The notes under the pieces: generated by a model
The model's input: the letters and a program-made list of their open reading frames with translations, nothing else
Databases searched by the model: none
Told to the model about the DNA's origin: nothing
Shown here: positions 1 through 64,000 of the stretch, piece after piece
Layout: each line of letters begins with the position of its first letter
How positions within the stretch are numbered: the stretch's first letter is position 1
Position numbers and translations under genes: made by a program
Assembly: GCA_963751455.1 (NCBI GenBank)
Contig: CAVVUN010000012.1
Coordinates: 128,001-192,000 of the forward strand
DNA from: Nitrospirota bacterium
Lineage (GTDB): Bacteria > Nitrospirota > UBA9217
Direction of reading: 5' to 3'
Length of the DNA: 64,000 nt

Positions 1-179
1 TTACCGGAAAGCTTCTCCAGCCGATTGCCCGGCGGCACCTTCAAATCCTCAAGACGATCCGCCGCATCCAGATAGAATAGTTTTTTCAAAGCTGTACGGC
101 GGATATCCGGCGGGATTTTCGATGAAGGCTGTCTATTGAAAAGCTTTTCTGTTTCCTTTCCACGGAAGCTTTTTATCAT
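1..179 (-). CDS. higB: HigB/RelE-type toxin (plasmid-maintenance killer family), 3' part runs off the window
   Basis: Manual translation MIKSFRGKETEKLFNRQPSSKIPPDIRRTALKKLFYLDAADRLEDLKVPPGNRLEKLSG; the PPGNRLEKL motif is typical of HigB. Not in the ORF track. Confidence 0.85.
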   Translation of the reverse strand, partial: MIKSFRGKETEKLFNRQPSSKIPPDIRRTALKKLFYLDAADRLEDLKVPPGNRLEKLSG

Positions 180-184
180 CCTTG

Positions 185-213
185 ATGATAACGCAATGCG
201 TTATTATTGTCAA
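185..213 (-). promoter_or_regulatory. sigma70 promoter with palindromic operator for higB
   Basis: Minus strand TTGACA-17 bp-TATCAT, 5 nt before the ATG; palindrome ATAACGCA-A-TGCGTTAT (188-204) lies across the spacer and -10. Confidence 0.75.
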
Positions 214-530
214 GCGTTATCATCGAAAACGTCCACAGACAGGCAGGGATGATGCCGCGGAACACTGGAGGAAAGCGCACTTAGCAGTTACATCACGTCG
301 CAAGTTGCAGTTAATCAAAGCAATCGGTTCAAAATGAGTCACAAAACCGTCAAGGCAGAGCATGGAGTATCTGAAGCGATGAAAATCTTTCTCAATGTGC
401 AGCAATCCGGCATATTATTAATATTTATAAATGTATTGATATTTCTCACAGCGTATGGAACATAAAAAATGATATATTTGGCCTAAGGTATCCAATTGTT
501 TTCTTAAATAAACATCAGGAGGTAAACGTC

Positions 531-905
531 ATGAAAGCAATAAGCCTTTTAGAGAAAAAAAACAACGAGATCATATCCCTTGGCGGCGACAACTCTGTCG
601 AAGAGGCCATATGGTTAATGCACAACAAGAAAATCAGCGCGATTATGATAATGGATGACGGCAAAGCTTCCGGTATTTTTACAGAAAGGGACGTTGTAAG
701 AGCCTACATATCCAAGAACGGGAAAAAGTTCAGGGAGATCAATCTAAAAGATGTAATGACAACAAACCTGAGTGTTGCCCAGCACGATGACCCCGTCGGT
801 GACATCATGTCCATAATGCTCCGTAAAAGCATAAGGCATATGCCCGTTGTCCAGGACGGCACCGTCATAGGGATGTTGTCAATGCGCGACGTTATCGGGC
901 TGTAA
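531..905 (+). CDS. CBS-domain protein
   Basis: GIFTERD and IRHMPV...GMLSMRD CBS pair; RBS AGGAGG. Confidence 0.9.
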   Translation: MKAISLLEKKNNEIISLGGDNSVEEAIWLMHNKKISAIMIMDDGKASGIFTERDVVRAYISKNGKKFREINLKDVMTTNLSVAQHDDPVGDIMSIMLRKSIRHMPVVQDGTVIGMLSMRDVIGL

Positions 906-1015
906 TAATAGCCTCTGCTAAACCACTTAACTACTCGACCAGAGTAGTTTACTTATCAATCTACCTGCCGCCTTTTTCGCAGGTTGAAACCTGCGGCTTA
1001 CCGGTTTTGAATGGA

Positions 1016-1681
1016 TCACTTCAGTTCGTCTTGCAGTGTTTCAGCCGCGATCTGCTCAAGTGAGATGCCGTAATCGTTTTGCAGAGCGCGCAGAAAAGAC
1101 TTCGCCGTTTCTGTGGCCTGGTCGAAGCGACGGAGAAAAGCCGGGTTATTCTTGTAGCGCTCGGCGATGGAACTGCATCGTTCCGCGAGCGTGGTCGCAC
1201 GGTCCAACTCAACCATCCCGTCTATCAGCGGAATCAGCTGTTCTTCGAGTGTCTGCGGAATAAAATCTCGTTCCGGAAGGCCGTGAAGAACCGCTTCCTG
1301 CTTAGGCATCCCGCAGAGCACATGAGAAGCGCAGATGAACGCTTCACGGTGATGGCCGAGCTCTGACAGAAGACGGTAACCCTCAACACCGTGCAGAATA
1401 GGATCGTGAGTTTTATAGCGGCCTATATCATGCAGGAGCGCTCCGACCGTTAGCAAGCGAACATCGATTTCCCGCCTTTTTGCGATCAGGCCTCCCACCC
1501 GTTCTGCAACGCGAGAAACAGCCACGCAGTGCCTGATCCAGGGTGCGTTGCTGCCGTATCTGTTTAAAAGGTGTGATGCTTCTTGATGTGTGAGCACCGA
1601 GTTACTCTCCTGTCGGAAATTACCAAGGTTTTCCGCAACACCCTCATGTGGAATAACTGCATTTAGCCGGCAGATATGCAC
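1016..1681 (-). CDS. HD-domain (HDIG) hydrolase; true start may be downstream
   Basis: HCVAV...GALLHDIG...HGVEG motifs. Confidence 0.85.
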   Translation of the reverse strand: MHICRLNAVIPHEGVAENLGNFRQESNSVLTHQEASHLLNRYGSNAPWIRHCVAVSRVAERVGGLIAKRREIDVRLLTVGALLHDIGRYKTHDPILHGVEGYRLLSELGHHREAFICASHVLCGMPKQEAVLHGLPERDFIPQTLEEQLIPLIDGMVELDRATTLAERCSSIAERYKNNPAFLRRFDQATETAKSFLRALQNDYGISLEQIAAETLQDELK

Positions 1682-1809
1682 AAAATTCGCATGAAAAAAT
1701 AAGCTTTTTGAATCTTGCCTGCAGCTAACGTCCCAGACTTCGAATCCTCCTCGTGGATTCTTGACAAAAACTATTTACTTCGTCAGGTTATCAGCCTGAA
1801 GTTTTTTTG

Positions 1810-3450
1810 TCAAGACCCGGCCTTACCGAAGAACGCGGCGTGATTGGATGTGAACACCGGAGGATCCTTTTTAATTATCCCGGAAACCGCTGCATGCCGT
1901 TTGAATTCAGTTTCGAGGAAATGCCGGACCAGTTTCCTGTCCCACCCCCGGGGATGCTTGAAGCCGGTATAGAGCGAAAGATCCCCTTCATAAAACTGTT
2001 CAGTCTCATATTCCGCTGATTCAATTCCGCACGCAGGCATATTGAAGATAGCGAGGTTCAGAAAGGAAACCGCTTCCCGGTGCCCGACAATAAATTCCAG
2101 CGTTTTACGTGCTTCATGAATGGTTTCTACGGGTGTTCCAAAGAGAAGATAAATATATGTAGCAATGCCCGCCTGATGCAGGTTTTTCAAAACTTTGGAC
2201 ACAGTCTTCAGATTGATCCCCTTCTGCAACCCGTCAAGCACTCCCTGGTCTCCTGATTCCAATCCAAGCTTCAGCATCCGGCATTCCGATTTTTTCAGCG
2301 CCATGCAATAATCGAGGTCCGTTAAATCGTGATGTATCCGGGCGAAGCCGTACCAGGGGACGCCGACCGGTTTTTCCGCGAGCGAGCGCATAAGAGCGGG
2401 ACTGATTGAGCTGTCGAGCAAATGGATCATGACCGTTTTTGTTCTCTGTGTAAGAGCATTCAGATCGGCCATCGCATTTTTGATGGAAACAGCGACATAG
2501 GGGTTCCCTTCCGCCGGTTCCGGACAGAACGAGCACTTGTTCCAGTAACAGCCGCTCGATCCGCTGTAAGGAAGAATAAAGCCCGGAGACAGATAGTCCT
2601 CAAGAGGAAGGGAATCATAAACGGGTAAATAGTGATTGTGCTTCACGTCACTGACACCAAGCAGGGACAGCAGCGGCCCCTCACCCGGGCCTGCAACCAG
2701 ATGGTCCACAAGGCTTCCGAACGGATTTTTCCAGCCGGGTCTTTTCATCCATGACGTTATCAGTCCTCCGCCCAGCACGATTTTGATGCCGGGAAATTCT
2801 TTCCTGATAAAACCGATCATCGCGAAAGTGCATAACGCCTGGCTCAAATAATTGAGCGAGAAGCCAATCAGACGCTCCGCGCGTATTGGATTTTCTTTGC
2901 AGTCTTTGCCTGCACCCAGTCGTTTACGAGTGCGCATGCGCGAGTGCAGGGCGCGGCTTTGCGCGAGACAGCCTTTATCAACAAGTTCCGGCAGCCGCTT
3001 CTTGAAAAAAGGGTAAAAAAAATTCTTCTCAGGATGCTCCGCCGCATTCATCAGATCGCTGCTTTTTACCGGGGACAAGGCCTCATCCTGGTAATCCGCC
3101 AGGCCAGCGACAACACTTCCCTCGTTTCCCGATATCGCGAGAACCCGGTTTACGTCCATTACTGCCCTGCTGTACCGGTCGAATGATTGATACGTCAGGG
3201 GGTCCCGGAGCGCTGAAATATTTTTCGATATATTTTTAACTGCTCTTCGGGTCCAGGTATCCGGCGCAGTGAGCGGTTGATTCAGAAGGTAAAGCAGTCC
3301 CTCAAGATTCATATCACCGACAGTACAGGAAATGCCGTGAGCATTGAGCGCGCCTGCGAGTTTCGCTATGCCGGCAGGAGGTTCGCTCGGTTTTACTACA
3401 GGAGGAAAGATCAGAAGCATGGAGACATTATGCCGGATGCGGAACGGCAT
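1810..3450 (-). CDS. B12-binding-domain-type radical SAM protein carrying an in-frame repeat insertion
   Basis: CYWNKCSFC (CxxxCxxC), LGLESG; repeat-derived segment at about 2890-2968. Confidence 0.85.
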   Translation of the reverse strand: MPFRIRHNVSMLLIFPPVVKPSEPPAGIAKLAGALNAHGISCTVGDMNLEGLLYLLNQPLTAPDTWTRRAVKNISKNISALRDPLTYQSFDRYSRAVMDVNRVLAISGNEGSVVAGLADYQDEALSPVKSSDLMNAAEHPEKNFFYPFFKKRLPELVDKGCLAQSRALHSRMRTRKRLGAGKDCKENPIRAERLIGFSLNYLSQALCTFAMIGFIRKEFPGIKIVLGGGLITSWMKRPGWKNPFGSLVDHLVAGPGEGPLLSLLGVSDVKHNHYLPVYDSLPLEDYLSPGFILPYSGSSGCYWNKCSFCPEPAEGNPYVAVSIKNAMADLNALTQRTKTVMIHLLDSSISPALMRSLAEKPVGVPWYGFARIHHDLTDLDYCMALKKSECRMLKLGLESGDQGVLDGLQKGINLKTVSKVLKNLHQAGIATYIYLLFGTPVETIHEARKTLEFIVGHREAVSFLNLAIFNMPACGIESAEYETEQFYEGDLSLYTGFKHPRGWDRKLVRHFLETEFKRHAAVSGIIKKDPPVFTSNHAAFFGKAGS

Positions 3451-3570
3451 GGCAAGTTGTTAGTGCAAAATAACATTTTCTGTTAATTGAAAATGCAATC
3501 GACCGCCGTTCCCATTTTGCGAAATACTTGCTATAATTATTCTGCTGCAGGTCAATAAGTTGCGCGCTAG

Positions 3571-3779
3571 TGTAGTGTCTCACAAACGACTGGCTGTTAT
3601 CATAGCGCGGCAGTAGGCCGCAGCCAAACTTGTAGGGCAAGGCTTTAGCCTTGCTGAAAGCGCCGGAACAGCAGCAACCCTAAAGGGTCGCCCTACAAAT
3701 TCATCAGCAAATATTTATGCGAAGATAAATTTTCGATGAGAAATCATCATATAACACCGTCCATTTAAGAGACACTACG
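3571..3779. mobile_element. MITE family A, CTAG-flanked, with internal REP-like pair
   Basis: Ends TGTAGTGTCTCACAAACG and CCATTTAAGAGACACTACG; CTAG at 3567-70 and 3780-83; internal GTAGGGCAAGGCTTTAGCCTTGC...GCAACCCTAAAGGGTCGCCCTAC; related copy at 34841-35028. Confidence 0.75.
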
Positions 3780-3791
3780 CTAGGAGCGGCG

Positions 3792-4382
3792 ATGGATCAC
3801 TTCAGAAAAATGGAACAATATGAAATATTGAAAGCTTCAGCATCGGCATCCCCTCTTTCCATCGCCAAAAGGAACAACGTTGAACAACGCTGGTCAGGGC
3901 AAAAAGCCCATAATTTATGGCAGCATGCAAAGAAGTATTTCTATTACAGGAATGACAACCCAAGAGCCGCTTTCTTATGCAAGCGGCTGATCGATCAGTA
4001 TGCGATGACACAGGAAGCAGACGATGCAAAGCTTCTGCTCCATGACATCAGGATTGAAATTAAAAAACTGACGGAAGACTATGACAATAAGCCGGCTGCC
4101 GAAAATCAGGAAAGCGTCCGAACGCAACAGGCAGCGGCTGTTTCACTGCTGGCGAATAGCCGGACGAAATTTTCCATAGCCACGGCTGTTGTGGTGATTC
4201 CGATCATCGGGATAGCGCAAGGCGGCGTTGTAGGGATAGCAGCAGCTGAGTTGCTTACTTTATTAGCACTGGCCTTTGTTTTCTGGATAGATGCAGTGAT
4301 CAGATTTTTTTTGAAAAAGATAATAATCTCTTGGCGGAGCCTCCTGAAACGTGCTGACTACCGGCTCTGGCCTGTTGACTGA
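3792..4382 (+). CDS. hypothetical membrane protein
   Basis: 196-aa ORF with C-terminal hydrophobic helices; RBS AGGAG overlaps the CTAG target site. Confidence 0.55.
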   Translation: MDHFRKMEQYEILKASASASPLSIAKRNNVEQRWSGQKAHNLWQHAKKYFYYRNDNPRAAFLCKRLIDQYAMTQEADDAKLLLHDIRIEIKKLTEDYDNKPAAENQESVRTQQAAAVSLLANSRTKFSIATAVVVIPIIGIAQGGVVGIAAAELLTLLALAFVFWIDAVIRFFLKKIIISWRSLLKRADYRLWPVD

Positions 4383-4432
4383 TCGAACGCCGCCGATCAT
4401 AATTAACCCACCTCTTTTTCCCAATATATAGT

Positions 4433-7400
4433 TTAAGCAGCCTTTTTCTGGACGGGGCTTTCTTCAGCAACGGCCGCATCCCTCTCGCGGTCCTTGCTGT
4501 GATCGCGGGCAATCAGCATATATATAGAAGGAACGACGAAGAGCGTGAAGAGAGTTCCGATGAACAAGCCGCCCACCAGGACTATGCCGATCGAGTTGCG
4601 GGCCTCAGCGCCGGCGCCGGACACGAGCGTCAGCGGAAAGTGGCCTGCGATGGTCGCGGCAGTGGTCATCAGAATAGGCCTGAGGCGGGTCAGGGACGCT
4701 TCACGCACGGCATCGAGCTTGGCAAGGCCCTGCAGTTGGAGCTTGTTGGCGAACTCGACGATAAGGATGCCGTTCTTCGATACCAGCCCGACCAGGGTCA
4801 CCAGCCCGACCTGAGAGTAGATGTTGAGGCTGGTGGTCCAGCCGCTGGTCCAGAACGGCACATTCGGGTCGGGCATCTTCAGAAAGGTGAAGATGAGCGC
4901 ACCGAAAATCGCGAGCGGCACCGAGCCGCCGAGGATGACGAAGGGGTCGCGGAAGCTGTTGAATTGGGCCGCAAGCACCAGGAAGATGAGGACGATTGCG
5001 AGGGTGAACGCGGGAAGGAACTTATACCCCTCGGTGCGCAACTGGCGCGACTCGCCGGTGTAGTCGATGACGTACCCCTGGGGGAGGACCTTCGCTGCCT
5101 CGTCCTCCAGGAAACGCAGGGCTTCGTCCAGCGGCCGCACTGCCACGCCGCTGATCTTGACCGCGTTCAGCTGCTGGAAGCGGTTGAGCGAACGGGGAAC
5201 TACGCTCTCGCGCAGGGTTGCGACGGTTGAAAGCGGCACCAGCTTGCCGTTGGGACCGGTGACGTAGATCTCCTTGAGCTGGTCCGGGGTGAGGCGGCCG
5301 GTGCGCTGGATCTGGGGAATGACCTTGTAGCTCCTCCCCGCTATGTCGAACCGGTTGACGAAGTCGCCGCCGACCATTCCCCCAAGGTCGGCGCCGATCT
5401 GTGCCAGGTTGAGACCGAGGGCAGCGACCTTGTCGCGGTCAATGATGAACTCGGCCTGGGGCTGGTCGATTTTGACGTCGATTGTCGGCGGGAAAGCGAA
5501 CAGGTTGCTTTCCATCGCCTTCTGCTGAAGCTTCTGCGCGACTTCCAGGATCTGCCCGGTTTCAGCGGTTGAGGCCAGGACGAACTCCACCGGGAACTGG
5601 CCGCCGCCGGGCAGGGCCGGTGGAGTAACCGGGAATATCTGGATGCCGGGGATCGCCTGCAGTTTCTGCTGCACCTCCGGCATGATCTCGAAGATGTCCG
5701 CTCGCGTTCATCCCATGGTTTGGTCACCATGCCGCCGAAGCCGGTGCTGGGAAACGTGATCTGGAAGGTAAACTCGGTCTCGGGCACGCTCAGGAAAACC
5801 TTGTTGACCGCTGCCGCGTATCGGCTGGTCTGGTCGAGGGTCGAGTCGGCCGAGGCTTCAAGGATGCCGAAGATGACTCCCTGATCTTCCAGGGGCGCCA
5901 GTTCCTTTGCGGACATGATGAACATCGGTATGGTGAGCAGGCTGACGACGATCCATACCGTGTAAACCGCCGGACGCACGCGCAGGATGGCATCGAGCCG
6001 GCGTCCATACGCGTCCCTGAGTCGCTTGAAGTCGCGTGAAATCCGTGCGGGCCAGGCCGCGCTCTTCAACGCCGGGCTTGAGCAGCCTGGCGGACATGAC
6101 CGGAGACAGGGTGAGAGCGACTATTCCGGATATGGTGACTGCTCCGGCCAGGGTAAAAGCGAATTCGCGAAAGAGCGATCCGGTAAGCCCTCCCTGAAGT
6201 CCGATCGGAACATAGACCGCTGCCAGGGTGATGGTCATGGCTATGATCGGCCCGACCAGTTCGCGCGCGCCGAGCAGGGCCGCCTCCCGGGCGGATTTCC
6301 CCGTGCTCATGTGGCGCGCCACGTTCTCCACCACCACAATGGCGTCGTCCACCACGAGGCCGACCGAAAGCACGATTGCCAGCAGGGTGAGAAGGTTGAC
6401 GGTGAAGCCGAAGACCTGCATCAGAAAGACGCCGCCGATAAGCGACACCGGGATCGCCACGACCGGAACGATTACCGTACGAAAGGAGCCGAGGAAAAGG
6501 AAAATGACGATCATGACGATCAGCAGCGTGTCGCCGAGCGTTTTAAGCACCTCGTGGATGGCGTTGTTGATGTAGTCGGTCGCGTCGTAGGCCACACGCG
6601 CCTGCAAGCCGCTCGGCTGGTCCCTCTCAATTGCCGCCATCTCGGCCCGCACGCTCTTGATAACGTCGATGGAATTGGCGTTGGGGAGCGCCCAGATCCC
6701 CATGAAGACGGCCGTCTCCCCCGAAAAGCGGACCTCGGCATCGTAGTCTTCGGCGCCCAGCACCACGTCTGCGATTTCTCCCAGGTGCACGATCGCGCCG
6801 TCCTGCTCGCGCACTGCCAGGCGCTTGAACTCTTCCACCGTGCTCAGGTTGGTATTCGCCGTCAGGTTGACCTGGATGAGCGCGCCCTTGCTCCTTCCCA
6901 CGGCAGCCAGGAAGTTGTTCGCAGCCAGCGCCTGGCGCACCTGGGCCGGACTGATGTTCAGGGCCGCCATCCGCTCGGGGTTGAGCCAGATCCGCATGGC
7001 AAACGTACGGGCGCCGAGAATGTCGGCCCGCTGCACACCGGCGATGGCCGACAGGCGGGGCTGGACTATGCGCACCAGGTAATCGGTGATCTCGTTCTGC
7101 TGCAGGATATCGGAGGTAAAACTCAGATAGGCCGAAGCAAACTCGCTGTCTGCCGACTCGATGTTGATCGTCGGAACTTCAGCTTCAAGAGGCAGGTCGC
7201 GCCGCACCTGGTCGACCTTGGAGCTGATCTCGGCAAGGGCCTTGGTGGAGTCGTAGTTGAGCTTGAGGCGCACCTTGATGGTGGAAAGGCCCAGCGTGCT
7301 CTGCGACTCCATGTATTCGATGCCGTCTGCAGCGGCGATCGCGCGCTCGAGCGGCGAAGTGACGAAGCCGCGCACGAGATCGGCATCGGCGCCGACATAG

Positions 7401-7550
7401 ACCGTGGTCACGGTAACCGCGGCATTCTCGCTGCGTGGGTACTGGCGCACGTTCAGCGTGCGCGACAGCCTGCAAACCGGCGATGATGATGATCAGGTTG
7501 ATCACCAGCGCCAGGACGGGACGGCGTATGAAGAGGTCGGTGATTTTCAT
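4433..7550 (-). pseudogene. RND efflux permease (AcrB/MexW-like), split by about 3 frameshifts
   Basis: MKITDLFIRRPVLA, GLVVDDAIVVVEN, SKNGILIVEFA, RLRPILMTT spread over ORFs 7185-7649, 5858-7450, 5341-6069 and 4433-5683. Confidence 0.85.
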
Positions 7551-7623
7551 AATCCTAAAACGCCTCGCGGCCTTTAAAATCTTTATGCCCAACAAAAAAC
7601 ACAAAACTAAAATCATGTGCTGG

Positions 7624-7725
7624 TCTCGCGCAAAGCCGCCAAGGCGCAAAGAAAACCTTCAAGTCCTAGTCTTGATTATAAAAAAAATTAAGTAGTCCTC
7701 TCTTTGCGACTTTGCGTCTTTGCGC
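7624..7725. repeat. CGCAAAG-unit hairpin repeat between the RND genes
   Basis: CTCGCGCAAAGCCGCCAAGGCGCAAAGAAA...TCTTTGCGACTTTGCGTCTTTGCGC inverted arms around an AT-rich spacer. Confidence 0.7.
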
Positions 7726-7790
7726 TGAAAATCGATTTTGTCTTTGTTCTTGGTCAATCCCGGAGACTCAAGCTGCCTTCCAGCCAGCTG

Positions 7791-8911
7791 TCAGTTATTC
7801 TCGGGCGTCGGCGCTTTCCGGAAGTCCGGGGCCAGCGTATTGTCGACCACCGCTGACTCGCCGTTTCGCAGCTTGAAGACGCCGGTGCTGACCACTGTTT
7901 CTCCCTCCTTGAGCCCGCTCGTTACGGCCACGAAATCGCCGCGCTTTTGACCGAGGCGCACGAACTGCTGGCGCAGCACCTTCCCCTTTTTATCCGGAGC
8001 ATCCTCGATGATGAAGACCGAGTCTCCATAGGGGGCGTAAAGGACGGCCGTTGCGGGAATGGCGAGCACTGTCTGGCGTTCGGGGAGCTTCACCGCGACA
8101 TTGACGAACATGCCGGGGCGCAGGTTCTTCGCGCGGTTGGCCAGCTGTCGCCTGCAGCCTGATCTGGCGGGTTTCGGCATCGACAAGAGGGTTTATGGCG
8201 GTTATCCTTCCCTCCAACGTCTTCCCGGGCAAGACATCCTGGTCACCTGTACTGTCAAGCCCAGGCGCACTGACGATAGTTGCTGCTGGGGCAGGGTGAA
8301 GTCTATATAGATCGGGTCGAGGGACTGCAGCGTGACGATCGGATCCCCCTCCTTCAGAATCTGGCCCAGGTTGACCTGGCGTATGCCGAGATAGCCGCTA
8401 AAGGGCGCGCGGATCGTCTTCTTGGCGATAGTTGCTCTTATATCATCGGCTTGAGCCTCCGCCTGTTCGGCACTCACCACGGCATTATCCCGTATCGGCC
8501 AGAGAGATCAAGTTCTTCGCATACAACTGGCTGACTCTCTTCAGATTGATGCGTGCCAATTTCACCTGGGCCTCAATGCCGGGAAGCTGCGCCTTTTCGC
8601 TCGAGGTGTCCTGACGCAGCAGGATTTCCCCCTTCTTTACCGGTTTGCCCGCCTCGAAACGGATCTCGACCACTTTTCCCGCCAACTCGGCGGCTACGGT
8701 AACGCCCTGAACAGCGATCAGCGTCCCAACCGCGGTCAGGGCAGTCTCCCACGAATCTGTCCTTAACGACCGCGGAGGTCACCGTTTGCGGCGGCGGTAC
8801 GAAATTCTTGCCCTGATCGATCATCGCACCGATCTGCAAGGCCTTCACGGCGACGATAACGGCAATCAGAATCACCAGGCCGACAATCGTGAACATCAGA
8901 CGTTTCTTCAT
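7791..8911 (-). pseudogene. RND periplasmic adaptor (MFP), split by about 4 frameshifts
   Basis: TIRAPFSGYLGIRQVNLGQ, LRPGMFVNV, QQFVRLG...GDFVAVTSGL in different frames. Confidence 0.85.
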
Positions 8912-9175
8912 GTCTGTAATGCTCCGCTACCGGATTCAATTCTGTTTTTCAAAGCCCAAAGTCGTACGCTTTCTAACATCGAACATACCGGGGAAAAAAC
9001 ATTTTCGATCTGGGATGAGATGATCAGTAATAATTTAAAAAAGAAAAACATCTTCTTCTTGAGTAATTAGACCATTGCTCCGAAAACATGTCAATAAATC
9101 GAAAGCTGTATCTCTTTGAAAACTATTGAAGCTGCAGAAGTCGATTGGAAAATTCAGAGGTAAGTTTTCCCGAGG

Positions 9176-9901
9176 CTATGCAGAATGTTTTTCATTCACG
9201 TTTGCAACGGCGAGTTCACGAAAACGCATCGCGAGTTCAGGCCCTTTGGCCTCTTCTTCGTGTTTAAAAAACACAAATACCTTCTCCCATTTTTGCGAGA
9301 GGATTCTTTCTCTCCATTCCAAAAGATCCGCATCCGTATAATCGGAACGCCGCAGCCGCAGGTACCCCCACGCTGCCGTACTGATGATTTTATGTGCCGG
9401 ATTCTCATCAGTATCCTCGATACATAAACCGCATCCCTTTTCGTGAAGACGGTCCGCAATTTTATTATCGAACCAGGACTCACTGCGGAACCCGAATGCG
9501 CATGACACGTTGCCCGGAAGGAGATCAAGAAATGCTTTTAGCGCAGGCCCGTCTGCATGAAAGCTCTTGGGAAACTGAAACAGAACAGGACCCAGTTTAC
9601 TGTCCAGGACAGACAGGGACCTGAAGAAGTAACCCGTCTCCGCTTCCACGTTTCGCAAACGCTTGAGGTGCGTTATGACCTGCGGCGCCTTGAGCGCAAA
9701 AATAAAATCACGCGGGACCTGTTCGGCCCAGGAAACGAGGACATTCTCTTTGGGCATGTGATAAAAAGTGTTGTTGATCTCTACCGTGTTGAGGCGTGCG
9801 GAATAGAAACGAAGCATTTCTTTGGGCGAGATCTTTTCGGGGTAGAATTTTCCCTTCCATTCCCTGTATCCGTATCCGCTTGCACCAACATAGATTTTCA
9901 T
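9176..9901 (-). CDS. DUF72 family protein
   Basis: WKGKFYP, VEINNTFY, ITHLKRL, LFQFP, YLRLR. Confidence 0.9.
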   Translation of the reverse strand: MKIYVGASGYGYREWKGKFYPEKISPKEMLRFYSARLNTVEINNTFYHMPKENVLVSWAEQVPRDFIFALKAPQVITHLKRLRNVEAETGYFFRSLSVLDSKLGPVLFQFPKSFHADGPALKAFLDLLPGNVSCAFGFRSESWFDNKIADRLHEKGCGLCIEDTDENPAHKIISTAAWGYLRLRRSDYTDADLLEWRERILSQKWEKVFVFFKHEEEAKGPELAMRFRELAVANVNEKHSA

Positions 9902-9935
9902 AGATCACCTTTGAAAAGCCAGAGGACTCTATAAT

Positions 9936-10040
9936 CTCAGATGACACAGATGATCCACAGATAAAGCTATAAGCATGTAATTGCTTATTCTTTTCTTCTT
10001 CATAATCTTTTAAATCTGCTTAATCTGCGTTACCTGCGGA
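9936..10040. repeat. CACAGAT-unit hairpin repeat
   Basis: CAGATGACACAGATGATCCACAGAT...ATCTGCTTAATCTGCGTTACCTGCG. Confidence 0.6.
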
Positions 10041-10049
10041 CAAAACCTG

Positions 10050-10154
10050 TCATGTCTTTTTTTTAAAAATGATGCGGTCCAAGGATGTCCTTCCCGGCCA
10101 GGCAACCAGCAGAAGGAGCGCGATCAACAGGTACGCGGCTGCAAGTTCATACAT
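10050..10154 (-). pseudogene. C-terminal remnant of a DoxX-like membrane protein
   Basis: MYELAAAYLLIALLLLVAWPGRTSLDRIIF resembles DoxX C-termini (compare GGGKWSLDRLL in the 60452 gene). Confidence 0.5.
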
Positions 10155-10509
10155 AATTCAAGTTTATCACACACAATCGAGCAACGAAAAAGGGACGGAA
10201 GTAACAGAAGCATAAGGTATTTTATTTTGAGAATGCAATATGGCGGATTGAGTTTTAAGGTCTGCGAGCAATACTTCAGACAAAGAGATTTTCAACCATC
10301 GGGAGGAGAAAGCACGGAGCACGTTAACGCCGTCGACAATGGATAAATGCCGACCTCAAACGTCAGTTAGCGGACGGATATGGGCGGCAGAAACCGCAGT
10401 TTCTGCCGCCTTTTCCGCTGTTTCGAGTTTTTCCAAAAGAAGAATTTTGTATGACAGGGAGAAGCCAAATATGAATATTGATCATGATGTTTTCAAGCTG
10501 CCGCGCTTT

Positions 10510-10842
10510 TTAATATTGTCTACGGCCTCTGCCGCCGTAGCCGCTGCCGCCCCGATGGTCTCTGTCACCCCCGAAGCCTGAGCCGCCGCGCGGCTTCTGC
10601 GGTTTTGCTTCGTTAACCGTAAGGTTTCGCTCCATGAAGGCGACGCCATTCATGGCCGAAATCGCCTTATCTCCGTCCTCATCAGATCCCATTTCCACAA
10701 AAGCGAAGCCCTTGGACCTGCCGTTTGTCGGGTCGACAATGAGCTTTGTAGATACTACCTCTCCGATCTTTGCAAATGCCTCCGTCAAATCCTGTTCCGT
10801 TGTCTGGTACGACAAATTCCCTACATAAAGTTTCTTGGCCAT
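10510..10842 (-). CDS. RRM RNA-binding protein with Gly-rich tail
   Basis: RNP2 LYVGNL and RNP1 KGFAFVEM. Confidence 0.95.
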   Translation of the reverse strand: MAKKLYVGNLSYQTTEQDLTEAFAKIGEVVSTKLIVDPTNGRSKGFAFVEMGSDEDGDKAISAMNGVAFMERNLTVNEAKPQKPRGGSGFGGDRDHRGGSGYGGRGRRQY

Positions 10843-10928
10843 TTTTTCTCCCTAACGTTTGTTTGGTTTTTTGTTGTTTGCAATAAGGTGAAGTCCGTTC
10901 CCGGGATGTTCTCCGGATCCCGGTGTTC

Positions 10929-12293
10929 TCACCAGCTCCGCTTCCGTTTCGCAACATGTGTCCCGTAATCTGCTGCTTTGCCGCCTTCCTTCCTGGCACG
11001 GCGAGTTTCATCCCGAGAATAGCCGCTTGCATCGCGTGACCGCCTTCCGGAGGTTGAGGCGCCCGGCTTTGAGAAGGAACCCGGTTTAGCCGTCCGTCTG
11101 CCGGCAAAGGCCGCCGGCCTTCCCGCGCTGACACCGGCCTTCACCGGCCGGAGGGCATATTTCGGCTCGAGACCCGGTATCACAAACCGCGGAACGGCCT
11201 GCCCGATGAACCGTTCAATCCTGTTCAGCAAATCGAGCTCCCTGCCCGACACAAACGAGATTGCTATGCCGGACGCGCCCGCCCTGCCGGTCCGGCCGAT
11301 CCGATGGACGTAATCCTCGGCATTTTTCGGCAGATCGTAGTTTATCACATGGCTTATCCCGATAACATCGATGCCCCGCGCAGCGACATCGGTTGCGACC
11401 AGCACCCGCACTCTTCCCTGGCGCATCTTGGTGATTGCCCGGTTTCGCGCGTTCTGGCTCAAATCCCCGTGAAGGGCCTCAACCGTGTGCCCCTGCTCCG
11501 CGAGTTCGCGTGCAAGCTGGTCCGCGTGCCGTTTGGTCCCGGAAAAGACGAGCGCCCGGGTGACAGCCTTGTCCCCGATGATGTGATTGAGCATTCTGCT
11601 CTTGTGCTGCATGTCGTCCGCGACATGGAGGCGCTGGTCGATCTGTTCCAGCGTCGCTTTTTTTCCGGCAATCTCTATTCTGAGCGGTTCCTTCATGAGG
11701 CGCCCGGCGAGCGAGGCCATGGTTTTGTCCCACGTAGCCGTGAACAGGAGCGTCTGGCGCATGGCCGGTGTCGCCGCTGCTATGGATGTGACAGCGTCGC
11801 TGAACCCCATATCAAGCATCCGGTCTGCTTCATCAAGGACCAGAAGTTCGAGGCGGGAAAAATTGATCCGGCCGCGTTCCATGTGGTCGATGAGCCTTCC
11901 CGGCGTCGCGACGATCATGTCCACGGGCTGCGACAGGAGCCGCTGCTGTTCAAAATAAGGCATGCCGCCGAGGATCACGCCGCTCTTGATCCGCATGAAC
12001 TTTCCGTAGACGCGTGTCGCGTCCGTCACCTGGTTCGCCAGTTCGCGGGTCGGGGTAAGCACGAGCACGCGCGGGCCTTTGCCTCGCCCCGTTGACGGCG
12101 TACTCAGGCGCTGCAGTGCAGGCAAAACGAACGCCGCGGTCTTGCCGGTTCCGGTCTGCGCCGATGCGATCAGGTCATGGCCTTCCAGCGCCTTGGGGAT
12201 CGCCTGCTGCTGGATCGGTGTGGGTGCGGTGTAGCCGCACAGATTAATTGCTTTAAGAATGGATGGAACAAGTTGAAAGTGTGAAAATGACAT
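10929..12293 (-). CDS. DEAD-box RNA helicase (RhlE-like)
   Basis: Q motif PTPIQ, AQTGTGKT, PTRELA, DEADRM, HRIGRTGRAG; start MSFSHF at 12293 with RBS AAGGA. Confidence 0.95.
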   Translation of the reverse strand: MSFSHFQLVPSILKAINLCGYTAPTPIQQQAIPKALEGHDLIASAQTGTGKTAAFVLPALQRLSTPSTGRGKGPRVLVLTPTRELANQVTDATRVYGKFMRIKSGVILGGMPYFEQQRLLSQPVDMIVATPGRLIDHMERGRINFSRLELLVLDEADRMLDMGFSDAVTSIAAATPAMRQTLLFTATWDKTMASLAGRLMKEPLRIEIAGKKATLEQIDQRLHVADDMQHKSRMLNHIIGDKAVTRALVFSGTKRHADQLARELAEQGHTVEALHGDLSQNARNRAITKMRQGRVRVLVATDVAARGIDVIGISHVINYDLPKNAEDYVHRIGRTGRAGASGIAISFVSGRELDLLNRIERFIGQAVPRFVIPGLEPKYALRPVKAGVSAGRPAAFAGRRTAKPGSFSKPGASTSGRRSRDASGYSRDETRRARKEGGKAADYGTHVAKRKRSW

Positions 12294-12617
12294 GTATTCC
12301 TTTCGTCGTAATACAGCACTGTTATTGCAGGGTTTTCTCGCGGGAAAATAGCATCCGTGAGCCAGTGGCAAAGGGTTGGCGTGCGGGCCGCAGGGACACA
12401 CCTGTATCCCTGAACATGGACGGCAACAGCACAGAACGGCACTCGGCGCCCGCCTGAACGGGGTCCTGAAGTGCTCGACCGGCAAACACATCGTTCGCCA
12501 ACCATGGATGCCTGCGCTATTTCAAAAAGGGAACTGAAAGCAAGGAGGGTGGAGATCGATGAAATTCGATGGCGGTATTTGATCCGAATTCCCGCCGTTA
12601 TATTGAACAGTCGACCC

Positions 12618-12645
12618 ATTATACAGATTCAAGGATAAATAGCAA
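12618..12645 (-). promoter_or_regulatory. putative sigma70 promoter giving a ~320-nt helicase leader
   Basis: Minus strand TTGCTA-16 bp-TATAAT. Confidence 0.55.
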
Positions 12646-12829
12646 GGTTTTTTTACAACATGCAATTCAGCCTGTTTATGAGCATCCTGGATATGGCTGA
12701 AGCGTACGAATACTTTTGTCCGGTCTTGATTTTTTTACCACAGACATTTGCCTGAACAATGCTGATATATTCATAGCAGGGATCACAATCTGCCCTGTTG
12801 TTTACAGCGCGGATCTGAAATGAACAGGC

Positions 12830-14341
12830 GTGGCGACAGCCTATTTCAACCACAGGAGGAAAGTGTTGAACTGGGGACTCACTATAACCGAGAGCCTGAT
12901 CTCAGAAGTCATACCCGAAGAGTATGCCGGATACCGCGCTCCAATACGGGAATCCCTGATCTTCTTTCTTGAGGGACTTTCCGCGGCTCGCCAGGCGGAG
13001 ATCCTCGAAAGCCAGATTTCTCTCCCGGCCGCCGCTATTGCCCCTGAAAGAATCTCCCTGCTGGCCAAAAGCTGCCCGTCATTGCACAAACTGGGACAAT
13101 CGCTGGCAAGAGACGACCGCCTTTCGCCCGAATTGAGAAAACACTTGCAGCGGCTTGAGTCGCTTCCTCCTTCTCTTCCTTTGGAGGCCGTTCAAGACAT
13201 AGTGACGCGGGAACTCGGCCCTCCCGACAGTCTCGGCATCGAGATATTGCCCGCCATAGCCGAGGCCAGCGTCGCAATCGTTGTTCCGTTCACGGTCAAT
13301 CGAGTTCAGAAGGAAAGCGGCCGGGAAGGGGTTTTGAAGCTGCTGAAGCCGGAGATCAAGGAACGCCTTGAAGAAGAATTGGAAATGTTGGAGCGAACAG
13401 GCTCGTATCTGGATCAGAAGATCGGAGAGTTTCAAATTCCGCGAATAAATTACCGGGAAACTTTTGAACATGTCCGCACCAAACTCCTCTGCGAAGTCCG
13501 CCTCGAGCTCGAGCAGCAAAACCTTACGCGCGCTCGTGCTATCTACTCTGACGAACCCAAGGTCCTGGTCCCTGCCCTTTTCCGGGAATATTGCACTCCG
13601 CGGGTTACAGCCATGGAAAGGGTCAGAGGCAAAAAGATCACCGAGCCGGATATTTCACAAAAATGGGGAAAAAGGCGCCTGGCCGAACTTATAATAAGCG
13701 AGCTGATCATACGCCCGATCTTTTCGAATGAAAGCACCGACCTGTTCCACGGCGATCCCCACCCGGGAAATCTTTTCCTGAGCGAGGATGACCGGCTGGC
13801 AATTCTGGACTGGAGCCTCACTGGCTCGCTCAGCGAACAGGAGCACGTCGCGTTTACGGCAATCATCCTGGGTGCTCTGACGCTTCGCCCCGGACGGATC
13901 GAAGCCGCTCTCGAGGAATTGTCCGATAACCGGAATTTCGACCGTCAGGCCCTCGGACGGGTTGTCGGCTCCTCCATCAGGGAAATCAGAAAAGGCAGGG
14001 TCCCGGGATTGAACTGGATGACCTCCATGCTTGATGAGGCGGTAAAGACTTCCGGGCTTCGCTTCGGACCGGATCTGCTTTTGTTCCGGCGGGTAATCCA
14101 TGTTCTGAACGGGATTATAGCGGACATCGGCGGAGAGCCCGGCATGGTTGATGAGGTGCTGATCCGGAAATTCATCGGATCCTTCATGCTCGAATGGCCG
14201 TTCCGCTGGCTGGCCGCGCCGGATTCACGCGAATTTGCGACCCGCCTTTCAAATGCGGATATAACAGAATTGATGCTCAGCCTGCCCTGGACCACTGCAC
14301 GGTTCTGGCTCGGGCGGGACATTGAGCCATCACGCAGTTGA
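12830..14341 (+). CDS. ABC1/AarF/UbiB family atypical kinase
   Basis: KLGQ, AEASVA, FHGDPHPGN, LDW. Confidence 0.85.
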   Translation: MATAYFNHRRKVLNWGLTITESLISEVIPEEYAGYRAPIRESLIFFLEGLSAARQAEILESQISLPAAAIAPERISLLAKSCPSLHKLGQSLARDDRLSPELRKHLQRLESLPPSLPLEAVQDIVTRELGPPDSLGIEILPAIAEASVAIVVPFTVNRVQKESGREGVLKLLKPEIKERLEEELEMLERTGSYLDQKIGEFQIPRINYRETFEHVRTKLLCEVRLELEQQNLTRARAIYSDEPKVLVPALFREYCTPRVTAMERVRGKKITEPDISQKWGKRRLAELIISELIIRPIFSNESTDLFHGDPHPGNLFLSEDDRLAILDWSLTGSLSEQEHVAFTAIILGALTLRPGRIEAALEELSDNRNFDRQALGRVVGSSIREIRKGRVPGLNWMTSMLDEAVKTSGLRFGPDLLLFRRVIHVLNGIIADIGGEPGMVDEVLIRKFIGSFMLEWPFRWLAAPDSREFATRLSNADITELMLSLPWTTARFWLGRDIEPSRS

Positions 14342-14455
14342 AATCGCAACTGCTCGCGCAAAGCCGCAAATTGTTGAGTTTAAAATAATTCACCGATTTT
14401 TGACGCGGCCTTTTTAATTTTTCTCTGGTTCAATGGCAAAAATCTAAAAGTTTTT

Positions 14456-14531
14456 GCCACGGATTAATACGGATTGGCACAGATTAGAGAAGAACAATAC
14501 CTTTGATTTCATCCGTGTTCATCCGTGGTTA
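14456..14531. repeat. CACGGAT-unit hairpin repeat
   Basis: GCCACGGATTAATACGGATT...ATCCGTGTTCATCCGTGGT. Confidence 0.7.
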
Positions 14532-14545
14532 CAAGGAATCTTTCT

Positions 14546-15373
14546 ATGCGATTAACCCTGAAGTCGACCGTAAAATTGAACAACGGCAGCTTCATGCCCT
14601 TGCTCGGTCTGGGTGTTTACCTTCTGCCTCCCGGTGAAGAAACGTATCATGCTGTAAAAACGGCTCTCGAAACCGGTTACCGTCTTGTGGATACCGCTGC
14701 TTTGTACGGAAATGAAGAGGACGTGGGGAGGGCGGTACGCGACGGCAACATCCGGAGGGAAGAGGTCTTTATCACCACCAAGCTCTGGAACGGCGACCAG
14801 GGCTATGAGTCCGCGATGCAGGCCTTCGAGGCTTCGCTCGACCGCCTGGGACTGGGCTATATCGATCTCTACCTGATCCATTTTCCGGTGCCTGACCTGC
14901 GTCGGGAAAGCTGGCGCGCACTCGGGAAGCTCCTGGAAAGCGGCAGGGTCCGTGCAATAGGGGTGAGCAACTACACTGTGCGCCATTTGAAAGAGCTTCT
15001 TGGTCAATCGGCCGTCGTGCCTGCCGTCAACCAGGTCGAATTCAGCCCCTTTCTTTATCAGCGTGAGCTGCTTGAGTTCTGCCGAAAGAGCCGTATCCAG
15101 CTCGAAGCGTACGCTCCTCTGACCGCGGGCGAACGCCTCCAGGATTCGCGTATTACAGCGATTGCAAAGAAGCATGGCCGCACCAACGCTCAAGTGCTGC
15201 TTCGCTGGGCAATCCAGCACGAGGTCGTCGCCATTCCCAAGTCGGCTCATGCCGGGAGGATCGCCGAGAATGCCCGGATCTTCGATTTCGAACTTACGAA
15301 CGAGGAGATCGTTGAGCTCGACAGCCTCGACGATGGGTTTCGCAGTTCCTGGGACCCGACGACGGCGCCGTAG
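14546..15373 (+). CDS. aldo/keto reductase
   Basis: DTAALYGNE, ITTKLW, DLYLIH, IGVSNY, IPKS. Confidence 0.95.
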   Translation: MRLTLKSTVKLNNGSFMPLLGLGVYLLPPGEETYHAVKTALETGYRLVDTAALYGNEEDVGRAVRDGNIRREEVFITTKLWNGDQGYESAMQAFEASLDRLGLGYIDLYLIHFPVPDLRRESWRALGKLLESGRVRAIGVSNYTVRHLKELLGQSAVVPAVNQVEFSPFLYQRELLEFCRKSRIQLEAYAPLTAGERLQDSRITAIAKKHGRTNAQVLLRWAIQHEVVAIPKSAHAGRIAENARIFDFELTNEEIVELDSLDDGFRSSWDPTTAP

Positions 15374-15422
15374 AAGCTGTCAATAAGGGTATTGCCATTT
15401 TTGGGAAAGAAAGGAAAAAACC

Positions 15423-15914
15423 ATGAACATCGAGATCTCCGACAACGAATACCGAGACCTCCTGGACATCCTGCACATTGCCGACGTGGTCATGTCCGGA
15501 CACCGGAAAGGACAGCACAAGCGGACCGAGCGGCACCGCGCACTCATCCAGAAGTTCTATTCCCTCGCAGCGGGAAGGGGTCTTGATTGGCTGATCAGCT
15601 ATAACGAGAATCTGAATAAATATATCTCTACCGCTGAATTCGAGGAAAGCAGCCCAGCGCATGCGATGATCGATGAGTTCGGGGACCACGTCTTCTGGGA
15701 TGAACTGATCTCCCGGTTATCCACGCGGGACGCGGCGCAGACTGTTGGCGGAATCGAGCGCTTCAATGCAATGACAGACAGCGAGCGTCAGCACCTTGAA
15801 GGACCCATCCGCCAGCGATATCTCGAGGAATTCGCAGCAAGTGGTGTAGCCAACCTGGCGGTCATCGAAGGCTTCAGCGCCGGCGCAGGACTACCGGTCA
15901 AGACGTCGGATTAA
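15423..15914 (+). CDS. hypothetical protein
   Basis: 163-aa ORF with RBS AAGGA. Confidence 0.7.
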   Translation: MNIEISDNEYRDLLDILHIADVVMSGHRKGQHKRTERHRALIQKFYSLAAGRGLDWLISYNENLNKYISTAEFEESSPAHAMIDEFGDHVFWDELISRLSTRDAAQTVGGIERFNAMTDSERQHLEGPIRQRYLEEFAASGVANLAVIEGFSAGAGLPVKTSD

Positions 15915-15932
15915 TCTCGTCGAGCGGCTTTT

Positions 15933-18460
15933 TTACCTTTTTGCCAGCAATTTACTGAGCTCGTCGGCGGGCAATGCCTTGCTGAAGAAATATCCCTGCG
16001 CTTCATCGCACTCCGCGGCCACCAGGAATGCCAGCTGCTCCTCTGTTTCCACTCCCTCCGCAATCACCTTCATCCGGAGTTTGTGAGCCATGGCCGTTAC
16101 CGCGCTGATAATCGCCCTGTCGTCCGGCTCCGTTGCAATATCCCGGATAAACGTCTGGTCGATCTTGAGTTTTTGGATGGACAGCCGTTTAAGGTAATTC
16201 AATGACGAGTATCCTGTCCCGAAATCGTCGATGGAAGTATGAACGCCCATGTCCGCAAACTCGTTCAGACGTTTCATGGTGCGCTCTATGTTGCTCATCG
16301 CGAGGCTTTCGGTGATCTCTACATCTAGGTATCGCGGGGAGGCGCCGGCCTCCTGCAATGTTCGCGCTACTTTCGTCACCAGTTCCGGGTCATCAAACTC
16401 TCGTGCGGAGAGATTGACCGTAATACACACAGGGGTCAGGCCGGCGTCCTGCCACGCCCGTATCTGGGCACAGGCGCTTTTGAGAACGTATTCGTCAATC
16501 GAGGTGATGAATCCGGAGTCTTCAGCGGCATGGATAAACTGCATAGGCAGAAGGAGTCCCATTTCCGGGTGCCTCCAGCGCACAAGGGCCTCTGCGCACA
16601 CGATCTGCCGCGTTCGAATCTCGACTTGCGGCTGATAGTACACGACAAGCTCTTCCCGGTCGATTGCCTGCCGGAGCATGCTTTCCAGTCTTACCGTTTC
16701 AACCGAGCGCATATTGATTTCCGAATTAAAGAACTGAAAGTTGTTCCTGCCGAGCATTTTTGCATGGTACATTGCGATATCGGCGTACCGGTAGAGCGTG
16801 TCCATCTCGGTGCTGTCGTCGGGGTAGATGCTGATTCCGATACTGGCCGTGCTGAGCAGCTCCAGGCCCGCGACCCGGACGGGTTTTCGCAGCGATTCGA
16901 TGATTTTTTGGCCGATGATCGTTACATCCTCAGCTCGGGGGATATCCGTGAGCAGGATGTTGAATTCGTCCCCGCCAATGCGGGCCGCGCCATCCGACTC
17001 TCTGATTGCGGCTTTCAGCCGTTTGGAAACCTCTTTGAGCAGTTCGTCGCCGGCGTCATGGCCGAAGGTGTCGTTGATTTCCTTGAACCGGTCGAGATCA
17101 AGAAAGAAAAGCGCAAGCTTGTTCCGCATCCGGCGCGCCTGCGCGAGCTCAAGTCGCATCATGTTATTGAAAAGCAGCCTGTTCGGCAGGCCGGTGAGGG
17201 CATCGTGATGGGCCAGATGAATAATGTCCTCTTCCAGCTTTTTTCGTCCGGTGATATCGACATTCGTGCCGATCATGCGGGCGGGCGTGCCGTCTCCCAG
17301 GTAGGTGAACCGGGCATTGCCTTTCATCCAGCGGGTCTCTCCGTCAGCGCGGATGCAGCGATATTCGAACTCGGCCTGCGTGCGGCGCTCCTGCATCCAT
17401 TTTTGAAATTGGGCTTCCAGTTTGGGGAGGTCGTCGCGATGAACGCGCCGTGCCCAGTCTGCATAATCTCCCTGGTAACTGCCGTGAGGAAGTCCGAATA
17501 ATTCTTCCATCTGCTCGGTCCAGACCGCCCTGCGGTTGATCAGATCCACGTCGAATACACCCACACCCCCCGCACTCTCGGCCAGAGCGAGGCGCTCTTC
17601 GCTTTCCCGCAGGTTTTTTTCCGTCTGTTTCCGCTCCTCTATTTCAATCTTGAGCTGTTCATTGGCCCGAATGAGATCAGAGGTCCGTTCCCTGACCACG
17701 TTTTCGAGATGGTCCTGATGCGCTCTGAGCTCGGCTTCTGCCTGCAACTTCGCTTCAATTTCGGATAAGAGCTTTGCCCTTGCGTTCTGCAGAACTTCTA
17801 TCATCTCCCTGTTCTCGAACCTCAGCAGCAGCGAAGTCCTGTGGACCAGGTGGTGGCGCCTGGATATCCTCCAGAGAAAAACGCCGTAAAATGAGAGCAT
17901 CCCTCCCATTGCGTAATGAAAAACGTCCCCTATAAGAAAAAACCGGATGGCGAGCGGCGCCAGGGCCGGAACGCTGAAGGCGAGATACCCCTCTTTCATC
18001 ACGGAAAAGGTTGCGGCCGCTCCAGCAGCCATGCCGCCCAGCACAAACGCGATAAAGACCTGATGCGTGAGAGAGAGCCCTGAAAAAGGAAAGACGCCGA
18101 TGCTCCCCCACACCACACCGGTGAGAAACAACCCGGCGATGAAGCGATTTCCCCATATGCGCGCGGCAGCCGGCCCGGCGCCGACTCGGCGGTAGCGCAG
18201 CACGAGTCCTATTCTCACAAGTGTAACCGTTAACAATGCCAGAAGCCATGCGGTCAAAATTCCGCGCGGCATCGCATTGCTCGTGAGGAAGTAGACGATC
18301 AGAGAATTGATGATGGTCGCTATGAATCCGAAAGGCGAAAGGCCGTAGATCTGCCGTACCTGTTCCGCTAGGATCTCTTCTTCCTGAACATCCCGATTCT
18401 GAACGGGTATCTCTCCGGCGATTTGACGGCGATCCATTGTATCCTCTGGTACATTCGACA
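15933..18460 (-). CDS. membrane-anchored PAS-GGDEF-EAL c-di-GMP enzyme
   Basis: N-terminal TM helices, PAS/PAC, RIGGDEF, EALVRW, DDFGTGYSS. Confidence 0.95.
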
Positions 18461-18741
18461 TGCGAACAGCTTTTCTCTTCTCATTACATTTTATCAGCGC
18501 TGCTTCCAATAGTCACCTTTCTCGCCGGCATAAGGCTTTCGGTTGCGAAACAAGCATCGGCTGGCGCTATTCAATCAGCCTTTTGCTTTAGGATTGCGGA
18601 CCTCCGTATCGACTGATAATTTTTTTGTGGCATAATAATTATAAAGATCATCCGTGGAAATAGGATAATTGTATCGAAAAGAACTGACGTTGTCCTTGTC
18701 TCTCGGAATAACTCTAAGGGGGTTGATCTAATGGGGGCATT

Positions 18742-20070
18742 ATGCGAATGAAAAATATCATCGAAAAGGGCTGCATCCCGGCGATCATATGCGGCCTGAC
18801 AATCATCGCCGGCGCCGCTTACGGCTCCGGATTCACCCTTATGGAGCAGAGCGTCAAAGGCTTGGGGAATGCCTATGCGGGCGGAGCTGCAGCTTCTGAA
18901 GATGCCTCCACCATCTTCTACAATCCTGCAGGTCTTACCCGCCTCCCCGGCTCTGAGTTCATCGGCGGCATCCATGCCCTCATCCCTTACGCAAAGTTCA
19001 GGAACGAAGGCTCCGTCCATGCATCGGGTCTGCCGTTGACCGGGGCCGATGGAGGCAATGCCGGCATTACTGCATTGGTGCCTAATCTCTACTACAGCAA
19101 CCGGGTAAACGATCGGTTGAGTGCGGGGCTCGGTGTCTTCGTTCCTTTTGGATTGAACACAGAGTACGATTCCTCCTGGGTAGGCCGTTACCATGCTGTG
19201 AAGTCGGACTTGAAGACAGTGAACATCAATCCGGCTGCAGGCTACCGGCTGACAGAAAAGCTCAGCGTCGGCGCCGGTCTGGACCTCCAGTATGTCAAAG
19301 CAGAGTTGAGCAATGCAATCGACTTCGGCACGATCTTCGGCTCGCTCGGAGTGCCGGGCATGGCTCCGCAGGGAAATGACGGCTTTGTCAAACTGAAGGC
19401 AGACAGCTGGTCGTGGGGATACAATGTGGGAGTTCTTTATGAATTTACAGAAGATACACGGACCGGCATCGCATACCGTTCGCGCATCAAACAGAAACTG
19501 GACGGCGATGCGGACTTTTCAGGAGTGCCCTCTCCCAATCCCACAGGTCGGTTTCTGGATACAGGAATAAAAGCCGATGAAACCCTGCCCGACTCTCTCT
19601 CACTCAGCCATTGGCATAACTTCACAAAAGAGTTTGCCGCCATGGCCGATATCACCTGGACCAACTGGAGTACGTTCGACGAGCTGCGGATCAGGTTCGA
19701 CAATCCGCTCGAGAGCGATGCGGTCACAACCTCTCAGTGGAAAGACAGCTTCCGCTACGCCATAGGCGCAGTTTACATGCCCGGGCGCTGGACCTTCCGC
19801 GCGGGTGCGGCGTATGACAAGACTCCGGTGCCCGACGCCGCGCACCGCACGCCACGCATCCCCGACGGCGACCGCACCTGGCTGGCCTTCGGTCTCGGTT
19901 ACAAACTCACGGAAAAAGCGTCCCTGGATATGGGCTACGCCCACCTCTTCGTTAAGGATTCTGAGATAAGGAAAACGCCTGCAGGCGAGGATCAGCTGCG
20001 CGGCGGCCTTTCCGGTTCATATGAAAGTAAAGCGGACATTATCAGCGGTCAGGTGTCCTGGGTTTTTTAA
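18742..20070 (+). CDS. fadL: FadL/OmpP1 long-chain fatty-acid outer-membrane transporter
   Basis: GNAYAG...DASTIFYNPAG, RTPRIPD, C-terminal Phe. Confidence 0.9.
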   Translation: MRMKNIIEKGCIPAIICGLTIIAGAAYGSGFTLMEQSVKGLGNAYAGGAAASEDASTIFYNPAGLTRLPGSEFIGGIHALIPYAKFRNEGSVHASGLPLTGADGGNAGITALVPNLYYSNRVNDRLSAGLGVFVPFGLNTEYDSSWVGRYHAVKSDLKTVNINPAAGYRLTEKLSVGAGLDLQYVKAELSNAIDFGTIFGSLGVPGMAPQGNDGFVKLKADSWSWGYNVGVLYEFTEDTRTGIAYRSRIKQKLDGDADFSGVPSPNPTGRFLDTGIKADETLPDSLSLSHWHNFTKEFAAMADITWTNWSTFDELRIRFDNPLESDAVTTSQWKDSFRYAIGAVYMPGRWTFRAGAAYDKTPVPDAAHRTPRIPDGDRTWLAFGLGYKLTEKASLDMGYAHLFVKDSEIRKTPAGEDQLRGGLSGSYESKADIISGQVSWVF

Positions 20071-20093
20071 AGGAAGAGCATGATGGTTTCAGG

Positions 20094-20858
20094 CTATTTC
20101 GGGGCAACGCCGAAGACTGTATGGAGCAGGTCGCCGACTGAGTATGCCAGTCCGGCGGCAATTGCTCCAATCGCAAGAGTCTGAACCGCAGATCGAAGGG
20201 GCGCCTGTTCCAGAACATATCCTTTCCCTGCGCCCAGCAACATGAATGCAAGCGCGGCGAGCAGGCAGCTCCCGAGGAAGAGGCTGTCCGGAGGGAACAC
20301 GGGAATTAAAAAGGGGAACAGCGGAATAAAACCGAAAAAAACGAATGAAAAAAAAGTGGCGGCTGCGGAGCGCAGCGGCCTGGCAACTGCCTTAGGCATC
20401 TTCAGTTCGTCGACAAGCATGGTATCCACCCAAACCTCCCGGTTCTTCATGATGACTTCCACAATGTGGCTCAGGGTCGCGCCCCGAAAGCCCTTGCGCG
20501 AAAAAATTTCCCGCAACTCCTGCTCTTCTCCCTTCGGATACTGTTCGATCTGCCAGTGCTCGTCCTGTCTGGCCCGCTCCACCTCTTCGTGTCTGCTGCG
20601 CGTGCCGAGATAATTGCTGACCGCCATGCTGAAGCCGTCTGCAATCAAATTGGCAAAGCCGAGTACGATGATCACTTCTACGGATAGCCGGCCGCCCGTG
20701 GTGCCCGCTACAACGGCAAAAGTGGTAACGATTCCGTCCACGCCCCCGAGGACAGCGTCTCCAAGACCGCTCTCTCCGTGTGTTGCCGCAACCCGCTTCC
20801 GGACTGCGTCTGGATGATGTTCGTCCTGCAGATTGCGTTTTTTCCAACGCCGCAGCAT
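20094..20858 (-). CDS. VIT1/CCC1 family Fe/Mn transporter
   Basis: DGIVTTFAVV, ANLIADGFSMA. Confidence 0.9.
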   Translation of the reverse strand: MLRRWKKRNLQDEHHPDAVRKRVAATHGESGLGDAVLGGVDGIVTTFAVVAGTTGGRLSVEVIIVLGFANLIADGFSMAVSNYLGTRSRHEEVERARQDEHWQIEQYPKGEEQELREIFSRKGFRGATLSHIVEVIMKNREVWVDTMLVDELKMPKAVARPLRSAAATFFSFVFFGFIPLFPFLIPVFPPDSLFLGSCLLAALAFMLLGAGKGYVLEQAPLRSAVQTLAIGAIAAGLAYSVGDLLHTVFGVAPK

Positions 20859-20889
20859 GCAACTCTCCCTGAAGGTCGCGTCGCTTTAG

Positions 20890-21081
20890 CTATTTGACGG
20901 CGACCAGGGAAATATTCAATTTCTGTTCGACCTGCTTTATCCGGCTGAGCTCTTCATCTTTCAAGGGAACAATGTTTATATCCTTGCATGAAAATGCGAT
21001 CAGGGTCTTACCCAGGCTTTTTTCGAGCGACTGTACATCCGCAAGTTTGTCCTTCTCAAGATTGGCCAAAGTGCACAACAT
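20890..21081 (-). CDS. small hypothetical protein (63 aa)
   Basis: MLCTLANLEKDK...; RBS AGGAGG; internal repeat (SLEKSLGKTLIAF / QVEQKLNISLVAV). Confidence 0.7.
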   Translation of the reverse strand: MLCTLANLEKDKLADVQSLEKSLGKTLIAFSCKDINIVPLKDEELSRIKQVEQKLNISLVAVK

Positions 21082-21291
21082 AGCCGCCTCCTGTTCTGTG
21101 TTATTATCTATAAAATCAAGCCTAGTACTCAAACGACCGCGTGTCAAGATCGTGTGATAACAGGTACTTTCGGGCAAATCTATTTCTTAAAAATCCTCTC
21201 ACCCCGGTCTCCTCTTCTTCTTTACTCTCCCCTCATCCCGTGGTACTATGCCACGCTTTTATTGCTTTATCCATTCGACCGAGGGGCATTC

Positions 21292-23511
21292 ATGACAACA
21301 GGACACTTTCATACAATCGCACAGGAATTATCACTCACTGAAAAGCAGGTGTTTGCCTGCGCCGCGCTGCTGGATGAAGGCGCTACCGTGCCGTTCATTT
21401 CCCGCTACCGCAAAGAAGCCACGGGCTTGCTCGATGAAGTTGCCGTGACTGCAATACGCGACCGGCTGGCCCAGCTCCGGGACCTGGACAAGCGGCGCGA
21501 GGCAATCCTGAAGTCGCTCGAAGAAACAGGCAAACTCACGGATGAGCTCAAAGCAAAGGTCCTTGCGGCAGAGACCATGACAATACTCGAGGACATTTAT
21601 CTGCCGTACCGTCCCAAACGGCGGACCCGGGCAACGATCGCGCGCGAAAAAGGGCTCGAACCGCTGGCACAGCGCCTGTTCATGCAGGAGGCAGGCTTTG
21701 ATCCGGATGCGGAAGCTGCGGCCTTCATCGATCCGGAAAAGGGCGTCGGGACCGGCGCCGATGCCCTGGCCGGAGCCAGGGACATCATTGCGGAATGGAT
21801 AAATGAGGACCAGAATGCGCGTACTCGAATGCGCGAGCTCTACAATGCCAGAGGCCTGTTCAAGACCAGGGTCATAACCGGCAAGGAAGAACTGGGAATC
21901 AAGTACAGGGATTACTTCGACTGGGAGGAGCCTGTTGGAACCGCGCCGTCGCACCGCATTCTCGCCATGAGACGGGGGGAGAAGGAAGGCTTCCTCGTCC
22001 TGCGTGCCGAGCCGCCTGAAGAAGAGGCCATGGTACTGCTCGAAGCCTTGTTCGTGAAAGGCAATAGCTCCTCCTCTCAGCACGTCAAGACGGCAGTCCA
22101 GGATTGTTATAAACGGCTTCTTTCGCTCTCCATGGAAACCGAGGTCCGCGTTGCGACAAGGGAGCGGGCCGATGCAGAGGCCATACGGGTGTTCGCGGAG
22201 AACCTGAGACAGCTCCTGCTCTCTCCGCCGCTCGGACAAAAGAACGTACTGGCCATAGACCCGGGCTTCCGCACGGGCTGCAAGGTGGTCTGCGTGGACA
22301 AGCAGGGAAAGCTGCTGCACACGGATGTGATCTATCCCCTTTTCTCGGAAAAAAATATGGGTGAGGCAGGCTGTAAGATCGTAGAGCTCTGCAAACGATA
22401 TGCAATAGAGGCCATAGCCATAGGCAATGGGACGGCGGGACGGGAAACAGAAGCTTTTGTCAGGCAGCTCGGCCTTCCGACTGCCATCCAGCTCGTCATG
22501 GTAAACGAAAGCGGGGCATCGATCTATTCCGCATCTGAAGTTGCGCGCGAGGAATTCCCGGACCATGATCTGACGGTGCGGGGAGCTGTTTCGATAGGCA
22601 GGCGGCTGATGGATCCGCTGGCTGAGTTGGTCAAGATCGATCCCAAGTCCATCGGCGTGGGCCAGTACCAGCACGATGTGGACCAGGCAGCGCTCAGGCG
22701 CAGCCTCGATGACACGGTCATTCTCTGCGTAAACAGAGTCGGCGTTGAGGTAAATACCGCGAGCAAGCAACTTTTGATGTACGTCTCCGGTCTCGGCCCC
22801 CAGCTTGCGGGAAACATTATCGATTACCGCAACGCGAACGGCGGCTTTCAATCACGGGATACGCTTAAGAAAGTGCCGAAGCTCGGGCCCAAGACGTTTG
22901 AGCAGGCTGCGGGGTTCCTGCGCATCCGGGACGGCGAAAATCCGCTCGACGCGAGCGCCGTGCATCCCGAGACCTACCATATCGTGGATGCAATGGCAAG
23001 GGACCTGAACTGCTCTGTCATTGACCTCATGCGCAGCGACGAACTGCGCAGAAAAATAGACCTTGCAAAATACGTGACCGATACAATCGGCCTGCCCACG
23101 CTCAGGGACATCATGGCAGAGCTCGCAAAACCCGGCCGGGACCCGCGCGAGCAGTTCGAGACCTTCAGCTTTGCAGAGGGGATCGGAAAGATAGAGGACG
23201 TGAAGCCCGGCATGAAGCTTCCGGGCGTGGTAACGAACATCACTGCCTTCGGCGCCTTCATCGACATCGGCGTGCACCAGGACGGGCTCGCGCACATCAG
23301 TCAGCTTTCGGACCAATACATCAAAGACCCGAACCAGGCTGTGAAGGTGCATCAGAAGGTGACGGCAACGGTGCTCGAGGTGGATGTGCAGAGAAAGAGG
23401 ATATCGCTGTCCTTGAAAAAAAACCCGGACAAACCGGCACATCAAAAGAAAGAAAAACCACGGACCGATGTTCGCGATCTTCAGCAGGCGTTCCTGAAAA
23501 ACCGGACGTGA
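21292..23511 (+). CDS. tex: Tex transcription accessory protein
   Basis: ATVPFISRYRKE, DPGFRTGCK, GVGQYQHDV, C-terminal S1 domain. Confidence 0.95.
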   Translation: MTTGHFHTIAQELSLTEKQVFACAALLDEGATVPFISRYRKEATGLLDEVAVTAIRDRLAQLRDLDKRREAILKSLEETGKLTDELKAKVLAAETMTILEDIYLPYRPKRRTRATIAREKGLEPLAQRLFMQEAGFDPDAEAAAFIDPEKGVGTGADALAGARDIIAEWINEDQNARTRMRELYNARGLFKTRVITGKEELGIKYRDYFDWEEPVGTAPSHRILAMRRGEKEGFLVLRAEPPEEEAMVLLEALFVKGNSSSSQHVKTAVQDCYKRLLSLSMETEVRVATRERADAEAIRVFAENLRQLLLSPPLGQKNVLAIDPGFRTGCKVVCVDKQGKLLHTDVIYPLFSEKNMGEAGCKIVELCKRYAIEAIAIGNGTAGRETEAFVRQLGLPTAIQLVMVNESGASIYSASEVAREEFPDHDLTVRGAVSIGRRLMDPLAELVKIDPKSIGVGQYQHDVDQAALRRSLDDTVILCVNRVGVEVNTASKQLLMYVSGLGPQLAGNIIDYRNANGGFQSRDTLKKVPKLGPKTFEQAAGFLRIRDGENPLDASAVHPETYHIVDAMARDLNCSVIDLMRSDELRRKIDLAKYVTDTIGLPTLRDIMAELAKPGRDPREQFETFSFAEGIGKIEDVKPGMKLPGVVTNITAFGAFIDIGVHQDGLAHISQLSDQYIKDPNQAVKVHQKVTATVLEVDVQRKRISLSLKKNPDKPAHQKKEKPRTDVRDLQQAFLKNRT

Positions 23512-23553
23512 ATGCCCGGTTCAATGGAGCACGTGACCATCGGAGTCTTTCAA

Positions 23554-23717
23554 CCTAAAAACGGCATTTGAACACGGATGAACACGGAAACAGCGGATCA
23601 AAACAATGTGATAGAGCAAAAAGCCATCTCGCCTTTTGGGTGAATCCATTACTGTTCGTAACTTCCTATAAATCCGTGTTGATCAGATTTTATCCGTGTC
23701 CAACTGCTTTTTTCAGG
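23554..23717. mobile_element. MITE family B (CCT...AGG ends, 5-bp TSD TTCAA)
   Basis: Ends CCTAAAAACGGCATTTGAACACGGAT and ATCCGTGTCCAACTGCTTTTTTCAGG; TTCAA at 23549-53 and 23718-22; 128 bp identical at 29633-29760. Confidence 0.85.
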
Positions 23718-23722
23718 TTCAA

Positions 23723-24245
23723 AGGATGTCATGTTAATTTGCGCAACGGTTTTCAGCACCTTGACCGTCATGATGTGATAAGGAATTGCCGTGAGGCAAA
23801 GATAATGCTCCTTAACCCTTTTGGCGAGGGAGCGAATATTCGCGCGAAGAGTATTCCCGTTGCCGATGTAACGCCGGAGAGCTTCAAAAGCCGGATCATG
23901 AAAAGCATTGATTTTCTCAGGGGCCTCAACGAGATAAAGCAGAATATAAGGCTCAAGCTTTATCCGGATGCGCCGCTTCTCAAACTCGCCGTTTTAGGAG
24001 ACTATATGAGCATGAAATTTTATCATGCGGGCCTCGGCACAAGCGAAACGCCCGAGTATATCTTCAAGCACTCGCAGGAGGGCGGTAATCTTTACAGCAT
24101 TTTTTACCAGCTCTTTCTTTCCAAGTGGCGCGATTCGAGCATACCCGAATATGACTTCGATACCGGCGGTCTTATATACAGGGACAACTCAGGAAACGAG
24201 ACAAGAAGAGAGAAGTTCGACGAAATGCCCCTTAACGGAGAATAA
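23723..24245 (+). pseudogene. 3' remnant of a hypothetical protein; the annotated N-terminus is MITE-derived
   Basis: The MNTDEHGNSG start is shared with the 29647 ORF and comes from the MITE; HDVIRNCREAKIMLLNP onward is protein-like. Confidence 0.55.
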
Positions 24246-24282
24246 TATTGCATTATATTTCCTGCTGTGCTAAAAAGACAAA

Positions 24283-24368
24283 AATGATAAAGGCAAACTA
24301 TCTGAAAGGATAGGGCGCAAAGCAACCGGCCCTGAGCTTACCCGAAGGGCGGCGGGGCTGCCGAAGTA
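24283..24368 (+). ncRNA. c-di-GMP-I (GEMM) riboswitch
   Basis: GGCAAAC-TATCT-GAAA-GGATAG-GGCGCAAAGC-AACCGGCCCTGA...GGCGGCGGGGCTGCCGA matches GEMM-I architecture; upstream TTGCAT-17 bp-TAAAAA. Confidence 0.9.
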
Positions 24369-24393
24369 ATAATCATCACAGATAAAGAACGCG

Positions 24394-24432
24394 GCCCAAT
24401 CTTGTCTTTTCAAAGGTTGGGCTTTTTAATTT
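24394..24432 (+). terminator. intrinsic terminator (riboswitch expression platform)
   Basis: GCCCAATCT...AGGTTGGGC followed by TTTTTAATTT. Confidence 0.7.
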
Positions 24433-24477
24433 AGTGCGGACCCTGAAATATTGCGCAGATGATAAGAAAGATCAGTT

Positions 24478-27066
24478 ATGAATAACAAGCCATCGCCCGG
24501 GAGATCCAAAAAGAGACTGACTGCGGGGATAATAGTAGCGATTTATGCCGGTGTCGGAGCACTTTGGATTGCGGCCTCTGATAGTATTGTGCATATGATG
24601 AGTAAAGACCCGGAAATGATTACCCGCCTTCAGTCATGCAAGGGCTGGTTCTATATCGGTTTGACGGCAGGTATGCTCTACTGGCTCGTTCGGCGCTATG
24701 GTGCTGAGCATAGAGAATCAGAGGATAGATTCAGGATCGTTTTCGAAAGCGCGACTGACGGCATTCTTTTGGCCGATCTTGAAAATAAAATGTTCGTAAT
24801 GGGCAATAAGACAAGTGCTCAAATGCTCGGATATACGGGGGAGGAAATTACAGGATTGGGCGTTATGGATATCCATCCTGCCGGAGACCTTCCGTTTGTT
24901 ATAGAACAATTTGAAAAACAAGCAAGGGGTGAGATTTTGGTTGCCGCTGATATTCCCGTGAAGAAAAAGGACGGCGGTATCTTTTATGCCGACATCAATT
25001 CAACTCCCATAATGCTCGATGGAAGAAAATGTCTTATGGGTATTTTCAGAGACGTGACCGAGCGCAAAAAGGCGGAAGAAAATCTCAACAAAACCCTCTC
25101 TCTTCTTTCATCTGTTCTTGAATCAACCGCCGACGGCTTACTCGTAGTCGATACTTCCGGTAAGATAGTCAGCTTTAATGAGAACTTCCTGAAACTGTGG
25201 CATATTCCAGAACATATTGTCGCTTCCCATGACGATAAACAGGCGCTTGCGTTTGTGCTTGGGCAGCTTAAAGATCCTGAAGAATTTCTCAAAAAAGTCC
25301 GTGAATTGTATGCCCGGCCTGATGCGGAGAGCTTTGACACATTAGAGTTCAAAGACGGGAGGATTTTTGAACGCTACTCCAAGCCCCAGAAGATCGGCGT
25401 TAAAAACGTGGGAAGGGTCTGGAGCTTCAGGGATATAACAGCACGCAAAAAGGCCGCGGATGAACTGGCCGCGCGAACACGTCAGAATCTTTTAGGCGCG
25501 GAAATCGGAGCCGTACTTGTCCGGAACACAGATCTGCGCGGTTTATTGCAGCTTTGCACGGAGGCTATTGTAAAACATCTCGATACGGCATTCGCACGAA
25601 TCTGGACACTGAACAAGAAAGACAACGTATTAGAGCTGCAGGGCAGCGCCGGGATGTACACGCATATTAACGGCCCTCACGCTCGCGTGCCGGTCGGTAA
25701 ATATAAAATAGGGTTGATCGCACAGGAAAGGAAACCGCATCTGACCAATGCTGTGATCGGCGACTCATGCATAAGCGACCCGGAATGGGCAAAACGTGAA
25801 GGAATGGTTGCCTTCGCCGGACATCCCCTTATTGTCGGAGACAGGCTGGTCGGAGTAATGGCGCTGTTCTCCAAGAAGCCACTTGAAGAGACGTCGCTTT
25901 CCACGCTGGCATCAATAGCGGATGAGATAGCATTAGGCATAGAGCGCAAACAGGCGGAGGAACGGATTTATGGCCAGTTGCATAAGCTCTCCGCCCTGCG
26001 CTCCATAGACCTGACAATAAGTTCCAGTCTTGACCTGCGCGTGATTCTCAAAATTTTCATAGAGCATGTGGTGAACGAGTTGGGCGTTGACGCCGCAAAT
26101 GTGCTTCTCCTCAATCCTCACACGAGGATACTGGAATATGCGGCAAGTCGGGGTTTTCGGACGAGCGCCCTGAGACACACTCACCTGCGCCTTGGGGAAG
26201 GTTACGCGGGAGTTGCGGCGCTTGAGAATCGGCTCGTGAAGGCGCCCAACCTGCAGGAAGAAGATGGCGGGTTTAAGCGGTCGGGGCTCCTTGAAGACGA
26301 GGATTTTATCTCATATTACGGCGTGCCTCTCGTGGCAAAAGGTCACGTAAAAGGGGTGTTGGAGCTCTTCCATAGAAGCCCCCTTCATCCTGACGAGGAA
26401 TGGTTTGAGTTTCTCGACGGCCTTGCCCTGCAAGCCTCTATTGCGATAGACAACAATTCTCTGTTCCTTGAACTCGAACGGTCGAATACGGATCTTGTAC
26501 TGGCTTATGACGGTACTATTGAGGGCTGGTCACGAGCCCTCGATTACCGTGATAAGGAAACTGAGGGCCATTCCCGGAGGGTAACAGAGCTGACGCTTGA
26601 GATCGCCCGGTTCATGGGAATAAGCGCGGATGAGCTCGTGCATATCCGAAGAGGCGCTCTCCTTCATGACATCGGGAAGATGGGAATCCCCGACAATATT
26701 TTGCTTAAGCCCGGCCCGCTGACTGACGAGGAATGGGTGATCATGCGGCGTCACCCCGTTTATGCCCTTGAGTTGCTCTCGCCTATCGCCTATCTGCGGC
26801 CCGCCCTCGACATCCCTTATTGCCACCATGAAAAATGGGACGGGACCGGCTACCCCCGCGGCTTAAAAGGCGAGGAGATCCCCCTTGCCGCCCGCGTGTT
26901 CGCCGTGGTTGACGTCTGGGACGCCCTGAATTCCGACCGGCCCTACAGGCCCGCATGGCCCGGAGAGAAGATCAGAGAACATATGCGCTCTCTTTCGGGA
27001 ACTCATTTCGACCCCAAGGTGTGCGAGGCATTTCTGAAGCTTCTAGAATTAAAGGGCGGCAAGTAG
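24478..27066 (+). CDS. TM-PAS-PAS-GAF-GAF-HD-GYP phosphodiesterase
   Basis: [33 protein letters not shown]. Confidence 0.95.
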
Positions 27067-27182
27067 CTTCTGCCGGGATTATCCTGAAAAAAGCAGTTGG
27101 AAGGTGAAATGGTTTTTTGATGTGGAGTGAGAAATGTTTTTCGACGAGAAAAAGCGGTATAAAGAAGGAACGGCGTTATTTT

Positions 27183-27425
27183 TTACGCGACCTGGTAGCT
27201 CTTGCCGATTTCGACAAAGCCGCCGACTTTCTTTTCTCTCAGCTTCTTCCTGACTTCTTCAAAAAAGGCAGTAACATCCGGAGAATACAACCGTTCGCCG
27301 CAATGCAGGCAAACCTCTGCTTTAACTTTTACAACAGCGGTATCGCCATCGCCTTTTAAAAGCTTTTCTACATCCTTTTCCATCACTTCGCCGCCGCACA
27401 CCGGGCATTTTTCAAACAGTTTCAT
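27183..27425 (-). CDS. YgiT/MqsA-type zinc-finger protein (orphan antitoxin-like)
   Basis: CPVCGG...CLHCGERLY. Confidence 0.85.
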   Translation of the reverse strand: MKLFEKCPVCGGEVMEKDVEKLLKGDGDTAVVKVKAEVCLHCGERLYSPDVTAFFEEVRKKLREKKVGGFVEIGKSYQVA

Positions 27426-27711
27426 TTCTCTTTCCTCGTCTTCCAGTCTTCCATCCATCTATCCTTAACGCTCTTTTCCTGATTGTACTTTTATTCTAAA
27501 TAGTTGCTTCACGCCTCAATCCATCATCCGGAATAGACACAAGGAAAACGTTTATGCGTGATAAATTCCTTTCATGAGGGAAGAATACTATATGGCCGGT
27601 GAAATGGCAAGAAGATTAGTAATCGCTCCACGGTTATTCGTCCGTTAGTCAGGTAGGTATGATGTATTCAACCAACGAAGAGAGGAGTCTTTCAATTGAT
27701 GGAAAACCAGG

Positions 27712-27792
27712 ATTTCTCGCGATTTTATCCCGAGTGTAGATAAGATTCCTCACATGCGTTCGGAATGACAAACGCCGACGGACTCGAAATGA
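27712..27792. repeat. nested REP-like palindromes
   Basis: GATTTCTCGC...[GATTCCTCACATGCGTTCGGAATGAC]...CTCGAAATGA. Confidence 0.5.
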
Positions 27793-27964
27793 TAAAACTA
27801 GCAATTTCAGACAAGACTATCATTCTATGGGCGCGCCTCATTTTATGATCGCCAAGAGCCTCCGGCTTGGCTTCGCGGATTTATCGAAATCTACAAAACA
27901 TTGCGAGATTCACCCAAAAGGTGAAAGGGTTTTTTAAAGTCAGGGACGCCCTGAGTTCTGACCG

Positions 27965-28563
27965 TTATTCCGGTAGTTTCTTATCGTTGACCTTATCAAA
28001 TCTTACAGCAATCCGGTCTTCTCTCTGAATAGCTTCTTCCAATTCATCAGGAGTGAACAAATCTTTCGTGACATGCAAATTCATTTTATAGAGATGACAC
28101 CGGCCCGGCTCTTTTTCTGATCGATCAAGAAATTCCGATAATTCCTTGCCCTCGCCGATCAGATCATATGATATCTTGTTCTGGATATTTCTATGAACAA
28201 CAAAAGTATACCCTACACCTACTATTTTTAATTTCGTCAATCCCTTCTTCTTAAGCTCAATCAGTTCCTTTAACTCATCTGGATTCATAGGCTTCTCCTC
28301 AGCTAAAATTATTTCATTTTTTTCTTGCCGGACCTTTACTGCTTTAACGCTTAACTCGCTGATTTTAGCATAAAGCTTACCGGGATGATAAGGCTTTTGT
28401 ATAATATCGTCTATTCCGATACTTATCCATAGACCTCAGGTTCCCTGTCACGGCCATGATAGGGAAATATTTTATATTAACGACGGATTATCTCTGTTGC
28501 TTCAATGCCGTCCATGACCGGCATATCAATATCCATCAAACAAAGGTCATATGCCGCCTTCAT
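27965..28563 (-). pseudogene. decayed response regulator: REC domain plus unknown C-terminal domain
   Basis: YDLCLMDIDMPVMDGIEAT, PIMAVTG and IDDIIQKPY pieces; the last is in frame with the 27965-28288 ORF. Confidence 0.7.
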
Positions 28564-28606
28564 TAATTTTGGCTAACTCAACAGCCTTCCGGCGCTGGAG
28601 GCCCCC

Positions 28607-28876
28607 ATGATACAATTCCTGGCTGGAGCTGTTACGTTTGCTTATGTACTAGCCGGAGTCTACTTTCTTCGTTTCTGGAGGAAGACCGCGGATCGCTTGT
28701 TTCTCAGTTTCGCTCTGGCTTTCGGGCTCATGGCGCTCAACCAGATCGCCGCGTCTCTGCTCGGACCGGCCGATGAACGAGTCGGCTACGCCTACATATT
28801 GCGTGTTCTGGGATACGCGGTCATTTTACTGGCTATCGTGGAAAAGAACTTCTTTTCCATCAGAAAACGGAAATGA
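28607..28876 (+). CDS. small membrane protein (DUF5985-like)
   Basis: FLRFWRKTADRLFLSFALAF...ILLAIVEKN. Confidence 0.7.
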   Translation: MIQFLAGAVTFAYVLAGVYFLRFWRKTADRLFLSFALAFGLMALNQIAASLLGPADERVGYAYILRVLGYAVILLAIVEKNFFSIRKRK

Positions 28877-28940
28877 AAACGCGACTCCGGATTTATCCGG
28901 ATTCCTTGTGACATGGTTGCGTGAATGTTAAGGATATTTT

Positions 28941-29064
28941 CTCCCCTTCAAGGGGAGGATGAGGAGGGGATGGGGTCTTCTGGAACCCGGCAACAAACCC
29001 ATCCTCACACCCTGCACTCGCGGTTCCACTCGTAAACGCTGGGTGCAAGGCCTTGAAGGAGAGG
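28941..29064. repeat. CTCCCCTT.AAGGGGAG REP pair with an inserted ~45-bp mini-element
   Basis: CTCCCCTTCAAGGGGAGG...CCCATCCTCAC[CCTGCACTCG...GGGTGCAAGG]CCTTGAAGGAGAG. Confidence 0.65.
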
Positions 29065-29311
29065 ACGTTTGATTACGGCCAAAAGGTCGCGCTATGGATA
29101 TCTCGATTATTGTTCTGGACAGAAACCTGAAGGTCAAAGGATACGTCCCGCCTGAGACGCCCTTTATCTCCTGTTCGATGAAGAGGGAACGGCTTCAACC
29201 GTTGTTGCCGGCAAAGAGATAAAGCCCTTCAATTTCGTTGCAATTTAAAGTCTTCTTTGATACATTGCTATTATAGATTCGATTAATCCATTCTGAAAAA
29301 GCGGTTATGAC

Positions 29312-29545
29312 ATGCTGACAGCGCAGAAAACCAGGCAGAAGCACACGCATATCACACGTGCGCGTTAAGTCGCGCTGCTGGCGGCGCTCCTATTATCGCA
29401 GGGACCAGGTTCCCTGTTCGATCCGTTGTATATTATATCCTCAGGCAGGGAATGACGCCCCGAGGAATTGGTAAAAGAGTTCTCTCATTTTACCTTGCCC
29501 AAGGTTTACGATGCCCTTTCATATTATTACGAAAAACGATGGATG
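29312..29545 (+). pseudogene. DUF433 antitoxin remnant
   Basis: GGAPIIAGTRFPVRSVV...GMTP / EELVKEFSHFTLPKVYDALSYYYE across frameshifts. Confidence 0.75.
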
Positions 29546-29632
29546 AAGAACTGCATGAATATGAAGCCGAAACTCCCCTTCAATGAACTGCTGAATCGCA
29601 TTTCGAAACTTCTCTCGGCGAACACGACTGAT

Positions 29633-29760
29633 CCTAAAAACGGCATTTGAACACGGATGAACACGGAAACAGCGGATCAAAACAATGTGATAGAGCAAAA
29701 AGCCATCTCGCCTTTTGGGTGAATCCATTACTGTTCGTAACTTCCTATAAATCCGTGTTG
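29633..29760. mobile_element. truncated MITE family B copy
   Basis: Identical to 23554-23681; right end missing. Confidence 0.85.
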
Positions 29761-32700
29761 GGTGCGTTGCATCTGCAGTACTTCATGATTGAGAAGGTCT
29801 GCAAACAGCGCCCTGTTCGGCAAGCCGGTCAGGAGGTCATGATATGCCTGGTATTTGATGGTCTCTTCCGCCTGTTTCCGCTCCTCGCGTGTGCGCAACG
29901 ACATAATGCCGTAGACAAGGTCGTCGGCCAACTCCATCAGCAATTTGACCTCTTCCGGCTCGAATGCGCTCGGCCGGTCCGCGTACAGGTTGAGCGCTCC
30001 GATGGCCGCGTGGTTCGTGATCAAAGGAACCGCTATGGAGGACCGGTAGTTGAGCCTGGCTGCCTCTGCCCGCCATGGGCCGTAATCCGCGTCGACCGGA
30101 ATGTTTTCCGCGAACGCAGGTTTTCCGGTCCGTATGGCCCTGCCTGTTGGACCGCGCCCAAGCTCGGTATCAGCCCATGTTATCTTCACCAATCTGAAAT
30201 AGCCGTCCTCGTGTCCGGCGAAGGCGACAGGGCGAACCGATTTTTCTTCATCGTGTTCGGCAAAACCGATCCAGGCCATATAATAGCCGCCGACATCCAC
30301 TATGATCCGGCACACGTCCCGAAGCAATGATATCTCATCACGGGCGCGTATTACCGCCTGGTTGCAATTACTGATCATGGTAAGTGTCCGGTTCAGCTTG
30401 CGCAGTTCATCTTCAGCGCGTCTGCGGTCTGAGTACAATCCGGCATTCTCGATCGAGATCGCAGCTTGTGAGGCAAGCACTTCCAGGAACGCGATTCTGT
30501 CCGCGCTGAAGGCCCCCTTCATGAGATTATTTTCCAGGTACAACAGCCCGATCAGGTCAGCTCGTCTCAAGAGAGGCAAACAGAGAACCGATGCAGGCTT
30601 GTTCCGTATTATGTACTCATCAGAGGAAAACATATTCTGCTCGGAGGCATCGTTCAAGATCACGCTTTCCCGGGTCCGTGCGACATAGTTCATGATGGAT
30701 ACTGGAAGGACCGCGGAAATCCGGGCTCCCGGCTTCTGCATGACTTTGATTTCGTCCCCTTCTACCCTGGCTTCGGCCGAGATCGACAGCTCATCTTGTT
30801 TTTCCGTTCGTGCTGAGCTTGTCGAAGCACGCGCTAGGACCAAAGAACCCTTCTGCGCGCCGGCGTTCTCTATCACCAATCGCATCAAAGTATCCAGAAG
30901 ATTAGAAAGGAGTATCTGGCTGGAGATGGCTTGCGATGCCTTCACAACCGTAATTGCATCCAGCGCGCGGATCTGCGCTTTCACGCCTCTCGCAGCCGCG
31001 GCACGCTCTTCCTCCTGAAGCCAGGGGTGCTGCTCATCGAGCTGTTTCACCTTGCCGTCCGCGCCCCAGCGCAGATAGCAGGAGCGGGCTTCGCGCAAGT
31101 ATGCGCGGGAGGACGTCTCGTAGCCGCGATTGGAACAAAATTTGGCAGCCAACTCGTTGGCGAGGGCCTCATTCTGGACAAAGCCGTTCTCGCGCGCCGA
31201 GCGGATGGCCTTCTCGTAAAGGCGCATTGCGTCAAGCTCGCGGCCTTCGATGCGGGCGACCTCGGCCGCCACCAGGTCGTAGCGGTTGAGGAAGTTTTCC
31301 GGAGAATTCTCCGCCCAAATCTTGAGTTGCTCGTGGTGTGCGACGAGTGCCTGCAGCTGCCGCGGCCGCTCTTCGGCAGCCACGGCGTCATAATGGACCG
31401 TGCGCGCGAGGGCACCATAGAAATGATACTCGGCCACCTCGAAGAACGACGGCGACGTCCAGAGCAGTTGCTGTGCCTTCGCCGCGGCATCGATGGCGGC
31501 AGCGTAATCGCCCGCGTAGAAGCGCGCTTGGAGCTTGCGGATCCAATACCAGCAGGCGGCGATCGCGAGGCGAGGGTCGCCTTCCAGGTGCTGCTCGAAC
31601 CGCCCCTCGTCGAACTCCACGTCGTTGAATGACGAAAAGTCGGGCGTCAGGCCCCGTAACGTCCGCATGAGCCTCAACTGTCCGGTGATGATGTCGACGA
31701 CGAGACCGAACTTCGCCTTGCGCACGAAGGCGAGCGAGCGCTCGGCTTCCCGCTGCACATCGGCCAGCGGATCGCCGGCGGCGAGCAGGAGCGTGACCAG
31801 GCAGTTGCAGATATAACAGGCATAAGTGAGGTCGCCGGTTTCCTGCGCCGCGTCGAAGCCCCGATGCAGTAGTTCGACGCCGGTGCGCAAATGCCTCGTC
31901 CAAGGATTGATGAGGTGCCCGAAGTCCAGGTAGGTCCGCGCCTTGAAGCGCAGAACACCACGTTTCTCCAACAGATCGAAGCCGAGTTTGCCGAAGCGGA
32001 ATCCCGCCCGGTAGTCGCCGAAGTGGGGCCCGAGAACCATGCCGAGCCTGACGTAGCCGAAGCACGATCCGTCGCTGTTGCCGTGCTCGAGGCTGAGGTT
32101 CACCATGCGACCGGCGATGAGACAAAACAGGCGGTAATCGGTGAACAAGGCTGGCGAACTGGCCCACGTGAGGACGTCCAGCGTCGCTCCCCATTCCGGC
32201 TCGGGCATCGGGGGCAAATCGATGAGTTCCTCGATCGGGCGGCTCCCGAGCTGTCTCCACATGCGCTCGTATTCCCGGCGTACCTCTTCCGCAGTCGGGT
32301 GCGGCGACCAGTTGATGCCGAGGCGCCGGAGGTATTCGAGGCACGCCGAAACGCCGCGGTCGCTCCGATCCATAGTGGTGTAGAGAGCCACCTGCGCGCA
32401 GGCTACGGCAGCCGCGTCGATGATGTTCCCGGCACGGCGCGTGAGCATCGTGAGCCGATTCTCCGCCGCCATAAGCTCTCCGGTCAGGTACTCGCATTCG
32501 GCCCGGTGAAGCTCGAGCGAGAAAATGAGGTCGTACCGCCGGTCCCAACTGTCCTCCGCAAGCAACGCTCTGCCCGCGGTGAGATACTGCAGCGCAGAGG
32601 CATAGGCCGTCGACGCCTTGGCGCGCTTGGCGGCGACAAGGTTAAGCTCGGCCACCCGCTCTCGCTCCTCCCCCGACGTGATCAGCGCCATCCCGTGGTT

Positions 32701-34665
32701 GAGCTGGTTCACGACGTCGAAGATATGCTCCTCGATTGCCTCTTTTGACAGTTGAGACACCATGAGCCGCCCGATCCGGAGGTGCAGCCCCGCCCGATCC
32801 TTTTCAGGCACGAGCGAATAGGCCGCCTCTTGAACCCGGTCATGCAGAAACATATGGATACCATTGAGGCGCACAAGCAAACCTTCCTTGACCGCCTCGC
32901 CAAGGGACTCCCGGGTCTCCTCGTCCGGCATCCTGCTGATAATGGTGAGGGTGCGAAGATCGAACGTGTTGCCGATGCAGGCTGCAAGTCGCATCTCCTG
33001 CAGAGTTCTCTCTGAGAGCCTTTTCAGTTTTCCGACCATAAGATCAACCACATTGTCTGCGTAGCCCTTGTCGCGGATACGGAAGATGTCCCATTTCCAG
33101 CCATGTTCCGTGGTGTCGAATTCCACCAGCCCTTCATCATAAAGTGTTTTCAAAAACTGAATCACGAAAAAAGGATTGCCCGCTGTCTTTTCATAAACCA
33201 GCTTCGTCAGCGGTTCAACCCGTTGTTTATCGGAGCGAAAGGCGTCGGTCAGGAGATTACTCAGGTCATCCATTGACAAAGGAGAAAGAGTGACGGATCT
33301 CACAATCGTCCCGCTTTTGCGGATATCGTCCAGGGACGAGATCAAGGGATGCGAGGAACTCACCTCGTTATCCCGAAAGGCTCCGATCTGAAGTAAATAT
33401 CTTGACTCCGGATGGGTGATGATATATTCGAGGAGTTTAAGGCTGGCTGAGTCTACCCATTGAAGGTCATCGAGAAAGATGACAAGAGGATGTTCCTTCC
33501 TCGCAAACACATCGACGAATTGCCGGAAGAACATGTTGAACCGGTTCTGCGCTTCAGACAGCGGAAGTTCAGGAACAGGCTGCTGTTTGCCGATGATCAG
33601 CTCGACTTCCGGAATAACATCAACGATAAGCTGACCGTTCATGCCGACAGATTCCTGAATCCGTTGCTTCCAGCCGGCAATCCGTTCCTCGCTCTCGGTC
33701 AAAATATGACGGATCAGTTCGCGGAAAGCTTCGGCAAGCGTTGAGTAAGGAATATTGCGTTTGAATTGATCGAATTTGCCGGAGATAAAAAAGCCGCGCT
33801 CACGGACAACTGGCTTGTACAATTCCCGGATGAGCGAGGTCTTGCCGATGCCGGCATAGCCGGCAACCATTATCAATTCGGGCGTCCCCCGCTCGACTAC
33901 GCGGTTGAATGCGTTCATGAGCGTTTCGATGTCCCTTTCACGGCCATAGAGCTTCTGGGGGATCAGCAGTCGGTCTGATATGTCCTCTTCTCCCAGGGGG
34001 AATGGTCGGATCTTTTTCGTGGCTTCCCATTGTTCGAGGCATTTATCGAGGTCGGCTTTCAGGCCCGAAGCCGTCTGGTAGCGTTCTTCAGCGTTCTTGG
34101 CGAGGAGCTTCATTACGATAGCGGAGAGCATGGAGGGAACTTCCGGAAGGACGTCCCCTGGCGGCCGTGGAGAGCAGGCGATGTGGCAATACACCCATCC
34201 TAAAACATCTTCGGCCTGGAACGGCAATTTCCCGGCGAGCATCTCATAAAATAAAACGCCGAGCGAATACAAGTCAGTGCGATGGTCGACAGGACGATTC
34301 ATGCGGCCCGTCTGCTCGGGGGAGATGTATTCCGGCGCTCCCCCGCTCACCCCACCCTCTCCCCTCTGGGGGAAGTGAAGGTTCGTATAGGAAGGGACAA
34401 AGTGTGAGGGGCCGACCTGAGAGGCTGCTGAGAAGCCGGTGATCGTGACGTCGCCGTTTTGCGGATTGATGAGGATAGTACGGGGATTGAGATTATAATG
34501 GATGATATTCTGCTTGTGCAGCTCTGCCACCGCAGCGGTACTCTTTATTGCAAAATGCAGGAATTGTCCCGGTTCCATGGGCGCGCCGGGGAGGGTATCG
34601 AGCGACTGCCGCGTGATGTCTCCCATCCCGCTTGTTTCACTGTTATTGTTACCGACGTCCTTCAT
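29728..34665 (-). CDS. degenerate Ser/Thr kinase-AAA ATPase-GAF-GAF sensor, truncated at the start of a GGDEF domain
   Basis: YISPEQTGRMN, GYAGIGKT, FLDDLQW, two GAF domains, then AYHDLLTGLPNR cut by the MITE. Confidence 0.85.
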   Translation of the reverse strand: MKDVGNNNSETSGMGDITRQSLDTLPGAPMEPGQFLHFAIKSTAAVAELHKQNIIHYNLNPRTILINPQNGDVTITGFSAASQVGPSHFVPSYTNLHFPQRGEGGVSGGAPEYISPEQTGRMNRPVDHRTDLYSLGVLFYEMLAGKLPFQAEDVLGWVYCHIACSPRPPGDVLPEVPSMLSAIVMKLLAKNAEERYQTASGLKADLDKCLEQWEATKKIRPFPLGEEDISDRLLIPQKLYGRERDIETLMNAFNRVVERGTPELIMVAGYAGIGKTSLIRELYKPVVRERGFFISGKFDQFKRNIPYSTLAEAFRELIRHILTESEERIAGWKQRIQESVGMNGQLIVDVIPEVELIIGKQQPVPELPLSEAQNRFNMFFRQFVDVFARKEHPLVIFLDDLQWVDSASLKLLEYIITHPESRYLLQIGAFRDNEVSSSHPLISSLDDIRKSGTIVRSVTLSPLSMDDLSNLLTDAFRSDKQRVEPLTKLVYEKTAGNPFFVIQFLKTLYDEGLVEFDTTEHGWKWDIFRIRDKGYADNVVDLMVGKLKRLSERTLQEMRLAACIGNTFDLRTLTIISRMPDEETRESLGEAVKEGLLVRLNGIHMFLHDRVQEAAYSLVPEKDRAGLHLRIGRLMVSQLSKEAIEEHIFDVVNQLNHGMALITSGEERERVAELNLVAAKRAKASTAYASALQYLTAGRALLAEDSWDRRYDLIFSLELHRAECEYLTGELMAAENRLTMLTRRAGNIIDAAAVACAQVALYTTMDRSDRGVSACLEYLRRLGINWSPHPTAEEVRREYERMWRQLGSRPIEELIDLPPMPEPEWGATLDVLTWASSPALFTDYRLFCLIAGRMVNLSLEHGNSDGSCFGYVRLGMVLGPHFGDYRAGFRFGKLGFDLLEKRGVLRFKARTYLDFGHLINPWTRHLRTGVELLHRGFDAAQETGDLTYACYICNCLVTLLLAAGDPLADVQREAERSLAFVRKAKFGLVVDIITGQLRLMRTLRGLTPDFSSFNDVEFDEGRFEQHLEGDPRLAIAACWYWIRKLQARFYAGDYAAAIDAAAKAQQLLWTSPSFFEVAEYHFYGALARTVHYDAVAAEERPRQLQALVAHHEQLKIWAENSPENFLNRYDLVAAEVARIEGRELDAMRLYEKAIRSARENGFVQNEALANELAAKFCSNRGYETSSRAYLREARSCYLRWGADGKVKQLDEQHPWLQEEERAAAARGVKAQIRALDAITVVKASQAISSQILLSNLLDTLMRLVIENAGAQKGSLVLARASTSSARTEKQDELSISAEARVEGDEIKVMQKPGARISAVLPVSIMNYVARTRESVILNDASEQNMFSSDEYIIRNKPASVLCLPLLRRADLIGLLYLENNLMKGAFSADRIAFLEVLASQAAISIENAGLYSDRRRAEDELRKLNRTLTMISNCNQAVIRARDEISLLRDVCRIIVDVGGYYMAWIGFAEHDEEKSVRPVAFAGHEDGYFRLVKITWADTELGRGPTGRAIRTGKPAFAENIPVDADYGPWRAEAARLNYRSSIAVPLITNHAAIGALNLYADRPSAFEPEEVKLLMELADDLVYGIMSLRTREERKQAEETIKYQAYHDLLTGLPNRALFADLLNHEVLQMQRTQHGFIGSYEQ

Positions 34666-34840
34666 GTCCCTCCATTCTAAGTTTCAGAGAGTCACGAGAA
34701 ACTTCTTTAAAATCTTTGTCCTCCGTATACGGTATTATACCTCTTGAACGCTTGAAACTGCATTACATGGCAAGCGTCTGCGACGGAGGACGATTACCCC
34801 TGGCAGCGGATCAAAAGCGGTGAACGGAAAAACAGCTGGA

Positions 34841-35028
34841 TGTAGCGTCTCTTAAATAGATGGTGTTATAAGATAGAGCGACAAATCGCCCCTTATCTCG
34901 TCATTCCGGCTTGTCCGGAATCTTTCCACCCATTCAGAAGGATTCCCGACGCGCTTCGCTTGCGGGAATGACCGTCTTGGGAAAGTGACTATGGCCGCAA
35001 TAACACCATTCGTTTGTGAGACACTACA
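34841..35028. mobile_element. MITE family A (inverted relative to the 3571 copy) with GTCATTCC REP cargo
   Basis: TGTAGCGTCTCTTAAATAGATGGTGTTAT...ATAACACCATTCGTTTGTGAGACACTACA, then CTAG. Confidence 0.75.
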
Positions 35029-35032
35029 CTAG

Positions 35033-35284
35033 TACACCGTAAACTTGGTTCTTACCTCGTCATTCCGGCACGGTTTAAGCCGGAATCCAGGGAAATTTTT
35101 CTTTTACAGTAACTACTCATGTTTTTCTCGCACGAAGCCACAAAGGCACGAAGAAAACTTTAATTTCCGGGTTTGAACCAAAAGACGGATTACCTTTTAA
35201 AATCATACTGGACCCCGGCTAAAATCATGCCGGGGTGACGTGAGAAAGAGGTGCAATACAATCAAGAACTAGTTTTACAGTGCA
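35033..35284. mobile_element. MITE family C, CTAG-flanked
   Basis: TACACCGTAAACTTGGTTCTT...AAGAACTAGTTTTACAGTGCA; internal CGTCATTCCGGC...GCCGGGGTGACG pair. Confidence 0.7.
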
Positions 35285-35288
35285 CTAG

Positions 35289-35428
35289 CAGGCTGTTAAA
35301 AAAGTCTTTTAGCCGTCTTTGCGAGCGTAGCGAAGCAATCTCGCAGTTAATAAATCAATAAGTTCGAGATTGCCGCGTCGCGAAAAGCGCTCCTCGCAAT
35401 GACGTAACCGGTGTTTTTCAACAGCCTG
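35289..35428. mobile_element. MITE family D, CTAG-flanked
   Basis: CAGGCTGTTAAAAAA...TTTTTCAACAGCCTG; internal GCGAAGCAATCTC / GAGATTGCCGC REP pair. Confidence 0.8.
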
Positions 35429-38236
35429 CTAGACGAGCAATTTTTCAAATTCCCCGGCCGGAAGAGGTTCGCTGAAAAGGTAGCCCTGCATTTCATCACA
35501 GTCTCTTGAATCCAAAAACGACATCTGATCTTCCGTTTCCACTCCCTCCGCCACCACTTTCAGCTTCAGGATGTGCGCCATCGCGATTATTGCATTGATG
35601 ATCGCCTGATAATCACGGTCCTTGGTCGAATAGGCGATGAAAGACTGGTCGATCTTCAGCTTGTGAATAGGGAGTTTTTTCAAGTAGCTCAATGAAGAAT
35701 AACCCGTCCCGAAGTCATCGATGAAAAAGTGGACTCCCAATGCGTTCAACCTGTTCACGTTGCCGGCGGTGAGCTCCGTATCCTGCATCGCGATTGTCTC
35801 GGTAATCTCGATGCCGAGACATTCCGGACGCAGGTTCGTCTCCTTCAATATATCCGAAATCATTTCAGCCAGGCGCGGCTGCTGAAACTGACGGGCTGAA
35901 AGATTGGTCGTTATATATTGCGGCGCATGTCCGGCCGCCTCCCATGCCTTGAGCTGTTCGCACGCGGTTCGCAGCACCCACTGGTCTATCTGGATTATCA
36001 ATCCGATTTCTTCCGCAAGGGGGACAAACTGCATCGGGCTGAGAAGTCCCATTTCCGGATGGTTCCAGCGGACCAGCGCCTCCACGCCGGTCAGCTTCCG
36101 CGTCTTTATGTTCTGCTGCGGCTGATAATATACGACAAGCTCGCCTCGCTCAACGGCCTGGCGAAGCCTGTTCTCGAACCGTATCCGATCGAGCGTCCTG
36201 ATGTTCAAAGCGACGTTGAAGAACTGGTGATTATCTCTTCCCTGGTCCTTTGCGTAATGCAGCGCAATATCCGCGTTCTTGATCAGGGCCTCCGCGCTTT
36301 CACCGTCATCCGGGTAAAGGCTGATTCCGACGCTGGCAGTCAAGCGGAGCTCATGGTGATTAATACGGAAAGGCTTTTTAACGGCTTCCATCAGTTTTTC
36401 CGATATTCTGGAAGCATCTTGAGGATTGACAAGGAGGGGCAGCAGTATAAGGAATTCGTCGCCTCCGATCCGGGCGATTGTATCGAATTCCCGCACACAG
36501 CTCTTCAAACGGACTGCGACATCCTGTATCAGCTTATCGCCTGCCGCATGTCCGAGCGAATCATTGACGTTCTTGAACTGGTCGATATCCAGGGACAGGA
36601 CTGCAAGCTTCTTCCGGACGCGCTGTGTCTGGAGTATTTCATGATTGAGAATATCCAGAAACCGGGCCTTGTTGGATAGACCGGTCAGGAGATCATGGTA
36701 TGCCTGGTATTTAATGGTCTCCTCCGCCTGTTTGCGTTCCGATATATCAAGTATCACCCCGTCGATATAGAGAGGTGCGCCGTCTGCGTCGCGCACCGGC
36801 CTCCCCCGCTCGACAAAATATTTGATGCCCCCCTGTTTGTGCTGGAGCCTGTATTCGACTTCGAAAGGTCTGTCGCTGTCGATCGCTCGTGTCACTTCGC
36901 CGGTCACCCTCTCCTTATCATCACGAAGAATAAAAGGATCGATGGAGCACACCTCGCCTTTTTCCAGTTCCCCGATCGAATAACCGGTCATCTGCTCAAC
37001 CATCTTGTTGAAAAACTGCATCCTGTTTTGTTCCCTCAGATATAGACGGTAGACTATCCCCGGCAGATTCTCTGCGAGTGTCCGGTATGACCCTACGCTC
37101 TCTCTCAGTTCCGCTGTGCGCTCGTCCACCCTCAGCTCAAGCTCATCACGCGCCCTCTCGAGTTTCCCGGTTGCGTACTCGACTTCTTCGGTAAGGCGCT
37201 GAAAGCTCTTATCGAGAATCTCGAGCTGGTCGCCCTTGCTGAACGCCGCGGAAAGACCGCCCAGCTTCTTTTCCGAGAAGTCCGCTATGCGTCTTGTAAG
37301 GCGCTGAACCCGGCGGGTAATCCCCGACATGACGGCCGAGAAGATAACGATGAACAGCAGCGTCAATCCGATCCTGTTCCTTCGCCCCGCGGCGAGGACC
37401 TCCGTGCCCAGGGCCTCATACTCTTTCTTCGATATAAGGGAGGCGAACTCGACAAGAAGGTCGGATGATCCGATATCGAAAAAAGATTTTCCCATAACAA
37501 GATAGTTGCGTTCCGCCTCGCTGAAGATCGTGCCGCCGGGAAGGACGTCGGGCCTGTTGCTTGCGATTACTTTCGCTTCGGACATAAGAACTACGATGCC
37601 CTTTGCCCCGGCAAACCCCTGTGAGTCGGCAAGAAAATCGTCATCCAGGGGGCTTGCAAACATGAGTATGGCCTTTATGCGCCTGCCCTCACCCCCTCCC
37701 TGTTCAAGAATCGGCCCTGCCGTGATGACGAATGGCGTGCCGTCGATACTGGTCATGAGGCTCTGGTTGGAGCTCAACGCCCTCAGGAGACTACCGGGTT
37801 TAAGAAGCGGCTGCGGGAGAGGTTTGGCAATACCCTGATAGACTTCCCGTACGTTTCCGTCTTCGTCCATGAGTATGGCGTAGGAGACGCGGACAAGCCG
37901 CCGCAGTACTGACGGAGCGGGCATCCAGGGGGGGAGCTCATTGTTATAATATTTCATCCTTTTTGCCGCTTTCAGGTCTCTGCCCGACAGGTAATCGGTA
38001 AAGCGTCTCTGCGATATGGTGACCTCCACCGCAGCATTGTAGGCATTGACGTAGTTGTCGAAGCGGACCCTGGCCTCCTGTGCCTGGACAGCCAGCTGCC
38101 TGTTTAGCTGGGCCTCAAAGATGCTCTGGAGTCTCTTGTTTTGAGTGTATTCGAGCAGTCCCCAGGAGAGAAGCGCCGCAGAAACGGTGAGCAGGATAAT
38201 CTTCGGGGTGAGAGGGATTCGCCTGAGAATAGTCAT
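35429..38236 (-). CDS. periplasmic-sensor HAMP-PAS-GGDEF-EAL protein
   Basis: Two TM helices, PAS/PAC, RIGGDEF, EALVRW, DDFGTGYSS. Confidence 0.95.
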   Translation of the reverse strand: MTILRRIPLTPKIILLTVSAALLSWGLLEYTQNKRLQSIFEAQLNRQLAVQAQEARVRFDNYVNAYNAAVEVTISQRRFTDYLSGRDLKAAKRMKYYNNELPPWMPAPSVLRRLVRVSYAILMDEDGNVREVYQGIAKPLPQPLLKPGSLLRALSSNQSLMTSIDGTPFVITAGPILEQGGGEGRRIKAILMFASPLDDDFLADSQGFAGAKGIVVLMSEAKVIASNRPDVLPGGTIFSEAERNYLVMGKSFFDIGSSDLLVEFASLISKKEYEALGTEVLAAGRRNRIGLTLLFIVIFSAVMSGITRRVQRLTRRIADFSEKKLGGLSAAFSKGDQLEILDKSFQRLTEEVEYATGKLERARDELELRVDERTAELRESVGSYRTLAENLPGIVYRLYLREQNRMQFFNKMVEQMTGYSIGELEKGEVCSIDPFILRDDKERVTGEVTRAIDSDRPFEVEYRLQHKQGGIKYFVERGRPVRDADGAPLYIDGVILDISERKQAEETIKYQAYHDLLTGLSNKARFLDILNHEILQTQRVRKKLAVLSLDIDQFKNVNDSLGHAAGDKLIQDVAVRLKSCVREFDTIARIGGDEFLILLPLLVNPQDASRISEKLMEAVKKPFRINHHELRLTASVGISLYPDDGESAEALIKNADIALHYAKDQGRDNHQFFNVALNIRTLDRIRFENRLRQAVERGELVVYYQPQQNIKTRKLTGVEALVRWNHPEMGLLSPMQFVPLAEEIGLIIQIDQWVLRTACEQLKAWEAAGHAPQYITTNLSARQFQQPRLAEMISDILKETNLRPECLGIEITETIAMQDTELTAGNVNRLNALGVHFFIDDFGTGYSSLSYLKKLPIHKLKIDQSFIAYSTKDRDYQAIINAIIAMAHILKLKVVAEGVETEDQMSFLDSRDCDEMQGYLFSEPLPAGEFEKLLV

Positions 38237-39240
38237 CGATCCGGCTCCCCGACCAGTTCGTTTCCCTTGAACTTCCAGCCGGCCTTCCTGAGTTTCGATG
38301 CAGGCGCAATCCCTGATTTAACCGGATCGATGCCCTCGACGGCCCTGAGCAGGTACTCCACGAGGGCCTTCGCCTTTTCGTTTTCAACACCCTTGCCCTC
38401 CCACGTCGTTATATTGTACGTGCGGTAGAATGGGTATTTTTTCGCAGCCAGCGCTTCCCCATCGCCCGGAGAATGACCGTCTATCCTCAACGGCTTAACT
38501 GCGCCCATGTTCCGGTAATGCTCGACCATGCCTAACGTTTCCCAGCCTATCGCCCCCTTGTTTGTTGCGACTGCGGCTATCATATCGGGCATGGAGCCTA
38601 CTTCGTACAGTCTCGGGCTGAAAAGGTCTTCATTTTCAAGAAGACCTCGCCAATGGCCTGGTCTCAGGGGACAGTGAAACCTTGCTACGGGTTTAATTGT
38701 CAGAGAAGGTCCCTTTCCGTTGTCCGTTGTTTTCAACTCGGACCAATTGTGTATCTTGCCGCGAAATATATCCCGCAACTCCCCGGAGGAAACGTTGTCC
38801 ACGTGGTTTTCAGGATGTACCAGAAATGCCTTGGCTACAATGCCAAGCGTATGAAATTTCAGCCCCGGCAGTCTATCCTCCTTTCCCGGAGGGCAGCAGA
38901 AGCCGCCTACATCGACTGCCTTTCGGCTCAGCATTCCGGCCGATATGCCGCAGGTCCCTTCCTTTACGGCCACCCTGATTCCCTTTTCCTTTCCGAATTT
39001 TTCGATCAGCGGCAGGATCATACGGTATACGTCCTGCTCAAGGGTAACAGCTATGTCCGCCTTCCCTGCCCATTCCTCGTACCGTATCTGCTTCGCTTTC
39101 CAGTCGGCTGGCATTTTGAATATTGAAGAAGGGTCAGTAAACGAAGGTCCGGTTAAGGGATCGACGTCTTGCGCCTGAACAAGAGTGCCTAGGAAAATGG
39201 TACTCAAAATGAGGAGCTGTCTGACACTGTGCATTTTCAT
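38233..39240 (-). CDS. PstS-like periplasmic substrate-binding protein, translationally coupled to the downstream sensor
   Basis: Signal peptide, LRDIFRGKIHNW, GAIGW, YPFYR; ATGA overlap. Confidence 0.8.
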   Translation of the reverse strand: MKMHSVRQLLILSTIFLGTLVQAQDVDPLTGPSFTDPSSIFKMPADWKAKQIRYEEWAGKADIAVTLEQDVYRMILPLIEKFGKEKGIRVAVKEGTCGISAGMLSRKAVDVGGFCCPPGKEDRLPGLKFHTLGIVAKAFLVHPENHVDNVSSGELRDIFRGKIHNWSELKTTDNGKGPSLTIKPVARFHCPLRPGHWRGLLENEDLFSPRLYEVGSMPDMIAAVATNKGAIGWETLGMVEHYRNMGAVKPLRIDGHSPGDGEALAAKKYPFYRTYNITTWEGKGVENEKAKALVEYLLRAVEGIDPVKSGIAPASKLRKAGWKFKGNELVGEPDR

Positions 39241-39525
39241 TTCTCTCCCTCATGACCCGGAAACAGACAGGGCCAAAAAGAAAACCATCAGTCGATCAGC
39301 AGTGCGTATTATCATATCCTTACTCGATAAGACCTATAAAACAAAGCTGATCCTGATTTTACCCAAGGCTCACTAATTTTATTTTATCACCAAAAAAGGA
39401 GAAAGAAACGCAGGTGGAATTGTTCCGGCAAATTGTCAAAAAAACGAAGCCGGGCATAAAACGATACCATGTGATAAAGACAGCCTGAGAAGAAAAAAAC
39501 GGCGGGTAACAGAGCCACTCGACAA

Positions 39526-41650
39526 TCAGCCAAGAGTAACTTCTTTTGCTTCACTATCCAGAATGTGCCTCACCGTAGAAAGAAGCGATGATGGTTGAAA
39601 CGGTTTCTGCAGGAATCCATCTATGTCTCTGATCTCTGCTTTTTCGGCAACATAGTTCGTGTAGCCGGATACGGCCAGGATCTTGGTTTTCGGGCGGATG
39701 GTCTTGATTTGTTTGATGAGCTCCCTGCCGTCAAGATTCGGCATGACGATGTCGGTGATAACCAGCGCTACCTGATGTTCCCGGAACAGTTCCAGGGATT
39801 CCTTTCCATCCCTGGCCGTAATCGCCTTGTAGCCCTGGTGTGCGAGGATGTCCTGCATCGCATACAGCATGTCCTCTTCATCATCGACGACCAGGAGCGT
39901 TTCGTCCCCCCTGAGGTTCGCCGTGACTTTTTCCGCTCTTTTTTCAGCGTCCATAACCGGCAGATAAACGGTAAAGACGCTTCCCTTGCCGACCGTGCTC
40001 TGCAGGTCGATGTATCCTTTGTGTTTCTTGACCGCACCGTATACCATCGAGAGGCCCAGCCCTGTTCCCTTCCCTCGTGGCTTGGTCGTGAAGAAGGGTT
40101 CGAAAATAGCGCTCTTGAGGTGGTCCGGGATTCCCTCGCCGGTATCCGTTACGCTGAGTAATACATAAGGCCCCGGCGGAATAAAAGACGGCGTACCGGG
40201 CGTCCCTTTCGCGATCTCCCGGTATGCGGTCTTGATCACGATGCTTCCTTCTTTCCCCGGCATGGCGTCACGCGCATTGACGACGATGTTCATGATGATC
40301 TGCTCGATCTGATTGATGTCGCCCTGGATGAGCGGAATATTGTTGTCGAGTTCAACGGACAGCCTGACCGTCTTGCCGACAACCCGCTCAAGCAGTTTCA
40401 CGGTGTCGTAAACCACTTCGTTCACGTAGAGCGGCAGGAACTCGTAGGTGCTTTTGCGGGCAAAGCCGAGAAGTTTCGAAATCATCTGCCCGGCCTTTAT
40501 GGCTGTATTCTCGATGACTGCCCAGACTGCGCACGCCCCGAGTGTCCAAGCCTTCGCTTGATTGGGCGATTGCCGTATTGCCGAGGATTATGTTCAGGGA
40601 ATTATTGAAATCGTGGGCAATGCCGCCGGCAAGAACGCCTATGGATTCCATTTTCTGCGACTGGAGCAGATGTTCCTGCAGCTGCTTTTTCTCGGAAATG
40701 TCCCGGCAAAAGGACTGTATATACAGCTCGTCGTCGATAACGATCGCTTTTGAACTGACCTCGACGGGGATACGGGAGCCGTCCTTCCTCAGGTGTTTTG
40801 TTTCAAAAACGACCGGCTTGCCGCCCAGTATCTGCCGAATTCTTGCGGTCAGAGCCTCGATGCTGACCTCCGATTCCAGCAGCCGGATGGAGACGCCTTC
40901 CAGTTCGTCCCTTGACCGGCCGTGCATTTCGCATGCTGTCCGGTTTGCGTTTACGATGATGCCGTTCCGGTCGAGGACAATGATGCCGTCGGTCGCGTTC
41001 TCGAAGAGCGAACGGTGCCAGAGCTCGCTCTTGTTCAGCGCTTTCATCGCCTGCTCGAGCTTCGCTTTGTCCTCGATAAGATCGTATTGAAGGCTCAGCT
41101 CGTTCATCATCACGCTTCTGGCTCAAGGTCCGCCAGGAGAGGGCAAGCATGAACGTACAGATCATGAAAATATTGTTGGCGATAAAAACATCGAGGGCGC
41201 GGTGATCGTATCGAAGAAGAAGATGGGGAGCAGATAGATCAGATAGATGGTGATGCCGACGGACAGGGAAAGGAGAAAACCGTACGGTATCAGGCCGAGG
41301 GCAGCAATGATGAGAAGGCACAGGCCGGCGTAGTACGGCGAGGAGTGCCCGCCGAACTGCAGGATCATCGTCTCGATGACCATGGCGGACAGGAGGGTGC
41401 ACACGGTGATAAGGGTGTACTGATAGCGGATGCTCCTTTTTGCCTTGTTCAGGTAGTATCCGCCGACAAGGACCAGTCGTGATGCCCGCCCGGTACAGCC
41501 ATGAAGCGCTTCAGGTTTTCCGGCGTCATGAAGTAATCGGCGATCCCGATAAAAGGAAAGAAGATGATGCCCGAGCAGGAGCATCTTGCTGATCCAGTAC
41601 TGGACGCGCAGGGAGATCTGCTCGTTCAGGTATTTTTCCTTCTCCACCAT
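39526..41650 (-). pseudogene. hybrid sensor kinase (TM sensor-PAS-HisKA-HATPase-REC), about 3 frameshifts
   Basis: SSPYYAGLCLL TM region, LAGGIAHDFNN, NARDAM, FEPFFTTK..GKGTGLGL, VITDIVMP. Confidence 0.85.
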
Positions 41651-42036
41651 GCGATCATTATACTCACCGATGAAAGAGGATGTCAAAAAAGCTCGGCCGG
41701 ACGTCCCTTTGAGGGGAGTACCCGGCCGAAAAATAATTCTAAGAAAAAGGTTTTAACTGCAGGCATGCATGCAATGCACGGCCGCTGATCATGGAATGTC
41801 TGGCAATTTTGAAGCTTTTCCAAAAACCGCGGGCAGCTCTGACGCGAAAGCCGTCGTCGAGCATGCCGCCATAGATCATGAAATAACGTAAATCTGGAAG
41901 CAGCACGGCCGAAGGGGAAGTGCTGCCGGAGCCGTCTGAGCCGCGCTAGATGCTTAAGTTCCAATTGGGCATGCAGAGACGGCCGAGTGCGGGGCGCCCA
42001 AAAAAAAACAAAGGATCCTGAACATCATGCCATGGA

Positions 42037-42364
42037 GTTCACGATCTTTTTCTTTTTTCTGCACCGCCGTTCGCAACGCCGCGCAGACATGACAGGCTAT
42101 CTTTCAGTTTTGCATAGTTATAAAGCTGTCCCTTGCGCTGAGCTTCGCACGCGCATGCACGATTTGTGGTTTGCGACTCTGCTACCGGTCATGTAAAGCG
42201 CGGACGACCTGCACCCAACGACTTCGAGTGCGCAGCGCGAGCGTAGGGCGTACTCACGGGATGCATCGGGGTATGGGAAAGACGAGCAACAAATAACAAG
42301 AAAAATTCTCTGGTTCACGATCCTTCCTCAACGGCGGTGCAGAAAAAGAAAAAGGATCTCGAAC
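42037..42364. repeat. ~35-bp inverted repeats bracketing about 260 bp
   Basis: GTTCACGATCTTTTTCTTTTTTCTGCACCGCCGTT versus AACGGCGGTGCAGAAAAAGAAAAAGGATCTCGAAC. Confidence 0.8.
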
Positions 42365-42457
42365 ATCAGAGATGATCAAGGCGCTTACGCCTATAACATC
42401 GACAAAAGATTGTCGATCTTTAAAAAGAATTTAATGCAAAAACAGGATTATATTGCG

Positions 42458-42727
42458 CTCGCAAAGGAAGGCCAAATCGCCGGGTTTAAAACCAGACTTA
42501 AAGCTACTTTACGAACCAACATCTTGAGTTTTTAGTCGAGTCAAAACCAAAACCCAATTTTCACACAAAGCCACGAAGCCACAAAGAAGAAAACTGAATT
42601 TTTTGTCTTTCTCCGTGTCTTAGTGGCTTCGTGTGAGATCGTTTTAAGGTTTTACTTTTGCTTTATTGGTCTGAGGCGTAAGACCTCATAAAAGTTTTCT
42701 TTGCGTTCTTTGCGGCTTTGCGAGAGA
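42458..42727. repeat. nested CGCAAAG/CACRAAG-unit hairpin repeats
   Basis: Inner TCACACAAAGCCACGAAG...TTAGTGGCTTCGTGTGA; outer arm CTTTGCGTTCTTTGCGGCTTTGCGAG. Confidence 0.65.
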
Positions 42728-42835
42728 CGCCTTTGACTTTTTGTTGTTATTTCTGTCCCGAAGGGACCATGTCTGCCGGGCGAAGTCCCGGCCGACACAT
42801 AGACTCTTATTTCTTTAAATCTTACAGCTTCTGGT

Positions 42836-43876
42836 TTATCTGCTTGCAGTCATGAAAATGATCACTTCTGAAGCATCGCGAACGGTGGTGATAGATTTCT
42901 CCGGTATGCCCGCCTGTAACAGGGTATTGTGACTTTCTTCCACGGTCCGCTGATGAAAGCCGTCCCAGTCCACGAACCAGTGATATTCCTGTGCCCGGTA
43001 GCGGCGGCAATCCTTAAAAGACGTGATGAGCTTCCCTCCAGGATTAAGCAGACCGTAGAGGGAGGACAGCAACGGGACGAGAACGTCGTCCTTCAGGTAA
43101 TCGAAGAAACCTACGCTGTAAATGATGTCCTGCTGCCCGAATTCCTTGAGATTCCGTTCGTGGTTTATCATCTTGAAGGCGTTATATTTACGATAAACCG
43201 TCTGCTCCGGCGGTATGCCCGCGTAGCCGATCCGGTCCCGGGAAAAGGCAAGGGCATCGGAATCGTAATCGACAAACGTGAACCGCGCTCCCGACGCCAC
43301 GATCTCAGGAGCCAGTTCGAAAACCTCGCGGCAGGACCCGCAGGCAAGATCAAGCACTTTTGGAGCGAGCCTTCTGCCGAATTCCTTCTTCAAAAGAGAC
43401 CGCAGCATATTTTTCCTGTCCCTGACCGCGCCGGGGAGCGTTGTCCCGAGAAAATAGCGGTCAAGATAATAACCCACGCCGTCAGACTTAGGTATGTTTC
43501 GGTAGACACCCTCCAGAGTTTCGAAGTCCCCGGCGTACCCCCGCGGCCATGTCCTGGCTCGGCTCATGAAATAACTTTTTGAGAAAAGCTCCCCGGTCCG
43601 CTCCCGAAACGAGATCTGCGCTTGTTTTATTGCAGCCTTGTTCAAGTTGACGCTGTGTTCAAACTCCTCACAAGCATCGCCCATCTCTATAATCGCCTTT
43701 GTTGTAGCGATAAGAAGCTCGTCCAGGCTCGCGTGGGCCTCTGCGCTCCTTCGGTCAACATACTTCAATTGTATTATGAACTCATCAATAGCCCTATTCA
43801 GGCGATCGCTGTTCAGTTCCTTTTGTTCCCCCGCCAGTGCCGTATGTAATCCTACTTTGTGACTATATTTTTCCAT
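42836..43876 (-). CDS. class I SAM-dependent methyltransferase, PhcB-like
   Basis: WPRGYAGDFETLE, VLDLACGSCRE, DIIYSVGFFDYL, LNPGG. Confidence 0.8.
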   Translation of the reverse strand: MEKYSHKVGLHTALAGEQKELNSDRLNRAIDEFIIQLKYVDRRSAEAHASLDELLIATTKAIIEMGDACEEFEHSVNLNKAAIKQAQISFRERTGELFSKSYFMSRARTWPRGYAGDFETLEGVYRNIPKSDGVGYYLDRYFLGTTLPGAVRDRKNMLRSLLKKEFGRRLAPKVLDLACGSCREVFELAPEIVASGARFTFVDYDSDALAFSRDRIGYAGIPPEQTVYRKYNAFKMINHERNLKEFGQQDIIYSVGFFDYLKDDVLVPLLSSLYGLLNPGGKLITSFKDCRRYRAQEYHWFVDWDGFHQRTVEESHNTLLQAGIPEKSITTVRDASEVIIFMTASR

Positions 43877-44009
43877 AGAACCTCCTGTAACGCGTTTCTT
43901 TGAGCCTTAGGGTACCAGGGTAAAACCGCGTAAAAGTCCGCTGGTCCATCGAAAATCAGCCCATCGGGCAAAAGGCTAGAACAGTTTAAACAATAGTTTT
44001 GCAAAAGTC

Positions 44010-44025
44010 GGTGATTGAGATCACA
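44010..44025. promoter_or_regulatory. near-consensus CRP/FNR-family box between divergent genes
   Basis: GGTGA-TTGAGA-TCACA. Confidence 0.4.
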
Positions 44026-44148
44026 TTCTTCCATCTAAGTACTGAAATATTTTTGTCGTACAACAATTCAAAAATACAGGAGAGCTTGCTTTTTCAGTTC
44101 TCCGTTCTCCAATTTCTATAGGTGTAAGATTATAAAGAGAGGTACACA

Positions 44149-46225
44149 ATGAATAAGACGCGCGTTCTTATTATCGAAGACGACCTCCTCGCGGCTGATA
44201 CTTTAAAAGAACTGCTGTGCGGAACAAAGCCGCTCCGCTTTTTCCTGCACAGCAGTCGAGAGTCTGTCTCATGGGCTTGGCTATCTGAAAAAAGGACAAT
44301 TCGATATCGTTCTGCTGGACCTCGGTCTCCCGGACAGCACGGGAATTGAGACTGCATCCAGAGTCAGAATGCAGTTCCCGAAAATACCGATCATCGCGCT
44401 TACGGGCCTTGCCGACGAAGACACGGCCGTGAAAGCGCTGCGCATGGACATCCAGGAGTATTTAATTAAAGGGCAAACGAACAGCGCTCTTCTCACCCGC
44501 TCCATACGCTATGCGATTGAACGGAAGCAGGCGATCGAGGAATTACGCGAGAGCGAGGAGCGGCTGCGCGAAGCTTTTGCTCACGCGCCCGTGGGAATGG
44601 TCCTGACCGATCCGGATGGACGGTACCTGTATACGAACCGCGCGTATCAGGAGATTGTGGGATACAGCGAGCAGGAGCTGCGCCAGCCTGATTTCGATTT
44701 CAGGCGGCTTACCCATCCGGAAGATGTTGAAGATAATATCCGGGCAATGAAGCGGCTGCTTTCGGGGGAAATACCGGCTTTCTTTATTGAGAAACGGTGT
44801 GTCCGCAAGGACGGCGGTATCGTATGGGTACGGTTAAGCACGTCAATACGCCGCGACGCCGAGGGCCGCCCGTTTCAGCTTGTTGGCCTTATTGAAAATA
44901 TCGATGAACGCAAACGCCTGGAGAGCAGAATACAACATATGGCGCATCATGACTCCCTGACGTGCCTGCCTAACCGGCGTCTTTTCCAGGAGGTCGCCGG
45001 CATCGAGCTGGCGCAGGCGCGAAGAAACAGAAAGAAGCTTGCGACGTTCTTTCTCGATCTCGACCGCTTTAAGGAAATCAACGACACGCTGGGGCATAAA
45101 ATCGGTGACGAACTGCTCATGGAAACCGCCGCCCGGTTGAAGGCCGTCATCCGAACGTCCGATACGGTCGCCCGGATCGGCGGCGATGAGTTTAATCTGC
45201 TGATCCCCGATATACGTCACCCCGAATACTCTTCGGAAGTGGCGCAGAAAATTCTGAACGAAATACGAAAACCTTTCAGGATCAGGGGCCATGAACTGAA
45301 CATCACCGCGAGTATCGGCATCAGCATCTATCCCGACGACAGCGAGGAGATCGACACGCTCCTGCGCTACGCGGACATTGCCATGTACTATGCCAAGGAA
45401 CACGGCAGGAACAGATATCAGTTCTACAACCCGGTCATAAATACCCGTTCGCTCGAACGCTCTAATTTCGAGGCCAGCCTTCGCCGCGCCATCGAGCAGG
45501 CGGAGTTTCGCCTCTATTTCCAGCCCCTCGTCGACATCGTGACCCGCAAAATCGTTTCCGTCGAAGTGCTCCTGCGATGGCAGCACCCCGAACGAGGACT
45601 GCTTTTACCGGGACAGTTTTTTCGAGAAGCAGATGACAGCGGTCTGATGGGCGAGATCGATGAATGGGTGCTGAAAGCCGTGAGCGTCCAGATAAAGACC
45701 TGGCTGAACGAGGGGCTTTCGCCTGCTTGCATTACCATGAACGTCTCTGCGACGCAGTTTAAAAGCCCTGATTTTGTAAGACGAATCTCCGGTATTATGG
45801 TAGAAACCGGGCTGCCTCCCCAATGCCTGGCCATCGAGATTGCCGAAGCAACGGCGATGGAAAACATAGAAAACACAACCGAACTCGTCCAGGAGCTGAC
45901 GAAAATAGGCGTGAATGTATCGATCGATAATTTCGGCACCGGATACTCTTCCCTGAACCATCTGAGGCGCTTGCCTGTCCGGAAATTGAAGATTGACAGG
46001 TCCTTTGTCCGGGACATTACCACGAACTCCGATGACCAGGCAGTCGTAACAGCAGTGCTGTTGATGGCGCATACGATGAAGTTGAAGGTCGTGGCCGAAG
46101 GCGTGGAGGGCATTGATCAGCTCAAGTTCCTGCAAACGCTCCAGTGCGATGAGGCGCAGGGATTCTTGTTCGGCCGGCCGTTGCCGGCTGAAAGAATCGG
46201 GGAATTGGTGGGTTCGGCAAAATAA
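44149..46225 (+). CDS. REC-PAS-GGDEF-EAL protein, frameshifted near 44220-44260
   Basis: RVLIIEDD, then IVLLDLGLPDS in the frame of the 44369 ORF; RIGGDEF; EVLLRW and DNFGTGYSS variants. Confidence 0.85.
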
Positions 46226-46397
46226 AGTAAGGCGGAAAGGGCCTGGCGGAACATGGGTCAAAGAGTACCGGACTGATAGTGGAAGAGAACGTTGAGCGTA
46301 ACGTACTTTGATACGATTATTCTTCTCATATCACAGCAACCATGACCAATAATATTGAAACACACGTTCAGCGTTGCGGCATACCTCGCAAAATCGG

Positions 46398-47426
46398 TTA
46401 ATACGCGGGCTTCTTCAGGGACCTGAAACTTACAAGGTTCTGCTGTTTCTCATCCCACAGATTCAGAGAAAACGACTTGAGGCTTTTGCGGATGGTCAGG
46501 GGCTTCACGGTTTGCAAAATGTGCGATGCATCGTAGCACTCCTGCAGCTTATAGTTGGGAATTCGGGGCAGAACATGGTGAACATGGTGGAGCCCGATAT
46601 TGCCGCTGAACCACTGAAGCACTTTTGGGAGCTTGTAGTAGGAGCTCCCTTTCAAAGCAGCCTTCACCGGGTCCCAGTTCTCGTGGCGGGACCAATACAC
46701 TCCATCGAACTGATGTTGAACGTAGAAGAGCCACACACCCATGGCCCCTCCAACCAGGAGTACCGGCAGCTGAATCAGCAGATAGGTTCTGAATCCGATC
46801 AACAGGCCGGCTGCTGAAACGATCGCTAAAAGAGCCAAACTGGTAACTATCGCACTGCGGCGCTCTTTCTTCCCGTCCCACAGGTGGAACAATCTCTGCG
46901 CAATTAAAAAAGAGTACCCCGGGCCGATTCCGAGAAAAACCAAAGGATTGCGATAGAGCCTGTAGGCCCATTGCATCTTACGCGAAGAAGCCTGATACTC
47001 CTCAATCGTCAATGTCCAGACATCACCCACACCCCTGCGATCCAGGTCCGCATAAGAGCCATGGTGGACGAGATGATTGTGCTGCCAGTAGGTAAACGGC
47101 GTAAAAGTCAATATGCCTGTCACATACCCCACGACCGTATTGGCCCGCTGCGAGGTGAAAAAGGAATTATGGGTGCAATCGTGGAAAATGATAAATATAC
47201 GCACCAGAAAAAGGGACGCGAGGAAAATGAGCGGAAAGATCACCGCAAAAGGATATTTTCGATCCAAGAGGTAAACGAGGATCATCCACAACGCGATGTA
47301 AGGGATTAAGGTGTTGATCAGCTGCAGGATCGACTGTCGCAGGTCGGCTTTGGCGTACTGCGACACTGTTTTCCGCAAAGAGTGGATTGTCATTGTATCG
47401 GCGATTCCGCCTGCATCCTCAAGCAT
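46398..47426 (-). CDS. membrane fatty-acid desaturase
   Basis: His boxes HDCTH, HNHLVHH, HHVHH; start ATG at 47426 with RBS GGAGG. Confidence 0.92.
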   Translation of the reverse strand: MLEDAGGIADTMTIHSLRKTVSQYAKADLRQSILQLINTLIPYIALWMILVYLLDRKYPFAVIFPLIFLASLFLVRIFIIFHDCTHNSFFTSQRANTVVGYVTGILTFTPFTYWQHNHLVHHGSYADLDRRGVGDVWTLTIEEYQASSRKMQWAYRLYRNPLVFLGIGPGYSFLIAQRLFHLWDGKKERRSAIVTSLALLAIVSAAGLLIGFRTYLLIQLPVLLVGGAMGVWLFYVQHQFDGVYWSRHENWDPVKAALKGSSYYKLPKVLQWFSGNIGLHHVHHVLPRIPNYKLQECYDASHILQTVKPLTIRKSLKSFSLNLWDEKQQNLVSFRSLKKPAY

Positions 47427-47508
47427 ATCGCACCTCCCCAGGGAAGAAGCACGACGACCAGGCTTTCCCGCACGTCTATAATACAAGTATAATATAAACA
47501 AAGTTAGT

Positions 47509-47630
47509 GGAGCCCCCTCCGGCAGGAGCCGGAGGCTCCCTTGAACAACGCGACCTCCCGGGACTGCGCACTCGCGCTTACCGACTCGCAAGTGCGAGTA
47601 AGCGCTTTCCACCCCCGGCGGAGCCGGGGG
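47509..47630. repeat. palindrome-bounded mini-element (IS200/IS605-end-like hairpins)
   Basis: CCTCCGGCAGGAGCCGGAGG and CCCCCGGCGGAGCCGGGGG hairpins flank GCGCTTAC...GTAAGCGC. Confidence 0.5.
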
Positions 47631-47726
47631 ATGCCAAGTCGCGGGATTGCTGTAATTTCCTGTAAACTTAACAACCCGGTCTTGCAACTCTTTAACTTTT
47701 CCGGATGCCGGCGGAGGGCAGATTAA

Positions 47727-49244
47727 CCTTAACGTTGCATAAAAAATCGCTATGCGGCCCGTTGCAATCGGTCGAGATAATGCAACAACCCCTTTTTGAC
47801 TCGTGGATTGGCGTTCATTGTCAGAGTTAGCTTGCCGCCGGGCTGTGTCAGGCGGCCGGCACGCTGTATAAGTGTTCTTCGCAGGGTATTGGGCTCCGTG
47901 AACTCCCAAAGAGCGGCCCGTTTTTCGGTGGTGCCCCGGTCGGGTTCATGCGCGACCATGTGAAGTTCCTTCAGGAGATTGTGCGAGATGATCGCCGACA
48001 TCATGTATAGCTGATTTCCGTGCAATCTTCTCACAGCCACGTAATCCATATTGCACTGGGACTTTAGCTCTCCAAGGATGTTTTCCTGAGAACCGCGGCC
48101 CTGATGGAAGTTCAGGACTTTCTTCACCGTCGTTGTTTTGTTTGTAACGATCACCTTGAAGTCAAACCCGTATTCGTGCGGCGTGAACATATCAAGCTGC
48201 ACCGGCTCTTTTGACTGCTTTTTGGCTTTTTGACGAATAAAAAGAAAGCGGAACCGGCTGTCCCAGCTTTTCGGCTTCCAGGGTGTGTCGAAATAGGAAA
48301 CAACGGAATCGTAACGCCTCCAGCGTTTTTTGGCTTCGATCATGTGTTTGAGTTCGGAGAACCGCTCAAAGGGGACCGAGATGGTGAACTCAATTCCGTC
48401 GCGCTCCAGCGCGCCGACGATTTCATCGCTGAAGAAAGCGCTGTCCATGCGCACTTCGATGACGATATCCGAACAGGTTGCACGCACCTGTTCGATGCAC
48501 GCAAGGATGAACGCCCGGGCGCCGTTGGAATCATGTACGTTACCCGAACGGGGCAGGACGTCAAGGACCATGCCCAACTGAGCGATCATGCAGAAAAGCG
48601 GATAATAGCTTCTCTGCCCTTTTTTCTTTTTGTTGAAGCCTACGGCGGCACCCTCAGCCCATCGGGAGGTCGAGAGCACAGAGCCGTCGAAATCAAGCGT
48701 CACGCGACGAAGCTTCAAACCCTGTATGCGGGAGAGCGACATTTCCCGGCAGAACCGACGAAGATTCAAAATGTCCTTTGCGTCGACCGTCATCAATGCC
48801 CGGCTGATCGTGGAAACGTCCGGCATTTTTCGGAGGCCCAGAAGACGAAGCGCCATAAGGTCGTCCTGATAGTATTCGATGTCGCGGAGTTTCCGATAAC
48901 CCAGCATCAGATGCACGATCAGCACGAGCGTAATGACGTGATTGCCGAAGATGGCGCTCGACGGTAGATGATCAAAGCAGCTTTTCAAGCGGGCTTTCAG
49001 ATTCAGCTTCGTGAAGAATGCCTGAATGATAGCAAGGCCCGCGTAGGAAGTGAGCTGTTGATCCTCGAACTTCAGTTCCGGTATTTTGTGAACGCGGCTT
49101 AGAACCTGTGCTTTACTGGACTTCACTTTCAGTGGCCTCCTGCTTGAGTGAAATAATGATATCGCAGGAGCACTATATCCAATAATGAAGCCTGTTTCCA
49201 GAGGTTTCTGCATATTTTCAAGAAATGTTTATGCAACTACAAGG
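47727..49244 (-). mobile_element. IS1380-family insertion sequence, 1518 bp, TTAA target duplication
   Basis: Ends CCTTAACGTTGCATAAA and TTTATGCAACTACAAGG; TTAA at 47723-26 and 49245-48. Confidence 0.9.
47750..49213 (-). CDS. tnp: IS1380-family DDE transposase (start may be a downstream GTG)
   Basis: LTSYAGL, TLDFDGS, SYYPL, RMDSAFF, RGSQENILGELK. Confidence 0.9.
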   Translation of the reverse strand: MQKPLETGFIIGYSAPAISLFHSSRRPLKVKSSKAQVLSRVHKIPELKFEDQQLTSYAGLAIIQAFFTKLNLKARLKSCFDHLPSSAIFGNHVITLVLIVHLMLGYRKLRDIEYYQDDLMALRLLGLRKMPDVSTISRALMTVDAKDILNLRRFCREMSLSRIQGLKLRRVTLDFDGSVLSTSRWAEGAAVGFNKKKKGQRSYYPLFCMIAQLGMVLDVLPRSGNVHDSNGARAFILACIEQVRATCSDIVIEVRMDSAFFSDEIVGALERDGIEFTISVPFERFSELKHMIEAKKRWRRYDSVVSYFDTPWKPKSWDSRFRFLFIRQKAKKQSKEPVQLDMFTPHEYGFDFKVIVTNKTTTVKKVLNFHQGRGSQENILGELKSQCNMDYVAVRRLHGNQLYMMSAIISHNLLKELHMVAHEPDRGTTEKRAALWEFTEPNTLRRTLIQRAGRLTQPGGKLTLTMNANPRVKKGLLHYLDRLQRAA

Positions 49245-49355
49245 TTAAGAGTCAGTTCGGGCATTGGAGAAGGGTGTTGACACTGCACGGCTAAACAGGT
49301 AAACTATCCTCCATTCATTCAGCTTTTATTTCAGACGGTTTACAGGAGGACAGCC

Positions 49356-49559
49356 ATGGAAAAACCGAGCAAATCCGCAGAATCGCTGAAGGAGATCATC
49401 AACCAGGCGATCAGCGACCTCGAGATCACGCCTGCCGAATACGACAAGATCATGCACGCTGCGCACGCTGACGGGCATATCGACAGGGAAGAAAAGGCTT
49501 TGCTCGCCCAGTTCCATGATATGATCAACAACGGCACTATCAAGAGGGTGCGCGGATAA
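49356..49559 (+). CDS. small hypothetical protein with an EF-hand/TerB-like motif
   Basis: ADGHIDREE; RBS AGGAGG. Confidence 0.7.
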   Translation: MEKPSKSAESLKEIINQAISDLEITPAEYDKIMHAAHADGHIDREEKALLAQFHDMINNGTIKRVRG

Positions 49560-50065
49560 GGAAGCGTGCTCTCCGGCTTCAATTCGCCCTTCTGCCGCGC
49601 CTCGCTTGCTTATCAGATGAAAAGTTTTTAACAATCTATAGAAACCACAGGTACGTAGATTAAGATAGTTGTGATCTTATCCGTATTCATCCGTGGTTTC
49701 CTGCCTTGACCTCATCGCTCTTCTGCATAGGATAATACCGTCTTAAGCATTACCCTTGTATTCATACTTCTTCCTTCACGACGACTGCGGACTACACCGG
49801 TTCGCAGTTAAAAAACCGCCTCTCGACTTTCCTGCGATTTCTTTCTAAACTTTAAACAGATCTGGGAAGTGCACTGCCTTCCGTTGAGCAAATTATTAAA
49901 AGAATGCAGGATAACTCTTTTCCCTTTTATTTTCTGCAATACAAATCACGAAGAGTTGACCGGTTTCTTTCTTTAAAAACCGTTGTTGACTTTGCACTTC
50001 GCAAGTCTTAATATGCCCACCCATTCTTCAATAAGTTCATTATTTTTTAAGGAGCTCTTTTAAAC

Positions 50066-50452
50066 ATGCTGAAAAAAGTTCTCATAGTTGATGATTCTGA
50101 ACCACTCCATCAGATTTACAAAATTACTCTGAAGCGTTACAAATGCGAGACCATCAGCGCATTAAGAAGAGAGAGCGGACTGGAGAAACTCACCGAGCAT
50201 CCCGGTGTGAACCTGATATTTGTCGATATGAACATGTCCCTGTCACGCACGAGCGGTCTTGAATTTATCAAGAGCGTCAAAGCACAGGAAGCCTACAGCA
50301 ATATTCCCATTGTTGTCATAAGCACCAGAGGCAGAGAAAATGACGCAGCGGAAGCTCTTCCCTTTGCGAACGCAAATCTGGTAAAGCCGTTCACTTCGAA
50401 TGAAGTACACAGGCTGATCGAAAAGCTGTTCCCCCGGGCTGCTTCTGCCTGA
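50066..50452 (+). CDS. single-domain response regulator (CheY-like)
   Basis: VLIVDDS, IFVDMNM, VIST, VKPF. Confidence 0.9.
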   Translation: MLKKVLIVDDSEPLHQIYKITLKRYKCETISALRRESGLEKLTEHPGVNLIFVDMNMSLSRTSGLEFIKSVKAQEAYSNIPIVVISTRGRENDAAEALPFANANLVKPFTSNEVHRLIEKLFPRAASA

Positions 50453-50899
50453 ACCCAACCTATAGGAACCATAGGTAAGCACAGGTTAAGACAGTCGGTC
50501 TTATCCGTATTCATCTGTGTTCATCTGTGGTTTAAAATCGCTATGCTTCATGCACGGTTTGAAGCTGCTTGCGGCCAGCGTTTATGGCCCTTGATTCCCG
50601 TCTCGCGTTTGAGGCGAGATGGTATATAACGGGTCTATAGCTCACCCTTGATTCCCGTCGCACGACTTGCACCCAGCGCATACGAGTGCGTAGCGCGAAT
50701 GCAGGGCGTTCTCAGTTCGATGGTCGACAAAGGGTCTAAGCAGTGCTCAGCGCGAATGCAGGCTGTGTTGATCCGTGGTTACATAGACGTTATCCCGCCT
50801 AATGCACCTCGAACCGATTTCTTATGTACTAAATTACTTTTTCATCCATAGGGCTTTCATACCCATGTTCAATTGACTTCAAAATTCACGGCGCTATAT

Positions 50900-51063
50900 T
50901 AAACCACGGCCTGTTCATGAGCCCTGAAAACAAAGGCCGTTTCTATCACGACGGGAGATTCGCAACACTTCTCGCCGTCGTCAATCATTACAATCGGTCC
51001 TGAGCTTGGGGTTGAGCGATACGGAAAAAAGCGATCTGGTTGAATATCTGAAATCGCTCTAGA
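50900..51063 (+). pseudogene. C-terminal remnant of a cytochrome c peroxidase-like protein
   Basis: GRFYHDGRFATLLAVVNHYN, then LGLSDTEKSDLVEYLKSL* after a frameshift. Confidence 0.65.
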
Positions 51064-51126
51064 GGGGATGAGGCCGGCCCGCTTCGGGCCGGCTCGATAC
51101 AGTCAGGATAACCGGCTGGGTGCTGC

Positions 51127-51624
51127 TCACTGCTTCTTCTCCGTGCCGCACCCCGGGTCCTTGTTCCGTTCCGCCAGCCGCAGCTCATGCCTGGCCTTGG
51201 CCTCGCAGTACCTGCGCCGTTCCTCCTCGGTTTCAAGGACAAGCGGCGGTACGGGCGCGGGCTTTCCCTGTTTGTCGATGGCAACGTAGGTGAGGTACGC
51301 CGACGCGGCATGACGCACGTTGCCGGTCATCAGGTTCTCGGCTTCCACGCGGACGCCGATCTCCATCGACGTCCTCCCTACATAATTGAGAGTCGCCTTG
51401 AAAAAAAGAAGATCGCCGACAAAGATGGGATCGTGGAAGTCCATGCGGCCGATGGACGCCGTGACAACGTTGCAGCGGGAGTGGCGGGCTGCCACCACGC
51501 CCGCGGCCTCGTCAATGGTCTTTACGACAACGCCGCCGTGGACATTCCCCGCAGGGTTCGCGTCCTGGGGGATCATCATCTGGGCCATCGTGACGCTGCT
51601 GTCAGATACGCGTTTTCCTTCCAT
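51127..51624 (-). CDS. acyl-CoA thioesterase (hot-dog fold, YciA-like)
   Basis: DANPAGNVHGG, VGRTSMEIG. Confidence 0.92.
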   Translation of the reverse strand: MEGKRVSDSSVTMAQMMIPQDANPAGNVHGGVVVKTIDEAAGVVAARHSRCNVVTASIGRMDFHDPIFVGDLLFFKATLNYVGRTSMEIGVRVEAENLMTGNVRHAASAYLTYVAIDKQGKPAPVPPLVLETEEERRRYCEAKARHELRLAERNKDPGCGTEKKQ

Positions 51625-51928
51625 GTAAGCTCCTTCCGGCAGCTACGGCTGTCATATACAATTATATCCTAAGCCAAAGCTACCCGTAACTAAAACACAG
51701 ACGATTTCGTTACTCTGAACCAGCCCCTGCAAAGCTGGCATTTTCAGATCTGCCGGCACACAATCCCGCGATATGCTGATGACGAAATATAGTTGAGCTC
51801 GGCTGAGCGCTTTTCTCTTGTGCGTCTTCGGTATGCTGAAACCACGGCTTTGAGCATGCTACAATAAATAAAAGAAAAATGTTTCGATTTTTTGATGACA
51901 AGCACATCTACGTTAGTTGTGCTTCATC

Positions 51929-53515
51929 ATGGATATTTGCATGAAGATAAAGAAAATACGAACCATGCGTAAAGACGTCGAATTCCCGCTGCCGTTACAG
52001 GGCCTTCCTCAGGAAGGCTCATCCTGCCTTCTCCGCTCCCTTGAACAGAAAAAAGCGGAACAACTTACGGGAACGATGGCGGAAAACTACGGGAAAAAAC
52101 TGGGGATGACCAGGCGGGAATTTCTGCGTTCCGGAGGCGGCATGGCCGTATGCTTCATGGCTATGAACTCGGTTTTCGGCCATTTTTTCTCCGTTGACCG
52201 GGCGGAAGCCTTCGACCCGGGGTTTGCGGAAGCCCGGCGTAAATCCCTCTCGGACCAGCTCATCTTTGACGTGCAGACGCACTTCGTGAGTCCGCATTAT
52301 TCTTCCAGGTCCCTTCTCGGCTTGCGGGAACTGGCAAAGCAATGGAACCCGAAGCTGCGCGGGGAAAAACAGACCCTGGACAAAATCCACTTCGATAATT
52401 ATTACAGGGAAATATTCGAGCAGAGCGATACGAAAGCGGCGCTTCTCACGAGCGCTCCCAATGACGACCCTGATCTGTGGTTTCTTCACAATGATGAGAT
52501 CGCAGCAACAAGGGAAAGAGTAAATGCCAGGGCTGGCGGAAAAATCATGTTTTCCCATGCGGTCTTCACGCCGGGACATCCCGGGTGGATGGACGAACTC
52601 GACCGGGCCATTGATCAGTACAAGCCCGATGCCTGGAAGGGCTATACTGTCGGCGCGCCGGCGTCGTCCTCAAAATACCCCTGGCGCCTTGACGATGAGA
52701 AGCTTGTATATCCGGCATATGAGAAGATGCTGAAGGCGGGCATCAGGAATGTATGCATCCACAAAGGACTGCTGCCGTCGTCATACAGGAAAAGGATGCC
52801 TGATACCTGGAAGTACGGCGGTGTGTCCGACGTAGGCAAGGCCGCAAAGGACTGGCCGGGAATCAATTTCATCATCTATCATTCCGGACTTGAGCACGGG
52901 GCGCCCCCCACCGCGCGTGAAGTCGGGGCGTTTGAAAAATCCGGGTCTATTCCGTGGATAAGCGATCTTGCAGCGGTGCCCGAAGCATACGGGGTCACTA
53001 ACGTTTACGGGGAAATAGGATCGACATTCGCCATTTCTGCGATCAGTCAGCCCCGTTACTGCGCGGGCATCCTGGGAACGTTGATAAACCTGAAAACGGC
53101 GGTTCGGGACACGGGAAAACCGGTAACAACGGATAAAAGCGGAAGAAGAATCAACTTCTCATTATGAAAAAGATTTATCCATTTGGTGAATGGCTCATGC
53201 TTGAATTTTTAATATTTTATCCGCCTTTTCCGCCGTTATCCGTGTCCAACTGCTGTTTCTAGGATAAAAGGGCTTGGGCCGCGCGGGGTCATCTGGGGCA
53301 CCGATTCCGTATGGTACGGGTCGCCGCAATGGCAGATCGAGGCCTTCCGTCGGCTGGAAATCCCTGAAGATTTACAACAGCGGTTCGCATTCACGCCTCT
53401 TGGTCCCGCAGAAGGTCAGGTGAAGAAAAGCATCTTCGGAGATAACGCGGCGGGTCTTTTCGGGCTTCAAATACCGCGCGCAATGAGTAAGCGAAGCGGA
53501 TTAAGCACGGGTTGA
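51929..53515 (+). pseudogene. amidohydrolase-family protein interrupted by a MITE
   Basis: TRREFLR, DVQTHF, CIHKG, IYHSG; the C-terminus IKGLGPRGVIWGTDSVWYGSPQWQIEAFRR resumes in frame at 53264 and stops at 53513-15. Confidence 0.9.
53089..53263. mobile_element. MITE family B variant, 5-bp TSD ATAAA
   Basis: CCTGAAAACGGCGGTTCGGGACACGG...ATCCGTGTCCAACTGCTGTTTCTAGG; ATAAA at 53084-88 and 53264-68. Confidence 0.9.
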
Positions 53516-53519
53516 AAAA

Positions 53520-54992
53520 TCAGTTATGCGCGGGCACCCCGTCATCCCGAAGGAGGGTGTGTGCCGCGCGGTGCCTGTGAGCGACAGCCGGATTTTTAGA
53601 TGTCTCCCTCGCGCTCATGACTGCCTGGCGCTCGTCCAGCTTAAAGGACTCTATCCTTCCCTGCAGCTGTTCCGCCTCGGAAGACAGCTTTTCCGCTGTT
53701 GAGGTCATTTCTTCGGCTGCAGAAATATTCCGGACGATTACGTTATTCAGCTGCACAACGGCCGAATTTATCTGCTCCGCCCCCGCGGCCTGTTCCTTCG
53801 AAGCCGCGGAAATCTCCTGCACGAGTTCCGCTGTCTTCTGGATATTGGGCACAAGCTTCGTAAGCATTGCACCGGCCCGCTCTGTGATCTTCAGGCTCGA
53901 GGTAGTCAGCATGCCGATATCTTTGGCAGCATCCTGGCTCCGTTCCGCCAGCTTTCGGACTTCCGCTGCTACAACGGCAAAACCTTTCCCGTGCTCGCCT
54001 GCCCGGGCCGCCTCGATAGCTGCGTTTAAAGCGAGGAGATTGGTCTGCCTCGCAATCTCCTCCACCACCGATGTCCTGGCGGCAATGTCTTTCATGGCCA
54101 CTACCGTTTTAAAAACCTCTTCTGCGCTTTCGAGCGCATCCCGGGCCGACATTTGGGCGATCTTTTCCGTCTCGGACGCATTACCGGCATTCTGCCGGAT
54201 TGTGGCGTTCATTTCCTCAATCGAGGATGAGACCTCCTCGGCGGTGGCCGCCTGCTCATTCGTGCCCTGGGACATGACGGTTGAACTCCGGGTTATCTGC
54301 TGCGCGGAGGCCGTGGTGCTCTCCGAGCTCTGCTGAAGGCTGACCACCAGCTGCTTGATGTCCGCAATCATCTTGTTCGCCGTCTTTCCGAGATCGCCGA
54401 TTTCGTCTGAGCTGTCGGCAGCGACGCCTTGCGACAGGTCGCCCTGTGCCACCCTGGTCATGGTTTCCTTGAGCGCCTGGAGCGGCCGCACGATCATGCG
54501 ATTCAGGAAATACATCAAAAGCGCGGAGGCTGCGGCGAGGCTGACAAGACCCACGATGCAGAGAAACAGGATATCGCGCATCAACATGTCGAATATTTTT
54601 TCCGTGGAAAAACCGAGGACCACCCTGCCGGCCGAAACTTCGGAAACCAGAATCGGGCGTTCGACTTCAACACGGTGTTCGGAGATTTTGTCCCGTTTGA
54701 GGGCACGCAACGGCTTGCCTTCCTTATTCAGTATCGAGATGTATTGTATCTCTTCTTCTGACATCGCTTTTTGCAGTATTTCGTCCAGAAGCGTGTAATC
54801 CATGGTCAGGAGCGTGTTGCTCGCGATGCCGCTGATCAGGTTTGCCGCCGTACCCGCCTTGCTGCGGGCGCTGATCATTGATTCTTTAAAATGATCGAGG
54901 TAGAAAAATGCGAAGATGCCGGCAACCGTGACGGTCATAAAGCACATCACCAGCGCGGCAAGCTTCGCTTTGAGAGTTGTGAACAGAATCAT
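53520..54992 (-). CDS. methyl-accepting chemotaxis protein
   Basis: Two TM helices, [34 protein letters not shown]. Confidence 0.95.
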
Positions 54993-55020
54993 AGCTTTGT
55001 TCCTCCTCCCCGAATATGAC

Positions 55021-55815
55021 CTATCTTACTCTTACCAGGTTCTTTTCGATGATCGACTGACCCTCGGGGGAAAGGATGAAATCAATGAATTTTTTCGCGT
55101 TTCCCGTCGCCTGGCCCTTAGTGACCAGATTTACTTCGCGTGAAGCCAGGTATTTCTTGTTTTTGACGTTCTCCGAGGTGGGAAGCAGACCGTCGATCCT
55201 GATTGTCTTGACCTTATTCGTGTCTATGACCGCGGTGGCAAGAGGGCCGACCGCTCCCGGGGTATTCTGAACGGTTTCGCTGAGCGTCTTCATGGGCGAA
55301 ATGATGGCCCCCTCGGCGTACGGCTCCTTGCTCATCATGATCTCCTGGAACTCTTCCCTGCATGCGCAGCCGGGGGTGCTGATCACGACCCTGATCGGCT
55401 GGTCCTGGCCGCTCACTTCCTTCCAGTTCCTGATTTTTCCCGTGAGAATGTCCTTCACCTGGCTCGACGTCAGATTGTCAACAGCTATGCTTTTGTTCAT
55501 GACGAGGCCCACTGCTCCGTACGCGATCTTGTATGCAACCACTCCCTGGCCGATCTCCTCCTTCTTGAGATCGCGGGATACGCCTCCCAGCTCGACAGTC
55601 CCGGCCACCACTGCCTTGACGCCCGCACCGGACCCTCCTCCGCTGAGCCCGATCTTCAAACCGGTTTTCTTTTCAAAGATCGGGGCGGCCTCCTTCATGA
55701 CGCTTTCCAGGACCGTTACTGAACCGGCGTAGGTCAGGTCGATCGCTCCCGCCTGGCCGGCATAAGAAAATAAACAAACCGCAATACCAAGAACAACAAT
55801 CATTAGGTTTTTCAT
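55021..55815 (-). CDS. PstS-like periplasmic binding protein
   Basis: Signal peptide, [22 protein letters not shown]. Confidence 0.85.
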
Positions 55816-56034
55816 CGCATTTCTCCTTATCTTCTAACCGCCGGATAATCGTAACAGGGCCTTCTCGTCATCCCAAGCGGACCGTACATGTTAATATGAG
55901 AGTCGGCATTATTTACAATGAGGCCTTATCGAGCATAATGATGAGGGGCATTCCCGATTTGTTCGCAGTGATTAATCCGCGCGAAGCAATACGTAAAGGA
56001 AAGGGGCACGTCTGCCCCTTTCCTCATTTATCAT

Positions 56035-56550
56035 TTAATCGTCATAAGCGCCGGCAGCGCTGTATGAATAAGGAAGTCCGTTAACAGCCCAACCGTTCTT
56101 TGTGCGGTAACCGCGGGAATCCGCGCCGCCCTCAAAGCCGGTAAGCATGTTCGCGGCCTTGTAGCCCGCAGCTTCAAGGGCTATAGCTGCCTTAACGCTC
56201 CTGGAGCCGCTCCTGCACATCGTAATCAGAACAACGTTCGGATTGTCCTCAAAAATACCTTTTACATCACGCAGAAAAGATGGATTTACCACGAGCGACC
56301 CGGCTATGTCCTTCTCGTAGGGGACATTCACTACTTTTCCTTCCAGGGCCGCGCCTTCTCCCAGTTTGTTTTTGCCGGGATGTCCAACCCATGTCCATTC
56401 CTCTGCCGTCCTTACATCAAGAATAAACGTACCCGGATCGCTTACAGCTGATTCATACGCTTGTTGAGGAGTAACATCTTCATATGCGTACGACGTCACT
56501 GCCAAACCTAATACGAGTAAAGCAAGCGAGAGCAATGCAACTTTTTTCAT
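56035..56550 (-). CDS. exported rhodanese-domain protein
   Basis: Signal peptide, ILDVRT..E, MCRSGSRS, GFEG. Confidence 0.9.
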   Translation of the reverse strand: MKKVALLSLALLVLGLAVTSYAYEDVTPQQAYESAVSDPGTFILDVRTAEEWTWVGHPGKNKLGEGAALEGKVVNVPYEKDIAGSLVVNPSFLRDVKGIFEDNPNVVLITMCRSGSRSVKAAIALEAAGYKAANMLTGFEGGADSRGYRTKNGWAVNGLPYSYSAAGAYDD

Positions 56551-57104
56551 TTTTTTCCATCCTTTCGCAAATTAATTTTAATAAACTAAACTAAGTGTTC
56601 GCCAATGTCTTATCCTCACCTCCTGCCCGGCGCTATTAGTAAAGTAGTAAAACACTAGCAAATGAAAAGCAGTCTGTCAAACCATAGTATTAGTTTTTAT
56701 CTAATTATATTTTTATAGGCTTTTAGTTGTAGGCAAAAACTGTACAAAGTAAATTTCCAGAGAAATAAGCTTCCAAAACAAATATTTGGGTCCAAATGAA
56801 TGGTAATATGAAAATCTGAAAAGATCAGTATTTCTATATTAATTGCACAAAGAAGCAAAAGAGTGCGCTCTTCTGGCTTTTTGTGCCGCCGAAAACGTCG
56901 TGTACTTTTAAGCTTGAGAGCCGTCTAACATCAGGTCATGCAGGGTTTCGGAAGCAAATAAACCGGGTGGTTTGAATGGGGAATGTACTGACGTTGAGAG
57001 AACGAATGTCTTGAATCAAAAATCGCGATTGTTTTAATGTGTCATGGTCAAGAACAACTTGGTGTACATGAACCTCGCCACCACCAAATCGAATGCTGGC
57101 AGCC

Positions 57105-57120
57105 TGTGACTTAAATCACA
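57105..57120. promoter_or_regulatory. CRP/FNR-family box
   Basis: Perfect TGTGA-CTTAAA-TCACA about 70 bp upstream of the lipoprotein gene. Confidence 0.6.
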
Positions 57121-57189
57121 TCACCTTTTTGTCTTAATGTCTATTCTATCTTTAGTCGTACGAAATTGATTGTTAGGAGGACTTTGACC

Positions 57190-58248
57190 ATGAAGAGATC
57201 TCTTTCCGTGATGCTTGCAGCCGCAATCGTAACTGCCGCGATCCTGTACTCGTGTAATGGAGGAAAGACCGGAGCCGGCTCAGGAACAATCGGTCTTTAT
57301 CTCACTGACGATATGTCGCTCTTCAGCCAGGTGACCGCAACCATCAACAAGGTACAACTCATCAATACCGGCAATGAATCAGGTTGTGACCTGCTGGCCG
57401 CCCCTGTCGCTATAAATATCGCCAACCTCGCGGACAGGATGCAGTTGGTAGATGCGACGCAGTGCGCTGCCGGTCCGTATAACCGGTTCCGGCTGCAATT
57501 TGATAAAAGCGTGCAGTTGATGAGCGGAACAACGGGGACTCTCGCGATCTGCTCGTTCACGTCTTACATGGACGAAGGGCATGAAAATCAGCCGAATATT
57601 CTTAACTGTGATCCGGGCACCGGTATCTGCACCCTCGATGTAAACGGGGCGGTGAATGTGCTTGCCGCGCAGGACAACAAACTCGCGCTCGACTTCGATC
57701 TCAAGAATTTCAATGTCGTGAATTTCGGTATGCCTGATTGCGCGGTCACCATGAAGGTCTCGCCCCTCACTCCGAGCCAGATGCGTCAGCACGGCAGCGA
57801 AGCGATTACCGGAATTATTTCCAGCCTCGACACGGAGACCATGACGTTCGACCTTACCCGGGGCAACAGGACTTTCAGCGTTCTCTATTCCGGAATCACA
57901 GCCTCCAGTCAGCCGGATCTCAATACGCTGCTTCAGCGTGCGCAGGCGGACGGCTTGAGGACCCTGGTGACAACGTCAGGCATTGATCTCGGAAATAATT
58001 CTCTTACGGCTTTAACGATAGCAGTGAAGGTCGAAGGGACAGTCTCCGGCCTGGCGAACGCAATCTTTACCGTGAATTATGGGACGGCCGGAAACATCAG
58101 CGTGAATTCCGCCAATGCTGTTGTGGCAGGCGCTATGACGGACGGTTCATGGGTGAATGTAAAATTGATCGGTCATGACGCCATAAGCCATAATTTTATT
58201 GCGAACAAGGTTGAGGTAGAGAGTCCGGGAATGACAACGGAAAATTGA
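57190..58248 (+). CDS. lipoprotein, DUF4382-like with OB-fold repeats
   Basis: Lipobox LYSC, LYLTD, LALDFDL; RBS AGGAGG. Confidence 0.75.
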   Translation: MKRSLSVMLAAAIVTAAILYSCNGGKTGAGSGTIGLYLTDDMSLFSQVTATINKVQLINTGNESGCDLLAAPVAINIANLADRMQLVDATQCAAGPYNRFRLQFDKSVQLMSGTTGTLAICSFTSYMDEGHENQPNILNCDPGTGICTLDVNGAVNVLAAQDNKLALDFDLKNFNVVNFGMPDCAVTMKVSPLTPSQMRQHGSEAITGIISSLDTETMTFDLTRGNRTFSVLYSGITASSQPDLNTLLQRAQADGLRTLVTTSGIDLGNNSLTALTIAVKVEGTVSGLANAIFTVNYGTAGNISVNSANAVVAGAMTDGSWVNVKLIGHDAISHNFIANKVEVESPGMTTEN

Positions 58249-58273
58249 TCGGAGCGGATATCCATCCGATTCG

Positions 58274-58319
58274 GCCGGCAGATCGGGCAGTGGAATGCCC
58301 TGCTCTGCCGGTTTTTTTT
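58274..58319 (+). terminator. intrinsic terminator
   Basis: CCGGCAGA...TCTGCCGG followed by a T run. Confidence 0.6.
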
Positions 58320-58372
58320 GCCCCGCGGAAAAACGCCGGTATGTTGGGGCTCTGCAGAAGTTGAGGCGAAGG

Positions 58373-59306
58373 TTAATTGACCGCGCTTTGGGATTGTCGG
58401 CCCGGCCCGGGCCCTTTCCCGCCGGCTTGTTCCGCTGCTTCCTTCCGCTCAGTGGCGGACCAGTCGTTCAGGCTGTGAGCAGTGTTATGGCAGTTTACGC
58501 ATCTCGGAAACTTCGCCCTGAAGCTGGCCGGATGACGAATCCCGTGGCACTTTTCGCAGGTCGGTATTTCCGTATGCTTTTCCTGGTGACAGCGGGCGCA
58601 CGCTATCCGGTTGTGCTTCGAAGTGTTCCCGCCCAGAAGAGCGGCCTCTTCCAGGTGACACTGCCCGCAGTATTTTGAGGGCATGTCCGCGGGATACGTG
58701 AAGAACTTCGGCATGTGCACGCTGTGGCAGTTCTTGCAGCGCGCAATAACGGTCCCGGCGTGGGGTGTGTTGTGGCACTGTGCGCACTCCGGCTTCTTCT
58801 TGTGGACGTCATGGCAGAAAGACACACCCGAGCGCAGTGTGCCTGCTTGGATTATCGCTCAGCTGCCGAACCTCGACTCCATGGCAGTTGAAACAGCCGG
58901 CTTGAGCGCTAAACGTTATATTCAGCGGAGTATGCGGATTTTTGTGGCAATTGAGGCAGCCGGGCACCTCGAAATGGGACTTCCTTGTTTTCAGATGGCA
59001 CTTCGTACATTCGGCAATCGGCTTTTCCACTTCCGGCGGATGACCGGTATGGCAGCCTATGCACGGGACGCTTCTGTGTTTCCTTCCCGCTGAAGCGATA
59101 TCATTCACCTGGTCGGGATGACAGTTCTTGCATTCTTCTTTTTTATACACGACTGCCGGTTTAGGGGCTATCGGTATATTAGCGGCTGCACGCTTATTAG
59201 GGGCTGCGGGTTTATTAGGGATTGCAGGCGCACCAGGTGAATAAACCGATATCCCAAAAAGTAATATCAGCGCAATCAGTTTTCCTGCTTTTACCCCTTC
59301 GTCCAT
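58373..59306 (-). CDS. dodecaheme cytochrome c with one frameshift near 58820
   Basis: Five CxxCH in ORF 58809-59351, six in ORF 58373-58825, and one split at the junction (GGGTGTGTCTTTCTGCCAT). Confidence 0.85.
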
Positions 59307-59541
59307 GCAACCCATCCCAAAGCAGACCTTTCGTTTCCGACTGATAATCAAAAAAGAGGAGCAATTCGAGACCGGATTATGTCACAGTTTTTAAAAGCAG
59401 TCAACCGGCAGCAGGGCCAATTAACCCGCAACGGCGCGCCCGGTCTTCATATGCCGCTTAACATGGGGGATGTTGCAACATTCTGGGGATTTTATGTTAT
59501 TGATTGACTTATACTGCGGATTCTTTCTCGCGAACGGAGGA

Positions 59542-59615
59542 CCATTCGTGGTGAGCTTGTCGAACCATTCATGGTGAGCCTTGCCGAACCATTCGTGGTG
59601 AGCTTGCCGAACCAT
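59542..59615. repeat. three tandem REP-like units
   Basis: CCATTCRTGGTGAGC(C)TTGYCGAA x3, abutting, no spacers. Confidence 0.85.
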
Positions 59616-59619
59616 CAAT

Positions 59620-60000
59620 TCAGGCGACCGCTCCCTTGGCCGCGCACTCCTGGTTCTCTTTTTTCTTCCCCTTCTCTTTTTTGCCGTTCAACATCCGATA
59701 CCGGGTCCCCCATTTGTGCATGGCTTCCAGAATCGGGCTCAGGCTTTTGCCGATCTCCGTCAGGGAATATTCGACGCGCGGCGGGACTTCCGCGTAGACT
59801 TTGCGCCGGAGCAGATTGTCTTCTTCCATCTGCCGCAGCTGCTGGGTGAGCATCTTCTGGCTGATGCCGTGCACGCCCCGGGAAAGTTCTCCGAAGCGCT
59901 TCGTTCCGGTAAAGATCTCCCGCAGGATCAGAACCTTCCACTTGTTGCCCAAAAGCGCCAACGTGATTTCCACCGGGCATCCCGAATGTTCCGTGCTCAT
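59620..60000 (-). CDS. HxlR-family transcriptional regulator
   Basis: GCPVE..L.LLGNKWK, KMLTQQLR, VPPRVEYSLT. Confidence 0.95.
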   Translation of the reverse strand: MSTEHSGCPVEITLALLGNKWKVLILREIFTGTKRFGELSRGVHGISQKMLTQQLRQMEEDNLLRRKVYAEVPPRVEYSLTEIGKSLSPILEAMHKWGTRYRMLNGKKEKGKKKENQECAAKGAVA

Positions 60001-60028
60001 ACTGGCCTCCTCTTATTCCTTTCCTCAA

Positions 60029-60049
60029 TACTTACTTTTTGGTAAGTAC
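60029..60049. promoter_or_regulatory. palindromic operator between hxlR and the divergent operon
   Basis: TACTTAC-TTTTTG-GTAAGTA. Confidence 0.6.
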
Positions 60050-60196
60050 ATAACAAAATAGTGCCTACTTGCTATTAGAAAGTAACTGGCTTAACATACG
60101 CCAACCGATCGGGAGAAGCAAGCGAAAAAGGGCGGGCAGCCGAACGCGCGCGGCCAGATGTCCGCCCCTGTTGAAATCATGAAAAGGAGAACACAC

Positions 60197-60418
60197 ATGA
60201 ACAGCAGCAAACCTGTAGAAATGGAACTGGAAGCCGGCACCTATTACTGGTGCTCTTGCGGACAAAGCGGCAAGGGACCTTTCTGTAACGGATCTCATAA
60301 GGGGTCCGGCAAAACACCGGTTCAATTCAGCGTTGAGGAAAAGAAAAAAGTATAGCTCTGCAATTGCGGACGCACCAGGACAGCGCCGTATTGTGACGGA
60401 ACACATGATAAAAAGTAA
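60197..60418 (+). CDS. two-motif CDGSH Fe-S protein with an internal in-frame TAG
   Basis: WCSCGQS..GPFCNGSH...KKV*LCNCGRT..APYCDGTH. Confidence 0.85.
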
Positions 60419-60451
60419 ATTGGGTCGGGTTCGTAAATACAAGGAGATATA

Positions 60452-60895
60452 ATGTTGAATAGAATATTTAAGACGGAAAATGACACTGCGGCCCTGGTTC
60501 TCAGGGTCCTGCTCGGGATCGTGTTTCTCCCTCACGGGATACAAAAGGTCCTGGGATTATTCGGAGGAAATGGCTTCAGCGGCACCATGGAATTCTTTAC
60601 CGGGACCCTTGGCATCCCGGCCGTGTTCGCCTTCCTGGCCATCGCGGCCGAGTTTCTCGGTGCACTCGGTCTCATTGCCGGGTTTTTCACCCGCGTAGCA
60701 GCTTTGGGCATCGGCATCATGATTACTGTGGCTGCCCTCATGCTTCACGTCCAGAACGGGTTTTTCATGAACTGGTTCGGCAATCAGAAGGGAGAAGGGT
60801 TCGAATACCACATCCTTGCCGCCGGGATGGCACTGGCCCTCGTGCTCAGGGGCGGCGGAAAATGGTCGCTCGATCGGCTCCTCGCGAAGCAGTAA
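60452..60895 (+). CDS. DoxX family membrane protein
   Basis: PHGIQK, GFFMNWFG..KGEGFEYH, WSLD. Confidence 0.92.
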   Translation: MLNRIFKTENDTAALVLRVLLGIVFLPHGIQKVLGLFGGNGFSGTMEFFTGTLGIPAVFAFLAIAAEFLGALGLIAGFFTRVAALGIGIMITVAALMLHVQNGFFMNWFGNQKGEGFEYHILAAGMALALVLRGGGKWSLDRLLAKQ

Positions 60896-60905
60896 GTGGA
60901 CAGAG

Positions 60906-60939
60906 AAAAGCGGGCCGTTCATCTGAACGGCCCGCTTTT
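60906..60939. terminator. bidirectional intrinsic terminator
   Basis: AAAAGCGGGCCGTTCA-TC-TGAACGGCCCGCTTTT. Confidence 0.8.
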
Positions 60940-61025
60940 GTTCGGTCTCCCCGGGCCTGAACAGGATACGTTAGTGCCAGGAAAAGATCGTCGTTTCTCA
61001 TTTTACTGACTTTTTTTCTCTTATA

Positions 61026-61055
61026 TTCGCAAAAAAAAGCGGAGAGTGGTATATT
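61026..61055 (+). promoter_or_regulatory. putative promoter of the structured RNA
   Basis: TTCGCA-18 bp-TATATT with TG extension; predicted +1 near 61062. Confidence 0.55.
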
Positions 61056-61061
61056 AATTTC

Positions 61062-61363
61062 AAGGCGCTGCCAGACCAACACTGGAAAGTGTAAACGTGT
61101 TTTATCCTCCGTTGAGGGCGTGAAGCGACTGACTTGGCGTGATCGATTAATCGGAAAGCAGTGGCGCCAAAAGCGCTATTAACTGCCGGTTCAAAGATTA
61201 CGGAAAGTTGGAAGTCAAAAGCCCCGCGACCGAAGGATGTACGGTGAAGCCAGCGGGAACGGTTCTGAATTTGCGAAAGCAAAGACGGGAGTGTGAACGC
61301 GAGGAGCACTGAATATTCCAAGGTTCAACAGCAGGAATAAGATGCGGGTCAAAGCAACGCCTT
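61062..61363 (+). ncRNA. unassigned ~300-nt highly structured RNA
   Basis: 5'/3' closing helix, long nested helices with G-U pairs, GGAA and GAAA tetraloops, no credible ORF, promoter before and terminator after. Confidence 0.75.
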
Positions 61364-61381
61364 CTGACTCATTCCCCATTC

Positions 61382-61413
61382 AACCGCCGAGGTCCAACCT
61401 TGGCGGTTTTTTT
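61382..61413 (+). terminator. intrinsic terminator
   Basis: AACCGCCGAGG-TCCAA-CCTTGGCGGTT followed by a T run. Confidence 0.85.
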
Positions 61414-61546
61414 ATTCACAAATAATTGCACGCGTAATTGCTGACTGGTGTATTGAAAGGTGAGATAATTTCAGTAGAGCGATCCATCATCCGTGAGCGC
61501 GCGCTGCACGTCGTCGAAACATGCTGTGCCGGGATCGAAGAAGCAA

Positions 61547-63492
61547 TGATGAAGCGGAAAATGAAGAATAACGGGATTCAATTTACCGGGATGCGATCCG
61601 GAAAGAAATTGACCCCTCTCCTGATTGCGCTGCTTTACACGGCCGTCGGGGGGATTTGGATCCTCACCTCCGACAGCATCGTATTCATGATAAGCAGGGA
61701 CCCGGACATCATTACCCGCCTTCAGACCTACAAAGGCTGGTTCTATGTCGCGATAACCGGCTCGATGCTCTTTTGGCTGATTCACCGCTATGGTAATAAA
61801 CTTATGCGGGCCATGGACATATTGAGCGAGAGCGAAGAGCGGTACCGCATTGTTGTAGAGACGGCGCTTGATGCCATCATTACCATTAACGCAGAAAGCA
61901 CGATAGTATTTGCCAATCCTGCCGTAGAAAGGATTCTCGGTTATTCAAACGCTGAAATCGCCGGCCGGAAACTGGATATGCTCATGCCGGAGCGGTTCCG
62001 GCAAAGACACTATGACGGCATTAAACGGTATAGAGAAACAGGGAAAAGACGAGTGTCCTGGCAAAATGTGGAATTTCCGGGATTGCATAAGAGCGGCAGG
62101 GAGATACCTCTCGAGATCTCTTTTGGTGAATTCATCAAAAACCGCGAGCTATTTTTCACCGGTTTTGTGCGCGACCTCAGTGACCGAAAACAAGCCGAAG
62201 AAACGATTAAATATCAGATGTACCACGACCTTCTGACCGGCTTGCCGAACAGGGCACTGTTCATGGACCTTCTGAATCATGAAATAACCAAGGTTCAATT
62301 GACACGGAAGAAACTCGCCGTGTGTTTTTTGGATCTAGACCAGTTTAAGAACGTCAATGATTCGCTGGGACATGCTGCCGGCGATGCTCTGATAAAGGAT
62401 GTCGCAGCCAGGTTAAAGAGCAGTTTGCGCGATTTCGACGCGGTCGCGCGGATAGGAGGCGACGAATTTACGATACTGCTGCCCTTTCTGAACCATTCGG
62501 CGGACGCGTCCAGAATCGCGGATACCATAATGGGGGCCTTTAAAAAACCTTTTATCATCGACGGCCATGAGCTCAGTTTAACCGCGAGCATGGGCATCAG
62601 CCTTTACCCTGAAGACGGCGAAGGCGCGGAGTCCATTGTTAAAAATGCGGATATTGCTTTGCATTATGCAAAGCACCTGGGCCGGAATAATTACCAGTTT
62701 TTCAATACCGCTTTGAACATCAGGACGCTTGAGCGGATTATTCTGGAAAACAGGCTGCGTCAGGCGGTGGAGCGCGGAGAGCTGGTTGTGTATTATCAGC
62801 CGCAAATGGACATAACGACGCGGCGGATAATCGGCGCGGAGGCGCTCGTTCGATGGAACCACCCGGACTTGGGACTGCTGCAGCCGATGCAGTTCATCCC
62901 TATTGCCGAAGAAATAGGATCCATCATTCAAATTGACCAGTGGGTCATGCGTACCGCATGCAGGCAACTCAAGGTCTGGGAGGCAGCCGGACACGGACCG
63001 CAGCATATAACGATCAATCTTTCAGCCCGGCAGTTTCAGCAGCCGGGGCTGCCCGAATTGATCTCAGCGGTACTGGAAGAGACGAAACTCCGCCCGGAAT
63101 GCCTCGGAATCGAGATCACCGAGACGCTTGCCATGCAGGATACGGAATTGACCTCGCGTAACCTGCTCAAGTTGAACTCCATGGGCGTCAGGCTTCTCAT
63201 CGATGACTTCGGCACCGGATATTCTTCATTGAGCTACTTGAAGAAACTGCCTATTCATAAACTCAAGATCGACAAGTCCTTTATCACTGACCTTACCAGG
63301 GACCGCGATTATCAGGCGATCATCAATGCGATAATCGCGATGGCGCACATTCTGAAGATGAAAGTGGTTGCAGAGGGCGTCGAAACGGAAGATCAGATGT
63401 CATACCTGCATTCAAAAGACTGCGATGAAATGCAGGGATACCTTTTCAGCAAGCCTGTCCCTGCCGGGGAATTCGAAAAATTACTTGCGTGA
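61547..63492 (+). CDS. TM-PAS-GGDEF-EAL protein
   Basis: Two TM helices, FixL-like PAS (LMPERF...H), RIGGDEF, EALVRW, DDFGTGYSS. Confidence 0.95.
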
Positions 63493-63633
63493 ATGCCGGG
63501 AAAAATAATACTTCAATTTGATTCTACAGCCTTCTTTTTTTACTAAGGAGTATATCTTATCATTAATTTTCTACTCGTTCCCTCTTGCTTCTACTTTTTT
63601 TCTTACTTTTTCGTTCTTACTTCTCTATTTTTT

Positions 63634-63649
63634 TGTGATTTCAGTCACA
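63634..63649. promoter_or_regulatory. CRP/FNR-family box
   Basis: Perfect TGTGA-TTTCAG-TCACA about 68 bp upstream of the next ATG. Confidence 0.6.
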
Positions 63650-63716
63650 GTTAAATAATACTAAAGAATTATAAGTAATCAGGGAGTAAAATTACCAAGG
63701 GGGAAATGAATTTTAC

Positions 63717-64000
63717 ATGAAGAAGATCATTATCGCGGACCGAATCTGGCAGGGAGTAGGTTTCGAAGTCTATCCGGACAGCGAGGATATCCAGGTATTC
63801 AAAGCCTATTCAAATGAAGATGTGCTGAATCTTCACCGGGAAAACAAGGCGGACCTGATCATCACTGAACTGTATGGAACCGGCATGAGCACGGCCCAGC
63901 TCTGCTCTGTGATCAGAGAAACCCCGGATCTTAAGTACGTTTCTGTAATCGTATGCCGCAAGGACAATGTTATTGAAATTGCTCAAAGCCAAAAGTGCAG
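63717..64000 (+). CDS. atypical receiver-domain protein, runs off the window
   Basis: MKKIIIAD...ADLIITELYG (Glu at the phospho-Asp position)...CSVIRETPDL. Confidence 0.65.
   Translation, partial: MKKIIIADRIWQGVGFEVYPDSEDIQVFKAYSNEDVLNLHRENKADLIITELYGTGMSTAQLCSVIRETPDLKYVSVIVCRKDNVIEIAQSQKC

Follow-up and report, generated by a model that had tools for sequence, protein, structure and literature searches.

A large, structured non-coding RNA with two gene designs in a bacterial family of the Nitrospirota

Combining promoter, terminator and folding predictions with a comparison of homologous loci, our work here describes an RNA gene within the 64,000-nt stretch of DNA that was analysed (the window), in the intergenic stretch between a DoxX gene (60452-60895) and a PAS-GGDEF-EAL gene, both identified by domain searches of the neighbouring ORFs. 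The RNA body comprises 302 nt of the + strand (61062..61363), and its ends form a closing helix that joins 61062-71 to 61354-63. Ahead of it lies a sigma-70-type promoter (61026..61055, +) with a weak -35 element, TTCGCA, and an extended -10 element, TG-G-TATATT, which the promoter scan places as TGGTATATT at 61047-55, with a predicted start at ~61061-63. The scan alone does not rise above chance (2 sites found versus 0.9 +/- 1.1 expected); the element is kept in homologues, and TTGACA-17-TGGTATAxT is present ahead of many of them. On the 3' side, an intrinsic terminator (61382..61415, +) consists of a 12-pair hairpin (61382-61408) and a T run; its pairs have probabilities of 0.74-1.0, and when the hairpin is forbidden, the fold loses 17.7 kcal/mol and no pairs with the RNA body form in its place. 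Upstream, a block at 60969..61025 (+), ~95 to 40 bases before the RNA, is conserved in what we call accessory copies of the gene (see below): ~55 bases long and common to many of them, it can be aligned across 4 and across 10 copies, and its profile finds two sites in this genome, at the window copy and at a second accessory copy (E 2e-7 and 5e-8; next best E 4.1). It is likely an operator or UP element. A terminator-like hairpin 3' of the DoxX gene (60908..60941, +), read from the sequence and absent from the terminator-scan output, likely insulates the RNA gene from that upstream neighbour. Close by, a two-motif CDGSH iron-sulfur frame (60197-60418, +) carries an in-frame TAG after residue 52 while both of its halves match PF09360, and could be a pseudogene, a case of readthrough or an assembly error. 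Far upstream, the window also holds a c-di-GMP-I-GGC riboswitch aptamer (24283-24366, +; 63.9 bits, above the Rfam threshold).

The original prediction had seen here a large, structured RNA encoded by a gene that stands alone between a promoter and a terminator of its own, and this is supported. Its alternative, a large attenuating riboswitch for the PAS-GGDEF-EAL gene, is not supported, even though that gene lies on the same strand just 3' of the terminator. The neighbours of accessory copies are varied, and by mechanical ORF calls the nearest downstream ORF lies on the same strand in 14 of the 30 accessory copies and on the opposite strand in 14, with none in 2; beside one close copy, a GGDEF gene of related type runs in the other direction. 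A second promoter-like site, found by the promoter scan 3' of the terminator and outside the RNA gene (61441..61469, +), likely drives the PAS-GGDEF-EAL gene. Because the neighbours vary, the orientations split evenly, the terminator lacks a rival antiterminator fold and this second promoter-like site intervenes, we give the riboswitch hardly any credence.

On the + strand, the stretch 61055-61370 folds at -118.2 kcal/mol (z -5.10), a value that none of 100 shuffles reaches, compared with a z of -0.96 and 15 of 100 equally good shuffles for the - strand; a fold no better than shuffled sequence, which had been named beforehand as evidence against an RNA, is thus not what the + strand gives. The claim that folding favours the + strand holds for the window copy and weakens across the family: in a test of 61 of the 86 copies compared, with 12 shuffles each, 60 of the 61 fold at z < -2, but antisense strands often fold well too and the sense strand is the lower in only 38. 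We therefore assign the RNA strand from the positions of promoter, boxA and terminator. The predicted fold of 61062-61363 is Y-shaped, with the closing helix, a rod and two long arms. The 5' strand of the rod (61074..61116, +) comprises GACC, an optional hairpin (61079-92) and helices at 61096-61116; its partner is 61324-61350, and 79-93% of its cells are paired in the 26 other accessory copies. The left arm (61116..61224, +) rises from a GGGC/GCCC base through A-rich internal loops and stacked helices to a tip at 61160-80, whereas the right arm (61229..61324, +) has an ACC/GGT, a base helix (61235-47/61306-18) with changes on both sides in 10 of 12 pairs, GA-rich loops and a GAAA-capped tip at 61270-83.

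All helices listed in the original prediction can pair in the window copy, the closing helix in 9 of 10 positions with one C-A. Most are also kept in the 26 other accessory copies, at 76-96% of cells in both alignments: the closing helix, GACC/GGTC, the ACACT hairpin and both rod helices, and likewise CGTGATC/GATTACG, AATCGG/CCGGTT and TTTGC/GCAAA. Others do not travel well. CCCGC/GCGGG is paired in 38-42% of cells, AGTGT/GCACT in 38-61% and TGACTT/AAGTCA in just 28-45%, the last giving way to a minimum-energy register, CTGACTT/AAGTTGG, that reaches 71-76%. The supposed pseudoknot GGATGT/ATATTC turns out to be nested, forming a helix where the right arm begins (79% paired); ACCG/CGGT, itself 78-79% paired, competes with it and is a possible alternative fold.

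In the comparison with covariance models that the original prediction had proposed as a check, no Rfam 15 family matches 61026-61413 at threshold, which places the RNA outside Rfam. Below threshold the window copy draws six matches, none covering the body and all at the level of terminator noise; 20 homologous loci give 11 sub-threshold matches, none recurring, and 8 further loci give none. The RNA matches neither the RNase P RNA (RF00010) nor the tmRNA (RF00023) model, nor those of SRP RNA (RF00169, RF01854); the genes for all three lie elsewhere in the genome, that for SRP RNA as a single match. The one 6S RNA match (RF00013) in the genome also lies at another locus. ARAGORN finds no tRNA-like ends in 6 loci, and likenesses to T-box, Y RNA and tRNA arms were short-word resemblances that did not hold. 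A Y RNA proper would call for Ro60, whose TROVE domain occurs in 1 of 64 genomes of the bacterial family and not in this one; a CsrB/Rsm-type RNA fits no better, with a median of one unpaired GGA per copy and CsrA not found in this genome. In outline the RNA does recall the large SRP RNA, which we take to be Y-shaped and ~270-300 nt long, with a closing helix, a small hairpin, a rod and two arms, but no SRP model matches it and the SRP RNA of this genome is encoded elsewhere. A full-text literature search found no paper on this RNA, and in two motif surveys "Nitrospir-" is absent from the main text; supplements of such surveys and subscription papers may bear on novelty. Set against the Rfam models and this literature, we regard the family as a new RNA class within a known broad kind.

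This genome has five full copies and one 3' remnant, and sequence-profile matches occur, at 1-5 per genome, in 63 of 64 genomes of one bacterial family of the Nitrospirota, the exception being only 68% complete; all 32 good-quality genomes and all 19 genera are included, with a weakest best match of E 1e-14. The profile was built from 30 copies drawn from about a third of the family genomes, which match by construction. For comparison we used 86 distinct copies, their ends located by GGCGYTGC (85 of 86) and GCARCGCC (80 of 86) with one mismatch allowed, 7 of them having come from an exact pattern. Beyond the family, the sequence model gives only partial matches in other genomes of the phylum (E 0.0025-0.009 in 5 of 123) and E 0.11 in one of 5 sister genomes. 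A left-arm model matches 36 of 36 family genomes and, weakly, 8 of 115 others, its best outside match lying within a reading frame. A promoter-plus-boxA pattern is present in 38 of 56 genomes of the family; outside it, 20 of 244 genomes match, and the 20 stretches retrieved are rRNA leaders or unrelated sequence. An exact pattern, which overlooks diverged relatives, gives 34 matches over 185,579 species, all titled Nitrospirota or a taxon within it. Metagenomes yielded 119 pattern matches from 25 of 64 parts, 32 of them family members and 87 unrelated; in viral contigs none of 54 pattern matches scores with the family profile and further searches gave 0, 0 and 1 chance match; plasmids and phages contain no family match. 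Among the genomes searched, and with sequence models that may miss distant relatives of altered sequence, the RNA thus appears confined to one bacterial family, with nothing convincing elsewhere in the phylum, in phages or on plasmids. Two metagenome contigs (L230 and L241) carry a different conserved, apparently intergenic element of ~310 nt with the same closing-helix ends, which neither scores with the RNA family profiles nor matches Rfam.

The 86 copies fall into two clades, 56 core and 30 accessory, the window copy being accessory, and share a consensus that is alike in both: a closing helix of 10-11 pairs is followed by a short helix, an optional hairpin and then a rod, with two arms, rich in A/G internal loops, at a three-way junction. 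This consensus comes from our own structure-guided alignment, which leans towards structure, and from related copies, whose relatedness inflates counts of pairing and of double changes. In a sequence-only alignment of 30 copies, 81% of cells still pair, versus 76.3 +/- 0.3% when shuffled and 35-41% when slid, and 64 of 101 pairs change on both sides, with G-U pairs common. Pairing is kept by these double changes. The tree-aware test on sequence-only alignments is stricter: 3 of 87 pairs pass among core copies, with none outside the structure, and 0 of 103 among accessory copies, where one outside pair reaches E 0.07. The interior of the RNA is only ~62% conserved, and the closing helix is nearly invariant.

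Could such a fold belong to a folded-back mRNA for a small protein, in the style of type I toxins, or to a DNA structure? The closing helix with its U's also occurs in a pair of small-ORF loci (L301 and L338) that the same pattern picked up although they are unrelated, folded-back transcripts with a short hydrophobic ORF, the same end helix and an unrelated inside, which presumably resemble type I toxin-antitoxin loci; and, as noted, many copies fold well on the opposite strand too. Yet indels in the RNA family have lengths that are a multiple of three in just 42 of 511 and 20 of 260 cases, and start-like triplets recur only at conserved RNA positions and lead to unlike peptides that differ in frame and length. 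Since the indels break the reading frame, the RNA is non-coding, with no conserved protein, and G-U pairs are common in the alignment; we consider both readings together most improbable.

What divides the clades is how the gene is built. The boxA label splits the copy tree in one step, with branch support of 100/98. All 56 core copies, by definition of the group, carry an rRNA-type boxA-like word 11-37 bases before the RNA, compared with 3% of random windows, and no boxA was found in the 30 accessory copies, including that of the window. The -10 lies 35-70 bases upstream of the RNA in 54 of 56 core copies; among the 30 accessory copies the motif was found in 25, and in 20 of these no more than 8 bases separate its end from the helix. 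The 3' ends differ as sharply, in that a U run directly follows the closing helix in 53 of 56 core versus 3 of 30 accessory copies, whereas a strict scan finds a separate terminator in 20 of 30 accessory versus 6 of 56 core copies. Context differs as well: at 44 of 48 core loci the RNA gene and one and the same trpE/pabB-like gene are oriented divergently. In this genome that gene is the first in a series with AAA ATPase, tmk, holB, PSP1, metG and tatD genes. The comparison of gene contexts proposed at the outset thus finds accessory copies in varied surroundings, pointing to action in trans, and core copies mostly at one housekeeping locus.

Two rRNA leaders of this genome carry the same boxA, about as far behind the -10 as in the RNA gene; where the -10 is TG-extended, an exact boxA comes after it only once in the genome, at the core RNA gene. 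The core design resembles a pre-rRNA leader, with a promoter, a short leader, boxA and then the 5' strand of a long-range helix around a folded RNA (PMC10250234, PMC8632103), but differs from it in that the helix encloses ~280 nt rather than 16S rRNA, is followed by a U run and has no sequence likeness to rRNA. The leader-trailer helix of rRNA is essential and the effect of boxA smaller (PMC10250234), and when Nus proteins sit on boxA they anchor the 5' portion of the transcript at the exit channel (PMC8632103). A ribosome-linked RNA for assembly, storage or hibernation, co-regulated with rRNA through boxA, would account for the boxA word in core copies and perhaps for the accessory copy upstream of darP in L008. 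But the RNA profiles do not match the rRNA operons of the genome, accessory copies lack boxA, and boxA regulates non-rRNA genes too (PMC5725501), and we judge a ribosomal role quite unlikely.

Across genera, accessory copies are 74-90% identical and core copies of the same genomes 63-78%, with accessory identity the higher in 30 of 30 pairs, which exclude this genome and are not independent; within genera this is so in only 2 of 6 pairs, and in 4 of 9 pairs with this genome. That accessory copies are more alike than core copies across genera suggests that they may have spread horizontally, slower change being the alternative. The same similarity, the varied places of accessory copies and the existence of 5'-truncated remnants (G000:C12:234248-234356 and L026 1501-1594), in which nothing is left of an accessory copy but its 3' end and its terminator, would also suit a selfish mobile element, MITE-like or copied through RNA, with terminal inverted repeats. 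The core copy, however, stays at one fixed locus, sequence upstream of the predicted start is carried along, and genomes hold at most five matches. We hold such an element to be very unlikely because the accessory copies show no target-site duplication (longest repeat 4.9 versus 4.9 by chance in the 14 of 30 with both borders located) and no constant transposase or reverse transcriptase neighbour.

Because the riboswitch, MITE or retro-element, Ro60 and CsrA readings fail, a trans-acting RNA bounded by its closing helix remains. The nearly invariant paired end, the extra copies and the upstream block of their own would fit a protein-binding RNA that acts by dose; up to five matches per genome, in tandem in some, count in the same direction, and a paired helix of hardly varying sequence fits protein recognition, although an end that varies so little might instead be the target of a nuclease. 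We thus tentatively favour, at a little under even chances, a stand-alone ncRNA gene, present in the window as an accessory copy, whose Y-shaped product acts in trans by binding and titrating a protein machine in the manner of 6S and Ms1 RNAs. 6S and Ms1 are rods with a central bubble that bind RNA polymerase, Ms1 being ~300 nt and limited to one lineage (PMC9130861). The likeness lies in the stand-alone gene, the 5' and 3' ends paired in a long irregular rod and, for Ms1, the size and lineage-confined range (PMC9130861); the difference lies in a consensus with a three-way junction and two long arms in place of a central bubble (PMC9130861), in the separate 6S gene of the genome and in the lack of any model match. 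The junction, the existing 6S gene and the few pairs that pass the tree-aware test all count against the 6S/Ms1-style reading.

For this protein-binding RNA we propose the following course. Transcripts of core copies would begin with a leader of 35-70 nt, and its boxA would bring in the Nus complex, as happens on rRNA. The complex would keep the 5' strand close to the polymerase while 300 nt are made and the 3' strand comes out; the closing helix could then form next to the U run and end transcription, and the leader would be trimmed. Accessory copies, mostly starting at the helix, would yield the mature RNA at once and raise its dose, controlled by an upstream operator of their own, and the closing helix and A-rich internal loops would be the likely protein contacts. 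RNA polymerase is the first candidate partner, though a rather improbable one. The literature searched contains no description of termination through a 300-nt loop, and among the candidate partners no protein travels with the RNA family, Ro60 and CsrA being as described above.

A different possibility is an RNA-only machine like raiA, ROOL or GOLLD, in which the two arms would come together as a compact tertiary structure with catalytic activity, a small-molecule ligand or the capacity to form oligomers. With raiA, smtA, OLE, ROOL and GOLLD RNAs the present family shares large size, intergenic position, high pairing, varied context and the absence of an expression platform (PMC10861870, PMC11109978, PMC12286853), and with the smtA or 'Soda Lake' motif a lineage-limited range (PMC11109978); the raiA motif RNA, by contrast, is abundant and single-copy, again without an expression platform (PMC10861870), against 1-5 matches per genome here, and the boxA leader and the U run right after the closing helix have no counterpart in the parts of those descriptions consulted. 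Such a machine would explain the conserved unpaired A/G-rich loops on both arms. The left-arm tip loop, conserved in core copies (AGUUGAG) and free in accessory ones, is moreover complementary in core copies to a junction strand on the 3' side, in 433 of 492 cells, with the full set of six pairs possible in 43 of 82 copies; accessory copies pair that strand locally and lose the loop. Covariation is absent from this loop pairing, however, since 557 of 2000 row shuffles do at least as well, and it shares bases with a local helix, so that we treat a core left-loop pseudoknot as a lead only; the modest conservation of the interior and two copies without most of the left arm weigh further against an RNA-only machine, which we consider unlikely but not negligible.

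On the boldest reading, one bacterial lineage might have a fifth housekeeping RNA in addition to RNase P, SRP, tmRNA and 6S, made like a miniature rRNA operon, self-terminating only when its 300-nt fold closes, and with leaderless, horizontally spread copies in which a local helix has replaced the long-range loop contact; it could then be a new ribozyme or an RNA controller of polymerase or ribosome, a picture that we find doubtful but worth keeping in view. Few large, highly paired bacterial RNA classes are known and several still have no function. To these our analysis would add a class that almost every genome of its lineage carries and that offers over 110 variants and two gene designs from nature, in a single bacterial family known here from assembled genomes. 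Comparing boxA-led with leaderless genes would allow two tests: whether a non-ribosomal RNA is chaperoned by the antitermination complex of rRNA, and whether transcription can be terminated by a long-range helix.

The copies also vary in arrangement and form. Tandem genes, in which a second copy follows the core copy by 100-200 bases, occur in L009 (3590-4297), L041 (1513-2705), L141, L283, L299 and L337, with three copies in a row in L041, and L381 has two core-type copies (598-910 and 3525-3829) 2.9 kb apart that flank ABC transporter genes. Short variants of 251-253 nt, missing most of the left arm, are found in L008 (4126-4378) and L043 (1519-1769); a variant in L009 (4028-4297) lacks the small hairpin, and one paralogue in this genome lacks the optional rod hairpin. 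Several accessory copies (L033, L160, L043 and L015) have as a neighbour, possibly by chance, DUF72 or a gene of DNA-repair type (DinB-type polymerase, uracil-DNA glycosylase, UvrA). Two genes away from the core RNA gene in L354 lies a 632-aa Rad50/SbcC-like AAA ATPase (8842-10737, -); 25 of 26 genomes of the family have it, and 8 of 94 other genomes give weak matches.
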